From NCBI GenBank assembly GCA_021789995.1, contig JAJYIQ010000003.1, positions 7,767 through 71,766 on the forward strand: DNA of 64,000 nt, in the 5' to 3' direction. This DNA is from a bacterium (GTDB taxonomy: Bacteria; Patescibacteriota; Microgenomatia; UBA1406; GWC2-37-13). Position 1 is the stretch's first letter, and the number at the start of each line of letters is the position of its first letter. The notes beneath the pieces are model-generated. The model was given only the letters and a program-made list of their open reading frames with translations. It had not been told where the DNA came from and ran no database searches. The position numbers and the translations under genes are program-made. This document shows, piece by piece, positions 1 through 64,000 of the stretch.

Positions 1-216
1 GACAGGCTGACTATCGAACAATTCTTGAACTTATCAAAAAACGCCGGTAATATCGTCCAATCGGCAGACGCGGTAGGTAAAGACCAAATTGTCAGGGAAA
101 TATTCTTGAACCTAGAAGTTGATGAGGAAAAAGTGGCGTTGTATCGGCTCAAAGAGCCATTTGCCACACTGCTTAAACAGCGACAAATACTACCTAGTCG
201 GGACGGCGAGACTTGA
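1..216 (+). CDS. 3' end of an unidentified protein (open at the window edge)
   Basis: Frame 1 is open from nt 1 to the TGA at 214-216 (...IFLNLEVDEEKVALYRLKEPFATLLKQRQ...). No diagnostic motif. The last codons overlap the 3' end of tRNA-Pro on the other strand. A recombinase-like C-terminus is only a guess. Confidence 0.4.
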   Translation, partial: DRLTIEQFLNLSKNAGNIVQSADAVGKDQIVREIFLNLEVDEEKVALYRLKEPFATLLKQRQILPSRDGET

Positions 217-271
217 ACTCGCGACCTTACGCTCCCAAAGCGTACGTTCTAGCCATCTGAACTACGTCCCG
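198..271 (-). tRNA. tRNA-Pro (anticodon TGG)
   Basis: The reverse complement folds as CGGGACG-TA-GTTC-AGATGGCTA-GAAC-G-TACGC-TTTGGGA-GCGTA-AGGTC-GCGAG-TTCAAGT-CTCGC-CGTCCCG-A. The cloverleaf is canonical, with C1:G72 and A73 as in bacterial tRNA-Pro. No CCA is encoded. Confidence 0.9.
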
Positions 272-510
272 TATAAATGAATAATATTTTTAAGTAATTC
301 CCTTCCTTTTCCACTCTTCAAAAATTTTTCTCTTATTAATGCTGTCTTTTTAGAACTATATTCTTCTTTATAAACGAGTTTCCACGGACCTTTATTCTTA
401 GTGTATCCGCTTAAATTGTTGTTATGATACCACAATCGCTTATTTAAATCCGATGTTATTCCTTTATATAGCTTACCTTCTTTATTTGTTAAAACATAAA
501 CTATTTGCAT
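262..510 (-). CDS. GIY-YIG (URI-domain, COG2827-like) nuclease family protein, 82 aa
   Basis: Motifs seen: IVYVL...KLYKGIT (GIY/YIG), KRLWYHN (Arg), and REKFLKSGKGRELLKN (catalytic Glu region). The ORF has no stop of its own. It reads into tRNA-Pro nt 1-10 (TAC GGG ACG TAG) and ends at the tRNA U8-A9-G10. Confidence 0.85.
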   Translation of the reverse strand: MQIVYVLTNKEGKLYKGITSDLNKRLWYHNNNLSGYTKNKGPWKLVYKEEYSSKKTALIREKFLKSGKGRELLKNIIHLYGT

Positions 511-521
511 TATGCTTATTT

Positions 522-602
522 TGGTCGGGACGGCCCGCCTTAGGCGGGCGACCTTGCGGTCCCATCCGCCAAAGGCGGACTATCCATCTGAACTACGTCC
601 CG
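522..602 (-). other. tRNA-Pro-derived tRNA-like element (acceptor stem plus two GC hairpins, encoded CCA)
   Basis: Reverse complement: CGGGACG-TAGTTCAGATGGATAG-[TCCGCC TTT GGCGGA]-TGGGACCGCAAGGTC-[GCCCGCC TAA GGCGGGC]-CGTCCCG-A-CCA. The first 19 nt and the 3' acceptor strand are identical to tRNA-Pro at 198-271. There is no canonical D stem, anticodon loop or T loop. Confidence 0.55.
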
Positions 603-642
603 TGTTTTACTATTTTATCACACATTCGGGTACAATGATTGT

Positions 643-1182
643 ATGCGCCGGCTGCCAAGACTGACAAAAAAACGGGTCATTTCGGCCATCGCGGTAATCA
701 TAATCAGCATCATCGGGCAATTTCTTCTTCCATCGTCCAAATTACCCAATCCCTCGCCACCGGTTGCTCCTCCTTCAACATCACCAACATACGCCAAAGT
801 CATAAGAGTCATTGACGGCGATACCATTGAAATCGCCGGTGGTCAACGGGTACGCTATATCGGTATCAATACATCGGAACTGGCAACTGCCAAAAAGCCG
901 GATGAATGCTTTGCCCGGGCGGCTTCTGATAAAAACAAGGAGTTAGTCGAAGGCAAAACTATCCGCTTGGAAAAAGACATTTCCAACACCGATAAATATG
1001 GCCGCCTGCTACGCTATATTTATCTAAATGATTTGATGGTTAATGATTATCTGGTAAAAGAAGGTTATGCCAAAGCAACACCGATCCGACCCGATATCAA
1101 ATATGCCAAAATTTTTGCCGCCAGTCAGATAGAGGCAAAAAAGGCGGCGAAAGGTTTATGGCAACAATGCCAACAGTTGTGA
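643..1182 (+). CDS. membrane-anchored thermonuclease (staphylococcal nuclease/SNase family)
   Basis: N-terminal TM helix followed by VIRVIDGDTIEI...RVRYIGINTSE...DKYGRLLRYIY...NDYLVKEGYA, the typical SNase core. Confidence 0.8.
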   Translation: MRRLPRLTKKRVISAIAVIIISIIGQFLLPSSKLPNPSPPVAPPSTSPTYAKVIRVIDGDTIEIAGGQRVRYIGINTSELATAKKPDECFARAASDKNKELVEGKTIRLEKDISNTDKYGRLLRYIYLNDLMVNDYLVKEGYAKATPIRPDIKYAKIFAASQIEAKKAAKGLWQQCQQL

Positions 1183-1791
1183 CTTTTTGAAGGAAAAATG
1201 TTTTTTTTCACGCTTAATTAACTTTCTTCTTTCCAGGTCGTTTAAAATAGTGGTTACGATTTGCCGTGATACACCAAGCATTTGTGCTAATTGCTCATGG
1301 GTAAATTTGTCCGTTATCAACATTTCATCCGAAGTATTTTCGTTGGTACTTCCCAAATAAATCAGCAGTTTTATCAATTTTTGGAACACGTTATCAATTG
1401 CTATCGAAGCGCTCTTTCTGTTTAAAATCGACAACCGCTGAACAAGATATTTAATTATTTTTATCGCTAATTGAGGTTGTCGCTGTAAGAAAAAGAAGAA
1501 TGTATCGGATTTCATTGACAATACACAAGTATCCTCAACCGCTTCCATATACATATCCGGCCCAGAATCCAGTTGGAAATCGCCGAATATGTTGCCGGAT
1601 TTAAAATAATCAACAATATATTTTCCGCCTTCTTCATCCAGATGGTAGAATTCGACTCTTCCCTGTTTAACAATAAACAGCTTGTTTCCATCACCTGTCC
1701 GGTAAATAATTTCACCCTTATGATAATTTTTTTCTTCGGCATTATTATTTAACGCGGAAAAATCTTCGGTTTTTATGCGTATTTTATCCAT
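1156..1791 (-). CDS. Crp/Fnr family transcriptional regulator
   Basis: Has a cNMP-binding beta-roll (IYRTGDGNKLFIVKQGRVEFY...GNIFGDF) and a C-terminal HTH (HEQLAQMLGVSRQIVTTILNDLERRKLI). Confidence 0.85.
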   Translation of the reverse strand: MDKIRIKTEDFSALNNNAEEKNYHKGEIIYRTGDGNKLFIVKQGRVEFYHLDEEGGKYIVDYFKSGNIFGDFQLDSGPDMYMEAVEDTCVLSMKSDTFFFFLQRQPQLAIKIIKYLVQRLSILNRKSASIAIDNVFQKLIKLLIYLGSTNENTSDEMLITDKFTHEQLAQMLGVSRQIVTTILNDLERRKLIKREKKHFSFKKSQLLALLP

Positions 1792-1846
1792 TTTGTGCCA
1801 TTATAAACTGTTTGCGTTAAAAACAGGTTAAAAATTTGCTAATATA

Positions 1847-1884
1847 ATATATAGATCTCATCGTATAGAATTCTATCTATATAT
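1847..1884. promoter_or_regulatory. 10-bp inverted repeat ATATATAGAT-N18-ATCTATATAT just upstream of the polyprenyl synthase start
   Basis: The arms at 1847-1856 and 1875-1884 are perfect reverse complements. The repeat lies in the Crp / polyprenyl synthase divergent intergenic region and ends 6 nt before the ATG at 1891. It shares the half-site ATCTATA/TATAGAT with the palindrome at 9529-9544. Confidence 0.35.
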
Positions 1885-1890
1885 TGTGTA

Positions 1891-2787
1891 ATGTTTATAT
1901 CATACCTCAAAAATAAAAAGAGTCAAGTGGATGACGAATTGCTAAAAATCCTTGAAAACCAAAAACCATTCCTGGGCACCGCTTCTTCCTGGGGACCGGA
2001 AGCAATAGATAAGCTGGAACGGTTTGCCGTTGCCGGCAAAACTATCCGCGGCAGCCTCGTTTTTTTGGGGGCGGAAATGTTTGGCTATAGGGATAACAGA
2101 GTTTTACTGCCCCTCGCCTGCGCCATGGAGCTTATCCATTCGGCCTTCCTCGTCCACGACGATATTATGGACAATGATTTAACCAGACGCGGCGGTCCAG
2201 CAATCTATGCCAGCTACTTGCCGTCCGGGCCGGTTGATTTTGCCAAATCAATGGGCATCTGTGTTGGTGATTTGAGCTTGTTTTTAGGCATCCATTGCAT
2301 TGGACTTATCAAAACCGATGCCCGCTTGCAGGCGGCAATCATCCGAAAATTAACGTCAGAAATTAGCAAAGTGGGGGTTGCCCAGATGGCCGATGTTTAT
2401 TTCAGTACAAACAAACATGAACCGACATTGGCTGAGATTAATAAATTATATTTATATAAAACCGCCCGCTACACTGTTTCCCTACCGCTTACCCTCGGTG
2501 TCATCGCTGCCGGTAAACCACCGAAGATCATTCACCAAGTGGAAAAATTAGGTGAAAGTATCGGAATGATCTTTCAAATAAGAGATGATGAATTCGACTT
2601 AAAGGCTGATATCCGGGAAAATAAAAAAACCCTGATTCGGAAGTTAAATAATCCGTCTTTAGTGAAGAAAAAAATTAATCGGTTGGCATCCCAAGTAAGA
2701 ACCATCATCGCTTCACTTCCGGTGAGCAGTGAGTATAAAAAATTACTTCTCGATATGCTCTATTTTATGGAAAGGAGAGAAAAATGA
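1891..2787 (+). CDS. polyprenyl (geranylgeranyl/farnesyl) diphosphate synthase
   Basis: First Asp-rich motif FLVHDDIMDND and second motif FQIRDDEFD, the trans-isoprenyl diphosphate synthase signature. Confidence 0.85.
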   Translation: MFISYLKNKKSQVDDELLKILENQKPFLGTASSWGPEAIDKLERFAVAGKTIRGSLVFLGAEMFGYRDNRVLLPLACAMELIHSAFLVHDDIMDNDLTRRGGPAIYASYLPSGPVDFAKSMGICVGDLSLFLGIHCIGLIKTDARLQAAIIRKLTSEISKVGVAQMADVYFSTNKHEPTLAEINKLYLYKTARYTVSLPLTLGVIAAGKPPKIIHQVEKLGESIGMIFQIRDDEFDLKADIRENKKTLIRKLNNPSLVKKKINRLASQVRTIIASLPVSSEYKKLLLDMLYFMERREK

Positions 2788-3401
2788 AATTTTATCTGTG
2801 GATAGGCCTATTATTTCTGTTGTCTTTTTTTTGCTTTACTTTCATCGTAAAAACGGGGTTATTAGCCGGTTTTGACTACAATGCGACCGTCAAAATCCAA
2901 AATCACGTCCCAAAAAATTTGGATGCCGTTTTATCATTCTTCAGCCTGTTAGGCAGCGTGGAAGTCCTGTCAGTCGCATTGTTCATTGTTCTCCTTTTCC
3001 ACCGGAAACTGCTTGCCTTTACTTCGCTGTTTATTTTTTTCCTGGCTCACCTGATTGAAATTATCGGAAAATCTTTCCTTTATCACCCAGGGCCGCCATT
3101 CCAATTTTTCCGCTATGACCTACCGTTTCTTTTCCCCAGCTCCTATGTCCAGCCCGGTTCGTCATACCCCTCAGGCCACAGCTTAAGGATTATTTTTGTA
3201 GCTATCGTTTTCACCTTTATTGTGCAAAAAAATAAAAAGCTTCGGCCGATGACTAAAACATTACTTCAGTTTTTGATCGTTGCCTTTACGGCAGCCATGC
3301 TGGTCACCCGCATCAGTTTGGGCGAGCACTGGTCAACCGACGTCATCGGCGGTTTGCTTCTCGGAATCAGTTTTGGCTTATTCTCCCTGATGTTTCTTTA
3401 A
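2784..3401 (+). CDS. PAP2-family phosphatase (undecaprenyl-diphosphatase-like), polytopic membrane protein
   Basis: PAP2 motifs YPSGHS and SLGEHWSTDVIGG, multiple TM helices, and a 4-bp overlap with the upstream synthase gene. Confidence 0.75.
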   Translation: MKFYLWIGLLFLLSFFCFTFIVKTGLLAGFDYNATVKIQNHVPKNLDAVLSFFSLLGSVEVLSVALFIVLLFHRKLLAFTSLFIFFLAHLIEIIGKSFLYHPGPPFQFFRYDLPFLFPSSYVQPGSSYPSGHSLRIIFVAIVFTFIVQKNKKLRPMTKTLLQFLIVAFTAAMLVTRISLGEHWSTDVIGGLLLGISFGLFSLMFL

Positions 3402-3580
3402 ACGGATTTCAATTTATCGATTAAAGCAGTCAGTTTATTAATTTGCTCATCCATTTTTTGCAGATATACCTGGGTTCGTTTTTCATTCTTATACCTATCC
3501 TTAAGCAGGTAAACATAAACTTTCAGACTGGTAAGAGGAGTTTTCAGATCATGGATAACAGTGTCATTCATAGCTGACAT
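3398..3580 (-). pseudogene. histidine-kinase remnant: HisKA (DHp) domain only, 60 aa
   Basis: H-box HDLKTPLTSL followed by a coiled helix. No sensor/TM region and no HATPase_c domain. About 380 bp with no long ORF separates it from the OmpR-type regulator upstream. Confidence 0.5.
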
Positions 3581-3960
3581 TATACTGGAAACAACTACCC
3601 GTCGCCCCTTTTAAAAACAGATTAGATCTAATTTATCAAAAAACAATTAACTATCGGTAATACTTTCGTAAGAAAATGCCGAATGCCTTACTCAACCTTT
3701 ACCTGACTATTATTAGGATTTCACACTGTTATTTTATTCTTTTTTCATGAAAAGATTTTTCAAAAAAAATAGGGAGCAAATTGAATTTGTACGCGAACAA
3801 TTTATCAAATTACGGGCCAAGAAATTATCAGTTCCCGTCAGTTTAATCAAATTATGAAAAGACAAAAACTACTGCGGCAGTTGAAAAGATCCTTATTAGG
3901 ACAATTTTATATTCTGCTGACCGCACCGATCAAATAACCATTCGAATATAAGGCGTAAGT

Positions 3961-4635
3961 CTATTCTTTTATCATGTAGCCGAAACCACGGATCGAACGA
4001 AGAAGTTTTTTATTGAAGCCGGCGTCAATCTTTTTCCGCAGGTATCCCATATAGACATCAACAACGCGGGTTTCAATATCATAAGAATAAATCCATATCC
4101 GGTTCAGGATCATGTCCCTGGTCAGCACTTTTCCCTGATTGCTCATCAGGTAATGCAGTAATTTGAATTCTTGGGGTGTCAATTTAATTTTCTTACCTTT
4201 GCGCACGACTTCGACAGTTTTAGTATCCATTTCCAGATCGCCGACTTTCAGTTTGGAATCGTCGGTCGTATTATGGGCGCGTAGATGCGCTTTTACCCGG
4301 GCTAAAAGTTCCACCATTTCAAACGGTTTCGGGATATAATCGTCTGCACCCAAGTTCAACCCTTTAACAATATCATCGGTTGTCCCCTTGGCTGTCAGAA
4401 TAATTATGGGTATGTCGGGATACATTTTTTTAATTTCGGCACAGACGGTTTCTCCACCCATCGTCGGCAGACCCAAGTCGAGAATCACCAGATCGGGCGG
4501 CGATTTTTTAATTAGACGTAAAGCGACTGCACCGTCGTTAACCCCTTTCGCCGAATAACCGCTGTCAAGCAATTTATCTTTTACAAAATCGCGCAGGTCG
4601 GTATTATCCTCAACAACAATTATTGAATTTGACAT
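3961..4635 (-). CDS. OmpR/PhoB-family response regulator
   Basis: Receiver domain (VVEDN...DLVILDLGLP...LTAKG...DDYIPKPF) plus a winged-helix Trans_reg_C domain (LTPQEFKLLHYL...VDVYMGYLRKKI...RGFGY). Confidence 0.9.
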   Translation of the reverse strand: MSNSIIVVEDNTDLRDFVKDKLLDSGYSAKGVNDGAVALRLIKKSPPDLVILDLGLPTMGGETVCAEIKKMYPDIPIIILTAKGTTDDIVKGLNLGADDYIPKPFEMVELLARVKAHLRAHNTTDDSKLKVGDLEMDTKTVEVVRKGKKIKLTPQEFKLLHYLMSNQGKVLTRDMILNRIWIYSYDIETRVVDVYMGYLRKKIDAGFNKKLLRSIRGFGYMIKE

Positions 4636-4678
4636 GATTGAAATTTAACTGACAATCGAAAGTATATTGTTAAGATTC

Positions 4679-4725
4679 TGTAAGAGAAATGTAAGAATTG
4701 ATCATTTCCCTTACCGATATCTTAC
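4679..4725. promoter_or_regulatory. candidate response-regulator binding site: TGTAAGA direct repeat at 11-bp spacing plus an inverted copy
   Basis: TGTAAGA occurs at 4679-4685 and 4690-4696, and an inverted GTAAGAT at 4719-4725. The site lies 45-90 bp upstream of the regulator start at 4635. An 11-bp phased direct repeat is the classic OmpR/PhoB site geometry. Confidence 0.35.
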
Positions 4726-4861
4726 TTCCTTCTTGTGGTATTTTCAATAAGGGAGATGATAATGATTTATAGAAAGGAGGGACCGATTATGTGAAATACT
4801 TGACAAATAGGTAATGACAGCGGGCAATAATGGACAGTTTTCTAATCAAAAAATATGAAAC

Positions 4862-4896
4862 AGATAGCCGCCACAGACGGCTATCTTGTTTTTTTT
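4862..4896 (+). terminator. rho-independent terminator-like hairpin with no annotated gene upstream
   Basis: AGATAGCCG-CCACAGA-CGGCTATCT followed by TGTTTTTTTT. Only very short ORFs precede it (ATG-TGA after an AGGAGG, and a 22-codon ORF). Confidence 0.5.
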
Positions 4897-4959
4897 AAAC
4901 ACCAGACTTGACAAATTCATTCTGCTATATTAAACTTACATATAGATGAGGAATTATTT

Positions 4960-5313
4960 ATGAGAAAATACTGCGCCCAGGTTATTTTGGAAAATTTTTT
5001 TGAGCCGTGTATTCTATATCTTTTATTAAAAAAACCCAATTACGGATACGAACTGAGTAAGAATCTAAAAGACCGTTGTGAATGTGATGTTAATATCGGT
5101 AATCTATATCGGGGATTAAACCGTTTGGTAAAAGAAGGTTATATTACCAAGAAAAAAAAGAAAAGTAATATCGGCCCGACAAAAATCGTTTATACGATAA
5201 CCGAATCAGGCAAAAACTATTTACGCACCTGGATTGAGAGCTTAAAAAAACAAAAAGATACTATCAATAAGTTAATTACCAATTATCATCATTATTATGA
5301 AACAAGTCACTAA
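4960..5313 (+). CDS. PadR-family transcriptional regulator
   Basis: ILYLLLKKPNYGYELSKNL...GNLYRGLNRLVKEGYI, the winged-helix PadR signature. A GAGGA RBS lies upstream. Confidence 0.8.
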   Translation: MRKYCAQVILENFFEPCILYLLLKKPNYGYELSKNLKDRCECDVNIGNLYRGLNRLVKEGYITKKKKKSNIGPTKIVYTITESGKNYLRTWIESLKKQKDTINKLITNYHHYYETSH

Positions 5314-5875
5314 GACTAATTTTAAGGAGGAAGTTGTCAATTTCCAGGGCGTCATTGTCGCCGATTTTTATGCCGACTGGTGCGGGCCGTGCAAAATGCT
5401 TTCCCCCATGATCGAAGATATGGACAAGGAAAACAAGGATAAACACGTGAAATTCATCAAAGTCAACGTCGATGAAGAACAAGCATTGGCCGAACTTTTT
5501 AGCGTTATGAGCATTCCGACAGTTATTTTTTTCAAAGACGGGAAAATGGTCAACCAACGGGTCGGCGTTACGTCAAAAGAAGATTACCGAAGCTTGATTG
5601 ACCAGGCAAAATCCGAACCGGCAGACAAAGCCAAAGACGGTAAAAAGGAAGTGATTATTTTTACGACACCCACTTGCCCTTATTGCCACATGACTAAAGA
5701 CTATTTGAAACAAAAAAACGTTACTTATAAGGAAATCGATGTCTCCCGCGACCAGGCCTGGGCGATCAAAATGGTCCAGAAATCCGGCCAGATGGGTGTA
5801 CCACAACTATGGATCGGTGATCAGACGGTCATTGGTTTCAACCGGCCGCAGATTGATATGTTATTAAATCTTTAA
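5297..5875 (+). CDS. thioredoxin / glutaredoxin-like (NrdH/YruB-type) fusion protein
   Basis: The N-terminal half has WCGPC (thioredoxin). The C-terminal half has TCPYC...GVPQLWIGDQTVIGFN (glutaredoxin-like). Confidence 0.8.
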   Translation: MKQVTKTNFKEEVVNFQGVIVADFYADWCGPCKMLSPMIEDMDKENKDKHVKFIKVNVDEEQALAELFSVMSIPTVIFFKDGKMVNQRVGVTSKEDYRSLIDQAKSEPADKAKDGKKEVIIFTTPTCPYCHMTKDYLKQKNVTYKEIDVSRDQAWAIKMVQKSGQMGVPQLWIGDQTVIGFNRPQIDMLLNL

Positions 5876-5876
5876 T

Positions 5877-6173
5877 ATGCAAACTTTGCAGCCTATCGGA
5901 GACAAAATTTTAGTCGAACCGGTAAAAAACGAAAATTACACCAAATCCGGTATTTATCTCCCGGAGACGGCCAACAATAAAACCACTAAGATTGCCAAAG
6001 TGGTTTCCCTCGGCGATGACAAATTGCTTACCGGCAAAGTCGCCCCCCGCGATACCGTCATAATCAATTCCTTTTCCGGACAGGAAGTGATCTTGGATAA
6101 TAAACAGTATCTGGTGATTGTCTTAAATGATATATTGGGAAAATTGGTTGATACCCAGTCCCTGAAAAAATGA
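5877..6173 (+). CDS. groES: co-chaperonin GroES
   Basis: LQPIGDKILVEP...KSGIYLPE...AKVVSLGDD, the Cpn10 pattern. No groEL follows it in this window. Confidence 0.85.
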   Translation: MQTLQPIGDKILVEPVKNENYTKSGIYLPETANNKTTKIAKVVSLGDDKLLTGKVAPRDTVIINSFSGQEVILDNKQYLVIVLNDILGKLVDTQSLKK

Positions 6174-6601
6174 TTAAAAGCCATTATTGCCGGGGAGTTT
6201 TTATTGTTTCTTTTGCCGTTGGTTATTTACTTATCCCCAGAGTTTTGTTTTCCCGCTATACTCTATTAGTTTTGATATTCATAACTTTATTTGCTCTCAA
6301 CATTACCTGCATCATTTATCATATAAAAGAACGGGTGAAGACAGCCAGATTCTATAAAAGATCTATTTGGGGAATTATTGCTTCAGCGGTCGGCCTATCG
6401 GTTTTACAGGTCTGCGGCATCGGCTCCCCAATGTGCGGTGCCTCAATTAGCATGGGCATCTTCTCCACCTTTTTTCCCCATATTATTTTGCCTTTTGTCC
6501 AGCAATACGGTCCGTATCTGATAATTTTGTCGATTGTCCTACAAATTGCCTCGCTTTACTCAATGAAGTGCTTTTTCCCGCCGCATCGACTGCAACACTA
6601 A
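6170..6601 (+). CDS. hypothetical polytopic membrane protein
   Basis: Four predicted hydrophobic helices and a 4-bp overlap with groES. No motif recognised. Confidence 0.5.
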   Translation: MIKSHYCRGVFIVSFAVGYLLIPRVLFSRYTLLVLIFITLFALNITCIIYHIKERVKTARFYKRSIWGIIASAVGLSVLQVCGIGSPMCGASISMGIFSTFFPHIILPFVQQYGPYLIILSIVLQIASLYSMKCFFPPHRLQH

Positions 6602-7183
6602 GTCGGCTTCCCGGAGTGCCGCGTCTTTGTGGCTCCCTAAATAGCTTGGGGCATTGATTAAACCGATTAAATAAGCAGCTTCGTCAAGGGAAACGACCAT
6701 CGCCGGCCGCTGGAAATAAAATTCGCTTGCCTTTTCGATTCCATAGGTATTATTGCCGTAATAGATCGAGTTGAGATATAGTTCGAGAATGGTATTTTTG
6801 GGATATTCGGCGGTTGCCGTTACCGCCAGTATTTTTGTCAATATATCCGTTCTCAAATCATCAATATCGCTGAAATAAACGTTTTTGATCAATTGTTCGG
6901 TAATCGTACTCGCCCCCTGTCTTTTACCGGTAGTAAGCGTATAGTAAATAGCTCTTGCCGTTCCCCGCAGGTCAATGCCGGAATTGGTGGAAAAACGCTC
7001 GTCTTGGGAAGCGATGGCCGCCTCCCGAATGTTACGGTTGATTCCCGATAAAGACACATACGTGCCACCTTTTTGCTGTAGTGCTAATTTGGCTTTTTGG
7101 GGCATATCAGCCAGAAAACGGACGGAACAATAACCGGTGGCAAAAACGGCAACGATAAAAAATATAATTATTATTTTTTTCAT
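6560..7183 (-). CDS. monofunctional peptidoglycan glycosyltransferase (GT51)
   Basis: Start moved to MKKIIIIFFIVAV (ATG at 7183, an ATGA overlap with the ATPase stop). GT51 motifs SQDERFSTNSGID and RQGASTITEQL are present. The longer 301-aa version in the track overlaps the ATPase gene. Confidence 0.8.
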   Translation of the reverse strand: MKKIIIIFFIVAVFATGYCSVRFLADMPQKAKLALQQKGGTYVSLSGINRNIREAAIASQDERFSTNSGIDLRGTARAIYYTLTTGKRQGASTITEQLIKNVYFSDIDDLRTDILTKILAVTATAEYPKNTILELYLNSIYYGNNTYGIEKASEFYFQRPAMVVSLDEAAYLIGLINAPSYLGSHKDAALREADLVLQSMRREKALH

Positions 7184-9528
7184 AGCATGACTTTTTGCTG
7201 AAAGATTTTCATCCCTTCGCTCACCTGCATCCAGAAGAAGGCCCACAACCAGACAAAAATTACCTGCCACAATACTAGCTTTCCGGACATTAAAAATCCG
7301 GTCAGGGCCAATCCCGTTGCCACTAATTGGGTGATGGTCGTTGCCAGTATCACCTGAATGCTTGGAAAAAATTTCCACCAGCGTTCTTTGGTATGGGCAA
7401 CATAAATAAGCATATGGCCGGAAACGGTCAGTTTGAGGAAAAACATCGATTGGAGAATGTTCCAATTTAAATGCCAGATATTTCGCATCAGAAAAAATAG
7501 TAACAGACTGTTAACAATACCGGCCACGCCGTATAGCGATCCCAGTACGAACCGTTTCTTGACTTCAATCCGCGCCGGCCGGTGGGCGATTTTCACCCGG
7601 TCAAACGCCAGGGAAATAATCGGGATGTCATTTAACAAAGCAATAAGTATTATTTGCAATGACGTCATCGGATAACTGCCGTAAAAGATACCTAAAACGG
7701 TAATCGTTACGATAAGACGCAGGCTTTCGGAAATACGATAAAGGGAATAAACATACAGCCGCTCGAAGATTTTTCGGCTTTCGATAATGGCATCCCGGAT
7801 GACACTGATGCCGTCTGATAGAAGAACGATATCGGCCGTCGCCTTCAAAGCGGCAACGGCGTTTTTGACGGCAATCCCGACATTGGCCGCCTTGATCGCC
7901 GGCAGGTCGTTAACGCCGTCACCGTTGGCGGCGACGATAAAAAACTGTTTTGCCTTTTGAACCAAGTGAAATTTGTCTTCCGGCAAAATTTCGGCAAAGG
8001 CCCCTGTTTTTTGGAAAAAATCGGCCGACATTTTATTCTTGTCCGTTTTATCCAGCTCATCTTTCGTCACAATCCGGCCTTTACTAATCGATAGCTGTCT
8101 CGCAATCTGAGCCGCAATCGCCCGGTTGTCGCCGGTGACCATACTAATACCAATGCCGTTTTCCACCAAAAACTGGACGACCGATTTGGCATCCGGCCGG
8201 AGAGTATCGGATAAAGCCATTAAGCCAACTATCTTCATCTTTTCCTCCCGATTGTTATCGGCGACGGCAACAGCCAGCGTCCGGTAACCGGCGGCAGCTA
8301 AAGTCGCGACCTCCCGGATGAATTTTCCCTCCATTTGGTGATCGAGGGAACAAAAACCGGCGACGATCTGCGGCGCGCCGACGGTGATCGTCGTGTACTT
8401 ACCCTCCCGTTCGATGACAATCGTGCTCCGTTTCCGGTCGGAATCGGCCGGGACGAAATTACATTTGGTAAACGGCGGCAAAGGCAGACGGATGGACTGG
8501 GCTTTCTCCATAATAGCCGCATCGATCGGATTATCGCTTTCGACGGAAGCGGGAATGGCGGCATAAGCGACCACGTCGTTGTGGGTAAAACCATCGTAAG
8601 CATAAATATCCTGGACGGTGATTTTATTTTTAGTCAGCGTCCCGGTTTTATCCGTCAACAGAAAATTGACGTTGGCCAAATCATCCAAAGCCGACAGCCG
8701 GCGGACGATGGCGTTTTTTTTGGCCAGGGCCAACACGCCGAATTCGATGATTAAGGTCATTACTGTCGGCAAACTGACGGGAATACCGGCAATAATCAGA
8801 CTTAAATCAAGAGTCAACAGTTCCAGAAAAGGTGCTTTTTCCAGAAGTAATATGATGGTTAAAATGAAGACGGCAGCTATACTTAAGACGGTAAGAAATC
8901 GGGAAATATTGATAATGTCTTTTTCCAACAGGCTTTGTTTCCGTACCCGTTCGACGGAAAAAAGCGTCTTGCCGAAATTCGTTCGCGGGCCGGTAGCAAT
9001 GACGTTAACGATCACGATGCCGGTCGCGATAAACGAACCGGAAAAAACTGCCTCACCCGCTTTTTTATCCTTGGGAAGAGATTCACCGGTGAGGACTGAT
9101 TCATTGACGGAGATGTGGTCCCCTTCGACGATTTTACCGTCGGCCGGGACGACTTCGCCGGTTGATAATTTTATAATGTCGCCTGCCACCAATAACCGTG
9201 TACTTATATGCTGCCAGTGATTATCTCGAAAAACTTTGATTTTTTGTTCAAGATTTTTATTGAGTTTGTTGATCGCCTGATCGGCTTTATTTTCCTGCCA
9301 AAGAGTAATTCCGACATTTAGTATTAAAAGAATAAGGATAAAACTGCCGTCAAATGTTTTACCCAAAAAATAAGACAGGATCGCGGCCAAAAAAAGCATT
9401 AGGGAAATGGGGGAGGCAAGATTTTTTCCGATCTTTTGCAGGAAACCCGGCTTCTTTTCCGGAATCTCGTTCGGACCGTCTTGTTTAAAAAGTAAATCAG
9501 CCTGAGCAGCGGTTAATCCAGTATACAT
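7180..9528 (-). CDS. P-type cation-transporting ATPase (P3A/H+- or Mg2+-ATPase-like)
   Basis: Motifs DKTGTLT, TGES, MVTGDN and GDGVNDLPAIKAANVGIAV, with about 10 TM helices. The N-terminus GLTAAQADLLFKQDGPNEI resembles plasma-membrane-type pumps. Confidence 0.9.
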   Translation of the reverse strand: MYTGLTAAQADLLFKQDGPNEIPEKKPGFLQKIGKNLASPISLMLFLAAILSYFLGKTFDGSFILILLILNVGITLWQENKADQAINKLNKNLEQKIKVFRDNHWQHISTRLLVAGDIIKLSTGEVVPADGKIVEGDHISVNESVLTGESLPKDKKAGEAVFSGSFIATGIVIVNVIATGPRTNFGKTLFSVERVRKQSLLEKDIINISRFLTVLSIAAVFILTIILLLEKAPFLELLTLDLSLIIAGIPVSLPTVMTLIIEFGVLALAKKNAIVRRLSALDDLANVNFLLTDKTGTLTKNKITVQDIYAYDGFTHNDVVAYAAIPASVESDNPIDAAIMEKAQSIRLPLPPFTKCNFVPADSDRKRSTIVIEREGKYTTITVGAPQIVAGFCSLDHQMEGKFIREVATLAAAGYRTLAVAVADNNREEKMKIVGLMALSDTLRPDAKSVVQFLVENGIGISMVTGDNRAIAAQIARQLSISKGRIVTKDELDKTDKNKMSADFFQKTGAFAEILPEDKFHLVQKAKQFFIVAANGDGVNDLPAIKAANVGIAVKNAVAALKATADIVLLSDGISVIRDAIIESRKIFERLYVYSLYRISESLRLIVTITVLGIFYGSYPMTSLQIILIALLNDIPIISLAFDRVKIAHRPARIEVKKRFVLGSLYGVAGIVNSLLLFFLMRNIWHLNWNILQSMFFLKLTVSGHMLIYVAHTKERWWKFFPSIQVILATTITQLVATGLALTGFLMSGKLVLWQVIFVWLWAFFWMQVSEGMKIFQQKVML

Positions 9529-9544
9529 ATCTATAATTATAGAT
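9529..9544. promoter_or_regulatory. perfect 16-bp palindrome ATCTATAATTATAGAT abutting the ATPase start codon
   Basis: The sequence is its own reverse complement and lies directly 5' of the ATG at 9528 on the minus strand. It contains TATAAT 7 nt upstream of the ATG, so it may be a -10 element of a leaderless transcript and/or an operator. Confidence 0.35.
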
Positions 9545-9599
9545 AATTATCAATGGTTGTTATTGAAATTTCTAGAAAGTTCATGTAATACTTGTATTA

Positions 9600-10562
9600 A
9601 TGGACAAAAATGCTTTTGTCAAGTATTTTGTTATACCTGGAATATTGATTTTTTTACTGGCGCTTTTTGTCCTGGCAAATATTTTTGCTCCTCCCGGTAA
9701 GGGAAATATTTTTTCTCCCCCACAATCATCCGAACCGCCCTGGGCAAAGCCTCCGACATCGGCCCCGACCGTGATACCTAAATGGGTCGGTGAAGAATAC
9801 AATCAAATCGAAGTGGATCTGCGAAATTTTCCCCGGACCTATTGGGCTGGGAACGGCGTCGCCAATCCGCAGATGTCGGATAAAATCATTACCGCCAGTC
9901 CGGTCGATCCGGCGCAGATTGAGAGAATTTATAAATTCCGCTCTTGCCACGGACACGATTATTACGGGGCGGATTATGACGGAAGCGCAGAACCTAACAG
10001 CTCGATGAAGGATTATTTTAAACCGCTTGAAAGCCTGGAAAATACGAATAACAAGGTGAAGATTTTTGCCCCGTTTGACGGGGTGATCGTCCAAATCGAC
10101 CCCATGGATATTGTCCGGGGCCGCCATTTTATGATCATGCACGAACCTTTTGACGGCTGGTATGCGACTTTCATCCACATCAACTTTAAAGACTCGGAAA
10201 TTTATGAAGGCGCTCATGTCAAAGCCGGACAGCTTCTGGGATACGCGGTTACCGACAACTATGGACGGGACTTCGATTTTGCCCTGCAGCGATTTAAATA
10301 TGAAAATGTCCAATATAACGGCGCCTACGTCAACGATAATTTCCAAACATATCTGACACAAAATCTCGAACCGCCCTTTGCCCATATGACAAATGCCGTG
10401 CTCGCCCAGTGGGTAGTTAAAGGAGCGACGGCGTCCGACACGATTGTCAGCAAAGCGGACCGCGAAGCCAATCCCTGCACCTGCAAGGGTGGGGCGCCGG
10501 GAACGACCAGCTGTCATTACCATAATCCCAATGGCATGGATAGTGTTGTTGTAAAACAATGA
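9600..10562 (+). CDS. hypothetical membrane-anchored secreted protein with a degenerate M23/LytM-like core
   Basis: N-terminal TM helix. The segment FAPFDGVIV...GWYATFIHINF...GAHVKAGQLLGY resembles the M23 beta-core but lacks the HxH motif. Cys-rich C-terminus. Confidence 0.45.
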   Translation: MDKNAFVKYFVIPGILIFLLALFVLANIFAPPGKGNIFSPPQSSEPPWAKPPTSAPTVIPKWVGEEYNQIEVDLRNFPRTYWAGNGVANPQMSDKIITASPVDPAQIERIYKFRSCHGHDYYGADYDGSAEPNSSMKDYFKPLESLENTNNKVKIFAPFDGVIVQIDPMDIVRGRHFMIMHEPFDGWYATFIHINFKDSEIYEGAHVKAGQLLGYAVTDNYGRDFDFALQRFKYENVQYNGAYVNDNFQTYLTQNLEPPFAHMTNAVLAQWVVKGATASDTIVSKADREANPCTCKGGAPGTTSCHYHNPNGMDSVVVKQ

Positions 10563-10972
10563 TTAAACACAAATATTTGCTTTGGAAAATTTTGGGCCTG
10601 GTTTTCATCGTAATATTGGCATTTTTTGTCGTCGGAATATGGCGTGCCATGCACCCGACTGCCACCAGTAATCTTCAGGGGACGTGGACGACATTCAAAC
10701 CGGCGACGGCTGATTCTCCGGTAGTAACCATTATGTTTGCTAAAAATTTGACCGGCATTAAATACGCCATGGAAAACATAAGCTATATGGCTTCACGTTT
10801 TCAATATCAGGCGATAAATGGTCACACGCTGACAATCACCGATCAATCCGGAAGCAAAAACGTGACGGTTAAAATGCCGAATATCGACACCCTGATACTC
10901 AATACCGACGGCAATGAAGTTACTTTCCACCGGTCCAAGCTTGACTACGGGTATCTAAATACGTGGTATTAA
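10559..10972 (+). CDS. hypothetical membrane-anchored protein
   Basis: N-terminal TM helix and a 4-bp overlap with the upstream gene. No motif recognised. Confidence 0.5.
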   Translation: MIKHKYLLWKILGLVFIVILAFFVVGIWRAMHPTATSNLQGTWTTFKPATADSPVVTIMFAKNLTGIKYAMENISYMASRFQYQAINGHTLTITDQSGSKNVTVKMPNIDTLILNTDGNEVTFHRSKLDYGYLNTWY

Positions 10973-10976
10973 ATAA

Positions 10977-11456
10977 ATGAAGAAAAAAATTCCCTTTACC
11001 CGCGACGGGTTAATGCAAATACAAGTAGAGTATGAATTGCTGGAAAAAAGTCGGCCGGACGCCGTTAATGATCTTCGGCTTGCCCGAGAAAAAGGCGATT
11101 TAAGTGAAAATACCGCCTACCGCGCCGCCCGATCGAAGCTCTCCTCGATTGACAACCGTTTGCGCCGGTTGAAACGATTGCTTGACAATGCTTACGTCGT
11201 TGAAAACAAAAATGCCGATTTTATCGACATCGGCACTTTTGTAACTATTGTCGATGACAATAACATCAGCCAATCTTTTCAGGTCGTCAGTACCCACGAA
11301 GCCGACATTAACCGGGGAAAAATCTCCTCCTACTCACCGCTTGGGAAATCCCTTATCGGCAAGAGGACAAATGATAAAGTTACGATAATTACTCCGTCGG
11401 GAGTCAAGACTTACATGATAAAAAATATTTCTCTCGAAAGAACAATTAAATCATAG
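10977..11456 (+). CDS. greA: transcription elongation factor GreA
   Basis: The coiled-coil N-domain contains GDLSENTAYRAAR. A C-terminal FKBP-like domain is present. Confidence 0.85.
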   Translation: MKKKIPFTRDGLMQIQVEYELLEKSRPDAVNDLRLAREKGDLSENTAYRAARSKLSSIDNRLRRLKRLLDNAYVVENKNADFIDIGTFVTIVDDNNISQSFQVVSTHEADINRGKISSYSPLGKSLIGKRTNDKVTIITPSGVKTYMIKNISLERTIKS

Positions 11457-11539
11457 CATAATCCATAATTATCGGTCTTCTCGACTAACCGGACGCAGCC
11501 ACGAGCAACCAAGACAAAAAACAATTACCACATACAATA

Positions 11540-11959
11540 TTATTTAACTGCCTGCTTCACGAGAGCGGCAATTTTGGCTTCTACGGCCGGGGTTATTTTT
11601 GTAATAGCATACGTCACCGGCCAAAAATTGCCTTCGTCAAGGTTTGCTTTGTCGCTGAAACCTAATGTCGAGTATCTCGTTTTAAATTTACTCGCGTATT
11701 GGAAAAAACATACCACTTTACCATCGTTAGTTGCATATGCGGGAAACCCATACCAGGTTTTCGGAATAAGTTTTGGAGTGGTCTTTTTAATAATCTCATG
11801 GACTTGTTTGGCCAAACTCCGATCCGGTTCCGGCAGCTTGGTGATCGCCGCCAGCACGACACTTTCCCCTTCGGTTTTACCTTCCCGCAATTCCCGGGCA
11901 CGCTCCCGCATCGCCGCTTTCTCTTCATCCGAAAATCCCTTCTGTTTTGTGTTTTTCAT
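11540..11959 (-). CDS. DUF1801 (YdhG-like) domain protein
   Basis: KLIPKTWYGFPAYATNDGKVVCFFQYASKFKTRYSTLGF matches the DUF1801 pattern as I recall it. Confidence 0.55.
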   Translation of the reverse strand: MKNTKQKGFSDEEKAAMRERARELREGKTEGESVVLAAITKLPEPDRSLAKQVHEIIKKTTPKLIPKTWYGFPAYATNDGKVVCFFQYASKFKTRYSTLGFSDKANLDEGNFWPVTYAITKITPAVEAKIAALVKQAVK

Positions 11960-12141
11960 GATTTATTAAATTTATTAATGCGTTAATAATAGCAGAATAT
12001 ATTTTAAAAAATGTAATATTTAAACCAAATACTAGAAGTTATTTTTCCCAGTCTTATTATAGGCCGGTTAAAAAACGGCTTGAATATCGTTCTTACCATC
12101 TCGGCTATTTTGGCATTTTTGGGGCCACAACCGGCGATCTC

Positions 12142-12813
12142 TTATTTTGCCAGCAGTTTGAACAACCAACCGAATACACTAAATGATTGCTCTTCCAAGT
12201 TTATTTTATCCTGAAGAGCAGTGTTTTGATCAGTCAGCGTTTGAATCGCCGTCTGCACGAGGGTGATGTCGCCGGAATTGGTCAGCTGGGACTGCAACTC
12301 CTGCAGTTGTTTTATCCGTAACTGGTTTTGTTCTATCTGAACTTGCAGGTTTTTGACCGCGCCGAAATCGGTACCGGTCAACAGCCGTAACAGCTGGTTT
12401 TTAGAATCCAAATTGTTCAACTGAGTTTGGATCTGGGTCTGGGCCTGGTTTTGTTCCCGGGCAATCTGCCTGACCTGTTTACCGATCCCGCCTTCCGTCC
12501 TCACCTGCAGTAATTGCTGGACCTGGGTCGCTACCGCGCTCATGTGAAGAACTGCCTCTTCATTGCGGTTTTGTCCGGCTTCTCTCGTTCCTTCCTTTGG
12601 AGTTTCCATAACGGTAGTTTCCTGCTCCGGTGTCCCCTGATGGATTTGCGTACCCTCACCATGATTTTTAATCTCTGCTTGATTTTGGTTTTCGATCTGT
12701 TTATTTGGTTGTTTGTGTTCTGTTACCGGTTTTTCGCCAATATAGTCCATATTGGCCATCACCGGAAACGACAATATGAAAAAAAGCGCTAAAATAAATA
12801 TATATTTATGCAT
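12142..12813 (-). CDS. secreted Gln-rich coiled-coil protein, hypothetical
   Basis: Start moved to MHKYIFILALFFILSFPVMA (signal peptide), which is preceded by a GGAGGTGAG RBS. The rest is Q/N/E-rich and helical. Confidence 0.55.
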   Translation of the reverse strand: MHKYIFILALFFILSFPVMANMDYIGEKPVTEHKQPNKQIENQNQAEIKNHGEGTQIHQGTPEQETTVMETPKEGTREAGQNRNEEAVLHMSAVATQVQQLLQVRTEGGIGKQVRQIAREQNQAQTQIQTQLNNLDSKNQLLRLLTGTDFGAVKNLQVQIEQNQLRIKQLQELQSQLTNSGDITLVQTAIQTLTDQNTALQDKINLEEQSFSVFGWLFKLLAK

Positions 12814-12875
12814 GTACTCACCTCCTTTATATAAATAATAGCAAACCGGCGAGCCGATTTCTACCGGTGATAGAA

Positions 12876-13142
12876 TTAGAAGCAGTAACCTAATAAACAA
12901 ATTGGTAAATCATTATTTAAATACCATTTATTATGAAATTTAACAATCTTAATCGTTTCGCCCGAAGTCAGTTTGCATAATCCGTAATTGTCGGTTTTTT
13001 CAACTAATTGAGCACATCCCCGGAAAGCATAATAATTTTCAAATGTGCGATGCGCTTTGCGTAATGTTACCCATTGGTTTATAGCCACTGCCAGAATAAA
13101 TATTATTATCGCTCCCGATATCACCAAATATAATTTTCTCAT
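12876..13142 (-). CDS. small membrane-anchored hypothetical protein
   Basis: MRKLYLVISGAIIIFILAVAI is a TM helix, followed by a Cys-containing domain. The start is uncertain (ATG at 13142, or TTG at 13163). Confidence 0.4.
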   Translation of the reverse strand: MRKLYLVISGAIIIFILAVAINQWVTLRKAHRTFENYYAFRGCAQLVEKTDNYGLCKLTSGETIKIVKFHNKWYLNNDLPICLLGYCF

Positions 13143-13200
13143 ATACGGTATTAGTCCGGGCAAATCTTATCAATCATTCTAAACGTGCTATACTTCCCAT

Positions 13201-14955
13201 ATGAATAAGGAGCTGAAAGAAATCATGACGGGAATAAAACGCTCCGTCTCCCTGCTAAGCTCCCGGGAGAAAAAAAGTCTGGCGGTCGCCACCATTCTTA
13301 TCCTCATTTCCGGCGTTCTAAACAATTTGCCGGCGGTCATTTTGGGGCGGCTGGTCGATAAAATAGCCGGTCTGTCTCCAATCCCCTTCGGTTTGATTAC
13401 ACCATTTTTGTTGCTTATTATCGCCATCATTTTGATCAAGGAGGGATTGAATGTCATTTGGAAATATCTCATTGAAAATATTGCTACCCAAGTGGATAAG
13501 GAACAGACAGTCACCGTCATCGACCGGCTCTTGAAAACCGATATCGGCGGCTTTTTGCAAAAGCAGGCGATAGGCGCCATCCATGGCCGGGTCTTTCGCT
13601 CGATCCAGGGATTGATATTGATTCTGAAATTGACTTTCCGGGAATTCGCCCCGCTTTTTTTCAGTGCCCTGGCGGCAATCGCCATCGCTTTTTACCAGAA
13701 ACCGCCGATTGCCACGGTGATGATTCTTGTCATCCCGACCGGTTTATTTATCATCATTAAACAGGTCTCTTCCCAAAAAGGGATCCGCGTGTCTCTTCTT
13801 CGCGGCAAGGAACAGATCGACGGCAAAGTGGTAGAAATGTTAGGCGGCATCGAAACAATCCGCACTTTAAATACCGTACCGCAGGAGGTCGGCAAGATCG
13901 AAGGCATTGCTGAACGGTTACGGGTAATCGAGATCCGTCATCATATTTACATGGCCCTTTTTGATGCCGCCAAATATTTAAACGAAAGCTTTTTTTATAT
14001 CCTCGTCGTCGTCCTGGCCATATTTTTTGCCGCCAACGGGATAATCACTAAAGGCGATATTCTCGTTTATTCCATCCTGTTTTTGAGTATTACTTCGCCG
14101 CTAAGGGAAATCCACCGGATTCTTGACCAAGCCCATGAAAATTCCATCCGGGTAAACGATTTATACGACTTGCTGCACCAACCGATCGACATTTCATACT
14201 CGGCCAAAAAAGGCCCGGCGGCCGACAGACAAAAAACGGCCGTAATCATAAAAGATTTGCGTTTTACTTATCCCGGAAAAGCCGATATCCCGCTTGATGG
14301 CGTCAATCTGACGATCGAAACCGGCCAAAGCATTGGTATCGCCGGCGTCTCGGGCGGCGGGAAAACGACTTTCATCCATATTCTTTTGAAACTGATCCAC
14401 GGCTACTCCGGCGAAATCATTCTCTTTGGTAAAAATTTAAAAAATATCAGCCGGGAAGAAATCGCCGCCAAAATCGCCTATGTTCCCCAGCGGCCGTTTA
14501 TTTTTTCGGGGACGATAAAAGAGAATATTGCCTACGGCGTTGATCATCCGGCGGAGGCGGAAATTATTGCCGCGGCTAAAAAAACCCATATTTACAACGA
14601 AATTATGAACGATTTGGGCGGATTGAATGGCCCGGTGGACGAAAACGGTGCCAATTTAAGCGGCGGCCAAAGGCAGCGGCTGGCGATCGCGCGGGTGTTG
14701 CTGCAAAAACCGGAACTTATTATATTTGATGAAGCGACATCGGCACTCGATAATACCAATGAGGTAATTATCCAAAAAAATATCGAAAAGGAATTTCGGG
14801 GAAAGACGATGATGACGATCGCCCACCGGCTGACAACGCTGAAAGACTGCGACCGGATCATGGTTTTTGACCGGGGGAAAATCGTTCAGACGGGAACATT
14901 CGCTGAGCTTTCGGCCGCCAACGGCCTGTTTCGCACTTTCTTAAGGCAACATTAA
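13201..14955 (+). CDS. ABC exporter, fused permease/ATPase (MsbA-like)
   Basis: Six-TM domain followed by Walker A (GVSGGGKTT), the signature LSGGQRQR and Walker B (LIIFDEATSALD). Confidence 0.9.
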   Translation: MNKELKEIMTGIKRSVSLLSSREKKSLAVATILILISGVLNNLPAVILGRLVDKIAGLSPIPFGLITPFLLLIIAIILIKEGLNVIWKYLIENIATQVDKEQTVTVIDRLLKTDIGGFLQKQAIGAIHGRVFRSIQGLILILKLTFREFAPLFFSALAAIAIAFYQKPPIATVMILVIPTGLFIIIKQVSSQKGIRVSLLRGKEQIDGKVVEMLGGIETIRTLNTVPQEVGKIEGIAERLRVIEIRHHIYMALFDAAKYLNESFFYILVVVLAIFFAANGIITKGDILVYSILFLSITSPLREIHRILDQAHENSIRVNDLYDLLHQPIDISYSAKKGPAADRQKTAVIIKDLRFTYPGKADIPLDGVNLTIETGQSIGIAGVSGGGKTTFIHILLKLIHGYSGEIILFGKNLKNISREEIAAKIAYVPQRPFIFSGTIKENIAYGVDHPAEAEIIAAAKKTHIYNEIMNDLGGLNGPVDENGANLSGGQRQRLAIARVLLQKPELIIFDEATSALDNTNEVIIQKNIEKEFRGKTMMTIAHRLTTLKDCDRIMVFDRGKIVQTGTFAELSAANGLFRTFLRQH

Positions 14956-15004
14956 AATCAGCATTATTGACAATCACCGTGATATTTAGTAATTTAATTA
15001 TCCT

Positions 15005-15255
15005 ATGAATCTCCAAGTCGATGAATTTTTACGCAAAACTAAACAATGGCGGGAAAAATTTTCAAACTGTTTTTTAAAGGAGTATTACTGGAGAATCCCA
15101 AAAGGATTCTAATCCAGCAAACGGAAAATGTCCATGCAGGCCGCCAAAGAGCTTACCTTTTTTACTTTGCCCAGGCCAAACGATCAAAAACCCGTGAAGA
15201 AAGAATCGCCAAATATCTGCCGCAAATTCTTAAAGGAAAAGGATTAAACGATTAG
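15005..15255 (+). pseudogene. decayed YdeI/DUF1801-type gene (frameshifted and internally shortened)
   Basis: The ATG at 15005 opens MNLQVDEFLRKTKQWREK..., which stops at 15112. An overlapping +2 frame (15046-15255) carries the typical C-terminus AQAKRSKTREERIAKYLPQILKG. The two together are far shorter than a normal family member. Confidence 0.4.
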
Positions 15256-15311
15256 TTGACAGCCCTTTTAGCTAAATAACATACCGAATCAACGCCATCT
15301 TTTAAACAAAA

Positions 15312-16592
15312 TTACCGGTCATACGTTTGGGCATTTTCGGTAAATCCGGTAACCTGGTCAGCCCTCTTTCCTTCAAACAATTCCGCCTTTATTTTTCTGT
15401 CCCCTAACATCTGGACTAAAAATGTCCCTTCGGTCTGAAAATTAGCCGGGGCGGGAGAGCCCTCTGTCAAGCGGTCGCTCATTACTTCATATTTAACCAA
15501 ACCGGAAGTGACACCAATCTTTGCGGGATCCGGCTTGTTATTCTTAACAAAGTAAACCGAATTGGTCGGAATGTAGCCTATTTGGATCACGGACGGGTCT
15601 AAACTGAAATAAAAAAAGGATAAGGTTGGCATACCTCTCTTAAATTTTTTGTCTTCTTTTAAGGGAAACCAGTTTCCGACAAGCTTGCCGTCAACATCGT
15701 AAGCAAACTCCCCCGCTCTGGGTTCCGGCCTGATTGGCAATTTAGTGTAAAGCTGGCTTCTTAAAGGCTCGGCAAAGTAATCCAGCGGGTTAACGGAATG
15801 GCCCGATTTAGTACCGTATCTCTCGGGATGAATAAAATGGGCCTGTCTATTTAAATCAACCGCCCAGAGATCTACAGCGTCTATTGTCGGACCGCCGCCT
15901 CCCCGGCCGATAATTTCTCCGGCTTTGACGGGAATTTCATAAAAATTCTGGTCGCCTTCTGTAAGATTACCTACTTTATTCTTAATATCCGGAGATAAAT
16001 CAGTCAGATGGCAGATCATGAGAAATAAATTCTTTGAATATTGAAAATTCAGAGTATAATCATCCATTCTGCTCACATGATCGTTTGCCTCCCAACGGGC
16101 TTTCTGGTATTCGACCTGGACCAGATATCCGTCCGCTACAGCCCTGACATCGTAGGCTTGGGTCCGACCGGTTTTTTTATCTCCTTCGTGAACGTAAATA
16201 TGGTCGGCCGGGACATTATGGGATCCTGCCCCGGACGAATCCTGGGCCACGCCGGAATTAGCGCCGCCTAAAGGGCCAATTGACGTAATTTTATCAATTG
16301 GCATCGGGGGTACCGTAAATTTTACCTCTACGTCTTTTGGGAAAATCTTGCTCGTCAAAAAAATATCCCGGTACCCGCTTGTCTCCTGTTGGTTAGGTTG
16401 GCCGCTATTATTATTTTCCGATCTTTTATCAGAGTTGCCTCCGGTGACCGCCGCTATTATTACAAAAACCGCTATTGCGCTACAAATAAGCGCTATCCAC
16501 CAAAACCGTACGAGAAAAGGTTTTTTTACCGGCTCTTTTACATCTCTAATCTCCTCTACCCGATTGACAGAAGTGTCGATTTTCTCTTCCAT
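15312..16592 (-). CDS. hypothetical membrane-anchored secreted protein with a degenerate M23-like segment
   Basis: N-terminal TM helix (FWWIALICSAIAVFVIIAAV). The segment MICHLTDL...YEIPVKAGEIIGRGGGG resembles the M23 core without clear metal ligands. Confidence 0.45.
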   Translation of the reverse strand: MEEKIDTSVNRVEEIRDVKEPVKKPFLVRFWWIALICSAIAVFVIIAAVTGGNSDKRSENNNSGQPNQQETSGYRDIFLTSKIFPKDVEVKFTVPPMPIDKITSIGPLGGANSGVAQDSSGAGSHNVPADHIYVHEGDKKTGRTQAYDVRAVADGYLVQVEYQKARWEANDHVSRMDDYTLNFQYSKNLFLMICHLTDLSPDIKNKVGNLTEGDQNFYEIPVKAGEIIGRGGGGPTIDAVDLWAVDLNRQAHFIHPERYGTKSGHSVNPLDYFAEPLRSQLYTKLPIRPEPRAGEFAYDVDGKLVGNWFPLKEDKKFKRGMPTLSFFYFSLDPSVIQIGYIPTNSVYFVKNNKPDPAKIGVTSGLVKYEVMSDRLTEGSPAPANFQTEGTFLVQMLGDRKIKAELFEGKRADQVTGFTENAQTYDR

Positions 16593-16774
16593 AAGTTCCT
16601 CTCTTTAAATCAGTATAGCAAAACAAGAGAGAAGTTCTATCTTTTAGTAAATAAGCTTTAAAAACAAACAACCCACCGGATTTCTCCGTAACCAAAGAGT
16701 TGATTTTTCTTATCAATACGTTTGAACCTAAATAGTATAATAAAAGTAAATCATATAATAAGGAGGTGATAAAA

Positions 16775-17176
16775 ATGTTGAAAGGTTTTAAAGATTTTAT
16801 ATTGAGAGGCAACATGGTTGATCTGGCAGTAGCAGTTGTTATTGGTGCCGCTTTCAGTTCGATAATAAACTCACTGGTTAAAGACTTGATAACACCTTTA
16901 ATTGCCGCAATCGGTGGTAAACCCGACTTCTCTAACATTTATTTTACCGTTAACAAGAGCCGTTTTATGATCGGTGACTTTTTGAATTCCCTTATCTCGT
17001 TTCTTATTATTTCCGCTGTCGTATACTTTTTTGTAATCATGCCTATAAATAAAATAATGGATAGAATGAAAAGCGGTAAAAGCCCGGATCCGACTGAAAA
17101 AGCATGTCCCGAATGCCTCAGTCTTATCCTCATCAAAGCGAGAAGGTGCAAATTTTGTACTGCTGTTCTTAAATAA
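16775..17176 (+). CDS. mscL: large-conductance mechanosensitive channel MscL with a C-terminal CxxC...CxxC extension
   Basis: MLKGFKDFILRGNMVDLAVAVVIGAAF...LITPLIAAIGG is the MscL signature. An AAGGAGG RBS lies 8 nt upstream of the ATG at 16775. The tail CPECLSLILIKARRCKFC looks like a zinc ribbon. Confidence 0.85.
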   Translation: MLKGFKDFILRGNMVDLAVAVVIGAAFSSIINSLVKDLITPLIAAIGGKPDFSNIYFTVNKSRFMIGDFLNSLISFLIISAVVYFFVIMPINKIMDRMKSGKSPDPTEKACPECLSLILIKARRCKFCTAVLK

Positions 17177-17317
17177 ATTAAATGGCGATTTGCCGAAGTG
17201 ATTTACCGCCTGATTCTGCAGTAAACCGGTTACAAGCGACTTGAAGCAGACAAACACGGTTATATTAAGTACATTATTGCTCCCCCGAGAGGATTCGAAC
17301 CTCTAACCTCGAAGTTA

Positions 17318-17834
17318 CACTTGCCTTTTTGTTACCAAAAAGAGTGGACTATTTCATCCAGGTATCATTCGATATCTGGTCGGGTGTATAGTCTCTACAC
17401 ATTTTCCTTCGACGATGCTCAGGATTTAGCTCGAGATTAACCTCCGAATCGGAGGTCTTCCTCGAATTAGCCCGATTTTTCCTTTCCGAATTACTTCGGA
17501 AGGCTGCAAAATGCCGGCATGAATTTCTCTATGACAATTGGAACAAACCAAAATGCATTTATTAAGTTCCTTTTTAGTCCGCTCCCAAGATCTGGTTATT
17601 CCATCTTTCGAAAGACCAAAATCTTTCTTGTTTTCATCTAAATGATGAAAATCCAGAGCCGCTTGGCATCGTCTATAGCCACAATTCATGCATCTTCCAC
17701 CTTTATATTCAATCGCTTGTTCCCGAATTCTTTTACGTCTTCGGGTAACTGCCATTATCAAATATTCGCGGCGGTCGGCATAAGTCCTCTTTTCTGACAT
17801 AATCTAATTATAGTCAAAAAGCGACATTAGTGTT
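17318..17834 (-). mobile_element. group I intron (IC3-like core) carrying an HNH ORF in the P1 loop
   Basis: Elements on the minus strand:
- IGS GCAGCCUU (17500-17507), which pairs with the exon end GAAGCUGU through a U.G wobble.
- P2 CCGAA-GUAA-UUCGG (17486-17499).
- P3 UCGGG/CCCGA (17471-75 / 17380-84).
- P-like AAUUCGAGG, a P5 hairpin CCUCCGAUUCGGAGG, and Q-like AAUCUCGAGC.
- R GUGUAGAGACUAUA (17387-17400).
- A P8 hairpin (17358-17379).
- S GAAAUAGUCC (17346-17355).
- P9 CUUUUUG-GUAA-CAAAAAG.
- Terminal G at 17318. Confidence 0.75.
17426..17800 (-). CDS. HNH homing-endonuclease-like protein (intron-encoded), 124 aa
   Basis: CMNCGY...LDFHHLDENKKDF...LVCSNCHREIHAG is the HNH/zinc-finger motif. 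The 3' end of the ORF overlaps the intron core P3-P5/Q. A TATAAT lies 6 nt upstream of the ATG. Confidence 0.8.
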   Translation of the reverse strand: MSEKRTYADRREYLIMAVTRRRKRIREQAIEYKGGRCMNCGYRRCQAALDFHHLDENKKDFGLSKDGITRSWERTKKELNKCILVCSNCHREIHAGILQPSEVIRKGKIGLIRGRPPIRRLISS

Positions 17835-17847
17835 ACAGCTTCTTGCT

Positions 17848-18111
17848 CTACCGTTGAGCTACAGGGGAAATTAAATTTTTAAGGTACTCACGACCACGAT
17901 AACTTTTTAACTGTTTTTCTCTGATTAGCACTTTATTTCTACTGTCATGCTCTTCTTTATAAAACAGTTCCCAAATTCCATCAAACCTATTCGTATAGCA
18001 GCTTTTAAATTCATGTGTATTATATAATTTTATTCGTAAATCTAAATCTTTAGTTTGACCAATATAGATTTTCTTATGCTTCTTGTTGTAAATTGCATAT
18101 ACATAATACAT
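17848..18111 (-). CDS. GIY-YIG (URI-domain) nuclease family protein, 87 aa
   Basis: YVYAIYN...KIYIGQT, LRIKLYN and REKQLKSYRGREYLKN. It is a paralogue of the ORF at 262-510. It has no stop of its own. The last 6 codons plus the stop are tRNA-Asn nt 1-21 (TCC CCT GTA GCT CAA CGG TAG). Confidence 0.85.
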   Translation of the reverse strand: MYYVYAIYNKKHKKIYIGQTKDLDLRIKLYNTHEFKSCYTNRFDGIWELFYKEEHDSRNKVLIREKQLKSYRGREYLKNLISPVAQR

Positions 18112-18126
18112 ATCAATTCAATTATA

Positions 18127-18169
18127 CTTCTTGCTCTACCTCCGCCAGCTGGCGGAGAGCTACAGGGGA
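18127..18169 (-). other. duplicated 5' half of tRNA-Asn (nt 1-30) with a 16-bp GC palindrome in the D-loop
   Basis: Reverse complement: TCCCCTGTAGCTC-[TCCGCCAGCTGGCGGA]-GGTAGAGCAAGAAG. It is identical to tRNA-Asn nt 1-13 and 17-30, with AAC replaced by the palindrome. TATAAT and the GIY-YIG start follow it. Confidence 0.6.
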
Positions 18170-18293
18170 ATAGATTTTTAAAGTGCTTGAAAATATAATA
18201 ATTATATCATGATTGTAAGGTTAATCCAGCTTTTATTACGCGCCTCTTTGATTATTTCAGTTATTTTTAAGCAATTTATGCTATTTTTATCTT

Positions 18294-18725
18294 ATGAAAA
18301 AGTTGTTATTGTCATTATTCGTCGTTTTTCTGTTCGTGATTTACAGTCTGTCGAAAAATCAATCATTGAGCCAATCGCCGGCCACCCCGCCGATCGCCTT
18401 TCCCTCACCCACAGCGGATCGAACCAATAATAGTAGCAACGGTAATTATAAAAACGGACAGTATACCGGTGATTCAGTCGATGCCTTCTACGGCAATGTC
18501 CAGGTGCAGACGACTGTCCAAAACGGGAAAATTACCGATGTTCAATTTTTGCAGTATCCCAGCGACCGGATGACATCAAGAATGATCAATATGCAGGCTA
18601 TACCGATGCTGAAGCAGGAAGTGATCCAGGCGCAAAACGCCAATGTCGATATTGTCAGCGGTGCCACCGACACCAGCCAGGCGTTTATACAGTCGTTAAC
18701 CAGTGCCTTAAATCAGGCAAAATAA
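18294..18725 (+). CDS. secreted/membrane-anchored FMN-binding domain protein
   Basis: Signal/TM MKKLLLSLFVVFLFVIYSL. FMN_bind-type domain containing VDIVSGATDTS, which matches the Dxx(s/t)gAT flavinylation motif used by ApbE. Confidence 0.75.
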   Translation: MKKLLLSLFVVFLFVIYSLSKNQSLSQSPATPPIAFPSPTADRTNNSSNGNYKNGQYTGDSVDAFYGNVQVQTTVQNGKITDVQFLQYPSDRMTSRMINMQAIPMLKQEVIQAQNANVDIVSGATDTSQAFIQSLTSALNQAK

Positions 18726-18737
18726 TTTTTTAAATTA

Positions 18738-19484
18738 ATGAAAGCAACTCGGATATTGATGGATATGCCAATAACGGTAGACATCGTTGATAAAACAGCG
18801 ACAGCCAAAATGACTGATGCTATTTTTAATTATTTTAAATACATTGATGAAAAATTCAGCCCATTTAAACCAACCAGCGAATTGTCGCAAATTAACACCG
18901 GCCGAATTGATAAACATCAGTGGAGCCGGGATATGCAAATGGTTTTCAAATTAAGTCTGCAAACCAAACGGGAAACAAACGGTTATTTTGACATCCGTCA
19001 TAATGACAAATACAATCCGTCGGGTCTGGTCAAAGGTTGGGCGATTTACAACGCCGCCAACCTTTTGAAAAAACAGGGGGTTAAAAATTTTTTTATCGAC
19101 GCCGGCGGCGATATCCAGGTGGCCGGAAAAAATCATGAGGAAAAAAAATGGCGTGTCGGCATCCGCAACCCGTTTAACCGGAACGAAAACATAAAAATTA
19201 TTTTTATCAGTCATGAGGGGGTGGCCACTTCCGGTACCTATATCCGCGGCCAGCACATATATAATCCCCATGAACCGCACAAAAAAATAAACGATATCGT
19301 CAGCCTGACCGTCATCGCACCAAATATATATGAGGCGGACCGCTTTGTCACCGCGGCATTTGCCATGGGAAAAAAGGGAATCGAATTTATAAGTGAACTG
19401 AAAGGATTCGAGGGCTATATGATCGACTGCAAAGGAATAGCCACATTTACCAGTGGATTTAATAAATATGTCAAACCCGATTGA
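18738..19484 (+). CDS. apbE: FAD:protein FMN transferase (ApbE family)
   Basis: NPSGLVKGWA...FFIDAGGDIQVAG...GVATSGTYIRG matches the ApbE signature blocks. Confidence 0.8.
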   Translation: MKATRILMDMPITVDIVDKTATAKMTDAIFNYFKYIDEKFSPFKPTSELSQINTGRIDKHQWSRDMQMVFKLSLQTKRETNGYFDIRHNDKYNPSGLVKGWAIYNAANLLKKQGVKNFFIDAGGDIQVAGKNHEEKKWRVGIRNPFNRNENIKIIFISHEGVATSGTYIRGQHIYNPHEPHKKINDIVSLTVIAPNIYEADRFVTAAFAMGKKGIEFISELKGFEGYMIDCKGIATFTSGFNKYVKPD

Positions 19485-20955
19485 TAATTTTTTAAACCGG
19501 ATTACGATGTACCGGCTGGTACTTTATTATTTGATAGTCCTCGTTTTGGCGACGGCCGGCTTGAGCTATTTTCACCTGTTGAATTACGACCCGGTAGCCG
19601 TCATTTTGTCGGCCGCTTTCCTGTATTTTTTTAGCGGTTTTGTCAATGATTTTTTCGCCAAAATTTATCGTGTTCCGGCCAATGTCGAATCCGTCTACAT
19701 CACTGCTCTGATTTTGACTTTGATCGTCGCCCCCGCCAAATCGGTCACCGATTTTTTCTTTTTGGGAATCGTAGCCATTATCGCGATGACTTCCAAATAC
19801 ATCCTCAACATTAACGGTAAGCATATTTTTAATCCGGCCGCTATTGCCGTCGTCATCACCGCCTTTTTTTTAAACCGGCCGGCCGACTGGTGGATTGGCA
19901 ATCCGTATATGTTGCCATTTGTCATCGCCGGCGGCCTGTTGGTCGTCCGTAAAATCCGGCGGGAGAATATGGTTTTTGGTTTCCTGATATCGGCTATTTT
20001 CATCATCGTCGGATCATCCTGGATTAATAGCAATAATATCATCACCAGCTTGAGCCAGGTTCTTTTCCATTCCCCCTTATTTTTCTTCGCTTTTGTCATG
20101 TTAACCGAACCGCTGACAACACCGCCGACCGACATGTTGCAAATTATTTATGGGATACTGGTCGGGATTTTGTTTAACCCAAATATTCACCTGGGCAATA
20201 TTTATTCGACTCCGGAATTGGTTCTGGTCGCCGGTAATATTTTTTCCTACCTTGCCAGCCCGAAAGAAAAATTATTGTTACCGCTTAAGGAAAAAGTCAA
20301 AATCGCCAATAAAACTTATGATTTTATTTTCCCGAAAAATAATTTATCGTTTATTCCCGGCCAATACATGGAATGGACGCTCGCACATAACAATGTGGAT
20401 GATCGCGGCAACCGCCGGTATTTTACAATGGCGTCTTCGCCAACGGAAGATAATATCCGCCTTGGCGTCAAGTTTTATGAACCGGCCAGCAGTTACAAAA
20501 AAGCGATGCTGGTAATGGATCAAAACCAGGAAATTATTGCCGGTCAACGCACCGGCGATTTCACTATGCCTTCCGACAGGAATAAAAAACTGGTGTTTAT
20601 GGCCGGCGGCATCGGCGTCACCCCCTTCCGTAGCATGCTGAAATATTTGATCGACACAAACGAACGCCGCGATATCGTCGTTTTTTATTCCGACAAAAAC
20701 GAAACGGAAATCGCCTACAAAGATATTTTTGATGAAGCGCAGCAAAAATTAGGAATAAAAACAGTATACGTCTGCACCGAAAAAACGGGTCGAATAAACG
20801 ATAAAATTATTGTGCAGGAAATACCCGATTTTAAAGACCGTTATTTTTATCTCTCCGGCCCCCACGCGATGGTAGCCGGTTTTGAAACATTACTGAAAAA
20901 CTTAGGGATGGGCACATCTCATATCAAAACCGATTTCTTCCCGGGATATGTATAA
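19453..20955 (+). CDS. fusion of an RnfD/NqrB-like membrane domain and a ferredoxin-NADP reductase-like (FAD/NAD-binding) domain
   Basis: The N-terminal half has about 8 TM helices with FNPAAIAVV and MLTEPLTTPPT, as in the NQR2/RnfD/RnfE family. The C-terminal half has RRYFTMASSP (RxYS FAD motif) and MAGGIGVTPFRSML (NAD motif). The start is uncertain (19453 or the ATG at 19468). Confidence 0.7.
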   Translation: MDLINMSNPIDNFLNRITMYRLVLYYLIVLVLATAGLSYFHLLNYDPVAVILSAAFLYFFSGFVNDFFAKIYRVPANVESVYITALILTLIVAPAKSVTDFFFLGIVAIIAMTSKYILNINGKHIFNPAAIAVVITAFFLNRPADWWIGNPYMLPFVIAGGLLVVRKIRRENMVFGFLISAIFIIVGSSWINSNNIITSLSQVLFHSPLFFFAFVMLTEPLTTPPTDMLQIIYGILVGILFNPNIHLGNIYSTPELVLVAGNIFSYLASPKEKLLLPLKEKVKIANKTYDFIFPKNNLSFIPGQYMEWTLAHNNVDDRGNRRYFTMASSPTEDNIRLGVKFYEPASSYKKAMLVMDQNQEIIAGQRTGDFTMPSDRNKKLVFMAGGIGVTPFRSMLKYLIDTNERRDIVVFYSDKNETEIAYKDIFDEAQQKLGIKTVYVCTEKTGRINDKIIVQEIPDFKDRYFYLSGPHAMVAGFETLLKNLGMGTSHIKTDFFPGYV

Positions 20956-20956
20956 T

Positions 20957-21190
20957 TTATAGTTTCAGCAACTCCAACGATTTGTAAACAATCAGCGCCG
21001 GCCAGAAAAGCGCTTTCACAATACCAATAACCCACATCGATACGGTCGTGGCGTGCTGCAAAAAATAAAACAGGGCGCCGATGACGCCAATGCCGTATAG
21101 CGCTCCGCCGCCGGCCCCGCCGCCTCTTCCCCTACCGCATTTTCTCCATTCCTTCTTACAACAATCATTATCCTTTTCATCAGTTTTCAT
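20957..21190 (-). CDS. small Gly-rich membrane protein, hypothetical
   Basis: GRGRGGGAGGGALYGIGVIGALFYF followed by a second TM helix. No motif recognised. Confidence 0.4.
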   Translation of the reverse strand: MKTDEKDNDCCKKEWRKCGRGRGGGAGGGALYGIGVIGALFYFLQHATTVSMWVIGIVKALFWPALIVYKSLELLKL

Positions 21191-21331
21191 GGTGATGAAA
21201 TTTAATAATTAATAACTTATTCTATTTTTTCCCGAGATGCAGTATCTGCCGAACGTATAAATCTTACTGCTTTTTCCTCTTATTAATTATAAGAAGCGGA
21301 GTGCAGCTGAGGCTTATGATAAAATTGAAAA

Positions 21332-21466
21332 ATGATTATGACAGTTGTTGATATCTTACCGGCATATTTCAAGACCAACAATAAAGTGTTAAACGATTTG
21401 GGTATAATTTTGGATGACAGGGAAATCGTCAAAGATTTCCAGCAAATTATTGCTTTCCTTCAGTAA
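21332..21466 (+). CDS. possible 44-aa ORF (not in the supplied track)
   Basis: The ATG at 21332 opens MIMTVVDILPAYFKTNNKVLNDLGIILDDREIVKDFQQIIAFLQ, ending at the TAA at 21464-66. It lies in an otherwise empty 310-bp intergenic region. No clear RBS. Confidence 0.25.
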   Translation: MIMTVVDILPAYFKTNNKVLNDLGIILDDREIVKDFQQIIAFLQ

Positions 21467-21499
21467 ATTTTCAGATATTATAATTATTATTTTATGTAA

Positions 21500-22942
21500 A
21501 TGAAAATTGTCAGGCGACTTCCGGTAATATTAACGGGGTTATTGATCGTTGCCTATATCGTCATATTCTCATACGTCTCCATAGTCCGCTATCTCAGTCT
21601 TAATGCTCATTACTATGATCTTGGTATTATGGACCAGGTCGTTTATAATACCGCCAAAGGCAAAATTTTCGAAATGACCAACCCTGAAGGAACGCAGCAG
21701 ATCTCCCGCGCCGCCATTCATTTTGACCCGCTTATCATGGTGCTTGCCCCGCTATATTCGCTGAAACCGACACCAATCATTCTGCTGGTCGCCCAGACGA
21801 TAGTCCTGGCATTAGGGGCGATTGCCGTCTATCTCATTGCCAAAAAAATATTGAAAAACAGTTGGCTGGCGCTGTTATTTGTTTTCCTGTATCTTAACTA
21901 TTACCCGATGCAGCTATCCAATCTCTTCGATTTTCACACCGTCACTTTTGCCACCACCAGTCTCCTTTTCGCATTTTATTTTCTGGCGCTGGAACCATTG
22001 GCAAAAAAGAAGTGGAATTATCTGGTGGGAATCATGTTGATGATCGTTACTCTTTTTACCAAAGAAAATTCGTCCCTGACCCTGATGTTTTTCTCCGGTT
22101 ATCTCTGGCTGACAAAAAAAAATAAATTATACATCATTACTGGTATCGCCTGTGCATTATATTTTCTCATCGTTGTTTTCAAACTGATCCCCTCTTTCAA
22201 TAGTGCCGGCTCGTTTGCCATCAAATATTACGACTTTAATCATCCCCTTAATCTTGCCGGTCAGTTATTTTCCAAAACCAGTTTCCTTTACATCACCAGC
22301 CTGATGACGCCCTTCGGTCTGCTTTCATTAGCTGCCCCATTGCAATTTCTGATCAGTCTGCCTGAGCTGGCCCTGAATCTTTTATCTTCCAACCCCAATT
22401 TGCGCCAGTTCTATTTCCAATACACGGCGATGATAACACCGTTTGTCGTTATTTCCGCCATTTATGGTTATCACCGTCTGGAAAAATTAATTCCCAATTT
22501 TTCCCGGATTACTGTTGGTATCGTCAGTATCCTGCTAATTGTTAATGTCGCCAGCGGTTACCAGTCGGGGCCGGCCAAAACAATACAGTTAAAGGTTAAC
22601 CAGGAGACTTTAGCTGAAGTCGAATATTGGCGAAAATTGCTAAAAAACAACCGTTTTAAAATTTCCGCTACCGGTTCCATCGCACCTTTTTTTACCGAAC
22701 ACGAATACTTCTACGATTTTTTGTTTGATCCCGCCTATGCCGATGTGGGAGAAACAACCGCCGATGTCCTGAAAAATAGCGGCAAATATACCGCCGCCGA
22801 CTACGTCATTATTTTGACCAGCGATATCAATCTCCAGGATCCGTTGGTTACCCAATATTATAACAACCTGAAAAATAATCAGAATTTTCAGATGATTTCC
22901 GATAAAAACGGCGTCCAAGTCTATAAGAAAGATGCTGCTTGA
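21500..22942 (+). CDS. DUF2079-family polytopic membrane protein (GT-C-like)
   Basis: The N-terminal HYYDLGIMDQVVYNTAKGKIF motif and about 11 TM helices fit DUF2079 as I recall it. Confidence 0.6.
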   Translation: MKIVRRLPVILTGLLIVAYIVIFSYVSIVRYLSLNAHYYDLGIMDQVVYNTAKGKIFEMTNPEGTQQISRAAIHFDPLIMVLAPLYSLKPTPIILLVAQTIVLALGAIAVYLIAKKILKNSWLALLFVFLYLNYYPMQLSNLFDFHTVTFATTSLLFAFYFLALEPLAKKKWNYLVGIMLMIVTLFTKENSSLTLMFFSGYLWLTKKNKLYIITGIACALYFLIVVFKLIPSFNSAGSFAIKYYDFNHPLNLAGQLFSKTSFLYITSLMTPFGLLSLAAPLQFLISLPELALNLLSSNPNLRQFYFQYTAMITPFVVISAIYGYHRLEKLIPNFSRITVGIVSILLIVNVASGYQSGPAKTIQLKVNQETLAEVEYWRKLLKNNRFKISATGSIAPFFTEHEYFYDFLFDPAYADVGETTADVLKNSGKYTAADYVIILTSDINLQDPLVTQYYNNLKNNQNFQMISDKNGVQVYKKDAA

Positions 22943-22974
22943 TAAACCGGCCGGGGTAATACCCCAAGACATAG

Positions 22975-23439
22975 TTATCTTGAAGTATTACCGGTCGGTG
23001 TGCCCGAGGGATTACGCTGTAACGGGTTGATCTGAATATTTTTGGCCGTGACACTGCCGTCGGAATTAGCTTGACCAATTACAAGGACGTTGTCCCCCAC
23101 TTTCAAATCAGTTCTGGAAGCAGACGTCGTCTGTTCGATACTGGTCGAATCGGATAAGAGAATAATCCTGGTGCTGCCGTTAGCTAACTTAACGGTAATG
23201 GAATTGGCATCCATACTGATGATTTGGCCGACACCACCACCATTGCGGTTACGCGCCTGACCATTTCCATTTCTCACCATTCCTCCCGGCCCGTATTGGC
23301 CATTTCCAAACTGACCGCTACCGTATTGACTGGCAACAGTTGTCTGTTTACTTGATTGGTACTGCATGCCACCGAAAAAACCGGCGCCAAGACCGATAAT
23401 TAAAGCAATTATTCCGATTAAGATTACGTTATTTTTCAT
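22975..23439 (-). CDS. secreted Gly/Asn/Gln-rich protein with a DUF5666-like beta domain
   Basis: N-terminal TM/signal, a low-complexity GQ/GN region, then ISMDANSITVKLANGSTRIILL...VGDNVLVIG...DGSVTAKNIQI. It is the last gene of the efflux operon. Confidence 0.45.
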   Translation of the reverse strand: MKNNVILIGIIALIIGLGAGFFGGMQYQSSKQTTVASQYGSGQFGNGQYGPGGMVRNGNGQARNRNGGGVGQIISMDANSITVKLANGSTRIILLSDSTSIEQTTSASRTDLKVGDNVLVIGQANSDGSVTAKNIQINPLQRNPSGTPTGNTSR

Positions 23440-23495
23440 CTCTTTTCACCCCCGATCTGAATCATAAATAATTAATAACAAAACGGTTTTGGATT

Positions 23496-24719
23496 TTATT
23501 CATAACGAAGAGCTTCAATCGGCTGTAAGTTAGACGCTCTTTGTGCCGGATACCAGCCGAAAATGATTCCAATGCCGCCGGAAACAACAAATGCCAATAA
23601 AATCGCCTTCAGAGAAATAATGAACGGAAAACTGGTTAGTTTGGAAATGACGAAAGAAGCGGCAATTCCCAATATAGCACCAATTACTCCGCCGGTAAAA
23701 GTGAGAATGATTGATTCTGTCAGAAATTGGGTGGTGATCGTTTTTTTCTTCGCCCCGAGAGCTTTGCGCAAACCGATTTCCCGGGTCCGCTCGGTTACCG
23801 TCACCAGCATAATATTCATAATGCCGATGCCGCCGACCAGCAAGGATATGGCGGCGATGCCAGCAAGTAGCGAAGTAAACATGCCGGTCGTCGATGAAGC
23901 CATATTCAAAATATCCTGCTGCGACATGATGGAAAAATCCGCCTGTGTCGGATCCTTCAAATTATGACGGGCCAACAGCAAATAGCCGACCTGATCCTGG
24001 GCATCAACCATTACATCGGCCGACTTGGCCTCCAGGGCAATCGAGCTTAAATAGTTTTGGCCGAAAAGCACTTTCTGTGCTGTCGTCAGCGGCACATAAA
24101 TAATATCGTCCTGGTTCATGAAACCGCTGCCACCTTTACTGGCGGTGACGCCGGTAACTATAAGAGTCTGGCCGTTGATTCGCAATGTTTTACCGAGAAC
24201 ATCCGCTCCGTCACCATATAAATCGGTAACGACTTGTGGCCCGATAACAGCAACTTTCGCCATTTCGTCAACATCCCGCTGGGTAATGAAATTACCGGAA
24301 TCGACCGTCACCTTATGAACAATGGCATAATCGGGCGTAACGCCCACCACTTGGGTATTGGTATTACTGCCGCCGGTCGTCACCTGTGTCCGGCGGGACA
24401 CTTCCGGCGATACGCGGCTAACCGTCGTCACCTGACTGGAACTCATGATTGCTTTAGCATCATCAAGAGTGAGAGTGGTTCGGCCGCCGGCCGCTCCCCG
24501 GACACCGTTCTCGCTGGTCGATCCCGGCTCAACCGTCAATAAGTTGGCACCTAACGATTCAATTTGTGAAGAAACAGATTGCTGGGTCGCCTGGCCTAAA
24601 GATACCAAAGCAATAACGCTGCCGATCCCGATAACAATTCCCAAAATCGCCAAAAATGTCCGGGTTTTATTAAGAGTCAGCGTTCCTAAACTTTCCCAAA
24701 ATAGTTGAATATAGTCCAT
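23496..24719 (-). CDS. ABC transporter permease, MacB/FtsX-type
   Basis: Has the MacB_PCD-type periplasmic domain between TM1 and TM2. The C-terminal FtsX block is present (TVTERTREIGLRKALGA). Confidence 0.85.
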   Translation of the reverse strand: MDYIQLFWESLGTLTLNKTRTFLAILGIVIGIGSVIALVSLGQATQQSVSSQIESLGANLLTVEPGSTSENGVRGAAGGRTTLTLDDAKAIMSSSQVTTVSRVSPEVSRRTQVTTGGSNTNTQVVGVTPDYAIVHKVTVDSGNFITQRDVDEMAKVAVIGPQVVTDLYGDGADVLGKTLRINGQTLIVTGVTASKGGSGFMNQDDIIYVPLTTAQKVLFGQNYLSSIALEAKSADVMVDAQDQVGYLLLARHNLKDPTQADFSIMSQQDILNMASSTTGMFTSLLAGIAAISLLVGGIGIMNIMLVTVTERTREIGLRKALGAKKKTITTQFLTESIILTFTGGVIGAILGIAASFVISKLTSFPFIISLKAILLAFVVSGGIGIIFGWYPAQRASNLQPIEALRYE

Positions 24720-24722
24720 AGG

Positions 24723-25448
24723 TTAGGAAACAAATCGGCGCGCCTTCCGCTGTTTATGGCTGTTACCATCCTTTTGGATTTTGCCGTCGCGGATATACAT
24801 TATTCTTTTGGCGTGTTCGGCAATATCCGGTTCATGGGTAATCATCACAATCGTATGCCCTTCACCGTTGAGATGTTGGAAAATGGCCATCACTTCTTCC
24901 GCTTGAATCGTTGCAATATTGCCGGTCGGCTCATCCGCCAATAGAATTGACGGGTTCATTACCAAGGCCCGTGCGATCGCGACACGCTGTTGCTGACCGC
25001 CGGACAACTGGTTTGAAGTATGTCCCATCCTGTCACCGAGACCAACCATTTTCAGATATTTTTCCGCCTTGACAGTTCGATCTTCCAACGAAACACCGGC
25101 ATACATCATCGGCAACATGACGTTTTTTAATGCTGTTGTCCGCGGCAATAAATTATATGCCTGGAAAACAAAACCAATTTTCCGGTTACGTATATCCGCC
25201 AGTTCGTCATCATTCAATTTCCCTACATTCTCACCGTCAAGAATATAGGTGCCAGTAGTCGGCAAATCTAGCGCCCCCAAAATATGCATGAGAGTTGACT
25301 TGCCACTGCCGGATGGTCCCATGATCGCCACAAATTCCCCTTTATCGATCTGGAAAGAAATATCCGACAAGGCTGTTGTTTCCACCGCCTCGGTTTTATA
25401 AATTTTCGATAAATGATCGACTTGGATAATGGCATTATTGTTTTTCAT
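24723..25448 (-). CDS. ABC transporter ATP-binding protein (MacB/LolD-type)
   Basis: Walker A GPSGSGKST, signature LSGGQQQRVAIARAL and Walker B ILLADEPTGN. Confidence 0.9.
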   Translation of the reverse strand: MKNNNAIIQVDHLSKIYKTEAVETTALSDISFQIDKGEFVAIMGPSGSGKSTLMHILGALDLPTTGTYILDGENVGKLNDDELADIRNRKIGFVFQAYNLLPRTTALKNVMLPMMYAGVSLEDRTVKAEKYLKMVGLGDRMGHTSNQLSGGQQQRVAIARALVMNPSILLADEPTGNIATIQAEEVMAIFQHLNGEGHTIVMITHEPDIAEHAKRIMYIRDGKIQKDGNSHKQRKARRFVS

Positions 25449-25457
25449 AAGGTCAAA

Positions 25458-26720
25458 TTAACCACCGCGGCCAATCCGCATAATTCTCCCACCGCCGAAG
25501 ACAGATGTCCGTTGGCTGTTTTGATTGGTTGTACCGGATGAAATCACGCCGGTAACTACCGTATCACCTTCTTTTAATCCGGAAGTGATTTCTGTCTGGG
25601 AAGTGGACGATAGTCCGATAGAAACAGGTACGTTGGTCGGTTGGCCGTTTTTTAAAACCCGGACATAAGACGAACCGTTTTGCGTCTGGATCGCCGCCGA
25701 CGGCACAAGCAGGACGTCATTTTTTGTCGCCGTAATAATATTGGCAGTTGCTGCCATATTGGGCAAAATCGCCTCATCGTCCGTATCCAATTTAATAACG
25801 GCCGGATAATTCGTTACACCACTTACGACAACACCAGCCGTATCAATGCTGATTACTTTTCCGGTAAAGGTTCTGTCGGAAAAAGCGTCAAAAGTGATAG
25901 TTGCTTTATCGCCCAGTTTGATTTTGGGGATATCGATTTCCGTGAGATTGACCGAAACCATCGGCAGGGCTTTCGTCTTGATGCTGGCGATTTTCGTCGC
26001 GCTTTGTGCCGTATTATTGCTGTTGGCGGACGCGGTAATGACCGAACCGACCTGCAAAGAAAAACCATTGACCGTGCCGGAAATCGGGGCGTAAATTGTC
26101 GGCGAAGTCTGCTGATAGGAAGACCAGGCGGCACTTAACGCCGTTTGTGCCTGATTGACGACATTTTGTTGATTTTTATATTTGGCTTCTGCAGCCAACC
26201 AGTCATCATCAGCCGTCGTGAATTCCGGTAGCGTTCGGTTTGTCGTATTAGGCGTACCATCACCGTTTTGGTATTTACCGTCAGTAGCCAAATTAAAAAA
26301 TGTATTCCATTTACTAAACATATCCGATTGCGTCGTATACATCGCCGCCTGAGCGGCAGCCAGAGTATTTTGGGCACTCTGGTAACTGGACAAGGCTTGC
26401 TGGGCGTTTTGCTGACCCTGTAAATCAAGATCGATATCGGCGAGCTTATCGCCCGATTTTACTTCATCGCCGTCTTTAACGTAGAGTTTGGAAACGACAC
26501 CCGTGGCCAAAGTGGAAACCGTCCCGTTATTAGCGGTCGATACCTGGCCAGAACCGGTAACCGTCACTACTAAAGTCCCTTTTTCCACGGTCGCCGTCTT
26601 GTAAGAAACAGCATTATTTTTCGCGCCTAAGATTCGGGAATATCCCAACCATGCTAAAATAATAATCCCTGTCGCCAAAATAATTTTGGCTTTGAGAGAA
26701 AGCTGTTTAATATATTTCAT
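25458..26720 (-). CDS. efflux periplasmic adaptor (HlyD/MacA-type membrane fusion protein)
   Basis: N-terminal TM helix, a lipoyl-like segment (VVSKLYVKDGDEVKSGDKLADID), a coiled-coil hairpin and a beta-barrel (IYAPISGTV). Confidence 0.8.
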   Translation of the reverse strand: MKYIKQLSLKAKIILATGIIILAWLGYSRILGAKNNAVSYKTATVEKGTLVVTVTGSGQVSTANNGTVSTLATGVVSKLYVKDGDEVKSGDKLADIDLDLQGQQNAQQALSSYQSAQNTLAAAQAAMYTTQSDMFSKWNTFFNLATDGKYQNGDGTPNTTNRTLPEFTTADDDWLAAEAKYKNQQNVVNQAQTALSAAWSSYQQTSPTIYAPISGTVNGFSLQVGSVITASANSNNTAQSATKIASIKTKALPMVSVNLTEIDIPKIKLGDKATITFDAFSDRTFTGKVISIDTAGVVVSGVTNYPAVIKLDTDDEAILPNMAATANIITATKNDVLLVPSAAIQTQNGSSYVRVLKNGQPTNVPVSIGLSSTSQTEITSGLKEGDTVVTGVISSGTTNQNSQRTSVFGGGRIMRIGRGG

Positions 26721-26752
26721 TAAAACGAATTGTAATAAATAACGGCTGAAAA

Positions 26753-27757
26753 TCAGCTGAACGGTTTAGCCGGTAACTTAATGATAAAAGTCGTTCCTTT
26801 TTTCAATCGACTCTCAACATTTATCATACCATGATGCATGTCAACAATTTTCTTGGCAATTGACAATCCTAATCCGTATCCGCCGGATTTGGGTCTTGAG
26901 CGAGCCGTGTCCGCCCGGTAAAAACGGTCGAAAATATGGGGCAGATCTTTTTCGGCAATGCCGATTCCCTTATCACTGACAGTGATTGTTACCGATCCGT
27001 CGTTTTTTACCGATTTGACAACCACTGTTGTCGGTGGCGGGCTGTATTTTATGGCATTATCTAATAAAATTACAAGCAAATCAACCAGCCCGTATTTATT
27101 GCCATAGACTTTTTCGTCTTTGATCTGACTTTTAATCGTTATTTCTTTCTGTCTGGCCAACGGCTCAACTTTCCGGATAGCTTCCCGGACAATTTTCGAC
27201 AATAACAGCATCTCCAGCATCGTATTGCCGTTCGGTTTGTGGTATTGGGTCAACTGCAGCAATTCGTCGGACAAAAGCTGGAGTTTATTAACCTCGCCGA
27301 CGCTGTCGGTTATCAGTGACCGGGCATCGTCCAGTTTTAAATTCTTATCCCGTAGCGACACTTCCATTGTCGTTTTCAAGGAAGTCAGCGGCGTCCGGAA
27401 TTCATGGGAAGCGTCGCTGATAAAACGGTTTTGCTCATCAAGCATCTCTCTTATTGGCCGCAGGGTTTTGCCGGCTAAAAAATAGCTTAAGCCACCGGCG
27501 ACAACAAGGATCGTTCCGTTAATCACCGCCAGCATTATAATTGCTCTTTGTTTTGTTTCATTGATTAAATCTTGCCAATCATAGTTAATTACCGACGGAA
27601 AAGGAAAACTTCTTTCAAACCGTAATTCCTGCGCCCGGGCAAACCGCTCAGCTTCATTGCTGATTCCCTCATAAATAACACCGCTGAAAGCCACGCTGAT
27701 AAACATAATTATCAGCAAATACCACGCCGTCAATTTTAGCCTCGCCCTGTTAAACAT
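26753..27757 (-). CDS. sensor histidine kinase
   Basis: Two TM helices, H-box SHEFRTPLTSL, N box LLDNAIKYS, and G boxes DKGIGI and GGYGLGLSI. Confidence 0.9.
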   Translation of the reverse strand: MFNRARLKLTAWYLLIIMFISVAFSGVIYEGISNEAERFARAQELRFERSFPFPSVINYDWQDLINETKQRAIIMLAVINGTILVVAGGLSYFLAGKTLRPIREMLDEQNRFISDASHEFRTPLTSLKTTMEVSLRDKNLKLDDARSLITDSVGEVNKLQLLSDELLQLTQYHKPNGNTMLEMLLLSKIVREAIRKVEPLARQKEITIKSQIKDEKVYGNKYGLVDLLVILLDNAIKYSPPPTTVVVKSVKNDGSVTITVSDKGIGIAEKDLPHIFDRFYRADTARSRPKSGGYGLGLSIAKKIVDMHHGMINVESRLKKGTTFIIKLPAKPFS

Positions 27758-27760
27758 AAT

Positions 27761-28435
27761 TTAACTGCCAATTTTATAACCGAATCCGCGGACGGTATGA
27801 ATAAGCGGTTTTTTATTTTTAAAAGGGACGTCGACCTTATTGCGAAGATTACGAATATATACTTCCACCGTATTTGGAAGAATATCGGCGTCGTAATTCC
27901 AAACATGGGCGATAATCTGATCCTTGGTCAGAATTTTATTGGCATTGCGCATCAAATATTCAAGGAGCGAAAATTCCTTACTGGAAAGTTGAATCGCCTT
28001 TTTCGCCCGTTCAATCTGATAAGTTTTCGTATTAAGTTGCAAATCGTTAACGACCAAAGTATCGTCAAGTACGATTTTTGGCCGGCGGTTTAGCGCCCGG
28101 ACCCGAGCCAGCAATTCTTCAAAAGAAAAAGGCTTGGTCAAATAGTCATCGGCGCCCGCATCGAGACCCGCCACTTTATCCTGGATCTGACCTTTGGCCG
28201 TCAGCATAAGAATCGGCGTGTGAATTTTATTTTTACGTAGCTCTTTGCAGATCGTGATGCCGTCCATTTCCGGCAGCAGAAGATCAAGGATAATCAAATC
28301 ATAGTCTTCCGTTGATGCCAAATCAAAGCCGTCGGGACCGGCATAGGCGACATCGGTAGCGTAATTTTCCTGCTCCAACCCTTTTTTTATGGCATTGGCA
28401 ATCCGGTGCTCGTCCTCGACAATTAATATTCTCAT
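27761..28435 (-). CDS. OmpR/PhoB-family response regulator
   Basis: Receiver domain (ILIVEDE...DLIILDLLLP...LTAKG...DDYLTKPF) plus a winged helix (LSSKEFSLLEYL...VEVYIRNLRNK...RGFGY). Confidence 0.9.
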   Translation of the reverse strand: MRILIVEDEHRIANAIKKGLEQENYATDVAYAGPDGFDLASTEDYDLIILDLLLPEMDGITICKELRKNKIHTPILMLTAKGQIQDKVAGLDAGADDYLTKPFSFEELLARVRALNRRPKIVLDDTLVVNDLQLNTKTYQIERAKKAIQLSSKEFSLLEYLMRNANKILTKDQIIAHVWNYDADILPNTVEVYIRNLRNKVDVPFKNKKPLIHTVRGFGYKIGS

Positions 28436-28438
28436 GTC

Positions 28439-29148
28439 TTAATTATAGCCTGGAAACTGAAATAAAGCTGAAATAAACATTAATCGCTTTTGTAAACCGT
28501 AACCGTCATTTTTCAGAAAATACCCGCCGAGAAAAATAGCAATCACCAACCCTAACCAAACCGGAAAGCGGTCGGGAAAAATGCTTAACTTGAAAAAATT
28601 CAGGATATCGTACAGTGTTTTGTCTTTAACCGCCACCCGGCCGGCCCCCAGTGTCTTTCCCGTGGCGAAATTCATGATTTTATAAGAAACCCAAAGGATC
28701 AAATCGCGGGTCATGACAAAATGTCTTTGTCCGTCAACCAGAAAAAACGGTAAGAGCATTAAGGCAAACACATGGAAAGTAACCATAAAACCGATGACCA
28801 AAAATACCGGCCAGATCTTATCGGTCCGGTTACGACTCAAACGGAATACCAGAAACAACAGAAGATAAGTCAAAGGCAAAATATAATTAAAAAAGTCGGG
28901 CATATGGTTTAACCACCAATAAGCAGGCGAGGTGGCCAATAAAACGGAAGAAATAATCGCCGTTTCCCGGTCGAAGATTTTTTTGATGACAAAATAGTTA
29001 TAGTAGGGAGTGGCGCTTAACGCAACCAGGAGTGACTGGTAACAATGCCGTTTAATAAATATTCATGATTGGTAAAAGCCGGATTATTTCTAGATAATGG
29101 CGGGCGGTTTCGGCCGTAAACGCATCGGTAATGAACGGTAGGCTCATA
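28439..29148 (-). pseudogene. fragmented GT-C (ArnT/PMT-like) glycosyltransferase remnant
   Basis: The frame open from 29062 reads ...YNYFVIKKIFDRETAIISSVLLATSPAYWW..., like the loop1/TM region of GT39/ArnT enzymes, but has no ATG/GTG before the TTG at 28939. A different frame from the ATG at 29148 gives MSLPFITDAFTAETARHYLE... and stops at 29056. The total length is far below the usual 450 aa or more. Confidence 0.4.
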
Positions 29149-29730
29149 TTAAAATGGCAAAGTCAGCGGCATATCGGTACCATCCGGTTCCTCTTCCAGA
29201 TATTTACTCCAATCCACTTTAATTGTCATTTTTCCTTTTTCGTTCAGGTAATTTATTTCCCGGTTTTTAACGCCATAGTCAAAAAGATTCTTGGTTAAAA
29301 GCACATCGTCCAGACAATATCTTTTCAGCTCTTCCCACTTGCCTTCTTTGTAGTAATCGATCGCCATCAGACCATGACCGGTTTTCTTTTTGCCCAAAGT
29401 GGCATAAATCAAATCGTTTAATGCTAACCGCCGGCCGATTTTTTCCCGGACATCCTCCAGAATGTCAAATGCCGAAAAATGCTCCACTTTTCCCGGATAG
29501 TAACCTTGCAAAACAGCAATATCAAAACTAATAACATTGTATCCAATAATATAGGATGAATTTTCCAGATACGGGAATAACTGGCCGATTTCTTTCTCGG
29601 TAAAAACTCTTTCCTGGTCATTACCGTAATCATAAATGGCGGCAACGGAAATGCCCAGTTTCTTCGGATCATTAAACTCACGGAAAGTATGTTTTGTTTC
29701 CAGATCCAGAATGAGCGGGAATTTTTTCAT
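29149..29730 (-). CDS. RNase H-fold 3'-5' exonuclease-like protein (DEDD type)
   Basis: LILDLETK (Exo I), IIGYNVISFDIAVL (Exo II), YCLDDVLLTKNLF (Exo III-like). Confidence 0.55.
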   Translation of the reverse strand: MKKFPLILDLETKHTFREFNDPKKLGISVAAIYDYGNDQERVFTEKEIGQLFPYLENSSYIIGYNVISFDIAVLQGYYPGKVEHFSAFDILEDVREKIGRRLALNDLIYATLGKKKTGHGLMAIDYYKEGKWEELKRYCLDDVLLTKNLFDYGVKNREINYLNEKGKMTIKVDWSKYLEEEPDGTDMPLTLPF

Positions 29731-29734
29731 GATG

Positions 29735-30109
29735 TCAGTTTATTCTTTTAAGCGATTGTTTTTCGCGGAAGATTTCCATTTCTAGAATCGGTGTCGAGTT
29801 GGTGGAAAGTTCCGTTTGGAACTGCTGATAAAACCCGTCAAATATCCGGACAAAAACGTTTTTGTCTTTGGCTGGTAAACGGATGTATTCTTTTTGGAAA
29901 AGCTCATCTAACTTTCCCAGACTCCAAATCGTTTCCAGCAATTTATTATTTTTGAGGTCAATCTGGGAAATATCGCCGGCCACCGGATGGATTTTAAACT
30001 CCATCATTCGTACTTCATCAAGCATTTGCGACAGCGGCGGTTTTTTATCGATAATTTTTTGAAAATCGTTGATAATTGCCAAAACGTCCCGGTTCTGCTT
30101 TTTTTTCAT
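29735..30109 (-). CDS. hypothetical protein
   Basis: Uninterrupted 124-aa ORF in an operon position upstream of the exonuclease gene. No motif recognised. Confidence 0.4.
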   Translation of the reverse strand: MKKKQNRDVLAIINDFQKIIDKKPPLSQMLDEVRMMEFKIHPVAGDISQIDLKNNKLLETIWSLGKLDELFQKEYIRLPAKDKNVFVRIFDGFYQQFQTELSTNSTPILEMEIFREKQSLKRIN

Positions 30110-30125
30110 AGTGTATAATTATGAA

Positions 30126-30572
30126 ATGATCAAACAAAAATTACAAGATGAACAGATTGCAGCCTTGAAAGCGGGCGAAAAAGCCAGACTGGCTACATTA
30201 AGGTATATTTTAGCACAATTGAAAAATAAAGAAATCGAAAAAAATCTGCCGGCCGGTGAAGAACTGACCGATGATGAAGCAATCGCTGTCCTGAAAAAAA
30301 TTGTTAAAGAACTTAATGAATCGATTGATACTTTTACCAAAGCCAACCGGCCGGAACTGGCGGCGGAGTATCAAGCGCAATTGCATATAATTACCCCCTA
30401 TCTTCCCAAGGAAATTTCCGATGAAGAATTGACCAAAGAAGTCCAGCGGATCATTGAGGCCAATAAAAACCTGTCCAATCCGAAAGCGATTATCGGGATC
30501 TGTATGAAAGAGTTAAAATCAAAAGCCGACTCTTCACGCATTTTAAAAATATTAAACAAAATTTCCCCCTGA
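30126..30572 (+). CDS. GatB/YqeY domain protein
   Basis: Start moved to MIKQKLQDEQIAALKAGEKARLATLRYILAQLKNKEIEK, a typical YqeY N-terminus. Confidence 0.75.
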   Translation: MIKQKLQDEQIAALKAGEKARLATLRYILAQLKNKEIEKNLPAGEELTDDEAIAVLKKIVKELNESIDTFTKANRPELAAEYQAQLHIITPYLPKEISDEELTKEVQRIIEANKNLSNPKAIIGICMKELKSKADSSRILKILNKISP

Positions 30573-30614
30573 CTACTTGCTACTAACTACTTTTCTTAAT
30601 GTTATACTGGGGTT

Positions 30615-30956
30615 ATGAAGCTCTTGAAACAGGTTGTTGTTTTTTTTCTGCTGCTCTTTCTTTTATCCTCCCTCCTGCGCAACATTTTGAGCTACCACGA
30701 CAAAATCCGGTTTTACCAGGATTTCAAAAATAATTATGATCAGGAGAAAAAAGAAAATATTTCTTTGCAGACGGAGATTTTGAAGAAAAAAAGCTATAGC
30801 GAGCTGGAAAAAACCATCCGCGACAAATTAAATCTCCTTCAACCGGGGGAAATTGCCATCACTATCCCTACTCCGACCCCGGGTATTTCGACGATAACGC
30901 CGACTCCGGCCCCCAACTGGCAACAATGGTGGAATGTATTTTTTAACCATACATGA
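30615..30956 (+). CDS. FtsB/DivIC-like septum formation initiator
   Basis: N-terminal TM helix plus a short coiled coil (NYDQEKKENISLQTEILKKKSYSELEKTIRDKLNLLQPGE). Confidence 0.55.
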   Translation: MKLLKQVVVFFLLLFLLSSLLRNILSYHDKIRFYQDFKNNYDQEKKENISLQTEILKKKSYSELEKTIRDKLNLLQPGEIAITIPTPTPGISTITPTPAPNWQQWWNVFFNHT

Positions 30957-31074
30957 AAAACAATTTTTTCCTGATCGTGACCGAGTTATTTAGCTTCGAC
31001 GATGGAACCACGACCGTGGTGACATCGTCATAGTAGAAAAATATGCTTCCTTTTAGTATAATTTCTTCATAAAT

Positions 31075-31147
31075 TACGGGGTAGTGTACGGTTGCACAGG
31101 AGGCTCATAATCTCCTAGACCAGGTTCAACTCCTGGCTCCGTAACCA
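31075..31147 (+). tRNA. tRNA with CAT anticodon (elongator Met or lysidine-modified Ile2), CCA encoded
   Basis: TACGGGG-TA-GTGT-ACGGTT-GCAC-A-GGAGG-CTCATAA-TCTCC-TAGA-CCAGG-TTCAACT-CCTGG-CTCCGTA-A-CCA. Positions 1:72 are paired and there is no GGG/CCC anticodon stem, so it is not an initiator. Confidence 0.85.
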
Positions 31148-31215
31148 TTCGATTCGTCACTCCGCTCCTCGCTCATGACTATATCCAATTGCGAGCCGGA
31201 TGATATAATAAAAGA

Positions 31216-32145
31216 ATGAACGACTTCCTGTTATCAATTATCATCCCCGTTTTCAACGAAGAAAAAAGCATCGCTCCTTTATTAGACCGGTTGCTGCTCA
31301 TTCTCAAACCTTACCGTTGGGAAATAATATTTATCAACGACGGCTCAAAAGACCAGACAACGGAAGAAATCAAAAAATGCGCCCAGAAAAATAAACAGAT
31401 TAAACTAATTTCCTTCCGGCGCAATTTCGGCCACCAGATGGCACTCACCGCCGGCTACCAATATGCTCAAGGTAATGGTGTCATCAGTATGGATGCCGAT
31501 TTGCAAGACCCGCCGGAAATAATTCCGACGATGGTCAATAAATGGCAAAAGGGGGCAAAAATCGTTTACGCCAAAAGACAAACCCGAGAAGTCGACAATT
31601 TTTTCAAAAAACAGACAGCCCAGTTTTTTTACCGGCTGATTAACTTTTTATCCGACACGCCGATTCCTTCCGACGTAGCCGACTATCGTCTGCTTGACCG
31701 GGAAGTCGTCGATTTTCTCAAACACCTGAAAGAACACGCCCGCTTCTTGCGGGGACTGGTCGCCTGGGGCAGTTATCCGACCGATTATGTTTTTTTTAAA
31801 CGGGAAAAGCGGGCGGCCGGGCAAACCCATTATCCGTTTTCTAAAATGCTTAATTTTGCCTTGGACGGGATTACTTCTTTTTCCATCAAACCATTACGGA
31901 TAGCCACTTATTTCGGCTTTACCGTTGCCACTTTGGGATTTGTCGGAATTATTTACACTCTTATTCGTAAATTCATTCATCCACAGGATTACGTCATCGG
32001 CTGGACCGGCCTTTTTGTCGGTATCATGTTTTTGGGAGGAATACAATTAATAACGATTGGCATTATCGGCGAATATGTCGGAAAAATCTATCAAGAAGTC
32101 CAAAACCGGCCGCAATTTTTGGTTAAAGAGAAAGTGAATTTATGA
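31216..32145 (+). CDS. GT2 polyprenol-phosphate glycosyltransferase (DPM1/GtrB/ArnC-like)
   Basis: IIIPVFNEEKSI, NDGSKDQT and MDADLQDPPE, with two C-terminal TM helices. Confidence 0.85.
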   Translation: MNDFLLSIIIPVFNEEKSIAPLLDRLLLILKPYRWEIIFINDGSKDQTTEEIKKCAQKNKQIKLISFRRNFGHQMALTAGYQYAQGNGVISMDADLQDPPEIIPTMVNKWQKGAKIVYAKRQTREVDNFFKKQTAQFFYRLINFLSDTPIPSDVADYRLLDREVVDFLKHLKEHARFLRGLVAWGSYPTDYVFFKREKRAAGQTHYPFSKMLNFALDGITSFSIKPLRIATYFGFTVATLGFVGIIYTLIRKFIHPQDYVIGWTGLFVGIMFLGGIQLITIGIIGEYVGKIYQEVQNRPQFLVKEKVNL

Positions 32146-32294
32146 AAAATGTCGGTATTATCCTCATTGCCATCGGACTCGCTCTCTTTCTTTATGTCGG
32201 TTATTATTTTATTCGAGAAAGCAATAAAATTGCCTCACCAATTCCTGACGAAAAAGGGGTAAAGGTAATTCTCATTACACCCGGTTCTAAGTAA
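32142..32294 (+). CDS. small single-TM protein (50 aa, not in the supplied track)
   Basis: ATGA overlap with the GT2 stop. Sequence MKNVGIILIAIGLALFLYVGYYFIRES..., ending at the TAA at 32292-94. Confidence 0.35.
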   Translation: MKNVGIILIAIGLALFLYVGYYFIRESNKIASPIPDEKGVKVILITPGSK

Positions 32295-32330
32295 CGTAAA
32301 TTATCCTGAGTGAAGTCGAAGAATCTACAA

Positions 32331-32657
32331 TCACGGTCCGGGAATTTCGAATTTGAAGAGCCGGCACGAAGATCCGATCCCGCCAAGAAAAAGAAAACAG
32401 ATCGTATTTAAAATCAGATAGGAACCCAAAAATAATAAAAACCCAATGATTGCCAGCCGGAATGTTCCCTGGGCTTTTTTTACTTTTTCCGGACTACCAA
32501 ATGACGTCAGATATTGGAATCCGCCGACAAGAAACATAATAAATAAAACCAAAACAAAGAAAGCGCCGGCCATAAAAAGAATATTGCCAAAAACGACTTC
32601 CAAGCATTTTAATGTCGGTACACCTTCTGAAGTAACGCAACTTCCCCAATTATTCAT
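32331..32657 (-). CDS. VirB2/TrbC-like pilin-type small membrane protein
   Basis: The Cys-containing N-terminal segment (GVPTLKCLEVVFGNIL) is followed by two TM helices. The helices flank a short polar loop (YLTSFGSPEKVKKAQ). The family assignment is from memory of CPR pilin annotations. Confidence 0.45.
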   Translation of the reverse strand: MNNWGSCVTSEGVPTLKCLEVVFGNILFMAGAFFVLVLFIMFLVGGFQYLTSFGSPEKVKKAQGTFRLAIIGFLLFLGSYLILNTICFLFLGGIGSSCRLFKFEIPGP

Positions 32658-32666
32658 GACAGAAAG

Positions 32667-33062
32667 TTATTTAACTAGTTTTTGAAATCTAATCGGTTTA
32701 GTAATACCTAAACCGGAGTCGGGCGGGAAAAAAAGCTGCTCAATCAAACCGACAATTGCCAAGACGGCAAAAATAAGAATAACACCGATAACGGCATTCA
32801 TGATCTTGTCACGGGCTTTATCGACGGCTTCCTTGTTGCCGCCGGAGGTAATCCAGGAAAAGGCGCCTAATAGAAGATAAAGCATGGCGATGAGGCCGGC
32901 AATAATGAAAAAAATACGGATGATAAACGTCAATACGTCACCAAACTGAGGGATGGCAAAACCGACATTAATAGGAGCAACGGTAACATCCTGAGCATGA
33001 ACAGTTAGAAAGCTTAACATATATATGTCAATGAGTATAGATAATAAATACAGCTGTGTCAA
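32667..33062 (-). CDS. VirB2/TrbC-like pilin-type small membrane protein (paralogue A)
   Basis: Signal-like N-terminus, then two TM helices around WITSGGNKEAVDKARDKI. Its 53-aa core is identical to that of 33073-33417. Confidence 0.45.
   Translation of the reverse strand: MTQLYLLSILIDIYMLSFLTVHAQDVTVAPINVGFAIPQFGDVLTFIIRIFFIIAGLIAMLYLLLGAFSWITSGGNKEAVDKARDKIMNAVIGVILIFAVLAIVGLIEQLFFPPDSGLGITKPIRFQKLVK
32730..32890. repeat. 161-bp block, 100% identical to 33130-33290
   Basis: Direct base-by-base comparison. Identity starts and ends abruptly, and the flanks are unrelated at the DNA level. Confidence 0.95.
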
Positions 33063-33072
33063 GCGGTTATCC

Positions 33073-33417
33073 CTACGGGCTGCTTAGCGGCTGAAATATT
33101 ATAGACTTAGTGATTCCCAAACCGATGCCAAAAAGCTGCTCAATCAAACCGACAATTGCCAAGACGGCAAAAATAAGAATAACACCGATAACGGCATTCA
33201 TGATCTTGTCACGGGCTTTATCGACGGCTTCCTTGTTGCCGCCGGAGGTAATCCAGGAAAAGGCGCCTAATAGAAGATAAAGCATGGCGACTAAACCAGC
33301 GACTGTAAAAAAAATTCTTATCACAAAGGTCAACATCATACCGAAATCGGGAATGGGAAAACCTGGATGAACTTGTGCGACGGTAACCTGAACTCCTTGC
33401 GCCAATAAGTGTTTCAT
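33073..33417 (-). CDS. VirB2/TrbC-like pilin-type small membrane protein (paralogue B)
   Basis: Same architecture and identical core. The N- and C-termini are divergent. Confidence 0.45.
   Translation of the reverse strand: MKHLLAQGVQVTVAQVHPGFPIPDFGMMLTFVIRIFFTVAGLVAMLYLLLGAFSWITSGGNKEAVDKARDKIMNAVIGVILIFAVLAIVGLIEQLFGIGLGITKSIIFQPLSSP
33130..33290. repeat. 161-bp block, 100% identical to 32730-32890 (offset exactly 400 bp)
   Basis: Direct base-by-base comparison. Confidence 0.95.
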
Positions 33418-33459
33418 ATAAAAAAATAATAGTTAATTATTGTCGGCTTGTCAAGTAGG

Positions 33460-34983
33460 TTACCCCTCATCGTGCGTTCGAAATTGTAGAGCCTCGGCAA
33501 TATAAGGAAGCCGTATCTCTTCCGTATTATTAATATCGGCAATTGTCTGGGCAATTTTTATGGTTTTAAAATATGATCGGGCCGACAGGGAAAGTTTGAC
33601 AATCGCCTGTTTCAGCAAATCGGCCGCTTCCTTTTCCAACCGACAGAACTTTTTGATATCGGCGGTACTCATTTCGCCGTTTGTTTGAATACCTGCCTTT
33701 TTTAAACGTTGTTTTTGCCGTTCCCGGGCGGCCATTACTCGGGCCCGGACGGCGGCGCTTGATTCGGCGCTAAACTCGGCAGTCAGCTTTTCTTCATCGA
33801 CTGGTGGGACATCAACATGAAGATCGATTCGGTCAAGAAGCGGTCCAGACAACTTTTTCTTGTATTGCAAAATGCTTCCGGGCAGACACCGGCAATATCT
33901 TTTCGGGTGGCCCAAATAACCGCAGGGACAAGGATTGGACGCTGCCAGAAGCAGAAACCGGGAGGGAAAAGTCAGGCTGCCGGCGGCGCGGGAAATCGTA
34001 ACCATTCCATCCTCAAGCGGCTGGCGCAAGGCTTCGATCACCGACCGGGGAAATTCCGGTAGTTCATCCATAAATAATACTCCCCGGTGGGCCAAGGAAA
34101 TCTCCCCCGGCGCCGGACTGGTACCACCACCAATTAAACCGATACGCGAAGTCGTATGGTGCGGTGACCGGAACGGCCGTTTGGCGATAAAATATTGCTG
34201 CTGTAATAAACCGGCAATCGAATAAATTTTCGTCACTTCCACCATTTCTTTTTTTTCCATTGGTGGCAGGATCGACGGGAATGCCCGCGACAGAAGTGTT
34301 TTGCCGGCGCCGGGCGGCCCTTTGAGGTGGACATTGTGCATCCCGGCAGCAGCGATTTCGAGCGCCCACTTAGCCTGTTCTTGGCCGCGGATATCTTCAA
34401 AAACACTATCGAAAACGCCATCGGCAGCAAGCGCGGATAATTGTTTGACGGCTGCTTTCTCGAGCGTTTTTTGGTGGTTGAGAAACAGGATGAGATCAAT
34501 TAGGTTATGAATGGGATAAACATCTATGTTTTCGATCAGAGTCGCCTCGTCAGCGTTTTGAGCAGAAACAAATAAACGTTTTATCTTTTCCTTTTTCGCC
34601 AACAAGGCAATCGGCAATACACCGGTGACCCGCCGCAGTTTTCCTTCCAGTGATAATTCACCTAAGAATAGGCTGTCGGTAAGCATTTCCTTATCGACCA
34701 TGCCGGCGGCTGCCAATATACCGATGGCAATCGGCAAGTCAAAACCGCTGCCTTCTTTCGGAATATCGGCCGGCGCCAAGTTAATCGTCATCCGGGAGTC
34801 AGGCATGGCAAAATCCGCATTGACGATCGCCGTCCGAACTCTTTCTTTCGCTTCATCGATCGCTTTATTGGGCAAGCCGACAATCATAAACGTAGGAAAT
34901 CCCCGGTTGGCGACATCCACTTCCACCTCAATAAGTACCCCGTCCAAACCGATTGTCGCACCCGACAGTACTTTGGCTAACAT
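33460..34983 (-). CDS. comM: YifB/ComM-family Mg-chelatase-like AAA+ ATPase
   Basis: Start moved to MLAKVLSGATIGLDG. Has a Lon-like N-domain, Walker A GPPGAGKT, Walker B VLFMDEL, and a Cys cluster NPCPCGY...CRC. Confidence 0.9.
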   Translation of the reverse strand: MLAKVLSGATIGLDGVLIEVEVDVANRGFPTFMIVGLPNKAIDEAKERVRTAIVNADFAMPDSRMTINLAPADIPKEGSGFDLPIAIGILAAAGMVDKEMLTDSLFLGELSLEGKLRRVTGVLPIALLAKKEKIKRLFVSAQNADEATLIENIDVYPIHNLIDLILFLNHQKTLEKAAVKQLSALAADGVFDSVFEDIRGQEQAKWALEIAAAGMHNVHLKGPPGAGKTLLSRAFPSILPPMEKKEMVEVTKIYSIAGLLQQQYFIAKRPFRSPHHTTSRIGLIGGGTSPAPGEISLAHRGVLFMDELPEFPRSVIEALRQPLEDGMVTISRAAGSLTFPSRFLLLAASNPCPCGYLGHPKRYCRCLPGSILQYKKKLSGPLLDRIDLHVDVPPVDEEKLTAEFSAESSAAVRARVMAARERQKQRLKKAGIQTNGEMSTADIKKFCRLEKEAADLLKQAIVKLSLSARSYFKTIKIAQTIADINNTEEIRLPYIAEALQFRTHDEG

Positions 34984-35060
34984 ACAATACCACCATAACA
35001 TGATTTAAGGAATTTGTCAGTCGCTTATATGCGACAAATAAAGGTGATAAAATATATAGT

Positions 35061-35567
35061 ATGCGACAAATCAGGAAAAAAGCTACGCTGATAAAAGTGG
35101 TCATTTTCAGTCTGGCATTTGCTTATCTGGAAGCGGCCGTCGTCATTTACCTGCGACAGCTTATTAGCGCCAGTCATCCGGAAATCGACCGTAGCGCTAT
35201 CCTTCTGCTTCTGCCGGGCATTGCCTTTCTGCAGCCGAAATCAGTCCTTGATATAATCAACAACAGCCAGCTATTACAGATTGAACTTATGCGCGAATCG
35301 GCTACCCTCATTATGCTGGCGATGATCGCCTCGATCGCCGGCAAAAAAATCGGCCGGAAAATCGCTTTTTTCTTTTTCAGCTTTGCTATCTGGGACCTTT
35401 TCTATTACGTTTTCCTTAAACTGGTCATCAACTGGCCCACTTCCTGGACGGATATCGATATTTTTTTTCTGCTGCCTGTCCCCTGGCTCGGCCCCGTCTT
35501 TGTACCGGTAATTATCTCCACCCTGCTTATTATCGGGACGTCGTGGTATTTGGTAAAAAGTGAGTGA
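35061..35567 (+). CDS. hypothetical polytopic membrane protein
   Basis: Four to five hydrophobic helices. No motif recognised. Confidence 0.45.
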   Translation: MRQIRKKATLIKVVIFSLAFAYLEAAVVIYLRQLISASHPEIDRSAILLLLPGIAFLQPKSVLDIINNSQLLQIELMRESATLIMLAMIASIAGKKIGRKIAFFFFSFAIWDLFYYVFLKLVINWPTSWTDIDIFFLLPVPWLGPVFVPVIISTLLIIGTSWYLVKSE

Positions 35568-35568
35568 T

Positions 35569-35886
35569 CTATTTATTTTTCTTAGAAGATTCCTTCAGCT
35601 CCAGCCGTTTGAACCAGCTGCGGATATAGAGGACAGCAATGACGGCGTAGACGGCGATATCGATCCATGTTTCTTCGATTGATTCGTTGACCGGTTTTTG
35701 GTTGACGCTAATAATATGTTTTAATCGGTTCAGTTTATCGCTTACCCGGAAAGCGATCCCGAGCTCGCCGGTATCAAGAATATTCCCTTTACCGTAATCT
35801 TTATGTTTCTTGACAAATACGGCAAGCATTTCCTGACAAACCTGCATAAAAGCATCTTCTAGGGATTGCGGCTCTTTCATGAGCAA
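35569..35886 (-). CDS. DUF1599-like protein
   Basis: KKHKDYGKGNI...GIAFRVSDKLNRLKHI resembles DUF1599 (Nmad-type) proteins as I recall them. A hydrophobic C-terminal helix is present. Confidence 0.45.
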   Translation of the reverse strand: MLMKEPQSLEDAFMQVCQEMLAVFVKKHKDYGKGNILDTGELGIAFRVSDKLNRLKHIISVNQKPVNESIEETWIDIAVYAVIAVLYIRSWFKRLELKESSKKNK

Positions 35887-35887
35887 A

Positions 35888-37699
35888 TTATACCACAGGC
35901 GGAGACGTCGGTGGAATCGGTGGCATTGGCGGAGGGGCAGTCTGTCTTTTTTTCAAGAAATAAACAACAATGATGATGGCAACAATAATAATCAGGAAAC
36001 TAAGGGCAGCCGCCAGTAAGCCGGCATTGCCGGCCGCCATGCCGGCGACACTCGCTGTCGGCGAAACAACAGGGTTGCCCGCCACAGCCGGTGGAACTTG
36101 GCTGGCTGGATTATGAACCGCGCCATTTTTATCCTTATAACCGTAAAGATTTTCGTGTTGAGCAGTTATATAATCGGCATTTTCGGCAATGAATTTCGAC
36201 GGCGCTACCGTGACCGGCGCTCCCCCGCTTGCCGGCGTATATTTAACATTGTAGGCCATATCCGGCAGGTATTCCGACGAGATAACAAAATATCCTTTAT
36301 CATCAGTTTGTACCTCGTAAGCCGGTTTACTGGAAGAATTCAGATAGACGCCGACCGTCGCATTTGGCATAATCTGGCCGCCGGCGCTATAAGCATAGCC
36401 TTGCAGATAATTAGGAATCGGCTCAACCGAGAAAACCGTCGGTTTGGTAGTCGTATCAACCGCCGTCAGTTGATTGTAATTTGGTTTGATCAATTCAATG
36501 TCGCCAACCATTTCCGTTGGCTCCAGTTTGCTCATATCGATTTTGATTTCAAATTGACCCTGTTTATTGGCCTGGAAAGTCGCCAACAATCTCGTCCGGA
36601 CGAAACCGCTGGGATCGGTCGCACTTGGTTTTTTCCCGTAAACGTTGATTCTGGTCAACGGATGTGATACCCGTCCCTGAATAATAAATGCGTTGGCTGT
36701 TTTATCAAGCATGGAAAAATACGCTATCAATTTTACCGGTGCCGTGTAAGGTACGGTTTTCGAATCAAGAGGAATATCGCGGTGCTGGATTGCCCCCTGC
36801 TGGACAATGTCCTCGCCGTGATAAATATCGGAATAAATTTGGGAATAGTTATTATTAAGTTTTGTCGGGACGCTGGGGAAAGTAAAATTGGCGGCAGCGG
36901 CGTCTAATTTATATGTTCCATCGGGAACAAAAAACGAAAAAGCACCGCCATCGTCGGTATAAACCGGGTTAAGCAGCGATGCGAATTCCTGGCCGGTTGC
37001 CAGACTGTAAGTGCCGGTGGTTCCTTTTTGGAAAAGACTAACTTTAACGCCGGGAATAGGCTCCAGACTTTGACTATCAAAAACAATCCCGTACGGATCC
37101 CAAGATATGGCGATGCAGTGGGCAGCCGCGCCTTCAAAGGTGAATGTTCCCTGCTGCTGACCGCCGGCGCCGGGAGCAGTGCTGGTTGCGTTGACAAAAT
37201 TCAATGCTAAAAACCTTCGGCCAACACCTTTTGGTGAAGCATCGGTCCATTGTATCGGTTCGACTAATTGATTGGTTCCCCCGGCCCCCATCGGCGCAGT
37301 TAGTTTGCCTTGATCGTTGGAAACAATCTTATCCTTGGGCACCGGTTGACCATTAAAGCTAAATCCCAACTGTTGATAACCGCCAGTCGCCGTCGACTGT
37401 TTTAATCGGGTAAGGCCATCATAACCGACTGTTTGCTGATCTAAAGCCGAATTACCGGTCGTACAAACATTTCCCAACTCGGTAGCAAGACAGTCAAAAA
37501 TGTAAGTTTTGGAATTAGGTGGCACCGGATCATCGGCTTTAGTCGTCAGTTTAACGGTATGACCCTGGCCGTTAGCAGTTGTATATTCCGTATTTAAACA
37601 ATGCCATTGTTGGGCCTCTATTGCGGTTGCCGCCAAAATCGTAGGATGATAAATCAAAAAAGACAGAAAAACAATTAATCCGAATAAAAACTTTTTCAT
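35888..37699 (-). CDS. large cell-surface protein with a C-terminal TM anchor and a Pro-rich tail
   Basis: Start moved to MKKFLFGLIVFLSFLIYHPTILA (signal peptide). Has prealbumin/CarboxypepD_reg-like segments (YGIVFDSQSLEPIPGVKVSLF; VPDGTYKL). The C-terminus is LLAAALSFLIIIVAIIIVVYFLKKRQTAPPPMPPIPPTSPPVV. Confidence 0.6.
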   Translation of the reverse strand: MKKFLFGLIVFLSFLIYHPTILAATAIEAQQWHCLNTEYTTANGQGHTVKLTTKADDPVPPNSKTYIFDCLATELGNVCTTGNSALDQQTVGYDGLTRLKQSTATGGYQQLGFSFNGQPVPKDKIVSNDQGKLTAPMGAGGTNQLVEPIQWTDASPKGVGRRFLALNFVNATSTAPGAGGQQQGTFTFEGAAAHCIAISWDPYGIVFDSQSLEPIPGVKVSLFQKGTTGTYSLATGQEFASLLNPVYTDDGGAFSFFVPDGTYKLDAAAANFTFPSVPTKLNNNYSQIYSDIYHGEDIVQQGAIQHRDIPLDSKTVPYTAPVKLIAYFSMLDKTANAFIIQGRVSHPLTRINVYGKKPSATDPSGFVRTRLLATFQANKQGQFEIKIDMSKLEPTEMVGDIELIKPNYNQLTAVDTTTKPTVFSVEPIPNYLQGYAYSAGGQIMPNATVGVYLNSSSKPAYEVQTDDKGYFVISSEYLPDMAYNVKYTPASGGAPVTVAPSKFIAENADYITAQHENLYGYKDKNGAVHNPASQVPPAVAGNPVVSPTASVAGMAAGNAGLLAAALSFLIIIVAIIIVVYFLKKRQTAPPPMPPIPPTSPPVV

Positions 37700-37738
37700 A
37701 AGAGTCTTTAAATTAAAGATAACATACCTTAAAAACAT

Positions 37739-37767
37739 TTGTCAAGCAATAGAAAATATATTATGAT
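37739..37767 (+). promoter_or_regulatory. sigma70-like promoter candidate for the 37786 operon
   Basis: TTGTCA-N17-TATGAT in the 86-bp divergent intergenic region (measured from the revised 37699 start of the minus-strand gene). Confidence 0.3.
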
Positions 37768-37785
37768 GAATTTAACCAAATATCT

Positions 37786-38427
37786 ATGAAACGAGCTCTT
37801 TATTTTATCTTAAGCCTACTTGTAGTTTTTACCGCCTATCATCTTTGTACTCAACCGGTTTATGCTGTTCAGTACGATCTGATCGCGCCATCCGGACAGC
37901 TGACGCGCGGCAGCGACATTCAATTTACGGTCACAATTGACACCCAGGGAGAAACGGTCAGTACAGTTTCGATCGGAATGGTTTATGACAAAAGTATTTT
38001 GCAGTATGAAAAAACCGATCCCGGCAATACGTTTACGACCGTTTCCGCCACCCAGTCCGATGGCGGTCCAAGCAACGTCGGCAACGCTTCGTTTTCCCAA
38101 AGCGCCAACATCATTTTTAACGCTACCAGCGATACCGGCTATTCCGGCAGCGGTAATTTTGCCGTCGTCACTTTCAAACTGATTGCTACCGCTTCGGGTA
38201 GTACCAGCCTTTGCGTTCTTTTTAATCCGACAACGTCGCCAACAACTGCCCCCACCGCAGTACCAACAACACCCGGGGCAGCGCCAACAGCCTTACCCCG
38301 AACCGGCGCTATCGATAAAACTGATCAAGCGGCCGTTGCCGGGATCGCCTTTCTACTGGCGGCCGGGGCCGGCGTAATTATCGGAAAAAGGTTGACTCCT
38401 CACCGCCATCCTCGGTTGCATAAATAA
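37786..38427 (+). CDS. cohesin-like domain surface protein with an LPXTG-type sorting signal
   Basis: Signal peptide, a beta-rich domain (FTVTIDTQGETVSTVSIGMVYDKSILQY...GNFAVVTFKLIATASG), and a Thr/Pro linker. The C-terminus then has LPRTG, a hydrophobic helix and a basic tail (KRLTPHRHPRLHK). Confidence 0.6.
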   Translation: MKRALYFILSLLVVFTAYHLCTQPVYAVQYDLIAPSGQLTRGSDIQFTVTIDTQGETVSTVSIGMVYDKSILQYEKTDPGNTFTTVSATQSDGGPSNVGNASFSQSANIIFNATSDTGYSGSGNFAVVTFKLIATASGSTSLCVLFNPTTSPTTAPTAVPTTPGAAPTALPRTGAIDKTDQAAVAGIAFLLAAGAGVIIGKRLTPHRHPRLHK

Positions 38428-38442
38428 ACTTTTTTCTCTATC

Positions 38443-40818
38443 ATGAATTTAATGAGAAAAATTGCTCTCTTATTATTGTTGATTTATGGTTTTTTTCAAA
38501 TAGCTTCAATCAATCGTGTTCTTGCCGCTGACGCCCCGACACCGACTCCCGACCTGGCAAATATTCCCATCACCTGCGGCTGTCCGCCGGAGTTAGACTC
38601 AATTTATTTACAACAACAAAATGCCGAAAAAGGTCATGACGTATGTATTGCCAGTCCGAAAGGAGAATACGGTGCCGATGCTTACGAGACTTTTAAAAAA
38701 GACCCCGTTCATAATCATCTCTGGGTCGAAGATGCGACAATCACCGCCCAGGGGAAAGCCGATGAACGGGCACGTCAATTTATTTACTGGGTATTGACGC
38801 ATCCGGCTCTTGATAATAATCCGGTGCTGGTACACGTCTGGGCGGCGGCCCGGAATGTCGCTTATTTTTTTGTCCTAATTATCGGGGCGATAATGGGCTT
38901 GGGAATCATTATCAACCGGCGCAGCAATTTTAGTTCCTCGGTTAAAGTCTGGCCTTCAATTTGGAAAATTCTGCTTGTCCTTTTATATATTTCTTTTTCC
39001 GCCACCATTGTTATTACGTTAATTCAGTTATCGGAAGTGCTGATGAAATTTTTTATTGAGAATCTGGGTGGAAAAGACCTCTTCCAGATTTATTTCAGCG
39101 GTACCAATACGGAAAGTAGTTATCTGAATTTTGTCGGTTGCCGCGATTTGAATATCCGCGTCCAAGAACAAGTCGGCAACCAATTAATGCTCGCTAAAAT
39201 AACCAATATCACATATTATGTTATGGGCGGAATGATCCTTTTGCGAAAAGTGCTTTTATGGTTTCTTCTTTTTGCCTCGCCGTTTTTGGGAATTCTCATA
39301 CCATTTGTCTTTATCCGCAACATCGGTTGGATTTGGATTGGAGTGTTTTTACAATGGATATTCTACGGCCCGTTGTTGGCATTATTTTTAGGCGGCTTAG
39401 CCGCCATTTGGCACTCCGGTATTCCTTTCCCTTTTGATTTTTCCCGAGTAAATCAGGTTTCCGGTTACGTCTACCCGACTGCGACCGACATCGCTTTTGC
39501 CGGCCCGGCTCAAAACTGGATGATTTCGGATAAAGTCACCAACAATCTTAATTACATTGATACTTACGCCGAATATATTATTACCCTGCTCATGTTGTGG
39601 GCGGTGACTTTCTTTCCCTGGTGGCTGCTGCGGATTTTCCGCGATTATTGCTGTGACGCCATTAATGCTTCGAAAAATATATTAATGTCGATGTATGACC
39701 AGATGCGCGGCGGCCCGCAGCCTTCGGCGCCCACTCCGACGCCGGCACCAACCAATATCGGCGTGGCAATGAAAATTCCCCAATCGGTGCAAATCCCGAT
39801 CAAGGTGAAACTGGAGACGATGGAAGAAATCAAAAAGACAAAAACGGAAGACATCACCCGGTCGCTCAATATCAAAGCATCAACCCTGACTGACGTCGCT
39901 CATTTCGAAACCAATAAAGAACTGAATAAAACAGTCAATAAAAACATCAACTACCTGCAAAATCCGACACAGGCGGAAACGGCAACCGAACGGCAAAAAT
40001 ATATGAATATCCGAACCGAGCTTTTCAACCGGGCGGTCAAAGACGATGTCGTCGCCAAACAAGTCCTGACATCCATCTCCTCTTCCCATGTCGAACAGGT
40101 CGCCAAACGCCAGGAAATGCTTAAGACAATTTCCCAAATGGTACCGGTCACCAAATTGGAGCAAATCAAAATCAAGACGAACGATATCGATATCCCTGTA
40201 CCAACCGCTAAGCTGGAGCAGGTAAAACTCAAAACCGGTGAAATCAAAGTACAAATCCCGGTCAAAACACCGGAAAAAAGCATTGAACAAATAATTCCGT
40301 TGCCGCCGACGGTGCCGATCGAAGAATATGAACAAGTCAAGCGGATGTGGAAAGAACAGTACGAAAAAGGGGAAGTACCGACAACGGAAAATATCAAAAG
40401 CCGTGAAGCCTGGGTCGATCAGGATATTGTCTTTATTACCAACACATTAAACAAACTTTTCTCTTCCGATGAAAAAATCAAACAGGCCGGACTGGATGAT
40501 GTCGGCTACATCCTGCCGATATTTTTAGTCAATAATTTGAAAGGTGATCAGCTGGTTGTCTATCTGAAAGCAAAAGTCGAAGCAGCAAAAGAAGTTAAAG
40601 AAATGAAAGAAAAAGAAAAGGAAATTACGGAAAAATTGACAGCCGAAGCTGCTGAAGAATTTGCCACGGTCGCCAAACCGAAGGAACAAAAGGCGGAAAA
40701 AACAATGGAAATGAAAGAAGAGATTAAAGACGAAGTCAAGCCGGAAGAAACTAAACCTGAAGCAGAGCCTTCGGAAAACGGGTCAAAACCGCCGCCTGAT
40801 CAGACGCATCAACCATAA
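38443..40818 (+). CDS. 791-aa polytopic membrane protein with a long charged C-terminal region (possible VirB6/TrbL-like)
   Basis: Signal peptide, a Cys-containing extracytoplasmic domain, about 7 TM helices, then a K/E-rich tail with a tandem KLEQ(I/V)K(I/L)KT repeat. The VirB6-like call rests only on topology and the pilin neighbours. Confidence 0.5.
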   Translation: MNLMRKIALLLLLIYGFFQIASINRVLAADAPTPTPDLANIPITCGCPPELDSIYLQQQNAEKGHDVCIASPKGEYGADAYETFKKDPVHNHLWVEDATITAQGKADERARQFIYWVLTHPALDNNPVLVHVWAAARNVAYFFVLIIGAIMGLGIIINRRSNFSSSVKVWPSIWKILLVLLYISFSATIVITLIQLSEVLMKFFIENLGGKDLFQIYFSGTNTESSYLNFVGCRDLNIRVQEQVGNQLMLAKITNITYYVMGGMILLRKVLLWFLLFASPFLGILIPFVFIRNIGWIWIGVFLQWIFYGPLLALFLGGLAAIWHSGIPFPFDFSRVNQVSGYVYPTATDIAFAGPAQNWMISDKVTNNLNYIDTYAEYIITLLMLWAVTFFPWWLLRIFRDYCCDAINASKNILMSMYDQMRGGPQPSAPTPTPAPTNIGVAMKIPQSVQIPIKVKLETMEEIKKTKTEDITRSLNIKASTLTDVAHFETNKELNKTVNKNINYLQNPTQAETATERQKYMNIRTELFNRAVKDDVVAKQVLTSISSSHVEQVAKRQEMLKTISQMVPVTKLEQIKIKTNDIDIPVPTAKLEQVKLKTGEIKVQIPVKTPEKSIEQIIPLPPTVPIEEYEQVKRMWKEQYEKGEVPTTENIKSREAWVDQDIVFITNTLNKLFSSDEKIKQAGLDDVGYILPIFLVNNLKGDQLVVYLKAKVEAAKEVKEMKEKEKEITEKLTAEAAEEFATVAKPKEQKAEKTMEMKEEIKDEVKPEETKPEAEPSENGSKPPPDQTHQP

Positions 40819-41827
40819 CGGTATCTTCGACCCTCATCCCGTATTTTCCCGGTAAGTAAATTCCCGGTTCAATCGTAAATACCTGGCCGGCCCTGACGAT
40901 ATCCGTTGATTGAGCTGATAATTTCGGATATTCATGAATTTCCAATCCGACGCCATGTCCCAACGAATGGGTAAAACTCTGGTGACGCCGGGAATACTCA
41001 TCCAGTTTTTTGGCCGGCTCGCCGATTTCAATTTGGTCGATCGTTTCCGCCTGCAATTTTCGCAACTGATTATAAACGTTAATCATTTCCGTGTCGGGAT
41101 TGATAAACACCATCCGGGTAATATCCGACCGGTAATCGGCATATTTTGCCCCGAAATCGATAAGGACAACCGAATGCTTTTCCACCTTGCCAGCGCCGTC
41201 TTTGGTCGAATAATGGGGAACGGCCGAATTTTGATTGACGGCAACAATCGGGTCAAACGCCAGATCGTATCCGTGCTTTTTTAGCCACATTTCCAGCCGG
41301 AAAGCAATCTCCTTTTCTGTCTGTCCGACTTTAATTGTTCTTATTATTTCGGTAAGGCACTGGTCGGTGACCGTACAGGCTTTTTGGATTTTTCTAATTT
41401 CTTCGTCATTTTTTATTTCTCGGATTCTGATAATCAAATTATTGACCGCTACCAATCTGACCGACGGAAACGTCTTTTGCAATTTTTCGTATTCGTCAAC
41501 GTGCAGATCTTCGGCCTCAACTGCCAACGATTGGATTTTTTCTGCAGTTATAATATCCGATAAATGCCTCATGACGCTTTTCTCCGGCGCGATCAATTTT
41601 AATTGAAGATTGGAAATTGAAAATTGAAAATTTTTACCGAAGTATCGGCCATCGGTAAATAAATACATATTGTTTTTAGTGACTAAAACGAATGCTTCCC
41701 GTTCATCGGCCGTCAGTGTTTTGAAACCAGTAAGATAAAGGATGTTGTAGAAACTGGAAACCAGTAAGACATCGGTTTTCAATTCCGCCATTTTTTTTCG
41801 TAATTTCCGGATTCGATTGTTTTCCAT
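40751..41827 (-). CDS. Xaa-Pro aminopeptidase (M24B family)
   Basis: Creatinase-like N-domain plus a pita-bread C-domain containing HSLGHGVGLEIHEYP and MRVEDTV. Confidence 0.85.
   Translation of the reverse strand: MENNRIRKLRKKMAELKTDVLLVSSFYNILYLTGFKTLTADEREAFVLVTKNNMYLFTDGRYFGKNFQFSISNLQLKLIAPEKSVMRHLSDIITAEKIQSLAVEAEDLHVDEYEKLQKTFPSVRLVAVNNLIIRIREIKNDEEIRKIQKACTVTDQCLTEIIRTIKVGQTEKEIAFRLEMWLKKHGYDLAFDPIVAVNQNSAVPHYSTKDGAGKVEKHSVVLIDFGAKYADYRSDITRMVFINPDTEMINVYNQLRKLQAETIDQIEIGEPAKKLDEYSRRHQSFTHSLGHGVGLEIHEYPKLSAQSTDIVRAGQVFTIEPGIYLPGKYGMRVEDTVMVDASDQAAVLTRFPKALLQV
41601..41635. repeat. 5 x 7-bp AT-rich tandem heptamer (AATTGAA-like) inside the aminopeptidase ORF
   Basis: aattgaa gattgga aattgaa aattgaa aattttt. 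It encodes NFQFSISNLQL on the minus strand. Confidence 0.8.
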
Positions 41828-41847
41828 ATCTGTTAAAATTATACTTT

Positions 41848-42384
41848 ATGAAATATTATACCGACAAACTCTATCTCGCCCAGGTCGATAAAAATGATAA
41901 TGTCACCGGTCAAGTCGAACGCTGGGAAGCGCATAAAAAAGGCATTCTTCACCGTGGCTTCACCGTCATTTTATTTTATGGGGACAAAATCGTTCTCCAG
42001 CACCGCCGTCACCCGGCCTTCGATAAATTTTGGGACCTGTCCTTTTCCTCCCACCAGATATATAAGAACAATTCTTTGCAAAACAACCGGGAAGCAATCG
42101 GCGAGACTTTAAAACGGGAATGGAACATTGACAAAAATGGGTTAAAACGGGCGGTGCAATTTCTGGGAAAAATTTACTACCGGGCGAAAGACCCAAACAG
42201 TATTTATACCGAACACGAATTTGATTATATCTACTCCGCCGAATTAAAAAACACACCAAACCCTAACTCAAATTACGCTTACGGTTTTGAGCTGATTGAT
42301 AATTCTGAATTCTCAATTCTAAATTCTAAATTCTCTTTGACTCCCTGGGTTGAAAAAATCATCGCGGAAATCGCTATAATATAG
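41848..42384 (+). CDS. Nudix-fold protein, type-1 isopentenyl-diphosphate isomerase-like
   Basis: HKKGILHRGFTVILF...LQHRRHPAFDKFWDLSFSSHQ...TEHEF parallels Idi blocks (LHxAFS, RRxxxKxxWP, ENE). The position of the catalytic Cys reads Ser, so the activity is uncertain. Confidence 0.55.
   Translation: MKYYTDKLYLAQVDKNDNVTGQVERWEAHKKGILHRGFTVILFYGDKIVLQHRRHPAFDKFWDLSFSSHQIYKNNSLQNNREAIGETLKREWNIDKNGLKRAVQFLGKIYYRAKDPNSIYTEHEFDYIYSAELKNTPNPNSNYAYGFELIDNSEFSILNSKFSLTPWVEKIIAEIAII
42301..42335. repeat. 5 x 7-bp tandem heptamer AATTCTN inside the Nudix/IDI-like ORF
   Basis: aattctg aattctc aattcta aattcta aattctc. It encodes NSEFSILNSKFS. Confidence 0.85.
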
Positions 42385-42386
42385 AA

Positions 42387-43787
42387 ATGCTCCAGGTTAA
42401 ACGGCGGTTAATTATTTTTTTTATTCTGTTAATCATCATCCTTCCTCTCCTTTTTCTGTTTTTCCAATACTTTTCCAAAGCGGCACCGATCAAAGCCAAT
42501 ATCGTCATCGATACCAAAAAAACAGTCGGTCCGGTCCCCGACCGCTGGAAGGCTCTCGCCCAAGGCGGTGAGGAAAGCGGCGTCCGGATGCTTGGCAACG
42601 TCATCCCTCAAGTCGCTGGCCTTTATCCCCGATATATCCGCCTCGACCACATTTACGATTATTATGATGTCATCAAACGCGATTCGTCCGGCCAGTTGAC
42701 TTTTGACTGGTCGAAACTCGATGAAACCGTCTGTGACATTTATCATACCGGCGCCAAGCCATTTCTTTCCCTGGGCTACATGCCGGAAGTATTATCCGGC
42801 GACAAATCATTGATTTCCGTTCCGCGCGACTGGAACGAATGGGCTTTGACGGTCCAGAAAACAATCGAACATTACAGCGGTACCAATAACCGGCTTTGCG
42901 GCCAGATCACTGGTTTCTGGAAAACCGATGTTTATTATGAAGTCTGGAATGAGCCCGACCTGGAAACATTTGGTAAATGGAGCATTTACGGCGGCAAGGA
43001 TTATAAAACGCTGTATTATTATTCGGCCATCGGCGCGGCAGCTGCCAAAAACGTTTACCCATTCAAGCTCGGCGGCCCGGTAACGACCGCTTTGTACAAA
43101 AACTGGATCCAAACATTTTTAAATTACATCAGCCAAAACCACCTCCGGCTGGATTTTATCAGCTGGCACCATTATTCCAAAAATACCGACGATTACACGA
43201 CCGATATGGATAATTTGAATCAATATCTTGCTCCGCCCCAGTACGCCCGCTACCGGGCACTGCCTAAAATAATCAGCGAATGGGGTTACGATTCCGACCC
43301 GAATGCTATTGCCGATACCAATATCGGCGCCGCCCATACAATTGCCTCCATCCGCAACTTTTTTGACGCCAATTACGAAATGGCGTTCTTGTTTGAAATA
43401 AAAGACGGGCCGACGCCGCGCTGGGGTCTACTCGGCTATAATGGAGAAATCAAGCCGCGCTACCGCGCTTTAGAGCTTCTTAACTTGCTTGAAGGAAGAC
43501 GACTACAGGTGACCGGCGAAGGCACTTATGTCAGCGCCCTGGCGAGCGTATCGCCGGAAAAAATTGCCGTCGTCTTGGTAAACTACGATATCCAAAATAA
43601 AAATAACGAAATGGTACCGGTGACTCTCACCGATCTCAATCCGGGCACTTACAATTTAATCATCCGCTATCTGGAAGGAAATACCGTCACCATTCCCAAT
43701 GTTATGCCGGTAAACGGCGAGTTACGGCGGGATATTCTAATGACCCCAAATTCCGTCATTGCATTGGAGTTGGTTTCAAACCATTGA
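42387..43787 (+). CDS. membrane-anchored glycoside hydrolase, clan GH-A (GH39-like)
   Basis: N-terminal TM helix, YYEVWNEPD (acid/base Glu), FISWHHYS and IISEWGYD (nucleophile Glu), and a C-terminal beta-sandwich. Confidence 0.65.
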   Translation: MLQVKRRLIIFFILLIIILPLLFLFFQYFSKAAPIKANIVIDTKKTVGPVPDRWKALAQGGEESGVRMLGNVIPQVAGLYPRYIRLDHIYDYYDVIKRDSSGQLTFDWSKLDETVCDIYHTGAKPFLSLGYMPEVLSGDKSLISVPRDWNEWALTVQKTIEHYSGTNNRLCGQITGFWKTDVYYEVWNEPDLETFGKWSIYGGKDYKTLYYYSAIGAAAAKNVYPFKLGGPVTTALYKNWIQTFLNYISQNHLRLDFISWHHYSKNTDDYTTDMDNLNQYLAPPQYARYRALPKIISEWGYDSDPNAIADTNIGAAHTIASIRNFFDANYEMAFLFEIKDGPTPRWGLLGYNGEIKPRYRALELLNLLEGRRLQVTGEGTYVSALASVSPEKIAVVLVNYDIQNKNNEMVPVTLTDLNPGTYNLIIRYLEGNTVTIPNVMPVNGELRRDILMTPNSVIALELVSNH

Positions 43788-43953
43788 TCGCATCCTGGAT
43801 CTGCATTGTTCCCTCCGACACTTGGCGGTTGACAGTCATTATTTTACGGTATAAATAATATTCGCCGGCGGCCAATACCAGGAAAGCGACCGTGACGACG
43901 GTAGTTACCAGCAGCGTATGGCGGCGGATATAATTGGCAATATCTTTTTCCAT
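43756..43953 (-). CDS. small single-TM protein, hypothetical
   Basis: A strong RBS (AAAGGGAGGTGAGAG) precedes the ATG at 43953. One TM helix (LLVTTVVTVAFLVLAAG). Confidence 0.5.
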   Translation of the reverse strand: MEKDIANYIRRHTLLVTTVVTVAFLVLAAGEYYLYRKIMTVNRQVSEGTMQIQDAINGLKPTPMQ

Positions 43954-44039
43954 TCTCTCACCTCCCTTTATTTTATCGTACCATAGTTTTTGTCAGTCAA
44001 ACAGAAAAAATTATTGCGGATAATGTACAATACAAAAAC

Positions 44040-45386
44040 ATGTTTGATCAAAACCTGGCCATTGTTGATTTGGAAACGACCGGCTTAAGCGGCGGCTACG
44101 ACCGGATTATCGAACTGGCGATCATTCGTGTCGAGAAAAATAAAATTGTTGATCAATATACCACGCTTATCAATCCCGAAACTTATATCTCGCCATTTAT
44201 CGAAAACTTCACCGGCATTGCCAAAGAAGAACTCTTGACTGCCCCCCTTTTTGCCGACGTCAAAAACCGGGTAATCGACCTGTTAACTGATGCCGTTTTT
44301 GTCGCCCATAATGTCCGCTTCGACTATACTTTCGTCAAAAATGAACTGAAACGGACCGGCACTTCTTTCCGCGCCAAAACCTGCTGCACCGTCAAGCTGT
44401 CGCGTCGGCTTTTTCCTCGTTATAAACGCCACGGATTGGAATCGATTATAGAACGCTATAATTTTCGTTATAAACACCGCCACCGCGCCTATGACGATGC
44501 CTATGTTTTGTGGCAATTTTTGCAAAAAATAAAAAGGACTGTCCCTAAAAAAAAGGTCGAAGAAATATGGAAGGCGTTAACGAAATCGGTATACAGCAGC
44601 GATAAAAATCTGGTCAAACAGATTGATAATTTACCGGAATCGGCCGGTATTTATATTTTTTATGACAAAAACCAAACGGCCTTGTATGTCGGAAAAAGCA
44701 AAAATATTTATCACCGCGTCGTCTCCCATTTTACCGCCGACGGCCGTTCGGACAAACACCTGGCGATGATGAAAGATGTCGCCCATATCGACTACCGGCA
44801 GACGGCCGGCGAACTGGGCGCTCTGCTTCGCGAAGCCCAATTGGTGAAGGAACTGCAGCCGTTTTACAACCGCGTCTTACGGAAAAAGGATTTATTTTAT
44901 ACCGTCAATAAATGGAAAAACAAATACGGCTATTTCGAATTTAAACTGGCGACGGTTGACAACTTAGACGAATTGGATTTTGACAATCTTTTTGGAAATT
45001 TCAACAGCCTGTCACAAGCCAAGGATTATCTGACAAACCTGACGGAGAAATATAAACTCTGCTCGAAACTAACCGGGGTAGAAACGACCAAGTCGTCATG
45101 CTTTAACTACAAACTGGGTAAATGCAACGGCGCCTGCATCAGAAAAGAAAGCGCCGGAAAATATAACAACCGTTTTTTGATTGCCTATATCGAAAATAAG
45201 CAATTCCGCCCCTGGCCATATAATGGAGCAATTGAGATTTTCGAAAAAGATGAGGAAAACGAATTATACGAAACATTTACGATCAATAACTGGCGGTTAA
45301 ACGGTAAGCCTTTCGACCTCGACCGCTACCGGATCTTTTCCCAGTATTTATCAAAGTCAAAAACCATATCCTACATAAAATCATAA
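44040..45386 (+). CDS. DnaQ-type 3'-5' exonuclease fused to a UvrC/Cho-like GIY-YIG domain
   Basis: N-terminus: AIVDLETTGL, FVAHNVRFDYTF and HRAYDDA (DEDDh). Middle: GIYIFYDKNQTALYVGKSKNIYHRVVSHF...ELQPFYN (GIY-YIG as in the UvrC N-terminus). Confidence 0.8.
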   Translation: MFDQNLAIVDLETTGLSGGYDRIIELAIIRVEKNKIVDQYTTLINPETYISPFIENFTGIAKEELLTAPLFADVKNRVIDLLTDAVFVAHNVRFDYTFVKNELKRTGTSFRAKTCCTVKLSRRLFPRYKRHGLESIIERYNFRYKHRHRAYDDAYVLWQFLQKIKRTVPKKKVEEIWKALTKSVYSSDKNLVKQIDNLPESAGIYIFYDKNQTALYVGKSKNIYHRVVSHFTADGRSDKHLAMMKDVAHIDYRQTAGELGALLREAQLVKELQPFYNRVLRKKDLFYTVNKWKNKYGYFEFKLATVDNLDELDFDNLFGNFNSLSQAKDYLTNLTEKYKLCSKLTGVETTKSSCFNYKLGKCNGACIRKESAGKYNNRFLIAYIENKQFRPWPYNGAIEIFEKDEENELYETFTINNWRLNGKPFDLDRYRIFSQYLSKSKTISYIKS

Positions 45387-45470
45387 CTTGGTGAATATTT
45401 ATCTACACCATAGTCACCTGTAGATAATACACGTTCATTAGTTAGCTTAAATCTCTGATAAAATAAGACC

Positions 45471-45920
45471 ATGAGAATTATCAATCGAAAGTTCCATCGA
45501 GAATATACCGAGCTGGAAAAATATGAGACGGGCATTATCCTCTCCGGTGCCGAGGTAAAATCGTTGCGGGAGGGGCGGTTGCAGCTGGAAGATGCTTTTG
45601 TCAGGCTTATGGGGTCGGAGGCATATCTCATTAATGCCAATATTCCCATCTACCAATATGCCCGGATGTCCGATTACGATCCAAAAAGGAGCCGGAAATT
45701 GCTTTTGCACAAGAAGGAATTGTTGCGCCTTAAGACCAAAATCGCCCAAGGCGGCGGGTTGACTTTAGCCCCGGTAAGCTGCTATAATAAGGGTGCTTTA
45801 ATCAAGCTCGAAATCGCGTTGGTAAAAGGAAAACGGGATATCGAAAAACGGAAACTGGAGAAAAAAAGAGATATTGAACGACAAGAAAAAAGAGAACTTA
45901 AAGAATGGACGAAAAGTTAA
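45471..45920 (+). CDS. smpB: SsrA-binding protein SmpB
   Basis: NRKFHREYTELEKYETGIILSGAEVKSLREGR...LLLHKKEL, with a basic C-terminal tail. It lies directly upstream of the tmRNA. Confidence 0.9.
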   Translation: MRIINRKFHREYTELEKYETGIILSGAEVKSLREGRLQLEDAFVRLMGSEAYLINANIPIYQYARMSDYDPKRSRKLLLHKKELLRLKTKIAQGGGLTLAPVSCYNKGALIKLEIALVKGKRDIEKRKLEKKRDIERQEKRELKEWTKS

Positions 45921-46000
45921 AATTGGTTTAAATTAGTTGAAATTAGATTAAACTAGTTTCAACAAATTTTTAACCAGTTTCATCCAGTTTTAACTGAATT
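45921..46000. repeat. degenerate ~10-bp phased repeat (NAGTTTNAAC x about 6) between smpB and ssrA
   Basis: tagttgaaat tagattaaac tagtttcaac ... cagtttcatc cagttttaac. A helical-repeat periodicity in the ssrA upstream region. Confidence 0.5.
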
Positions 46001-46405
46001 GGGGATGATAGGAATCGACGAGGAATCGGCACTTTTAAAAAATGTCAGGGCGCACCTGTTGCGTCAAACGGAAAAAATACTTGATAAAGAATCATCTTTG
46101 TCCCAAGCTGATGTAGCTTACTTGCAAGCGGTTAAGTCTGGTTTCAGACTTAACTATGCATACGCTGCTTAAGCGCGGCTGTTTGCAGTTTTTGTCCGAT
46201 TCAATCTGCAAATAGATAAACCAATCGGAATAGGATGACCGGAAGTTTTTGGTTGATCCGGAAGTCCGATAAACCCTCAACCAACAATCTATATACGGTT
46301 TGAATATTCCCCAAAATAGATTAGAGTAAAAAATATTCTATCCCTGGCTAAATTTTTTTCGAAGTGTTTCCCCGGACGCGGGTTCAATTCCCGCCATCTC
46401 CACCA
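46001..46405 (+). ncRNA. ssrA: tmRNA (ssrA)
   Basis: The 5' end is GGGGATGATAGGAATCGACGAGG. The 3' end is GGACGCGGGTTCAATTCCCGCCATCTCCACCA, a tRNA-Ala-like acceptor/T arm. The internal tag frame ends ...FRLNYAYAA-TAA (stop at 46170-46172). The resume codon cannot be fixed by eye. Confidence 0.9.
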
Positions 46406-46866
46406 GACAAAAGTTTTGGTCGGATAATCGGCCATCAGTTTTTCCATGTTCTGACGGTAATAATCCCAGCTGGCTTCGGTATCAATATAACAAAGCTTCA
46501 TCGTCATAACGTCGCGTTGCACCGCCTGGGCTGCTGCCTGGATGACCAGGTCATCGATTTTTTGTTTCCAGCCCGGATTGCCCCGGTTCTGAAAAACCCA
46601 GTTGGTACGGTTGTATTTTTGATTGCTGTTCTGCAAGGCGTTTAAACCGCTATTGATATTTTCCCCGGAAGTGTCATCGATGTTGGCGATAGTTTGTTTA
46701 ATATTGTTTCTCTTTGCGTCCGGGCCTGCATTAGATCCATAACGATGGAATAACCCAATCCTAAAAGAATGACGATTGCCGCCAATAGGATAACCACCCG
46801 AAAATGATTTGGCCGATTATGAAAGTATTTAAGCGGAGTATAATTTTGCCATGTAGAACGCTCCAT
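46406..46866 (-). pseudogene. probable disrupted gene abutting the 3' end of ssrA (TM-anchor ORF plus a frame-shifted soluble part)
   Basis: ORF 46642-46866 encodes only a signal anchor. A second frame from the TTG at 46636 (NRTNWVFQNRGNPGWKQKIDDLV...MADYPTKTF) has no stop before it reads antisense through the tmRNA T-arm/acceptor. The two frames differ. Confidence 0.35.
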
Positions 46867-46915
46867 ATATCTATATATATATGCTTTTCGACTCCCATCG
46901 CTGTTGTCTAACCGA

Positions 46916-47080
46916 TCATTTTCTCAATCTTTTCTGATCCTCCTTGCTTAAGATTTTAAAAAGCTTCATACCGTTATAGTCAACTTTCGCTGCTTTGCGT
47001 CCGTTTTTCATCGTGGTGACGGTAACGTCGCGATCCGGCACGTCCACTTTTTTTCTTGTTTTGACATTAAAAAACTGCAT
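46916..47080 (-). CDS. small basic protein, hypothetical (54 aa)
   Basis: Start moved to MQFFNVKTRKKVDVPDRDVTVTTMKNGRKAAKVDYNGMKLFKIL, preceded by a GGTGAG RBS-like sequence. Family not recognised. Confidence 0.45.
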   Translation of the reverse strand: MQFFNVKTRKKVDVPDRDVTVTTMKNGRKAAKVDYNGMKLFKILSKEDQKRLRK

Positions 47081-47206
47081 ATTGCTCACCCCACTTTCCA
47101 CCCTATGGTAGCTTCCGAATGTAAATATGAGGTAAGATCTTCTTCTCACTATTCTCTTACCGAATATATTGGAGCATTTTACGAAACTGTTTTACGATTT
47201 ACAAAT

Positions 47207-47689
47207 ATGGAAAATTCTAACCGAGAGCAACATAATAATTATGGTAAACGACCGTTGTGGCAATGGGTGGCAATTTATGTCGTTATCGCCCTTGTTATTT
47301 ATGGCGGACTCTATTATTTTTTCCTGAATAAAAACGGCACCTATAACGCTAATCTGTCAGCGTCGAATATGCCAACTAATGCACCAATACCAACAGGCGC
47401 TCCCCAAACCGGCGCGGTCCAAATGGCCGTCACCGGCACCGATTTTGCCTTCAACCCGTCAACAATTACCGTTAGCGCCGGCCAATCGGTCCAGTTAACG
47501 TTTAAAAATAAGGGGCAATACTCGCATAATCTGACAATCCCCGACCTGAACGCACAAACTAAAACCATCCAACCAGGCCAGCAGGCGATAATTACCTTTA
47601 CTCCGACGCGGGCCGGTTCGTTCGAATATCTCTGCACTGTTCCCGGCCATGCTGACCGTGGGATGATCGGAACAATCATGGTGCGTTGA
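47207..47689 (+). CDS. membrane-anchored cupredoxin (plastocyanin/amicyanin-like type-1 copper protein)
   Basis: Start moved to MENSN. Has a TM helix, then a beta-sandwich containing HN...YLCTVPGHADRGMIG (His, Cys-x-x-x-x-His-x-x-x-x-Met ligand pattern). Confidence 0.75.
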   Translation: MENSNREQHNNYGKRPLWQWVAIYVVIALVIYGGLYYFFLNKNGTYNANLSASNMPTNAPIPTGAPQTGAVQMAVTGTDFAFNPSTITVSAGQSVQLTFKNKGQYSHNLTIPDLNAQTKTIQPGQQAIITFTPTRAGSFEYLCTVPGHADRGMIGTIMVR

Positions 47690-47712
47690 TTTTTCCGCTA
47701 TAATACTTCTAT

Positions 47713-48219
47713 ATGATCGTCAAGAATCCCAACCAACGCGTTGCTGTTCTCGTCGATGTCCAAAATCTTTATTATTCGGCCAGAAATTTATACCGGGCCC
47801 GTGTCAGTTTCAAGAACCTTCTCAACCTGCTGGTCGCTGACCGAACGCTTGTCCGGGCGATTGCCTACGTTATTAAAGCCGGCGAAGAAAAGGAAGAAGA
47901 ATTTTTCGAGGCGTTAAATGCTGCCGGATTCGAAATCAAGGAAAAAAAGCTACAGATTTTTTACGGCGGGGCTAAAAAAGGCGACTGGGATATCGGCATT
48001 GCTATGGACGCCATCCGCCTCGGCCACAAAGTCGATTCCATCATCCTCGTCTCCGGCGACGGCGATTATATGCCGGTCGTCAATTATCTGCAGCAGGCGC
48101 TCGGGTGTCTGGTCGAAATTGCCGCTTTCCGCCGGACGGCCAATAAGGAACTGACAACGATGGCTGACGATTTCACCAATATCGAAGACCACACTTCATC
48201 TTTACTTTTCCGAAAATAA
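47713..48219 (+). CDS. NYN/LabA-like (PIN-fold) domain protein
   Basis: VAVLVDVQNLYYSA...GDWDIGIAMDAI...ILVSGDGDYMPVV is the typical NYN signature. Confidence 0.8.
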   Translation: MIVKNPNQRVAVLVDVQNLYYSARNLYRARVSFKNLLNLLVADRTLVRAIAYVIKAGEEKEEEFFEALNAAGFEIKEKKLQIFYGGAKKGDWDIGIAMDAIRLGHKVDSIILVSGDGDYMPVVNYLQQALGCLVEIAAFRRTANKELTTMADDFTNIEDHTSSLLFRK

Positions 48220-48334
48220 ACAATACCTAATCCTTACTCCACTCCCATTGATTTTTTATATTCCTGTGCCAAGATGATTGTGTTCCAGAGAGTTAAAGCT
48301 GCAACTTCTCGATTTTCGTAGTAAAATAGTTTTC

Positions 48335-49675
48335 ATGCAAATTATTGCCGACTTGCATATCCACTCCAAATATTCCCGGGCCGTTTCCCAGAAAATGGAT
48401 TTGTTTGAAATCGCATCCAGTGCCACCGCCAAAGGAATCCAGTTGGTGACAACCGGCGACTGGACTCACCCCCTGTGGTTTCGGCATTTGACGGAAAATC
48501 TTCAGGAAACCGATTCGGGGGTTTATATCCTAAAAAACGGCCGATATAAAAACGTTCGGTTTTTGCTGACGACGGAAATTTCCAGCATTTATTCCCAAGG
48601 GGGAAAGCTGCGCCGTATCCACAACCTGGTTTTTTCGCCATCTCTGGCAGTGACGGAAAGAATAAATAAAAAATTGGAAAGTGAAGGTGCAAAACTCCTA
48701 TCTGACGGCCGGCCGATTATCGGCCTTTCCTCACGTGATTTATTAGCCCTGCTTTTAGCGATTGACCAAAACATTATGCTGGTTCCCTGTCATGCTTGGA
48801 CGCCTTGGTTTTCCCTGTACGGTTCCAAGTCCGGCTTTGATTCTATTGAGGAATGTTTCGGCGAATATGCTAACGAAATTTACGCCGTCGAAACCGGCCT
48901 GTCAAGCGACCCGATCATGAACTGGCAGATAAAGGAACTCGATCAACGGGCAATTATTTCTTCCTCCGACGCCCATTCGGGTCCGAAACTTGGCCGGGAA
49001 GCAACCGTCTTTATTCCAACAGTGAAACAATTGAATAATGAAAAAGTGGGCTTTAACTATACCGATATTACCGGTGCCATTAAACAGAATCCTAACAGTA
49101 GGTTAAAAATTGGCTACACCATCGAGTTTTTCCCCGAGGAAGGTAAATACCACTGGACCGGTCACCGGGCCTGCAATATCCGCTACAACCCGCTCGAAGT
49201 CCGCGAAAAAGGGGTAATTTGTCCTGTTTGCCGGCGGCCGCTGACAGTCGGCGTGGAAAACCGTGTTCTTGATTTGTCGGCCCGGACGATTACCAAAGAC
49301 GGTTTGCTTTTTCTCCAAAATAAAGCCGGATTGACTTTTGTTTACGATAAGGAAAAAAAACGCAAACCATTTGTTTCTCTGATTCCCCTTTTGGAAATTT
49401 TAACGGAAATAAACGACGGCTCCCAAGTTAAAGCTATCCAGCAATACGACAATTTAACCACTCAGCATACCGAATTTGACATTCTCATGCGGGTCAATTA
49501 CGATGAAATTGCCAAAATCGCCAGCGAAAAGCTGGCCGAAGCCATAAGAATTGTCCGGGAAAGAAAAGCCTATGTCGATCCCGGTTATGATGGCGTATTC
49601 GGCAAAGTAAAAATTTTTAACCGCAATGACCAAAAAGAGGCCACCACGGCCGCCAGCCAGGAATCGCTTTTCTGA
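48335..49675 (+). CDS. PHP-domain protein, endonuclease Q-like (TIGR00375-type)
   Basis: Start moved to MQIIADLHIHSKYSRAVS. Also has ...VPCHAWTPWFS...SSSDAHS and a zinc-finger CPVCRRPLTVGVENRV. Confidence 0.65.
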   Translation: MQIIADLHIHSKYSRAVSQKMDLFEIASSATAKGIQLVTTGDWTHPLWFRHLTENLQETDSGVYILKNGRYKNVRFLLTTEISSIYSQGGKLRRIHNLVFSPSLAVTERINKKLESEGAKLLSDGRPIIGLSSRDLLALLLAIDQNIMLVPCHAWTPWFSLYGSKSGFDSIEECFGEYANEIYAVETGLSSDPIMNWQIKELDQRAIISSSDAHSGPKLGREATVFIPTVKQLNNEKVGFNYTDITGAIKQNPNSRLKIGYTIEFFPEEGKYHWTGHRACNIRYNPLEVREKGVICPVCRRPLTVGVENRVLDLSARTITKDGLLFLQNKAGLTFVYDKEKKRKPFVSLIPLLEILTEINDGSQVKAIQQYDNLTTQHTEFDILMRVNYDEIAKIASEKLAEAIRIVRERKAYVDPGYDGVFGKVKIFNRNDQKEATTAASQESLF

Positions 49676-50858
49676 CAGCCTGCTATTTATATTGGTCCTT
49701 TTTCTTCCTGTCCAGCTGGGCCGCCATTTCTTTCCGCCTTATTCCTATATCAACGGCGTCCGGGTAGACTATCTGGCACCGACGGTTTATTTGACCGATA
49801 TTATTGCCTTTATTTTACTGGTGACTAATTCCAAAACTGTCTTTTCATTTTTTGCGACCAAAAAAATCGCGGTTATTTTGGGCATTTTTTTACTAACCGT
49901 ATCTTTATCTCAATCAAAATTAATTTCATTATATGAATATGTAAAAATTATCGAATGGCTGATAATTTTCGCCGTTTTCTATAAAAAAACTTTTGACAGC
50001 CGGTTAATGCTGATTGCTTTTAGCGGCGGCGCGCTGACGGAAATAATATTGGCATTGCAGCAATTTATAAACAAACAGTCGGTCCAAGGCGTCTTTTATT
50101 TTCTGGGCGAACGGTACTTCACCTTGTTGACCCCGGGCATAGCCTTGGCCACGATAAACGGCCGGGAATTCCTGCGACCGTATGGCACTTTTTCCCATCC
50201 TAACTCTTTGGCAGGATTTTATTTACTGATTTATTTTTTTATTTTGACCAGCCAGCGTTTCAAACCTTATTTTTGGTTAAAAAACATTTTGTTGTTTTTT
50301 TCTTCCCTGTTAATTGTAATTTCTTTTTCCAAAACTGCCATTATTACTTACCTTATACTTAATACGCTATACTTCATATTTAATATGAAAAAAACTTGCC
50401 GCCTTTGTCTGGTTGCCAAAGTTTCGGTTATAACAATTCTCGCTTTAATTATTTTACGCGCTCAAGGAGATACGCTAACTCTTCAAAAACGCTGGGAATT
50501 AATTACCAATGCTTTTTCCATTATCATCCGTCATCCGATTACCGGCGTCGGGCCAGGGACATACCTTTTGTCGCAAAGCCGATTTATTTCCCGGTTTAAT
50601 TTATTTTTCAACCAGCCGGTCCACAATATTTTTCTCCTTTTTTTAACGGAAAACGGCCTATTGGCCGGAGGATTAATCCTGGTTTTTTTAATTATCACCG
50701 TCAAAAATTATCGGTCTACCCTTTTGTATGTTTTTTTGGCAATTGCTTTAACGGGATTGTTTGATCATTATTGGCTGACGCTGCAACAGAATTTCTTGTT
50801 GGCAGCAGTAGTTATGGGAGCTTCTTCAATTCGTTTGCCGCTTGAACATTCAGATTAA
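49626..50858 (+). CDS. O-antigen ligase (Wzy_C)-family polytopic membrane protein
   Basis: About 10 TM helices. The large loop contains TFSHPNSLAGFYL, typical of O-antigen ligase-like proteins. The start is uncertain (50-nt overlap with the upstream gene). Confidence 0.65.
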   Translation: MTKKRPPRPPARNRFSDSLLFILVLFLPVQLGRHFFPPYSYINGVRVDYLAPTVYLTDIIAFILLVTNSKTVFSFFATKKIAVILGIFLLTVSLSQSKLISLYEYVKIIEWLIIFAVFYKKTFDSRLMLIAFSGGALTEIILALQQFINKQSVQGVFYFLGERYFTLLTPGIALATINGREFLRPYGTFSHPNSLAGFYLLIYFFILTSQRFKPYFWLKNILLFFSSLLIVISFSKTAIITYLILNTLYFIFNMKKTCRLCLVAKVSVITILALIILRAQGDTLTLQKRWELITNAFSIIIRHPITGVGPGTYLLSQSRFISRFNLFFNQPVHNIFLLFLTENGLLAGGLILVFLIITVKNYRSTLLYVFLAIALTGLFDHYWLTLQQNFLLAAVVMGASSIRLPLEHSD

Positions 50859-51363
50859 TTATCAGATTGATCGAGTCGGTTGAACCCTGGGGTAGATCTT
50901 TAAGGAGGGTGTCAAGCAGTTCCTTATGCTTGGCATTACTTAATTTTAGCGTATCGATGAAGCTGGAAGGCGCACTGACCCCTTGTTTTTTTGCATTCGT
51001 GACTAAAGGCGATATTTGCAGGAAATATTTTTCGGCTTTGGAAAACGTATCGATCGCCAAGGCATTTTTACCTTCTTTAGCCAGCAACATAGCCATGGCT
51101 GCCCGTTTGTCGGAATACAATAAATACAATTGGGCTTTTTTCAGGTTGTCACGAACGAGAAATTCGTTTATCCGGTCGCGGATGATTTTCAAAAAATATA
51201 ACGGGTGGTCGGGTAAGATACCGGGATAAGGCAGGTTGTAAATCACTTTCTCCTGATTGACAACGACCGCCAATGTTTCCCCTTCCATTACAAAATAAGC
51301 GGTCAAGGGAATAATTAATATAAAAAAGATGACAAATAGCAAGCGAGAAAGCTTTAGCAACAT
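50812..51363 (-). CDS. DUF5667-like secreted protein
   Basis: N-terminal TM helix plus YPGILPDHPLYFLKIIRDRINEFL, the hallmark N-terminal motif of DUF5667 as I recall it. Confidence 0.6.
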   Translation of the reverse strand: MLLKLSRLLFVIFFILIIPLTAYFVMEGETLAVVVNQEKVIYNLPYPGILPDHPLYFLKIIRDRINEFLVRDNLKKAQLYLLYSDKRAAMAMLLAKEGKNALAIDTFSKAEKYFLQISPLVTNAKKQGVSAPSSFIDTLKLSNAKHKELLDTLLKDLPQGSTDSINLIINLNVQAANELKKLP

Positions 51364-51388
51364 ATTTTAATTATATAGAATTTAGTCT

Positions 51389-51433
51389 AAAAAAACAACC
51401 CCGTACTTAAATAAATACGGGATTGTTTTTTTT
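51389..51433 (-). terminator. rho-independent terminator downstream of hup (also hairpin plus T-run on the plus strand)
   Basis: The minus strand reads ACAATCCCGTA-loop-TACGGGGTTGT followed by TTTTTTT. Confidence 0.7.
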
Positions 51434-51441
51434 AACAAAAT

Positions 51442-51714
51442 TTACTTTACCAATCTTTTAAGGCTTTTGCCCGCGGTAAAACCGGGAGTTTTCGTCGAAG
51501 GAATCTGAATTTCCGCTCCGGTTTGTGGATTGCGTCCTTTTCGGGAAGCTCTTTTTCGCACCATGAATGTCCCGAAACCGGTGACAACGACTTTTTCGCC
51601 TCTTTTCAATGCGTCAGACATCGTACCAAAGACGGCGCCGACGGCATCTTTAGCGGCTTTTGCGGTTAACCCGGCCTTTTTGGCGACTTGCGCGACTAAA
51701 TCAGCTTTTGTCAT
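51442..51714 (-). CDS. hup: HU-family DNA-binding protein
   Basis: MTKADLVAQVAKKAGLT...GFGTF...R.GRNPQTGAEIQIP is the canonical HU pattern. Confidence 0.9.
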   Translation of the reverse strand: MTKADLVAQVAKKAGLTAKAAKDAVGAVFGTMSDALKRGEKVVVTGFGTFMVRKRASRKGRNPQTGAEIQIPSTKTPGFTAGKSLKRLVK

Positions 51715-51772
51715 TTGTTTTTCACCCGCTTTCTTTGTAGACTAATTGATAATTTAAAAAATATTCGTTAAC

Positions 51773-51801
51773 AGAATATTACTTTTATGGCTTCTTGTCA
51801 A
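51773..51801 (-). promoter_or_regulatory. sigma70-like promoter candidate for hup
   Basis: The minus strand reads TTGACA-N17-TATTCT, about 60 nt upstream of the hup ATG. Confidence 0.4.
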
Positions 51802-51989
51802 TCCGTATTTAAACTATCTTATTGTAACAATCTATATCAGAACGGAGCCTTGCAACAATGAAGATAAAACCAGATATTAAGCGTTGGAAAATAGAAGCCG
51901 GATCTTGAAGTTGAAAACTGGATATCAGATCAAGTTTAATCCCAGGCGTGAAATTTTGGCTTTCATTCTCAATCGTTCAGCACCACATT

Positions 51990-53432
51990 TTAGATTTTAG
52001 TCGTTGCTTCTGTCCGGTATTCGCGAATGACGGTGACTTTGATCTGTCCCGGAAAAACCTCGAATTTTTTCTCCAGCTCTTCCCTGATTTTTTCCGCCAT
52101 AATCGTCGCCTCATCATCGGTCACTTCTTCCGGCTTGACCAATACCCGTAGTTCCCGGCCGGCCTGTAAAGCATATGCTTCCCGGACGCCTTTTTGTGTT
52201 TTTGCGGCATCTTCGATGGTTTTTATTCTTTTCAGATATTCCTCAAAATCTTCATGCCGCGCTCCCGGCCGGCCGCCGGAGACGGCATCGGAAATGTAAA
52301 CGATCATCGATTCAACCGTCGGAAACGGAATATCTTCGTGGTGGGCGGCAATACAATCAACAACCGCCTGTGGAAAACGGTATTTTTTAGCCAACTCCAC
52401 TCCCAAATCGACATGTGAACCTTCCTTGTCGGAAATAACTTTCCCAATATCGTGAAGCAAACAACCCAATTTGACAACATTGACATCAGCTTTCAACTCA
52501 TGGGCCAGTGCCACGCCGATTCGCGTTTCCTCAAGTGTATGGGCAATCATATTCTGGCCATAAGAATAACGATATTTAAACCGTCCTAACAGTTTCGTAA
52601 TTTCCGTCGGAAGGTTAAAAATACCGACTTTGTGGCATAAATCCTCGCCGGCCCGGTAAATTTCTTTTTCGACATCTTCCCGGACTTTTTTAACGATTTC
52701 CTCAATCCGCTCCGGCTGGATTCGACCGTCTTTTATCAACCGCTCAAGCGATATCCGGGCAATTTCGCGCCGGACCGCATCAAAGCTGGATAAACGGATA
52801 ACTCCTTCCTCTTCCAAATCAACATCGACGCCGGTCGCCAGTTCAAACGCCCGGACATTACGGCCTTCCTTGCCGATAATCCGGCCTTTGTAATCCTCAT
52901 TAGGCAAATTGACGACCGACAACGTATATTCGGCCAGATAATCGGTGGCCCCATAGCGCATTGCATCAGCCAGTATTTGTTTTGCTTTTTCATCAGCTTT
53001 AGTCTTGGTTTCTTCCTCAGCCTGTTTGACTTTCTTGGCAATTTCCGCTTTCAGCTTATCCTCCCACCCGGCCAGCAACAGCTCCCGTGCTTGATCCTTA
53101 TTTAGTTGGGCAATTTTTTCCAGCTTAAGGAGAGTGGCCTCTTTTTTTTCTTCCAGCTCTTTCCGTAGCCGGTCAATCTGCTGGCGGGACTGTTCGAAGG
53201 AATTTTTTTCCCGGGAAAAACCGATATCCCGGTCTTCCAATTGCTGTTCCTTGCGGGCAAGCCGTTTTTCCAACTCGATCGCTTCGGTCATCGCCGACCG
53301 GGCTTCTTTTTCCGCTTCTTCGCGGATCCGCAACGCTTCTTCATTGGCTTTAAGAATAATTTCTTTTGCCTGCTGTCTTACTTCATCCTGTTTCTTGGAA
53401 GAGACAAACTTCCGGAAAAATTTTTGTAACAT
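51990..53432 (-). CDS. rny: ribonuclease Y
   Basis: Coiled-coil N-region, KH domain (GRIIGKEGRNVRAFE) and HD domain (LLHDIGKV...AAHHE). No N-terminal TM helix is seen in this ORF. Confidence 0.9.
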   Translation of the reverse strand: MLQKFFRKFVSSKKQDEVRQQAKEIILKANEEALRIREEAEKEARSAMTEAIELEKRLARKEQQLEDRDIGFSREKNSFEQSRQQIDRLRKELEEKKEATLLKLEKIAQLNKDQARELLLAGWEDKLKAEIAKKVKQAEEETKTKADEKAKQILADAMRYGATDYLAEYTLSVVNLPNEDYKGRIIGKEGRNVRAFELATGVDVDLEEEGVIRLSSFDAVRREIARISLERLIKDGRIQPERIEEIVKKVREDVEKEIYRAGEDLCHKVGIFNLPTEITKLLGRFKYRYSYGQNMIAHTLEETRIGVALAHELKADVNVVKLGCLLHDIGKVISDKEGSHVDLGVELAKKYRFPQAVVDCIAAHHEDIPFPTVESMIVYISDAVSGGRPGARHEDFEEYLKRIKTIEDAAKTQKGVREAYALQAGRELRVLVKPEEVTDDEATIMAEKIREELEKKFEVFPGQIKVTVIREYRTEATTKI

Positions 53433-53582
53433 AACAATAATATTGTGGCTTGAAAAGGAAGCTTAGTGCAATAGAAACGATTCGAACGATGAATAAGTCA
53501 TACTAAATGATTTTAACTTCTGTTATCCTTTCAAGCAATTGTTAACTCTCCTATTTTACCGCATTGGTAAAAAATCTGCAAA

Positions 53583-54056
53583 TTATTTCTCTTCCATCAA
53601 TCGGATGGTTTTTTTGATGATTTCAAAACCGAATCCCCGCCGCATAAGGTAAGCGGCGGCTTTTTGGAACCGGTCGCGGGGAAGAAGATTTTTAAAGCGG
53701 GACCAATGACGCTCGAGCGCTTTTAATGCCAACCCTTCTTCATTTTGCGGATGACCGGCAAAATATTCGTCAATTATTTCTTTGGAAATACCATGTTGCC
53801 GCAATTCTCTTCTTAAGACAAATTCGCTTTTTGGTTTTACCAGATTTCTTTGTTCGACAAACATACGGATGAATTCCCGGTCATTAAGCATCTCTAATTC
53901 CAGCAATTCTTTAATCGTTTTTTCGACGTCGTCGCGCGACCAGTGCCGTTTCTCAATTTTCTTGTAAAGATAATCCCGCATCTCTTTTACAGTACGAGGA
54001 CGGAATTTGAGATAGAAGTAAGCGTAGTTAAGAAGACCTTGTAAATCGTCTGTCAT
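53583..54056 (-). CDS. recX: recombination regulator RecX
   Basis: Three-helix repeat pattern ([23 protein letters not shown]...). It lies immediately downstream of recA with a 4-bp overlap. Confidence 0.8.
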
Positions 54057-55057
54057 TTTTTGGCGGCTACTTTATCCATGACCTCCTTAGCGATATGGTG
54101 TTTCAGTTTTTCGTCCTTCTCCAGCATCTCCTTGACGGTATCTTTTCCCTGCCCAAGCATCTTGTCGCCCATTTTCAGGAAAGAACCGCTTTTGGTGATT
54201 ATGCCGGCGCCAATAGCCGCTTCGATGAGACTTTCTGCCTGATCAATACCGGTAGCGGTGATAACGATTTCCGCATCCTTGAAGGGTGGCGCTACTTTGT
54301 TTTTGACGATCCGGATCCGGGCGCGGGTGCCATAAACCTGATTGTCTTTTTTGAGCGTTTCGATCTTGCGGACATCCATCCTGACCGAGGCGTAAAATTT
54401 GAGCGCCAAACCGCCGGGTGTCGTTTCCGGATTACCGAACATAATGCCGATTTTTAACCGTAGCTGGTTGGTGAAAACAATCGTTGTTTTCGATTTTGAC
54501 AACACACCGGTTAATTTCCGCAGCGCCTGCGACATAAGCCGCGCCTGGACGCCCATTGACGAATCACCCATTTCTCCTTCGATTTCGCTGCGGGGAACCA
54601 AAGCGGCCACCGAATCGACAACGACCAGATCGACGCCGCCGGAGCGTATCAGCGCTTCGGTAATCTCCAACGCCTGTTCGCCGGTATCCGGTTGGGACAC
54701 CAGAAGATTATCGATATCAACCCCCATTATTTTCGCCCATGACGGATCAAAGGCATGTTCGGCGTCGATAAAAGCAGCAACGCCGCCGGCTTTTTGCGTT
54801 TCCGCAATAACCGACAAACACAGGGTGGTTTTTCCCGAAGATTCCGGCCCGAAAATTTCAATTACCCGGCCTTTGGGAATGCCACCGATGCCAAGAGCGA
54901 TATCCAAAGGAAGAATGCCGGTTTTAATGACTTCCATCGCTACATGGGGAGTTTCTCCCAAACGCATAATCGATCCCCGGCCAAACTGTTTCTGAATCTG
55001 CTCAATCGCGAGAGTAACCGCTTGTTTTTTCAGGTCTTTTTCGTCGTTAGTTTTCAT
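54053..55057 (-). CDS. recA: recombinase RecA
   Basis: [17 protein letters not shown], Walker [20 protein letters not shown] and FTNQLR. Confidence 0.95.
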
Positions 55058-55123
55058 AAAACACTTAATAATTTGTAAAAAAGTAAGTATTGTATTTTAT
55101 CACAAATCAAGGCTGATTTCACT

Positions 55124-56047
55124 TTAAAAAACATAAATTAACGAAACAATAAACAATCCCCACAAAAGCACGGTAATAATCAGCGGGACATCGGACGTGA
55201 TCAGTTTTTCCGGCTGCTCCCCTTCGGCTTTTTCATAAAGAAGCTGGGCATAACGGGCAATACCATAGACGACAAACGGAATAGTAATCATCATCCATTT
55301 GCGCGCTTCGAAAGTCGGAAACAGATCGGTCGTAAAAAAAGTAGATACAAGATTGCTGCTTTGGGTCGGCTTTTCCGCATAAGTATATGTCGCATAGGCA
55401 ATAATAGTCGCCGTCGCAAACGTGTTGGTCAAAAAATCCAGAAGATGTTCTTTATACCGGTAAAGCGATTCCCGCGTTTCCTGGCCGTGGACGACGAGTT
55501 CGGCGTGTCTTTTGACCGCCGCCATAAATAAAGAAAGAAAAAAGATGGTAAAAAGCAACCAGATCGGGATGTGGAAACCGGAAACGACTTCGCCGGCCAG
55601 GGCCCGAATCATAAAGGAAAAAGAAATGGCAAAAATATCGATCACTGGAAATTTTTTCAAGTAAAGGGAATAGAAAAAATGAAGCAGAATAAAAAGCAAA
55701 CTCATGAAAAAAAATGGCACGGAAAAAAATAACGACAGGATGAGCGAAAGCAAGGAGAGGATAAAAACGATGAATGTCGCTTCGGGAATACTGATGGCGC
55801 CGGAGGCGATCGGCCGGTGCTTTTTGACAGGGTGTTTCCGGTCATAAGGAAAATCGATAATGTCGTTTAAGACGTAAGAGCTTGACGATAACAAACAAAA
55901 GACAAAAAAAGCATACAATGTCGGCAAAAAAACATTCGGATCAAACAATTCACCCGAAAAAATAATCGCCGTAAAAACGATGAAATTTTTGATCCATTGA
56001 TTGACGCGCAGTGCCCTGAGAAGATTTCTCACCCGATCATTTTTCAT
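55124..56047 (-). CDS. UbiA-family prenyltransferase (decaprenyl-phosphate phosphoribosyltransferase-like)
   Basis: NDIIDFPYDRKHPVKKHRPIASG (NDxxDxxxD motif) and about 8 TM helices. Confidence 0.75.
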   Translation of the reverse strand: MKNDRVRNLLRALRVNQWIKNFIVFTAIIFSGELFDPNVFLPTLYAFFVFCLLSSSSYVLNDIIDFPYDRKHPVKKHRPIASGAISIPEATFIVFILSLLSLILSLFFSVPFFFMSLLFILLHFFYSLYLKKFPVIDIFAISFSFMIRALAGEVVSGFHIPIWLLFTIFFLSLFMAAVKRHAELVVHGQETRESLYRYKEHLLDFLTNTFATATIIAYATYTYAEKPTQSSNLVSTFFTTDLFPTFEARKWMMITIPFVVYGIARYAQLLYEKAEGEQPEKLITSDVPLIITVLLWGLFIVSLIYVF

Positions 56048-56078
56048 TTATGGTAAATTATAATATAATCATTAAGCT

Positions 56079-56507
56079 ATGACAAACTTTTCCACTGTCC
56101 CCTTTCAAAAAAGAGTTGAAAAACCGTGGGGATATGAAATTCACTGGACACCGGACAATCTTCCATATATGGGAAAAGTCTTGCACATTGACGCCGGCAA
56201 ACGATTATCTTTGCAACGACATGATAAAAAACAGGAAACATGGTATATCTTAAACGGCCGGGCAAAAGTAATTTGGGACAATCAAATTGGCGAATTGACT
56301 GAAACTGAACTGGAACCGGGCAAAGGTTACACCTGCATGATCGGGCAGCGGCATCGGCTGATGGGCATTACTGATTGCGATATCGCTGAAGTCTCCACTC
56401 CGGAAATCGGGACGACCGAACGATTGGAAGACGATTATCATCGCCCGGACGAAACACAAACGGTCAGAAATTCTCCCAACCGCGGCTGGGATAAAAGACA
56501 ACCATGA
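56079..56507 (+). CDS. cupin-domain protein (type II phosphomannose isomerase-like)
   Basis: KPWGYEIHWT...GKVLHIDAGKRLSLQRHDKKQETWYILNGRAKV is a cupin motif. Confidence 0.7.
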   Translation: MTNFSTVPFQKRVEKPWGYEIHWTPDNLPYMGKVLHIDAGKRLSLQRHDKKQETWYILNGRAKVIWDNQIGELTETELEPGKGYTCMIGQRHRLMGITDCDIAEVSTPEIGTTERLEDDYHRPDETQTVRNSPNRGWDKRQP

Positions 56508-57778
56508 AACTGACTTTTTTCAATACTTGTCAATTGCCAAATAGCGACATTGAAAAAACCGCCAGAACGCTTCTCCCCTATCTTAAGCATCTACAAATGA
56601 TGACGGATAAAAATAATTACGATTTTGATGAAAGCTCCATCAATCTTCCGTTTGACGAAAAATCGGCCGGTGAAGTAAAAAAATTGGTTAACAAATTGAA
56701 AACGGAAAAATTAAAATACATTGTCGATATCGGTATCGGCGGCTCCAATTTGGGAACAAAAGCGGTTTACGATGCGTTATTTGGTTATTTTGACATTATC
56801 CAGCCGAACCGGTATCCCAAAATGATTTTTTTAGATACTAACGATCCGGAATTTATTACCCGGCTGGTAAAACTGTTGAAAGGAATAAAGTTGCCGGAGG
56901 AAATTGTCATTAACGCGATCAGCAAATCGGGCGGGACAACCGAAACCATTACCAATCTGGAGATTGTATTGGCGTCAGTAGATAAAACGATAGCTAATGC
57001 ACGGCTGGTGGTGACCTCCGATAAAGGATCGAGTTTTTGGAATTTGGCAACAGAAAAAAACATTCCCTGCCTGGAAATTCCCAAAATGGTCGGCGGCCGC
57101 TATTCGGTACTTTCTCCGGTTGGACTGTTTCCGTTGATGATGGCCGGTTTGGATGTCGATAGCGTGCTGGCCGGTGCCCGCTCAATGAGAAATGAGTGTT
57201 TGTCAGAATCGGTGTTGGCTAATCCGGCCTTGATTTCGGCAACGATACTGTTTCTTCACAACACCAAAGGAATCAATATCAATGACAATTTCTTTTTCCA
57301 TCCCGAACTGGAATCGGTCGGCAAATGGTACCGGCAGCTCATGGGGGAAAGCATCGGCAAAGACGGAAAAGGCATTACTCCCACCGTTTCCATCGGCTCG
57401 ACCGACCTCCATTCGGTCGGACAACTTTATTTCGGCGGGCCGAAAGACAAGGTAACGACGATTATCAGCGCGCCATCGCCCGAAACAATCGCTGTTTCCG
57501 GTAACATGATGTTTCCGCTGGTTGCCCATGTCGAAGGTAAAAAATTTGCCACCGTTATAGATGCTATCTGCCAAGGTGTCGCCGCCACATACAACAATCT
57601 GAAATTGCCCTATATGAAGGTTGTCCTTGATGATTTGTCGGAAAAATCGCTTGGCGAATTTTTACAGTTTAAAATGATTGAAATGATGTTTTTGGGAAAA
57701 CTTTTGGGAATAAACGCTTTCAACCAACCGCACGTTGAACTTTACAAAGTAGAAACGAAAAAAATTTTAAGCCAATAG
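56504..57778 (+). CDS. pgi: glucose-6-phosphate isomerase
   Basis: DIGIGGSNLGTKAVYDAL, SKSGGTTET, GGRYSVLSPVGL and GINAFNQPHVE. Confidence 0.85.
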   Translation: MKLTFFNTCQLPNSDIEKTARTLLPYLKHLQMMTDKNNYDFDESSINLPFDEKSAGEVKKLVNKLKTEKLKYIVDIGIGGSNLGTKAVYDALFGYFDIIQPNRYPKMIFLDTNDPEFITRLVKLLKGIKLPEEIVINAISKSGGTTETITNLEIVLASVDKTIANARLVVTSDKGSSFWNLATEKNIPCLEIPKMVGGRYSVLSPVGLFPLMMAGLDVDSVLAGARSMRNECLSESVLANPALISATILFLHNTKGININDNFFFHPELESVGKWYRQLMGESIGKDGKGITPTVSIGSTDLHSVGQLYFGGPKDKVTTIISAPSPETIAVSGNMMFPLVAHVEGKKFATVIDAICQGVAATYNNLKLPYMKVVLDDLSEKSLGEFLQFKMIEMMFLGKLLGINAFNQPHVELYKVETKKILSQ

Positions 57779-57862
57779 ATAGATGAGCTGATTTACTCCA
57801 TCCACCCTAATTATAAATGGCCTTGTTACAAGCTCTTCATCATAAATTAGCAAGAACAATTG

Positions 57863-59170
57863 TTATAAAAACCGGCTGACTTCTTTCCCCAACTTCACCG
57901 CATAGTTGGTACCGCGGTCGTAAGGATATGTCATGTCGAGGTTGGCAATATAAAAATTCTTGACTGGTGTGATAAAATTCGGTTTGCTTTTTAAGAAAGT
58001 TTTGTCAAATATCGGCTGCGCCCACGGCGCCTTAAATAGAAACGAATTGAGAATTGGTCCGCCGGCTGGCGGATGGAAATTGAAAATTTTCCTCAGGTGT
58101 GGTTTAACGAAATTAACAACCTCCTCTTTATCCATCTTTAACAATGGACTGTTGTTATCTACGTACCACCCGACATAAGTCAAATGATGATTTCCATAAT
58201 GTTTCTTGTCCATAAAGTTTGTGTGCTGGACAATCGCCATCATGGGAATTTTTTCATCGGTGACGTTCAACCAGTATGTTTTTTCCAGAATCGGTTTTTC
58301 CGTTTCCAATATCAATGTCACCGCGTGCAGAAATTTTATTTGATTCAATCGCTTAACGTAACCGGACGGCAAAACATCCTCCCCTATTTTAGTAATAACT
58401 GGGGTAGGTAACGTAGAAATAATAACGTCAAATGTCTCTGTTTTATTTGAACTTTGAATTTTAAACTTTGAGCTTTTAATTATCTTGTCTACACCACTCC
58501 CCTTCCTAATATCGATTCCTAACGACGTATTTTTTTTCTCCAGGTAATTAATTAGTGTTTGAAACCCTCCTTCCGCATATCCCAGCGTTTTGGTTCTTTT
58601 TTTGATCCGTGCCCAGATAAAAGCGGCTAAAATATTTTCCGCATATTTCCCGAACTTTTTCCGAAAAAGCCCTTGCCACAAGATTTCCCACCCCTCTTTT
58701 CCCATCGTTTTCGTTAAAAAATCCTGCGCTGTCTGCCGTTCGTAAACGGATAAAAACGGCGACAGTTTTAAAAAAGCGAGTATTGCCCCGGCCCGGAATT
58801 TCACCGGCCAGCTTAAAATCGGCAGTCTTAAGAAATCTTGCGGAGTATCTACGGGAAAAGCCTGCCTGCCGGCAGGCAGGTGCGGGAATCTTTCGGGAAT
58901 TATGCGGTAATAAGAAGCGGTTACCGGCTCTTTGAATATGAAGCGGTCAAAGCCTACTTCTTCGACAAACGATAATATGTCACTGTCACTGGTAAAAATA
59001 TGATGGTATGTCCGCTCCAGATACCAATCCCAGTTTATCACTCTAAATCCGGCAGCCAGCCCGCCAAGAACAGTTTCTTTCTCAAAAACGGTGACGAGGT
59101 GACCTTTTTTCTGAAGATAATAAGCGGCGGTCAGGCCGGTAAACCCGCCACCCAAAACAGCGATTTTCAT
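57863..59170 (-). CDS. FAD-dependent oxidoreductase (amine-oxidase/protoporphyrinogen-oxidase fold)
   Basis: Start moved to MKIAVLGGGFTGLTAAYYL...VFEKETVLGGLA (GxGxxG dinucleotide fold). The ORF carries three insertion-like tracts, described in the findings. Confidence 0.7.
   Translation of the reverse strand: MKIAVLGGGFTGLTAAYYLQKKGHLVTVFEKETVLGGLAAGFRVINWDWYLERTYHHIFTSDSDILSFVEEVGFDRFIFKEPVTASYYRIIPERFPHLPAGRQAFPVDTPQDFLRLPILSWPVKFRAGAILAFLKLSPFLSVYERQTAQDFLTKTMGKEGWEILWQGLFRKKFGKYAENILAAFIWARIKKRTKTLGYAEGGFQTLINYLEKKNTSLGIDIRKGSGVDKIIKSSKFKIQSSNKTETFDVIISTLPTPVITKIGEDVLPSGYVKRLNQIKFLHAVTLILETEKPILEKTYWLNVTDEKIPMMAIVQHTNFMDKKHYGNHHLTYVGWYVDNNSPLLKMDKEEVVNFVKPHLRKIFNFHPPAGGPILNSFLFKAPWAQPIFDKTFLKSKPNFITPVKNFYIANLDMTYPYDRGTNYAVKLGKEVSRFL
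58058..58073. repeat. GC palindrome TCCGCCGGCTGGCGGA inside the oxidoreductase ORF
   Basis: It shares the TCCGCC/GGCGGA arms (6-bp inverted repeat, 4-nt centre GGCT) and differs by 1 nt from the D-loop palindrome at 18141-18156. It encodes PPAGGP in frame. Confidence 0.85.
58445..58479. repeat. 5 x 7-bp AT-rich tandem heptamer (NTTTGAA-like) inside the oxidoreductase ORF
   Basis: atttgaa ctttgaa ttttaaa ctttgag cttttaa. It encodes SSKFKIQSSN on the minus strand. Confidence 0.75.
58861..58880. repeat. perfect 20-bp GC palindrome CCTGCCTGCCGGCAGGCAGG inside the oxidoreductase ORF
   Basis: The sequence is its own reverse complement. It encodes HLPAGRQA in frame and is embedded in AT-rich coding sequence. 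Confidence 0.85.
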
Positions 59171-59287
59171 TAAGCTATTATATATAATATACATTATATA
59201 TAGCGTCCCTTTCCACTTTATCCCTGTCTATATTTAAAACGATTTGGTTAAGGTTTAATAAATAATCCCCGCAGAATTAACGCAGAT

Positions 59288-60271
59288 TTACCGTATTTTT
59301 CTTTCCCGAAGAATTTCAATCAGTATCGTACCGACAAACAGGGTGGTTGGAACCGACAAAAGCACCCCCATGACACCGGCCAGTGTGCCACCGATAATTA
59401 ACGCCATAAGAGTGATTAACGGACTGAGACCGACCGCTTTGCGCATTACTAAAGGAACAATAATGTGGTTTTCCAAAAGTTGGATAACGATATAAAGCGC
59501 AATTGTTGACAATCCCAAAACATACGACTGGGAAATACCGATTAAAAAAGCGGGCACCCACGATAAAATCGGTCCGATATTGGGCACTACTTCCAACAAA
59601 CCGGCCAATACGGCCAAGGCCAGTGTGTAACGTATATTAATGGCGGTTAGGCCGATAAACGACATAATGCCGATCGTCAGCATAAGTGCCGCTTGCCCCC
59701 AAAACCAGGAATTCATCCGTTTTTCCGCCCGATCGAAAATAAGAACAACCCACCGTGTTTCTTTATCGTCAAGTATCTTTTGACTGATCCTGGCCACCAC
59801 GTTTTCTTCCATTAACAGATAAAAACTAAAAACTAATGTAGTCAGCAAAAAAACGGTATTGGAAAAAATTTTCTGCAGGACATCAACAAGCTGGGTAGTG
59901 ACATTCGGCAAATACTGGGTCAGAGAATTGAGACTGACATAGGGCGGTAATTTTGGTAATGTCATCTGGATAATGGCCGGAAGGCTTTTAAAAAGATTGG
60001 TGCTTTCAATGAGAAGCGGGGGAATAATCAAAATCAAAATACTAATAATTATTGCCAAAAAAATCAAATAAATAACGATTATTGACAATGACCGCGGAAA
60101 GCGTTTTTTTACCAGGTAATTTACGGCTGGCCGAAGGGCGGAAACGATAATAAAAGCAATAAACAAAGAAAAAATCAGGTCTTTTACCAACAGAAGAAAC
60201 TGTAAAAACAGAATAAACAATATGGTAAAAACAATTGTCCGCCAGGAAATTTCAATCCGTGAAGTTGACAT
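59288..60271 (-). CDS. AI-2E family transporter (UPF0118/PerM-like)
   Basis: Eight TM helices. The C-terminal block LEVVPNIGPILSWVPA...IVIQLLENHIIVPLVM is typical of the family. Confidence 0.75.
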   Translation of the reverse strand: MSTSRIEISWRTIVFTILFILFLQFLLLVKDLIFSLFIAFIIVSALRPAVNYLVKKRFPRSLSIIVIYLIFLAIIISILILIIPPLLIESTNLFKSLPAIIQMTLPKLPPYVSLNSLTQYLPNVTTQLVDVLQKIFSNTVFLLTTLVFSFYLLMEENVVARISQKILDDKETRWVVLIFDRAEKRMNSWFWGQAALMLTIGIMSFIGLTAINIRYTLALAVLAGLLEVVPNIGPILSWVPAFLIGISQSYVLGLSTIALYIVIQLLENHIIVPLVMRKAVGLSPLITLMALIIGGTLAGVMGVLLSVPTTLFVGTILIEILRERKIR

Positions 60272-60286
60272 AATGATCTTATTATA

Positions 60287-60967
60287 TCACCCTCTGGCCA
60301 CGACAAGAGCATAAACCGCTTTTGCCCCCGCTTGTTTTAATGCCCGGGCCGCTTCCTTTATGGTGGCGCCGGTCGTCGCCACATCATCAATTAAAATAAT
60401 TTTTTTGCCCTGAACCGGCGTCGTTACCTTAAACGCGCCGATGATGTTGTGGTAACGATTTTTGCCTGTTTTCAGTTGTGCCTGGGCCGCTGTCGCCCTG
60501 ATTCTTTTTAAAAAATCCGCCAGCGGGTAACCGGTATAATTTTGAAAAAAACAAGCGATTAATCGGGCCTGATTGAAGCCTCTTTCTTTTAAACGGCTCG
60601 GGTGAAGAGGAATCGGCTGCAAAAAAAATTCTGTCGACAACGACCGAAAACGGGAAATTTTATGGAGACTTTCCGGCTTTATAATACGACAAAAATCATT
60701 CCAGACATCGGTAGCTAACCGGTACTTGATACTTTTAATGACTTTTTTCAAAAAATCGTCATAGTAAAAAATACTTACCAAACCATCAAGTCGACTGGTT
60801 TTTTGACAACCCGGATGGGTTAGTCCGAAAAAACTGGGTCGGTTACAATAAGGACAAACGTCTTTTTCAACCGGCTTTAACTTTTTCAAACATTTAGGGC
60901 ATATATATATGCCCAGATACCCGCAACCGAGGCAAAATTTCGGAAAAAGGATGTCTTTCAAAAACAT
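60287..60967 (-). CDS. comF: ComF-family phosphoribosyltransferase-like protein
   Basis: N-terminal double CxxC zinc finger (CLGCG...CPKC, CPYC) and a PRT motif (IILIDDVATTGATI). Confidence 0.8.
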   Translation of the reverse strand: MFLKDILFPKFCLGCGYLGIYICPKCLKKLKPVEKDVCPYCNRPSFFGLTHPGCQKTSRLDGLVSIFYYDDFLKKVIKSIKYRLATDVWNDFCRIIKPESLHKISRFRSLSTEFFLQPIPLHPSRLKERGFNQARLIACFFQNYTGYPLADFLKRIRATAAQAQLKTGKNRYHNIIGAFKVTTPVQGKKIILIDDVATTGATIKEAARALKQAGAKAVYALVVARG

Positions 60968-60970
60968 ATC

Positions 60971-61004
60971 GTTATAACGGTTATAACCATTATAACGTTT
61001 ATAT
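60971..61004. promoter_or_regulatory. 3 x 9-bp repeat of the palindromic core TTATAAC upstream of nrdR (candidate NrdR-type operator)
   Basis: GTTATAACG GTTATAACC ATTATAACG TTTATAT. A 24-nt stretch TTATAACCATTATAACGTTTATAT recurs, nearly identical, at 61611-61632. Confidence 0.4.
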
Positions 61005-61160
61005 TCCGTTCAAATAAATTAAAACATTTGAAGAGGAGGTAAACATCGGGTAATAATTTCATAAGGGTTGAAGCTAAAAAAATCACTGATATATTTTGAT
61101 AGTATTTTGACCTCTTGCAAACCCAGGAGTAGTGGTATAAATTTTAAAGAGACACAAGAT

Positions 61161-61607
61161 ATGTTCTGTCCTTTTTGCAAACATACGGATACGGAAGTTA
61201 TCGAAACCCGATTGTCTGAAGACGAAACGGTCATCAGACGCCGGCGGCAATGCCCGAAATGCGAGAAACGGTTTACAACATACGAGCGGATAGAGGAACT
61301 ACCAATCCTGGTCATCAAACGGGATGGCCGGCGCGAACGGTTTAGCCGGGAAAAATTACGCGAAGGCGTTATGAAAGCGTGTGAGAAAACAGCGGTTACC
61401 GCCGACCAAATAGAAATGATAACCAATAGTATTGAAAGCGATTTAAAACAGCGGGATAATACCGAGGTGGAGAGTGGCGTCATCGGCAATTTAGTGGCGA
61501 AATATCTGAAAAAAATTGATAAAATTGCCTATATTCGTTTTGCCAGCGTGTTCCGGCGGTTTGTCGACTTGGAGGATTTTGAAAAGGAGCTGAAAAAATT
61601 ATTATAA
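61161..61607 (+). CDS. nrdR: transcriptional repressor NrdR
   Basis: Start moved to MFCPFCKHTDTEVIETR...RRRQCPKCEKRFTTYE (zinc ribbon), followed by an ATP-cone. Confidence 0.9.
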   Translation: MFCPFCKHTDTEVIETRLSEDETVIRRRRQCPKCEKRFTTYERIEELPILVIKRDGRRERFSREKLREGVMKACEKTAVTADQIEMITNSIESDLKQRDNTEVESGVIGNLVAKYLKKIDKIAYIRFASVFRRFVDLEDFEKELKKLL

Positions 61608-61610
61608 AAT

Positions 61611-61632
61611 TTATAACCATTAGAACCGTTAT
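61611..61632. promoter_or_regulatory. second copy of the TTATAACCATTAGAACCGTTATA motif, directly upstream of nrdJ
   Basis: It shares 22 of 24 positions (one substitution, one 1-nt indel) with 60981-61004 and ends 1 nt before the nrdJ ATG. Confidence 0.4.
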
Positions 61633-63993
61633 ATGAAACTTGATGGCATCTCCGAGAAAGTTTTCCTCGACCGCTACTCATTAAAGGATAAAAACGGCAA
61701 TCCGTTGGAAAAAAATCCGTTAGAAATGTGGCGTCGGATTGCGAAAGCAGTCGCCAGCGTCGAAAAAAAGAATAAACAAAAAGCCTGGGAAAAAGAATTT
61801 TTGGCCGCTCTGAAAGATTTCAAATATGTACCCGGCGGCCGGATTCTTGCCGGTGCCGGTACCGGTTATTCGGTCACTTTCTACAATTGTTTTGTCATTC
61901 CCTCTCCCAAAGATTCCCGTGACGGCATTCTGGATACACTAAAGAATATGGTGGAAATCATGGCTCGGGGCGGGGGAGTGGGAATCAATTTATCTTCACT
62001 GCGGCCCCGGGGCTCCCGGGTAAAAAAAGTCAACGGTTTTTCTTCCGGACCGATTAACTGGGCTGAACTTTTTTCCGTTGCCACCAAAGACATCATTCAG
62101 CAGGGAGGAACCAGGCGAGGTGCTCTTATGCTCATGCTGTGGGACTGGCATCCGGACATTGAAGAGTTTATTACGGTTAAGCAGGATTTGTCACGGATTA
62201 ATGGTGCCAATTTATCGCTCGCTATTTCCGATTCTTTTATGGAAGCGGTGGAAAAAGACGCTGACTGGCCGCTTATTTTTCCCGATACGACCGACTCCGA
62301 ATACGACGCCAAGTGGAACGGCGATATTGAGATTTGGAAAAGCCTGGGAAAAAAAGTAGTGGTCCGCAAAGTGGTCAAGGCCCGCAAAATCTGGAACCTG
62401 ATTGCGGAAGCGGCCTGGAAAAGTGCCGAACCGGGAGTGGTTTTCATGGAACGGTACAATAAATGGCACAATAATTATTATTGGAACCGGATTAATTGTG
62501 TCAATCCCTGCGGCGAAGAGGGTTTGCCGCCATGGGGCGTTTGCAATCTAGGATCAATCAATCTTTCCGCTTTCGTCAAGGGAAAAAACATCGATAAAAA
62601 AGGCACTTTTGATTTCCCCTTGCTGAAAAAAGTCGTCCGGACCGGCGTCCGTTTTCAGGATAATGTCGTCGAAATGGATCCGTATGTTTTTGCCGGCATC
62701 CGCAAAACCCAGCTTGAAGGCGAACGCCGGATCGGTTTGGGAACAATGGGGCTGGGCGACACATTGATTAAACTTCACTTGCGCTACGGGTCAGCCGAAT
62801 CGTTGAAATTTATCGATAAGGTTTATAAATCGATTCGTGATGAGGCATATCGTGCCGGGGTAGAAACCGCCCGGGAAAAAGGCGCATTCCCCAAGTTCGA
62901 TGTCAAATACTACCCGAAAGGCAAATTTATCCAAAAGCTCCCCATAGATATCCAGGAAAATATTAAGAAATACGGCGTCCGTAATTCACTCATGCTCATG
63001 CAGGCACCAACCGGCTCGACGTCGCTTATGACGGGGACGACATCCGGTATCGAACCGGTCTATGAATTTGAGTTTATCCGCCGCGACCGTTTGGGTGAAC
63101 ATGTCATTCGCCACCCCCTTTACGATCAATGGTTTTTAAGGCATGAAAAAGAGGTTAAAAATAACAATCTAAAAAAACCGGAGTGGTTTGTGTCGGCCAA
63201 CGACTTATCACCGGAAGATCACATCCAAGTCCAGGCCACCATTCAGAAATATGTCGACGCCTCCATTTCCAAAACCGTCAATGCGCCAAAAAGCCATACA
63301 GTGGAAGATGTCAAAAAACTTTATACCTTAGCCTACAAACTGGGCTTGAAAGGAATTGCCTACATGAGAGACGGTTCCCGTCCGGGTGTATTAAACCGAA
63401 AAGAAGAAAATAAGGAAGAAGCGCCAAAACTGCCCGATTACAAAATCAAGCCGCGGCCGATGGTCGTCCACGGCGCCACTTACCGGATGAATACCCCGGT
63501 CGGCACGGCGTTTATTACCCTGAATACTAATGGCGGCGATCCGCCGGAACCACTGGAGTTATTTATCACTGTTGGCCGGGCCGGCAGCGATGTTTTTGCC
63601 ATGGCCGAAGGATTGGGAAGAATGGTATCGTTGGCGCTGCGCTTCTCTTCCCATCTGCCGGTGGCCGAACGGGTCCAGGAAATTATTTCCCAACTGCAGG
63701 GAATCGGCGGAGCGCGGACATCCGGTTTCGGCAAGGATAAAATCAGAAGCTTGCCTGATGCAATCGCTAAAGTGCTGACGATGCATTACAGCAATGCCAA
63801 CGGGATAAAAAAAACCAACGGCAACGGCGAGCTAAAAAAAGAATTACTTTCTGAAACCAGTCAGCCAACGCTTATGGCTGCCGCGGTCGAGCGATCAACC
63901 TCCTTTGACATTTGTCCAAGCTGCGGCGAAGCTTCACTGGTCCATGAAGAAGGATGTAAGAAATGTTACGGATGCGGATATTCTGAATGTTGA
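61633..63993 (+). CDS. nrdJ: class II (adenosylcobalamin-dependent) ribonucleotide reductase
   Basis: NPCGEEGLPPWGVCNLGSINL (active-site Cys loop), SISKTVN and GLKGIAYMRDGSR, plus a C-terminal CxxC...CxxC zinc-finger tail. Confidence 0.9.
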   Translation: MKLDGISEKVFLDRYSLKDKNGNPLEKNPLEMWRRIAKAVASVEKKNKQKAWEKEFLAALKDFKYVPGGRILAGAGTGYSVTFYNCFVIPSPKDSRDGILDTLKNMVEIMARGGGVGINLSSLRPRGSRVKKVNGFSSGPINWAELFSVATKDIIQQGGTRRGALMLMLWDWHPDIEEFITVKQDLSRINGANLSLAISDSFMEAVEKDADWPLIFPDTTDSEYDAKWNGDIEIWKSLGKKVVVRKVVKARKIWNLIAEAAWKSAEPGVVFMERYNKWHNNYYWNRINCVNPCGEEGLPPWGVCNLGSINLSAFVKGKNIDKKGTFDFPLLKKVVRTGVRFQDNVVEMDPYVFAGIRKTQLEGERRIGLGTMGLGDTLIKLHLRYGSAESLKFIDKVYKSIRDEAYRAGVETAREKGAFPKFDVKYYPKGKFIQKLPIDIQENIKKYGVRNSLMLMQAPTGSTSLMTGTTSGIEPVYEFEFIRRDRLGEHVIRHPLYDQWFLRHEKEVKNNNLKKPEWFVSANDLSPEDHIQVQATIQKYVDASISKTVNAPKSHTVEDVKKLYTLAYKLGLKGIAYMRDGSRPGVLNRKEENKEEAPKLPDYKIKPRPMVVHGATYRMNTPVGTAFITLNTNGGDPPEPLELFITVGRAGSDVFAMAEGLGRMVSLALRFSSHLPVAERVQEIISQLQGIGGARTSGFGKDKIRSLPDAIAKVLTMHYSNANGIKKTNGNGELKKELLSETSQPTLMAAAVERSTSFDICPSCGEASLVHEEGCKKCYGCGYSEC

Positions 63994-64000
63994 CATGCCT

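Follow-up and report, generated by a model that had tools for sequence, protein, structure and literature searches.

Minimal GIY-YIG nuclease genes between tRNA repeats: a candidate family of selfish insertion-duplication cassettes at bacterial tRNA genes

Two nuclease cassettes and their tRNA genes

The DNA analysed here, a stretch of 64,000 nt from a Patescibacteria contig (hereafter the window), contains two loci on its minus strand at which a short GIY-YIG nuclease ORF separates a palindrome-bearing copy of a tRNA sequence (the mimic) from the corresponding tRNA gene (Table 1). At the Asn locus the mimic (18169-18127) consists of 13 nt of tRNA-Asn, TCCGCCAGCTGGCGGA and nt 17-30, the AAC of the D-loop having been exchanged for the palindrome exactly as an earlier, sequence-only reading of the locus had described. 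Its 5' arm comprises the acceptor 5' strand, U8, A9 and the D-stem 5' strand and takes the place of the original tRNA, 3' of weak native promoter-like boxes; its 3' arm comprises G18G19, the D-stem 3' strand and the anticodon-stem 5' strand. The TATAAT-N9-ATG arrangement that follows and the 87-aa ORF, whose coordinates and Pfam match agree with that reading, were likewise found as described, and all of its sequence statements are correct to the base. It is possible that the TATAAT acts as the -10 box of a near-leaderless nuclease mRNA; the same hexamer lies 6-9 nt 5' of the ATG in about a dozen relatives. In the window it has no -35 match (the palindrome occupies that place) and does not figure in the consensus scan list.

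The last seven codons of the Asn ORF (TCC CCT GTA GCT CAA CGG TAG) are nt 1-21 of tRNA-Asn. The ORF had been termed stop-less, and its stop does lie inside the tRNA, but no special device is involved: whichever frame is read, tRNA-Asn supplies a stop within 37 nt, and in 14 of 70 relatives the ORF stops 5' of the tRNA, in four of these inside a second mimic. The tRNA 3' of the ORF had also been called functional. Its joined exons indeed yield a normal 72-nt tRNA-Asn(GUU) with a canonical cloverleaf (read by eye), but the gene is interrupted by a group I intron (Rfam RF00028, 77.4 bits over 17520-17325), and because this intron splits the gene ARAGORN makes no call on it. The intron is a separate mobile element that lies outside the cassette, and the same site is occupied in six other cassette-bearing tRNA-Asn genes.

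The Pro cassette, too, has the mimic, ORF and tRNA-internal stop attributed to it, the TAG being U8-A9-G10 of tRNA-Pro. The Pro mimic encodes CCA and has its own trailer, whereas the resident tRNA-Pro lacks CCA and has a different trailer; the 3' part of the mimic was therefore not copied from the resident gene. The difference is better read, on the sequences compared, as element-borne sequence. A retro-copy origin, considered on account of the encoded CCA, is unsupported as a general rule; the tRNA-Asn gene of one relative (L018) encodes CCA as well. Neither ARAGORN nor Rfam, even at E <= 1, recognises the Pro mimic as a tRNA.

Table 1. Positions of cassette components, the intron-split tRNA and dispersed palindromes in the window
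Feature	Positions	Strand	Remarks
Asn mimic, 5' arm TCCCCTGTAGCTC	18169-18157	minus	equals tRNA-Asn nt 1-13 at 17868-17856
Perfect 16-nt palindrome TCCGCCAGCTGGCGGA	18156-18141	strandless	replaces D-loop nt 14-16 (AAC)
Asn mimic, 3' arm GGTAGAGCAAGAAG	18140-18127	minus	equals tRNA-Asn nt 17-30; homology stops there
TATAAT	18126-18121	minus	then 9-nt spacer (to 18112), ATG at 18111
GIY-YIG nuclease ORF, 87 aa, motif REKQLKSYRGRE	18111-17848	minus	Pfam PF01541, E = 1.7e-13
tRNA-Asn(GUU) 5' exon	17868-17835	minus	nt 1-34 as counted; ends ...CUGU
Group I intron	17834-17318	minus	inside anticodon, between U35 and U36
Intron HNH ORF, 124 aa	17800-17426	minus	PHROG 2255, E = 2.8e-28
tRNA-Asn 3' exon (UAACUUCG ... 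CGGGGGAG)	17317-17280	minus	no encoded CCA
Full-length tRNA-Pro mimic	602-522	minus	both acceptor strands, most of D arm and variable region kept
TCCGCCTTTGGCGGA in Pro mimic	579-565		stands in for anticodon arm
GCCCGCCTAAGGCGGGC in Pro mimic	549-533		stands in for T arm
GIY-YIG nuclease ORF, 82 aa, general (second) subfamily, motif REKFLKSGKGRE	510-262	minus	Pfam E = 8e-16
Intact tRNA-Pro(UGG)	271-197	minus	ARAGORN; Rfam tRNA, 67.5 bits; functional copy 3' of cassette
Third Asn-type palindrome TCCGCCGGCTGGCGGA	58058-58073	strandless	in-frame; encodes PPAGG
FAD-oxidoreductase-like ORF, 443 aa	59194-57863	minus	hosts two in-frame palindromes
Second GC palindrome type CCTGCCTGCCGGCAGGCAGG	58861-58880	strandless	in-frame, same 443-aa ORF

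The two nucleases are 48% identical when aligned, and in motifs, Arg, Glu and fold both belong to the GIY-YIG superfamily (PF01541). Residues Y5, Y16, G18, R26 and E65 of the Asn nuclease are invariant in 25 relatives, with Y5, Y16 and R26 aligning to Y6, Y17 and R27 of I-TevI, and to judge from this alignment the catalytic core is intact in the family. The window's own Asn copy may nevertheless be crippled, given that residue 30, which corresponds to I-TevI H31 and is His in >90% of relatives, is Tyr; a 98.6%-identical contig carries His at this position. In the AF2 model (pLDDT 90) the tRNA-encoded tail (residues 84-87) is disordered, and Foldseek ranks 1zg2 (BH0048) first, then Slx1 and At-HIGLE, with I-TevI also among the nearest folds. 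Profile matches to 1zg2 (E = 1.1e-3) and 1ywl (E = 1e-2) do not exceed 29% identity, a similarity to UPF0213/Slx1 weak enough to set the cassette nucleases apart as a distinct subfamily. The single domain and the W-x-L-x-Y-x-E ... RE-x-x-(L/I)K signature are those of UPF0213/Slx1-like proteins (closest: BH0048, EF2693 and Slx1), while TIGR01453 covers only residues 4-38 at 23.5 bits against a cut-off of 56. No DNA-binding domain is present in the ORFs of 82 and 87 aa or in their relatives of 78-90 aa; in sequence and model the nuclease is a bare catalytic domain nearest UPF0213/Slx1. The nuclease is ~60% identical across Microgenomates, Parcubacteria, Saccharibacteria, Berkelbacteria and WWE3, and the PADLOC defence libraries return only a marginal 'homing endonuclease' match.

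Recurrence of the design and of its palindromes

The proposal that the two loci represent a recurrent module rather than a coincidence is borne out by the same design at about 160 independent loci, beside about a dozen kinds of tRNA. The Asn-window nuclease has 519 homologues and the Pro nuclease 86, and 433 relatives were found among 185,579 species genomes. For the Asn subfamily, 83 ORFs were counted in the best 80 genome loci, all from Patescibacteria MAGs. An intact tRNA called by ARAGORN lies directly 3' of 69 of these ORFs (68 tRNA-Asn and one tRNA-Lys), starting between -44 and +125 nt relative to the ORF end; the remaining 14 are members of tandem arrays, precede tRNA-Asn genes split by group I introns or lie at contig ends. 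Nearly all loci have a TCCGCCAGCTGGCGGA-type palindrome upstream, within a copy of the tRNA 5' part, and in 58 of 60 loci exactly 3 nt have given way to it. The mimic follows the local gene closely: in 39 of 46 comparable relatives all 13 positions of its 5' arm agree with the tRNA of that locus, and in 44 of the 46 the arm matches this tRNA best when 22 distinct tRNA-Asn 5' ends are compared. Homology begins at tRNA nt 1 and runs to a point between nt 21 and nt 30, nt 25 being the commonest end; upstream similarity is confined to -1 to -4, the only positions above the cross-locus control, and a longer upstream duplication taking in ~10-15 nt of the ORF 3' end was thus rejected. Native TATAAT boxes precede the mimic by 17-25 nt; promoter-scan hits did not exceed chance, and the search for terminators found none. 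Automated annotation can be misled by such mimics, some of which ARAGORN calls as 80-nt tRNA-Ala, and gene callers read through them to produce 'SSPPAGGGRA...' N-terminal extensions.

The second subfamily, to which the Pro-cassette nuclease belongs, occurs at about a dozen tRNA identities and adjoins Pro, Ser, Arg, Cys, Gln, Tyr, Trp, Ile and Asn genes. The order mimic-ORF-tRNA, reported for the two window loci and correct for both, is in this subfamily not the only one: 34 loci show it and 33 show the mirror order tRNA-ORF-mimic. GC palindromes were found in most loci of either order, and in each case on the non-functional side. Among Asn-subfamily loci, by contrast, the count is 69:0 for mimic-ORF-tRNA and the mimic is a 3'-truncated fragment, as insertion-duplication predicts. 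Partial mimics 5' of the ORF all keep the tRNA 5' end, and those 3' of the ORF all keep the 3' end. In the nuclease tree, clades track tRNA identity with occasional switches (e.g., a Lys switch inside the Asn clade), the Pro nuclease falls in a Pro-associated clade, and both orders are mixed within clades.

The palindromes have a distribution of their own. TCCGCC-N(0-8)-GGCGGA occurs three times in the window against 0.04 expected, which together with the roughly 160 loci excludes chance. Palindrome type co-varies with nuclease subfamily (16 nt with a 4-nt centre in the Asn subfamily, 15 nt with a 3-nt centre in the second), and the stems co-vary while staying perfectly complementary. Asn-type units each displace exactly 3 nt and do so at independent positions (nt 3, 8, 13-15 and 21; by eye also nt 25 and the T-loop), the centre of another palindrome included, which gives nested copies; in the second subfamily 7-17 nt are exchanged for the palindrome, more in the manner of tRNA arms remodelled in place than of clean insertions. 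Two types are present in-frame in one protein gene of the window, the five residues encoded at 58058-58073 being missing from the 11 closest homologues, and the CCTGCC...GGCAGG type also lies beside GIY-YIG cassettes at two further loci (L055 and L077). On this sequence evidence the palindrome behaves as a unit in its own right, at a low copy number outside cassettes of about one per 30-80 kb.

Origin and possible function of the cassettes

The sequence-only reading had further called the module probably mobile. Signs of ongoing recombination and decay are present. A cassette-free orthologous site was not found: searching for exact matches to the flanking FMN_bind protein and to the 90%-cluster relative gave only cassette-bearing contigs, and among the nearest ApbE homologues (64-68% identity) the FMN_bind-ApbE operon is conserved while the tRNA neighbourhood is not. 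Tandem arrays occur at nine loci (L022, L025, L027, L032, L035, L039, L053, L091 and L097); comparison of L091 with L094 reveals a relic unit in which the ORF is reduced to its ATG and last 14 nt; and decayed solo mimics lie 3' of tRNA-Asn at three loci (L018, L064 and L070). The arrays, ORF-deleted relics and foreign Pro trailer point to a recombining, selfish cassette that would spread by insertion-duplication, and mobility gains only indirect support, from these features together with the solo mimics, the many tRNA targets and the clades with their switches.

We consider it rather probable that each window locus holds a copy of a selfish, widespread cassette, ~300 bp long, for which a tRNA gene serves as landing site and is kept working by insertion-duplication; as a whole, the cassettes look like an undescribed family of selfish elements that spare the tRNA genes they enter. 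The unit would consist of a tRNA-derived homology segment bearing a family-specific GC palindrome and a bare GIY-YIG ORF of ~80 aa. Recombination with a resident tRNA gene, whether by homing (repair of a break from a cassette-bearing copy) or by an equivalent single crossover, would leave the ORF between two direct tRNA repeats, one of them the complete functional tRNA and the other the palindrome-bearing mimic. A crossover 5' of the palindrome would give mimic-ORF-tRNA, as at both window loci, and one 3' of it tRNA-ORF-mimic. In the window the original promoter would now read mimic, ORF and tRNA in a single transcript, and the ORF, which abuts tRNA nt 1, continues to the first in-frame stop within the tRNA; RNase P cleavage at tRNA +1 could then produce a non-stop mRNA and throttle nuclease output. 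The nuclease presumably makes the break that drives copying. The palindrome would be a cis element tied to it, one that may mark or remove the nuclease's site in the spare copy and may also break up the homology that would otherwise delete the cassette.

Several observations weigh against this selfish-cassette explanation. The cassette-free site that would reveal presence/absence polymorphism, the hallmark of homing, was not recovered, promoter calls do not exceed chance, and the window's Asn nuclease has the Tyr at residue 30. Self-immunity is not obvious, since the intact tRNA copy does not differ from the presumed target, and a catalytic domain of 80 aa has no evident means of sequence-specific recognition. 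Intact ORFs with ~60% identity across phylum-level lineages show stronger conservation than a selfish gene in decay would require. One cassette with an identical nuclease (P0109) was recovered in 19 contigs from several samples, always in a single genomic context, and this invariance counts against selfish spread, as does the lack of a vector: the family is absent from IMG/VR viral contigs, its Rhizobium phage homologues are distant (36-37% identical) and not linked to tRNA genes, and its two plasmid matches are weak.

The behaviour of the palindromes suggests one alternative, to which we assign a small but appreciable chance: a 15-16-nt palindrome might itself be the primary mobile unit, spread by the GIY-YIG protein in the manner of REP/RAYT systems, with the gene merely residing beside tRNAs whose spare copies absorbed insertions that would be lethal in a sole functional copy. 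Such a reading would accommodate the co-variation of palindrome type with nuclease subfamily, the exact 3-nt replacements at independent positions, the nested copies, the copies outside cassettes (among them the two in one window CDS that homologues lack) and the stems that co-vary yet remain perfectly complementary; it leaves unexplained why the ORF is invariably bounded by two tRNA repeats, why clades track tRNA identity and why partial mimics obey the 5'/3'-anchored rule, and it sits poorly with the remodelling-like replacements of the second subfamily and with the low copy number outside cassettes. We also know of no GIY-YIG enzyme that acts as a transposase of this palindrome-mobilising kind. 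Sequence conservation with invariant catalytic residues across five lineages, a position that is stable in populations, mimics that remain identical to the local tRNA and the necessary co-transcription of ORF and tRNA where they overlap would instead suit a domesticated module in which nuclease and mimic serve the cell (e.g., in tRNA-gene repair or maintenance, in transcript processing or dosage, or as a decoy). We regard domestication as unlikely, since arrays, ORF-deleted units and decayed solo mimics form a birth-and-death pattern, about a dozen tRNA identities are used in both orders, only two of the three tRNA genes in the window have a cassette, the relatives counted above are few for the number of species genomes (most Patescibacteria genomes lack a cassette, an uncounted impression) and the window's own copy has the active-site His-to-Tyr change.

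Improbable in our estimation is the idea that a nucleic-acid-guided, structure-specific nuclease of ~80 aa has the palindrome-bearing tRNA fragment as its targeting module. The mimic strand, whether an RNA transcribed from the native promoter or a DNA strand undergoing exchange, would pair with the opposite strand of an intact tRNA gene; both of its arms would anneal, the palindrome would be extruded as a hairpin opposite about three unpaired target bases, and the resulting three-way junction would be recognised and cut by the Slx1/HIGLE-like GIY-YIG domain. With specificity residing in the mimic rather than in the protein, the tracking of tRNA identity by clades, of subfamily by hairpin type and of the local tRNA by the mimic arms would all follow, as would the exact 3-nt replacement by the Asn palindrome; the same activity could seed 15-20-nt palindromes elsewhere, including in-frame in genes. 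A system acting at the RNA level is more doubtful still. Here the transcribed mimic would be a tRNA-like RNA whose palindrome offers the protein a binding handle, functioning either as a guide to the matching tRNA gene or as a decoy or antitoxin for a tRNA-directed toxin, akin to type III toxin-antitoxin systems. In favour of such a system, both arms beside the hairpin agree with the local tRNA, the type of hairpin changes with the protein subfamily, transcription from the native promoter takes in the mimic, the protein has no targeting domain and resembles junction-specific nucleases, and loop orientation is moderately asymmetric in the second subfamily (40 vs 15); yet stem mismatches reveal no usable bias (about 10 G:T vs 6 A:C, with real anticodon stems removed), the mimic is 3' of the ORF in half of the second-subfamily loci, and neither an evident RNA-binding feature nor an Rfam family match was found. 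As far as we know, moreover, GIY-YIG enzymes are DNA nucleases. That the arrangement is an assembly chimera, one of the outcomes by which the original proposal was to be refuted, or a chance repeat with a spurious ORF has a negligible probability: short-read metagenome assemblies can in principle collapse or chimerise repeats, but no evidence in favour of this reading was found. The same structure is present in the 98.6%-identical contig, which comes from another sample, and in a Logan assembly, such independent assemblies from other samples reproducing the Asn cassette at 98.6-99.9% identity, and the roughly 160 loci come from unrelated studies; a Pfam match of E = 1e-13 and the pLDDT of the AF2 model speak against a spurious ORF. 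The recurrence of the design already refutes both chimera and chance.

Relation to known systems and significance

No description of this architecture emerged from full-text literature searches, among them one for the palindrome string; partial parallels exist in several known systems. T4/T6 SegB, a phage protein of roughly 220 aa with a DNA-binding portion and a precedent for the selfish-cassette explanation, resembles the cassettes in its GIY-YIG domain, in the position of its gene among tRNA genes and in a site on a conserved tRNA-gene motif, and it likewise spreads its own gene and neighbouring tRNA genes by break-induced recombination. In phage T4 it is a free-standing homing enzyme encoded in the tRNA cluster and recognises the TpsiC motif of tRNA genes (PMC2330249); it also drives tandem amplification of tRNA segments via breaks and recombination (PMC13096335), which is comparable to the tandem arrays of the cassettes. 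The cassette proteins differ in having only a catalytic domain of 78-88 aa, in being chromosomal in Patescibacteria and other bacteria, and in grouping with UPF0213/Slx1 rather than with Seg/I-TevI enzymes, whose class combines catalytic domain, linker and DNA-binding domain in about 200-250 aa, a composition that the cassette nucleases do not have. SegB loci, moreover, have neither a crippled palindrome-bearing tRNA copy nor an overlap of ORF and tRNA. As regards the presence/absence pattern typical of homing, unit number varies (L091 vs L094) and relics exist; no empty site was recovered.

Integrative elements that target tRNA genes (phages, ICEs and islands) also keep their landing site functional by partial duplication: direct tRNA repeats bound the insert and one complete tRNA is retained, as in the cassettes, and the tRNA-ORF-mimic order with a 3' fragment mirrors attL/attR. 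Unlike such elements, the cassettes have no integrase or recombinase, the sole ORF between the repeats being the nuclease (about 250 nt), with FMN_bind/ApbE and MscL as flanking genes; the repeat in the window is the tRNA 5' part (Asn, as in that whole subfamily) or the whole tRNA (Pro) rather than the usual 3' end, and the displaced copy carries a conserved palindrome. REP/RAYT systems similarly place short GC-rich palindromes beside the gene of a presumed mobilising enzyme and disperse them to other sites, and Rickettsia palindromic elements can sit in-frame inside protein genes. The cassette enzyme is, however, a GIY-YIG protein and not an HUH/Y1 transposase, its palindromes are 15-20 nt long, occur on one side only and have few dispersed copies, and nothing in REP/RAYT corresponds to the tight link with tRNA duplication. 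Group I introns in tRNA anticodon loops colonise tRNA genes without killing them and employ GIY-YIG or HNH enzymes, whereas the cassette is no intron, is located beyond the mature tRNA and keeps the gene working through duplication instead of splicing; Rfam detects no ribozyme or intron at 17848-18169 or 262-602, and among the ORFs only the HNH ORF is of the intron-encoded kind. In sequence and fold, the closest proteins are those of the UPF0213/YhbQ/Slx1 group, with UPF0213 matching in size and domain content. Slx1 needs Slx4 and acts on branched DNA; UPF0213 proteins have, to our knowledge, no assigned genomic partner, and we know of nothing that links UPF0213 or Slx1 to tRNA genes or palindromes.

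The cassettes give this UPF0213/YhbQ-like orphan family a concrete genomic partner and a testable function. The finding also points to a possible mobile unit of very small size, namely GC palindromes of 15-20 nt that are able to land in-frame in proteins. If the selfish-cassette explanation is true, the cassettes would represent a third strategy of selfish DNA in tRNA genes, beside self-splicing introns and integrase-borne att duplications, as well as the smallest nuclease module known for colonising tRNA genes; in Patescibacteria and other bacteria, such cassettes may shape tRNA copy number via their tandem arrays.

Two cassettes and an intron in the window

Two minus-strand loci share one plan, in which a crippled tRNA copy bearing a GC palindrome (the mimic) is followed by a mini GIY-YIG ORF and a tRNA gene. 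The sequence-only reading had described the Asn locus as a duplicate of tRNA-Asn nt 1-30 with its D-loop AAC exchanged for a palindrome, then a GIY-YIG ORF lacking its own stop codon, and the minus strand bears out every one of these statements: the ORF ends TCC CCT GTA GCT CAA CGG TAG, and Pfam identifies its product as GIY-YIG (E = 1.7e-13). The shared design claimed for both loci likewise holds for the Pro cassette, and the proposed alignment of the two nucleases gave 48% identity. Chance would give 0.04 copies of the palindrome motif in the window; there are three. Assembly chimerism, which that reading had also raised, is ruled out by the presence of the same Asn cassette in a 98.6%-identical contig from another sample (L162) and in a third assembly. 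The remaining tRNA gene examined, tRNA-Met(CAU), is preceded at 16 nt by a TAGTATAAT box and is without cassette, mimic or palindrome, so that two of the window's three tRNA genes are occupied.

Features of the two cassettes and of related sequences, in window coordinates
Feature	Position	Strand	Remarks
Asn mimic, 5' arm	18169-18157	minus	TCCCCTGTAGCTC, tRNA-Asn nt 1-13
Asn mimic, palindrome	18156-18141	minus (as read)	perfect, TCCGCCAGCTGGCGGA, in place of AAC
Asn mimic, 3' arm	18140-18127	minus	GGTAGAGCAAGAAG, tRNA-Asn nt 17-30
Asn nuclease ORF	18111 (ATG) to 17848	minus	87 codons; TATAAT and nine bases precede ATG
tRNA-Asn 5' exon	17868-17835	minus	
Group I intron	17834-17318	minus	encodes 124-aa HNH endonuclease ORF
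tRNA-Asn 3' exon	17317-17280	minus	
Pro mimic	602-522	minus	81-nt tRNA-Pro look-alike; TCCGCCTTTGGCGGA replaces anticodon arm, GCCCGCCTAAGGCGGGC T arm
Pro-cassette nuclease ORF	510-262	minus	82-aa GIY-YIG
Intact tRNA-Pro	271-197	minus	U8-A9-G10 is the stop codon of the ORF
tRNA-Met(CAU)	31075-31147		
tmRNA gene	46001-46405		ordinary (Rfam 102.6 bits)
Oxidoreductase-like ORF	57863-59194	minus	443-aa, FAD-oxidoreductase-like
Palindrome in this ORF	58058-58073		TCCGCCGGCTGGCGGA, in-frame
Second palindrome type in this ORF	58861-58880		CCTGCCTGCCGGCAGGCAGG, in-frame; encodes LPAGRQ

ARAGORN misses the tRNA of the Asn cassette because a group I intron (Rfam RF00028, 77 bits) splits its anticodon between U35 and U36; the joined exons give a normal 72-nt tRNA-Asn(GUU). 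This site is also occupied by a group I intron in six other cassette-bearing Patescibacteria tRNA-Asn genes (loci L008, L016, L032, L045, L046 and L051), and the co-occurrence of cassette and intron means that one small gene has been colonised by two different nuclease-bearing elements.

The Asn nuclease is a bare catalytic domain, with no DNA-binding domain, and its AF2 model (pLDDT 90) confines disorder to the tRNA-encoded tail. Y5, Y16, R26 and E65 are invariant among relatives and align with Y6, Y17 and R27 of I-TevI; the closest solved relatives are, in order, UPF0213 proteins, the branched-DNA nucleases Slx1 and At-HIGLE, and the I-TevI catalytic domain. Against the NCBIfam model for group I intron endonucleases, the match is limited to the first ~35 residues and the score lies far under the cut-off. 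Residue 30, which corresponds to I-TevI H31, is His in >90% of relatives and in L162 (CAT), and Tyr (TAT, 18022-18024) in the window; judged from this substitution, the window copy may be impaired, perhaps as a recent loss-of-function variant.

Recurrence and anatomy in two subfamilies

Databases contain 519 relatives of the Asn-cassette protein, those with names being Patescibacteria proteins. Many carry a C-terminal ...SPVAQR, ...SPVAQW or ...IPR, translated from tRNA 5' ends, and some over-long gene calls among them start ...SSPPAGGGRA..., the translated palindrome. A one-genome-per-species scan returned 433 relatives, of which the best 80 loci, holding 83 ORFs, were analysed. An ARAGORN-intact tRNA (one tRNA-Lys, the rest tRNA-Asn) lies directly 3' of 69 of these ORFs, the remaining 14 belonging to tandem arrays, adjoining a tRNA-Asn gene that a group I intron interrupts at the window's site, or lying at contig ends. 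The recurrence that the sequence-only reading had proposed is thus strongly supported, a mimic with the same palindrome standing upstream at nearly every one of the best 80 loci. The ORF stop falls inside the tRNA in 56/70 cases, in any of three frames and with an overlap of 10-11, 21, 37 or 44 nt, and before it in 14, a second mimic holding the stop in four of these; the varied frames and the earlier stops indicate that the overlap is no device but follows incidentally from the ORF directly adjoining tRNA nt 1.

The Asn-type palindrome replaces exactly three nt in 58 of 60 analysable loci, and in 55 of the 60 the triplet is that just 5' of D-loop G18-G19. In other lineages it follows nt 3, 8 or 21; read by eye, it also follows nt 25 or sits in the T loop of downstream relics, and nested copies have one palindrome in the middle of a second. 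The sequence 3' of the palindrome again matches the tRNA, and this homology stops at nt 21-30, most commonly at nt 25, the end of the D arm. Two observations place the mimic where the tRNA originally stood: the duplication starts at tRNA nt 1 (likeness further upstream is confined to positions -1 to -4), and native TATAAT boxes precede the mimic by 17-25 nt. Its 5' arm is identical to the tRNA of its own locus in 39/46 loci, and that tRNA is its best match in 44/46, among 22 different tRNA-Asn 5' ends. A chimeric mimic occurs at L019 (2390-2500), where the 5' arm, TCCGGCGTGGCGC, is of another tRNA-Asn type than the adjacent real tRNA (TCCCCTGTAGCTC), the post-palindrome arm matches that tRNA, and the junction falls at the palindrome, an arrangement that hints at a recombination or transfer event.

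The Pro-cassette protein falls in a broader group with the motif REKFLKSGKGRE, described here from 80 metagenome loci. Neighbouring tRNAs are Pro (three anticodons), Ser (three), Arg(ACG), Cys, Gln, Tyr, Trp, Ile and Asn, and on some soil contigs they resemble those of ordinary bacteria, not Patescibacteria. Two mirror orders are equally common (mimic-ORF-tRNA, n=34; tRNA-ORF-mimic, n=33), and GC palindromes, seen in most of these loci, were confined to the non-functional side. Partial mimics always keep the tRNA 5' end when upstream of the ORF and the 3' end when downstream. On neighbour-joining analysis, nucleases that adjoin the same kind of tRNA group together (clades for Pro, Ser, Arg, Cys, Gln and Asn), with both gene orders intermixed within clades and the lone Lys case inside the Asn clade.

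The palindrome and signs of cassette turnover

Palindrome type goes with nuclease subfamily. That of the second subfamily is 15 nt long (TCCGCC-YNR-GGCGGA) and substitutes whole loops or arms (7-17 nt); its stems co-vary (for example CCAGCC/GGCTGG, TCGGCC/GGCCGA, CCCGCC/GGCGGG) yet stay complementary, which argues for constraint on a hairpin or on some mechanism that preserves the palindrome. RNA- and DNA-level roles are inseparable on this evidence, since the mismatches, about 10 G:T versus 6 A:C, show no strand bias. Outside the cassettes, TCCGCCGGCTGGCGGA adds PPAGG to the oxidoreductase-like ORF, a stretch missing in its 11 closest homologues, and the second palindrome type, CCTGCCTGCCGGCAGGCAGG, lies in the same ORF.

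At least nine loci contain tandem arrays, built as mimic-ORF-mimic-ORF-tRNA or as its mirror image. One unit in L091 has shrunk to an ATG and the last 14 nt of the ORF, and is missing in the related L094; L018, L064 and L070 have ORF-less, decayed tRNA fragments with a palindrome downstream of tRNA-Asn. The window's Pro mimic has a 3' CCA, its own trailer and three further positions differing from the resident tRNA-Pro gene, which encodes no CCA, so that its 3' part at least is not a copy of that gene. One cassette is invariant, in a single context, in 19 contigs from several samples, and a search of flanking-gene and close-relative contigs recovered no cassette-free orthologous site.

Immediately 5' of the Asn-subfamily cassette, at the same tRNA-Asn, L055 (2199-2749) and L063 (2199-2722) have a second-subfamily-like ORF, which in L055 has another palindrome (CCTGCCTGCCGGTAGGCAGG); more than one cassette lineage can thus stack at a single tRNA. 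An identical 78-aa nuclease (P0147) occurs in L175 and L176 with the same upstream genes and different mobile-element genes downstream (HTH_17 and DUF3987 on one contig, an rve integrase and HigB on the other), and this cassette-bearing tRNA is therefore probably also an integration hot spot for larger elements.

Proposed mechanism, precedents and consequences

Both window loci are, on balance, probably members of a selfish, recombining cassette family, a reading based on a topology like that from insertion-duplication and on a close functional precedent. SegB of T4 is one of the free-standing GIY-YIG enzymes and lies within a tRNA cluster; the motif it recognises in tRNA genes is TpsiC, and the tRNAs next to it home along with it (PMC2330249). 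Through breaks and homologous recombination it also causes tRNA segments to be amplified in tandem (PMC13096335). A unit consisting of a tRNA-derived segment and the ORF would recombine with a resident tRNA gene, leaving the ORF between two direct repeats of which one alone is complete. A crossover 5' of the unit's palindrome would place it in the upstream copy, and one 3' of it in the downstream copy; with the 3'-truncated segment of the Asn subfamily, only the palindrome-upstream outcome would keep the tRNA alive. This rule fits the observed orders (69:0 in the Asn subfamily versus 34:33 in the second). The same end state would follow from classical homing, with a naive tRNA gene broken and then repaired on the template of a cassette-bearing copy whose mimic acts as left homology arm. 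In either scheme the nuclease would make the initiating break at some presumed site, and the intact tRNA copy would in some way be spared.

Within the selfish-cassette reading, the palindrome could possibly take the nuclease's site out of the spare copy, or interrupt repeat homology that would otherwise delete the cassette. Possibly, too, it is the nuclease's own substrate, a relationship like that of REP and RAYT. That the mimic pairs with the intact tRNA gene to form a hairpin-bearing three-way junction, cut by the Slx1-like nuclease, seems improbable. As classes for the cassettes, group I intron ORFs were rejected, the GIY-YIG ORFs not being intron-borne, and so were REP/RAYT systems. Free-standing GIY-YIG homing enzymes and tRNA-targeting integrative elements are closest in working, but the cassettes fail the defining features of both: the nuclease has no DNA-binding domain and no presence/absence polymorphism was recovered, in the one case, and there is no integrase, in the other. 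Searches of openly accessible full text, the palindrome string included, turned up no description of the architecture, and the mechanism stands a real chance of being new in kind.

The window's tmRNA gene is relevant only in that any nuclease mRNA whose stop codon RNase P cut away would become a substrate for tmRNA. For annotation, the cassettes pose two hazards. ARAGORN calls mimics as tRNAs: palindrome-bearing tRNA-Arg mimics in L091, L130, L132 and related soil loci become an 80-nt 'tRNA-Ala(tgc)', since TCCGCC-TGC-GGCGGA mimics an anticodon arm, and the L100 mimic is called 'tRNA-Ser(tga)'. Likewise, gene callers read through mimics and produce N-terminal extensions such as SSPPAGGGRA.
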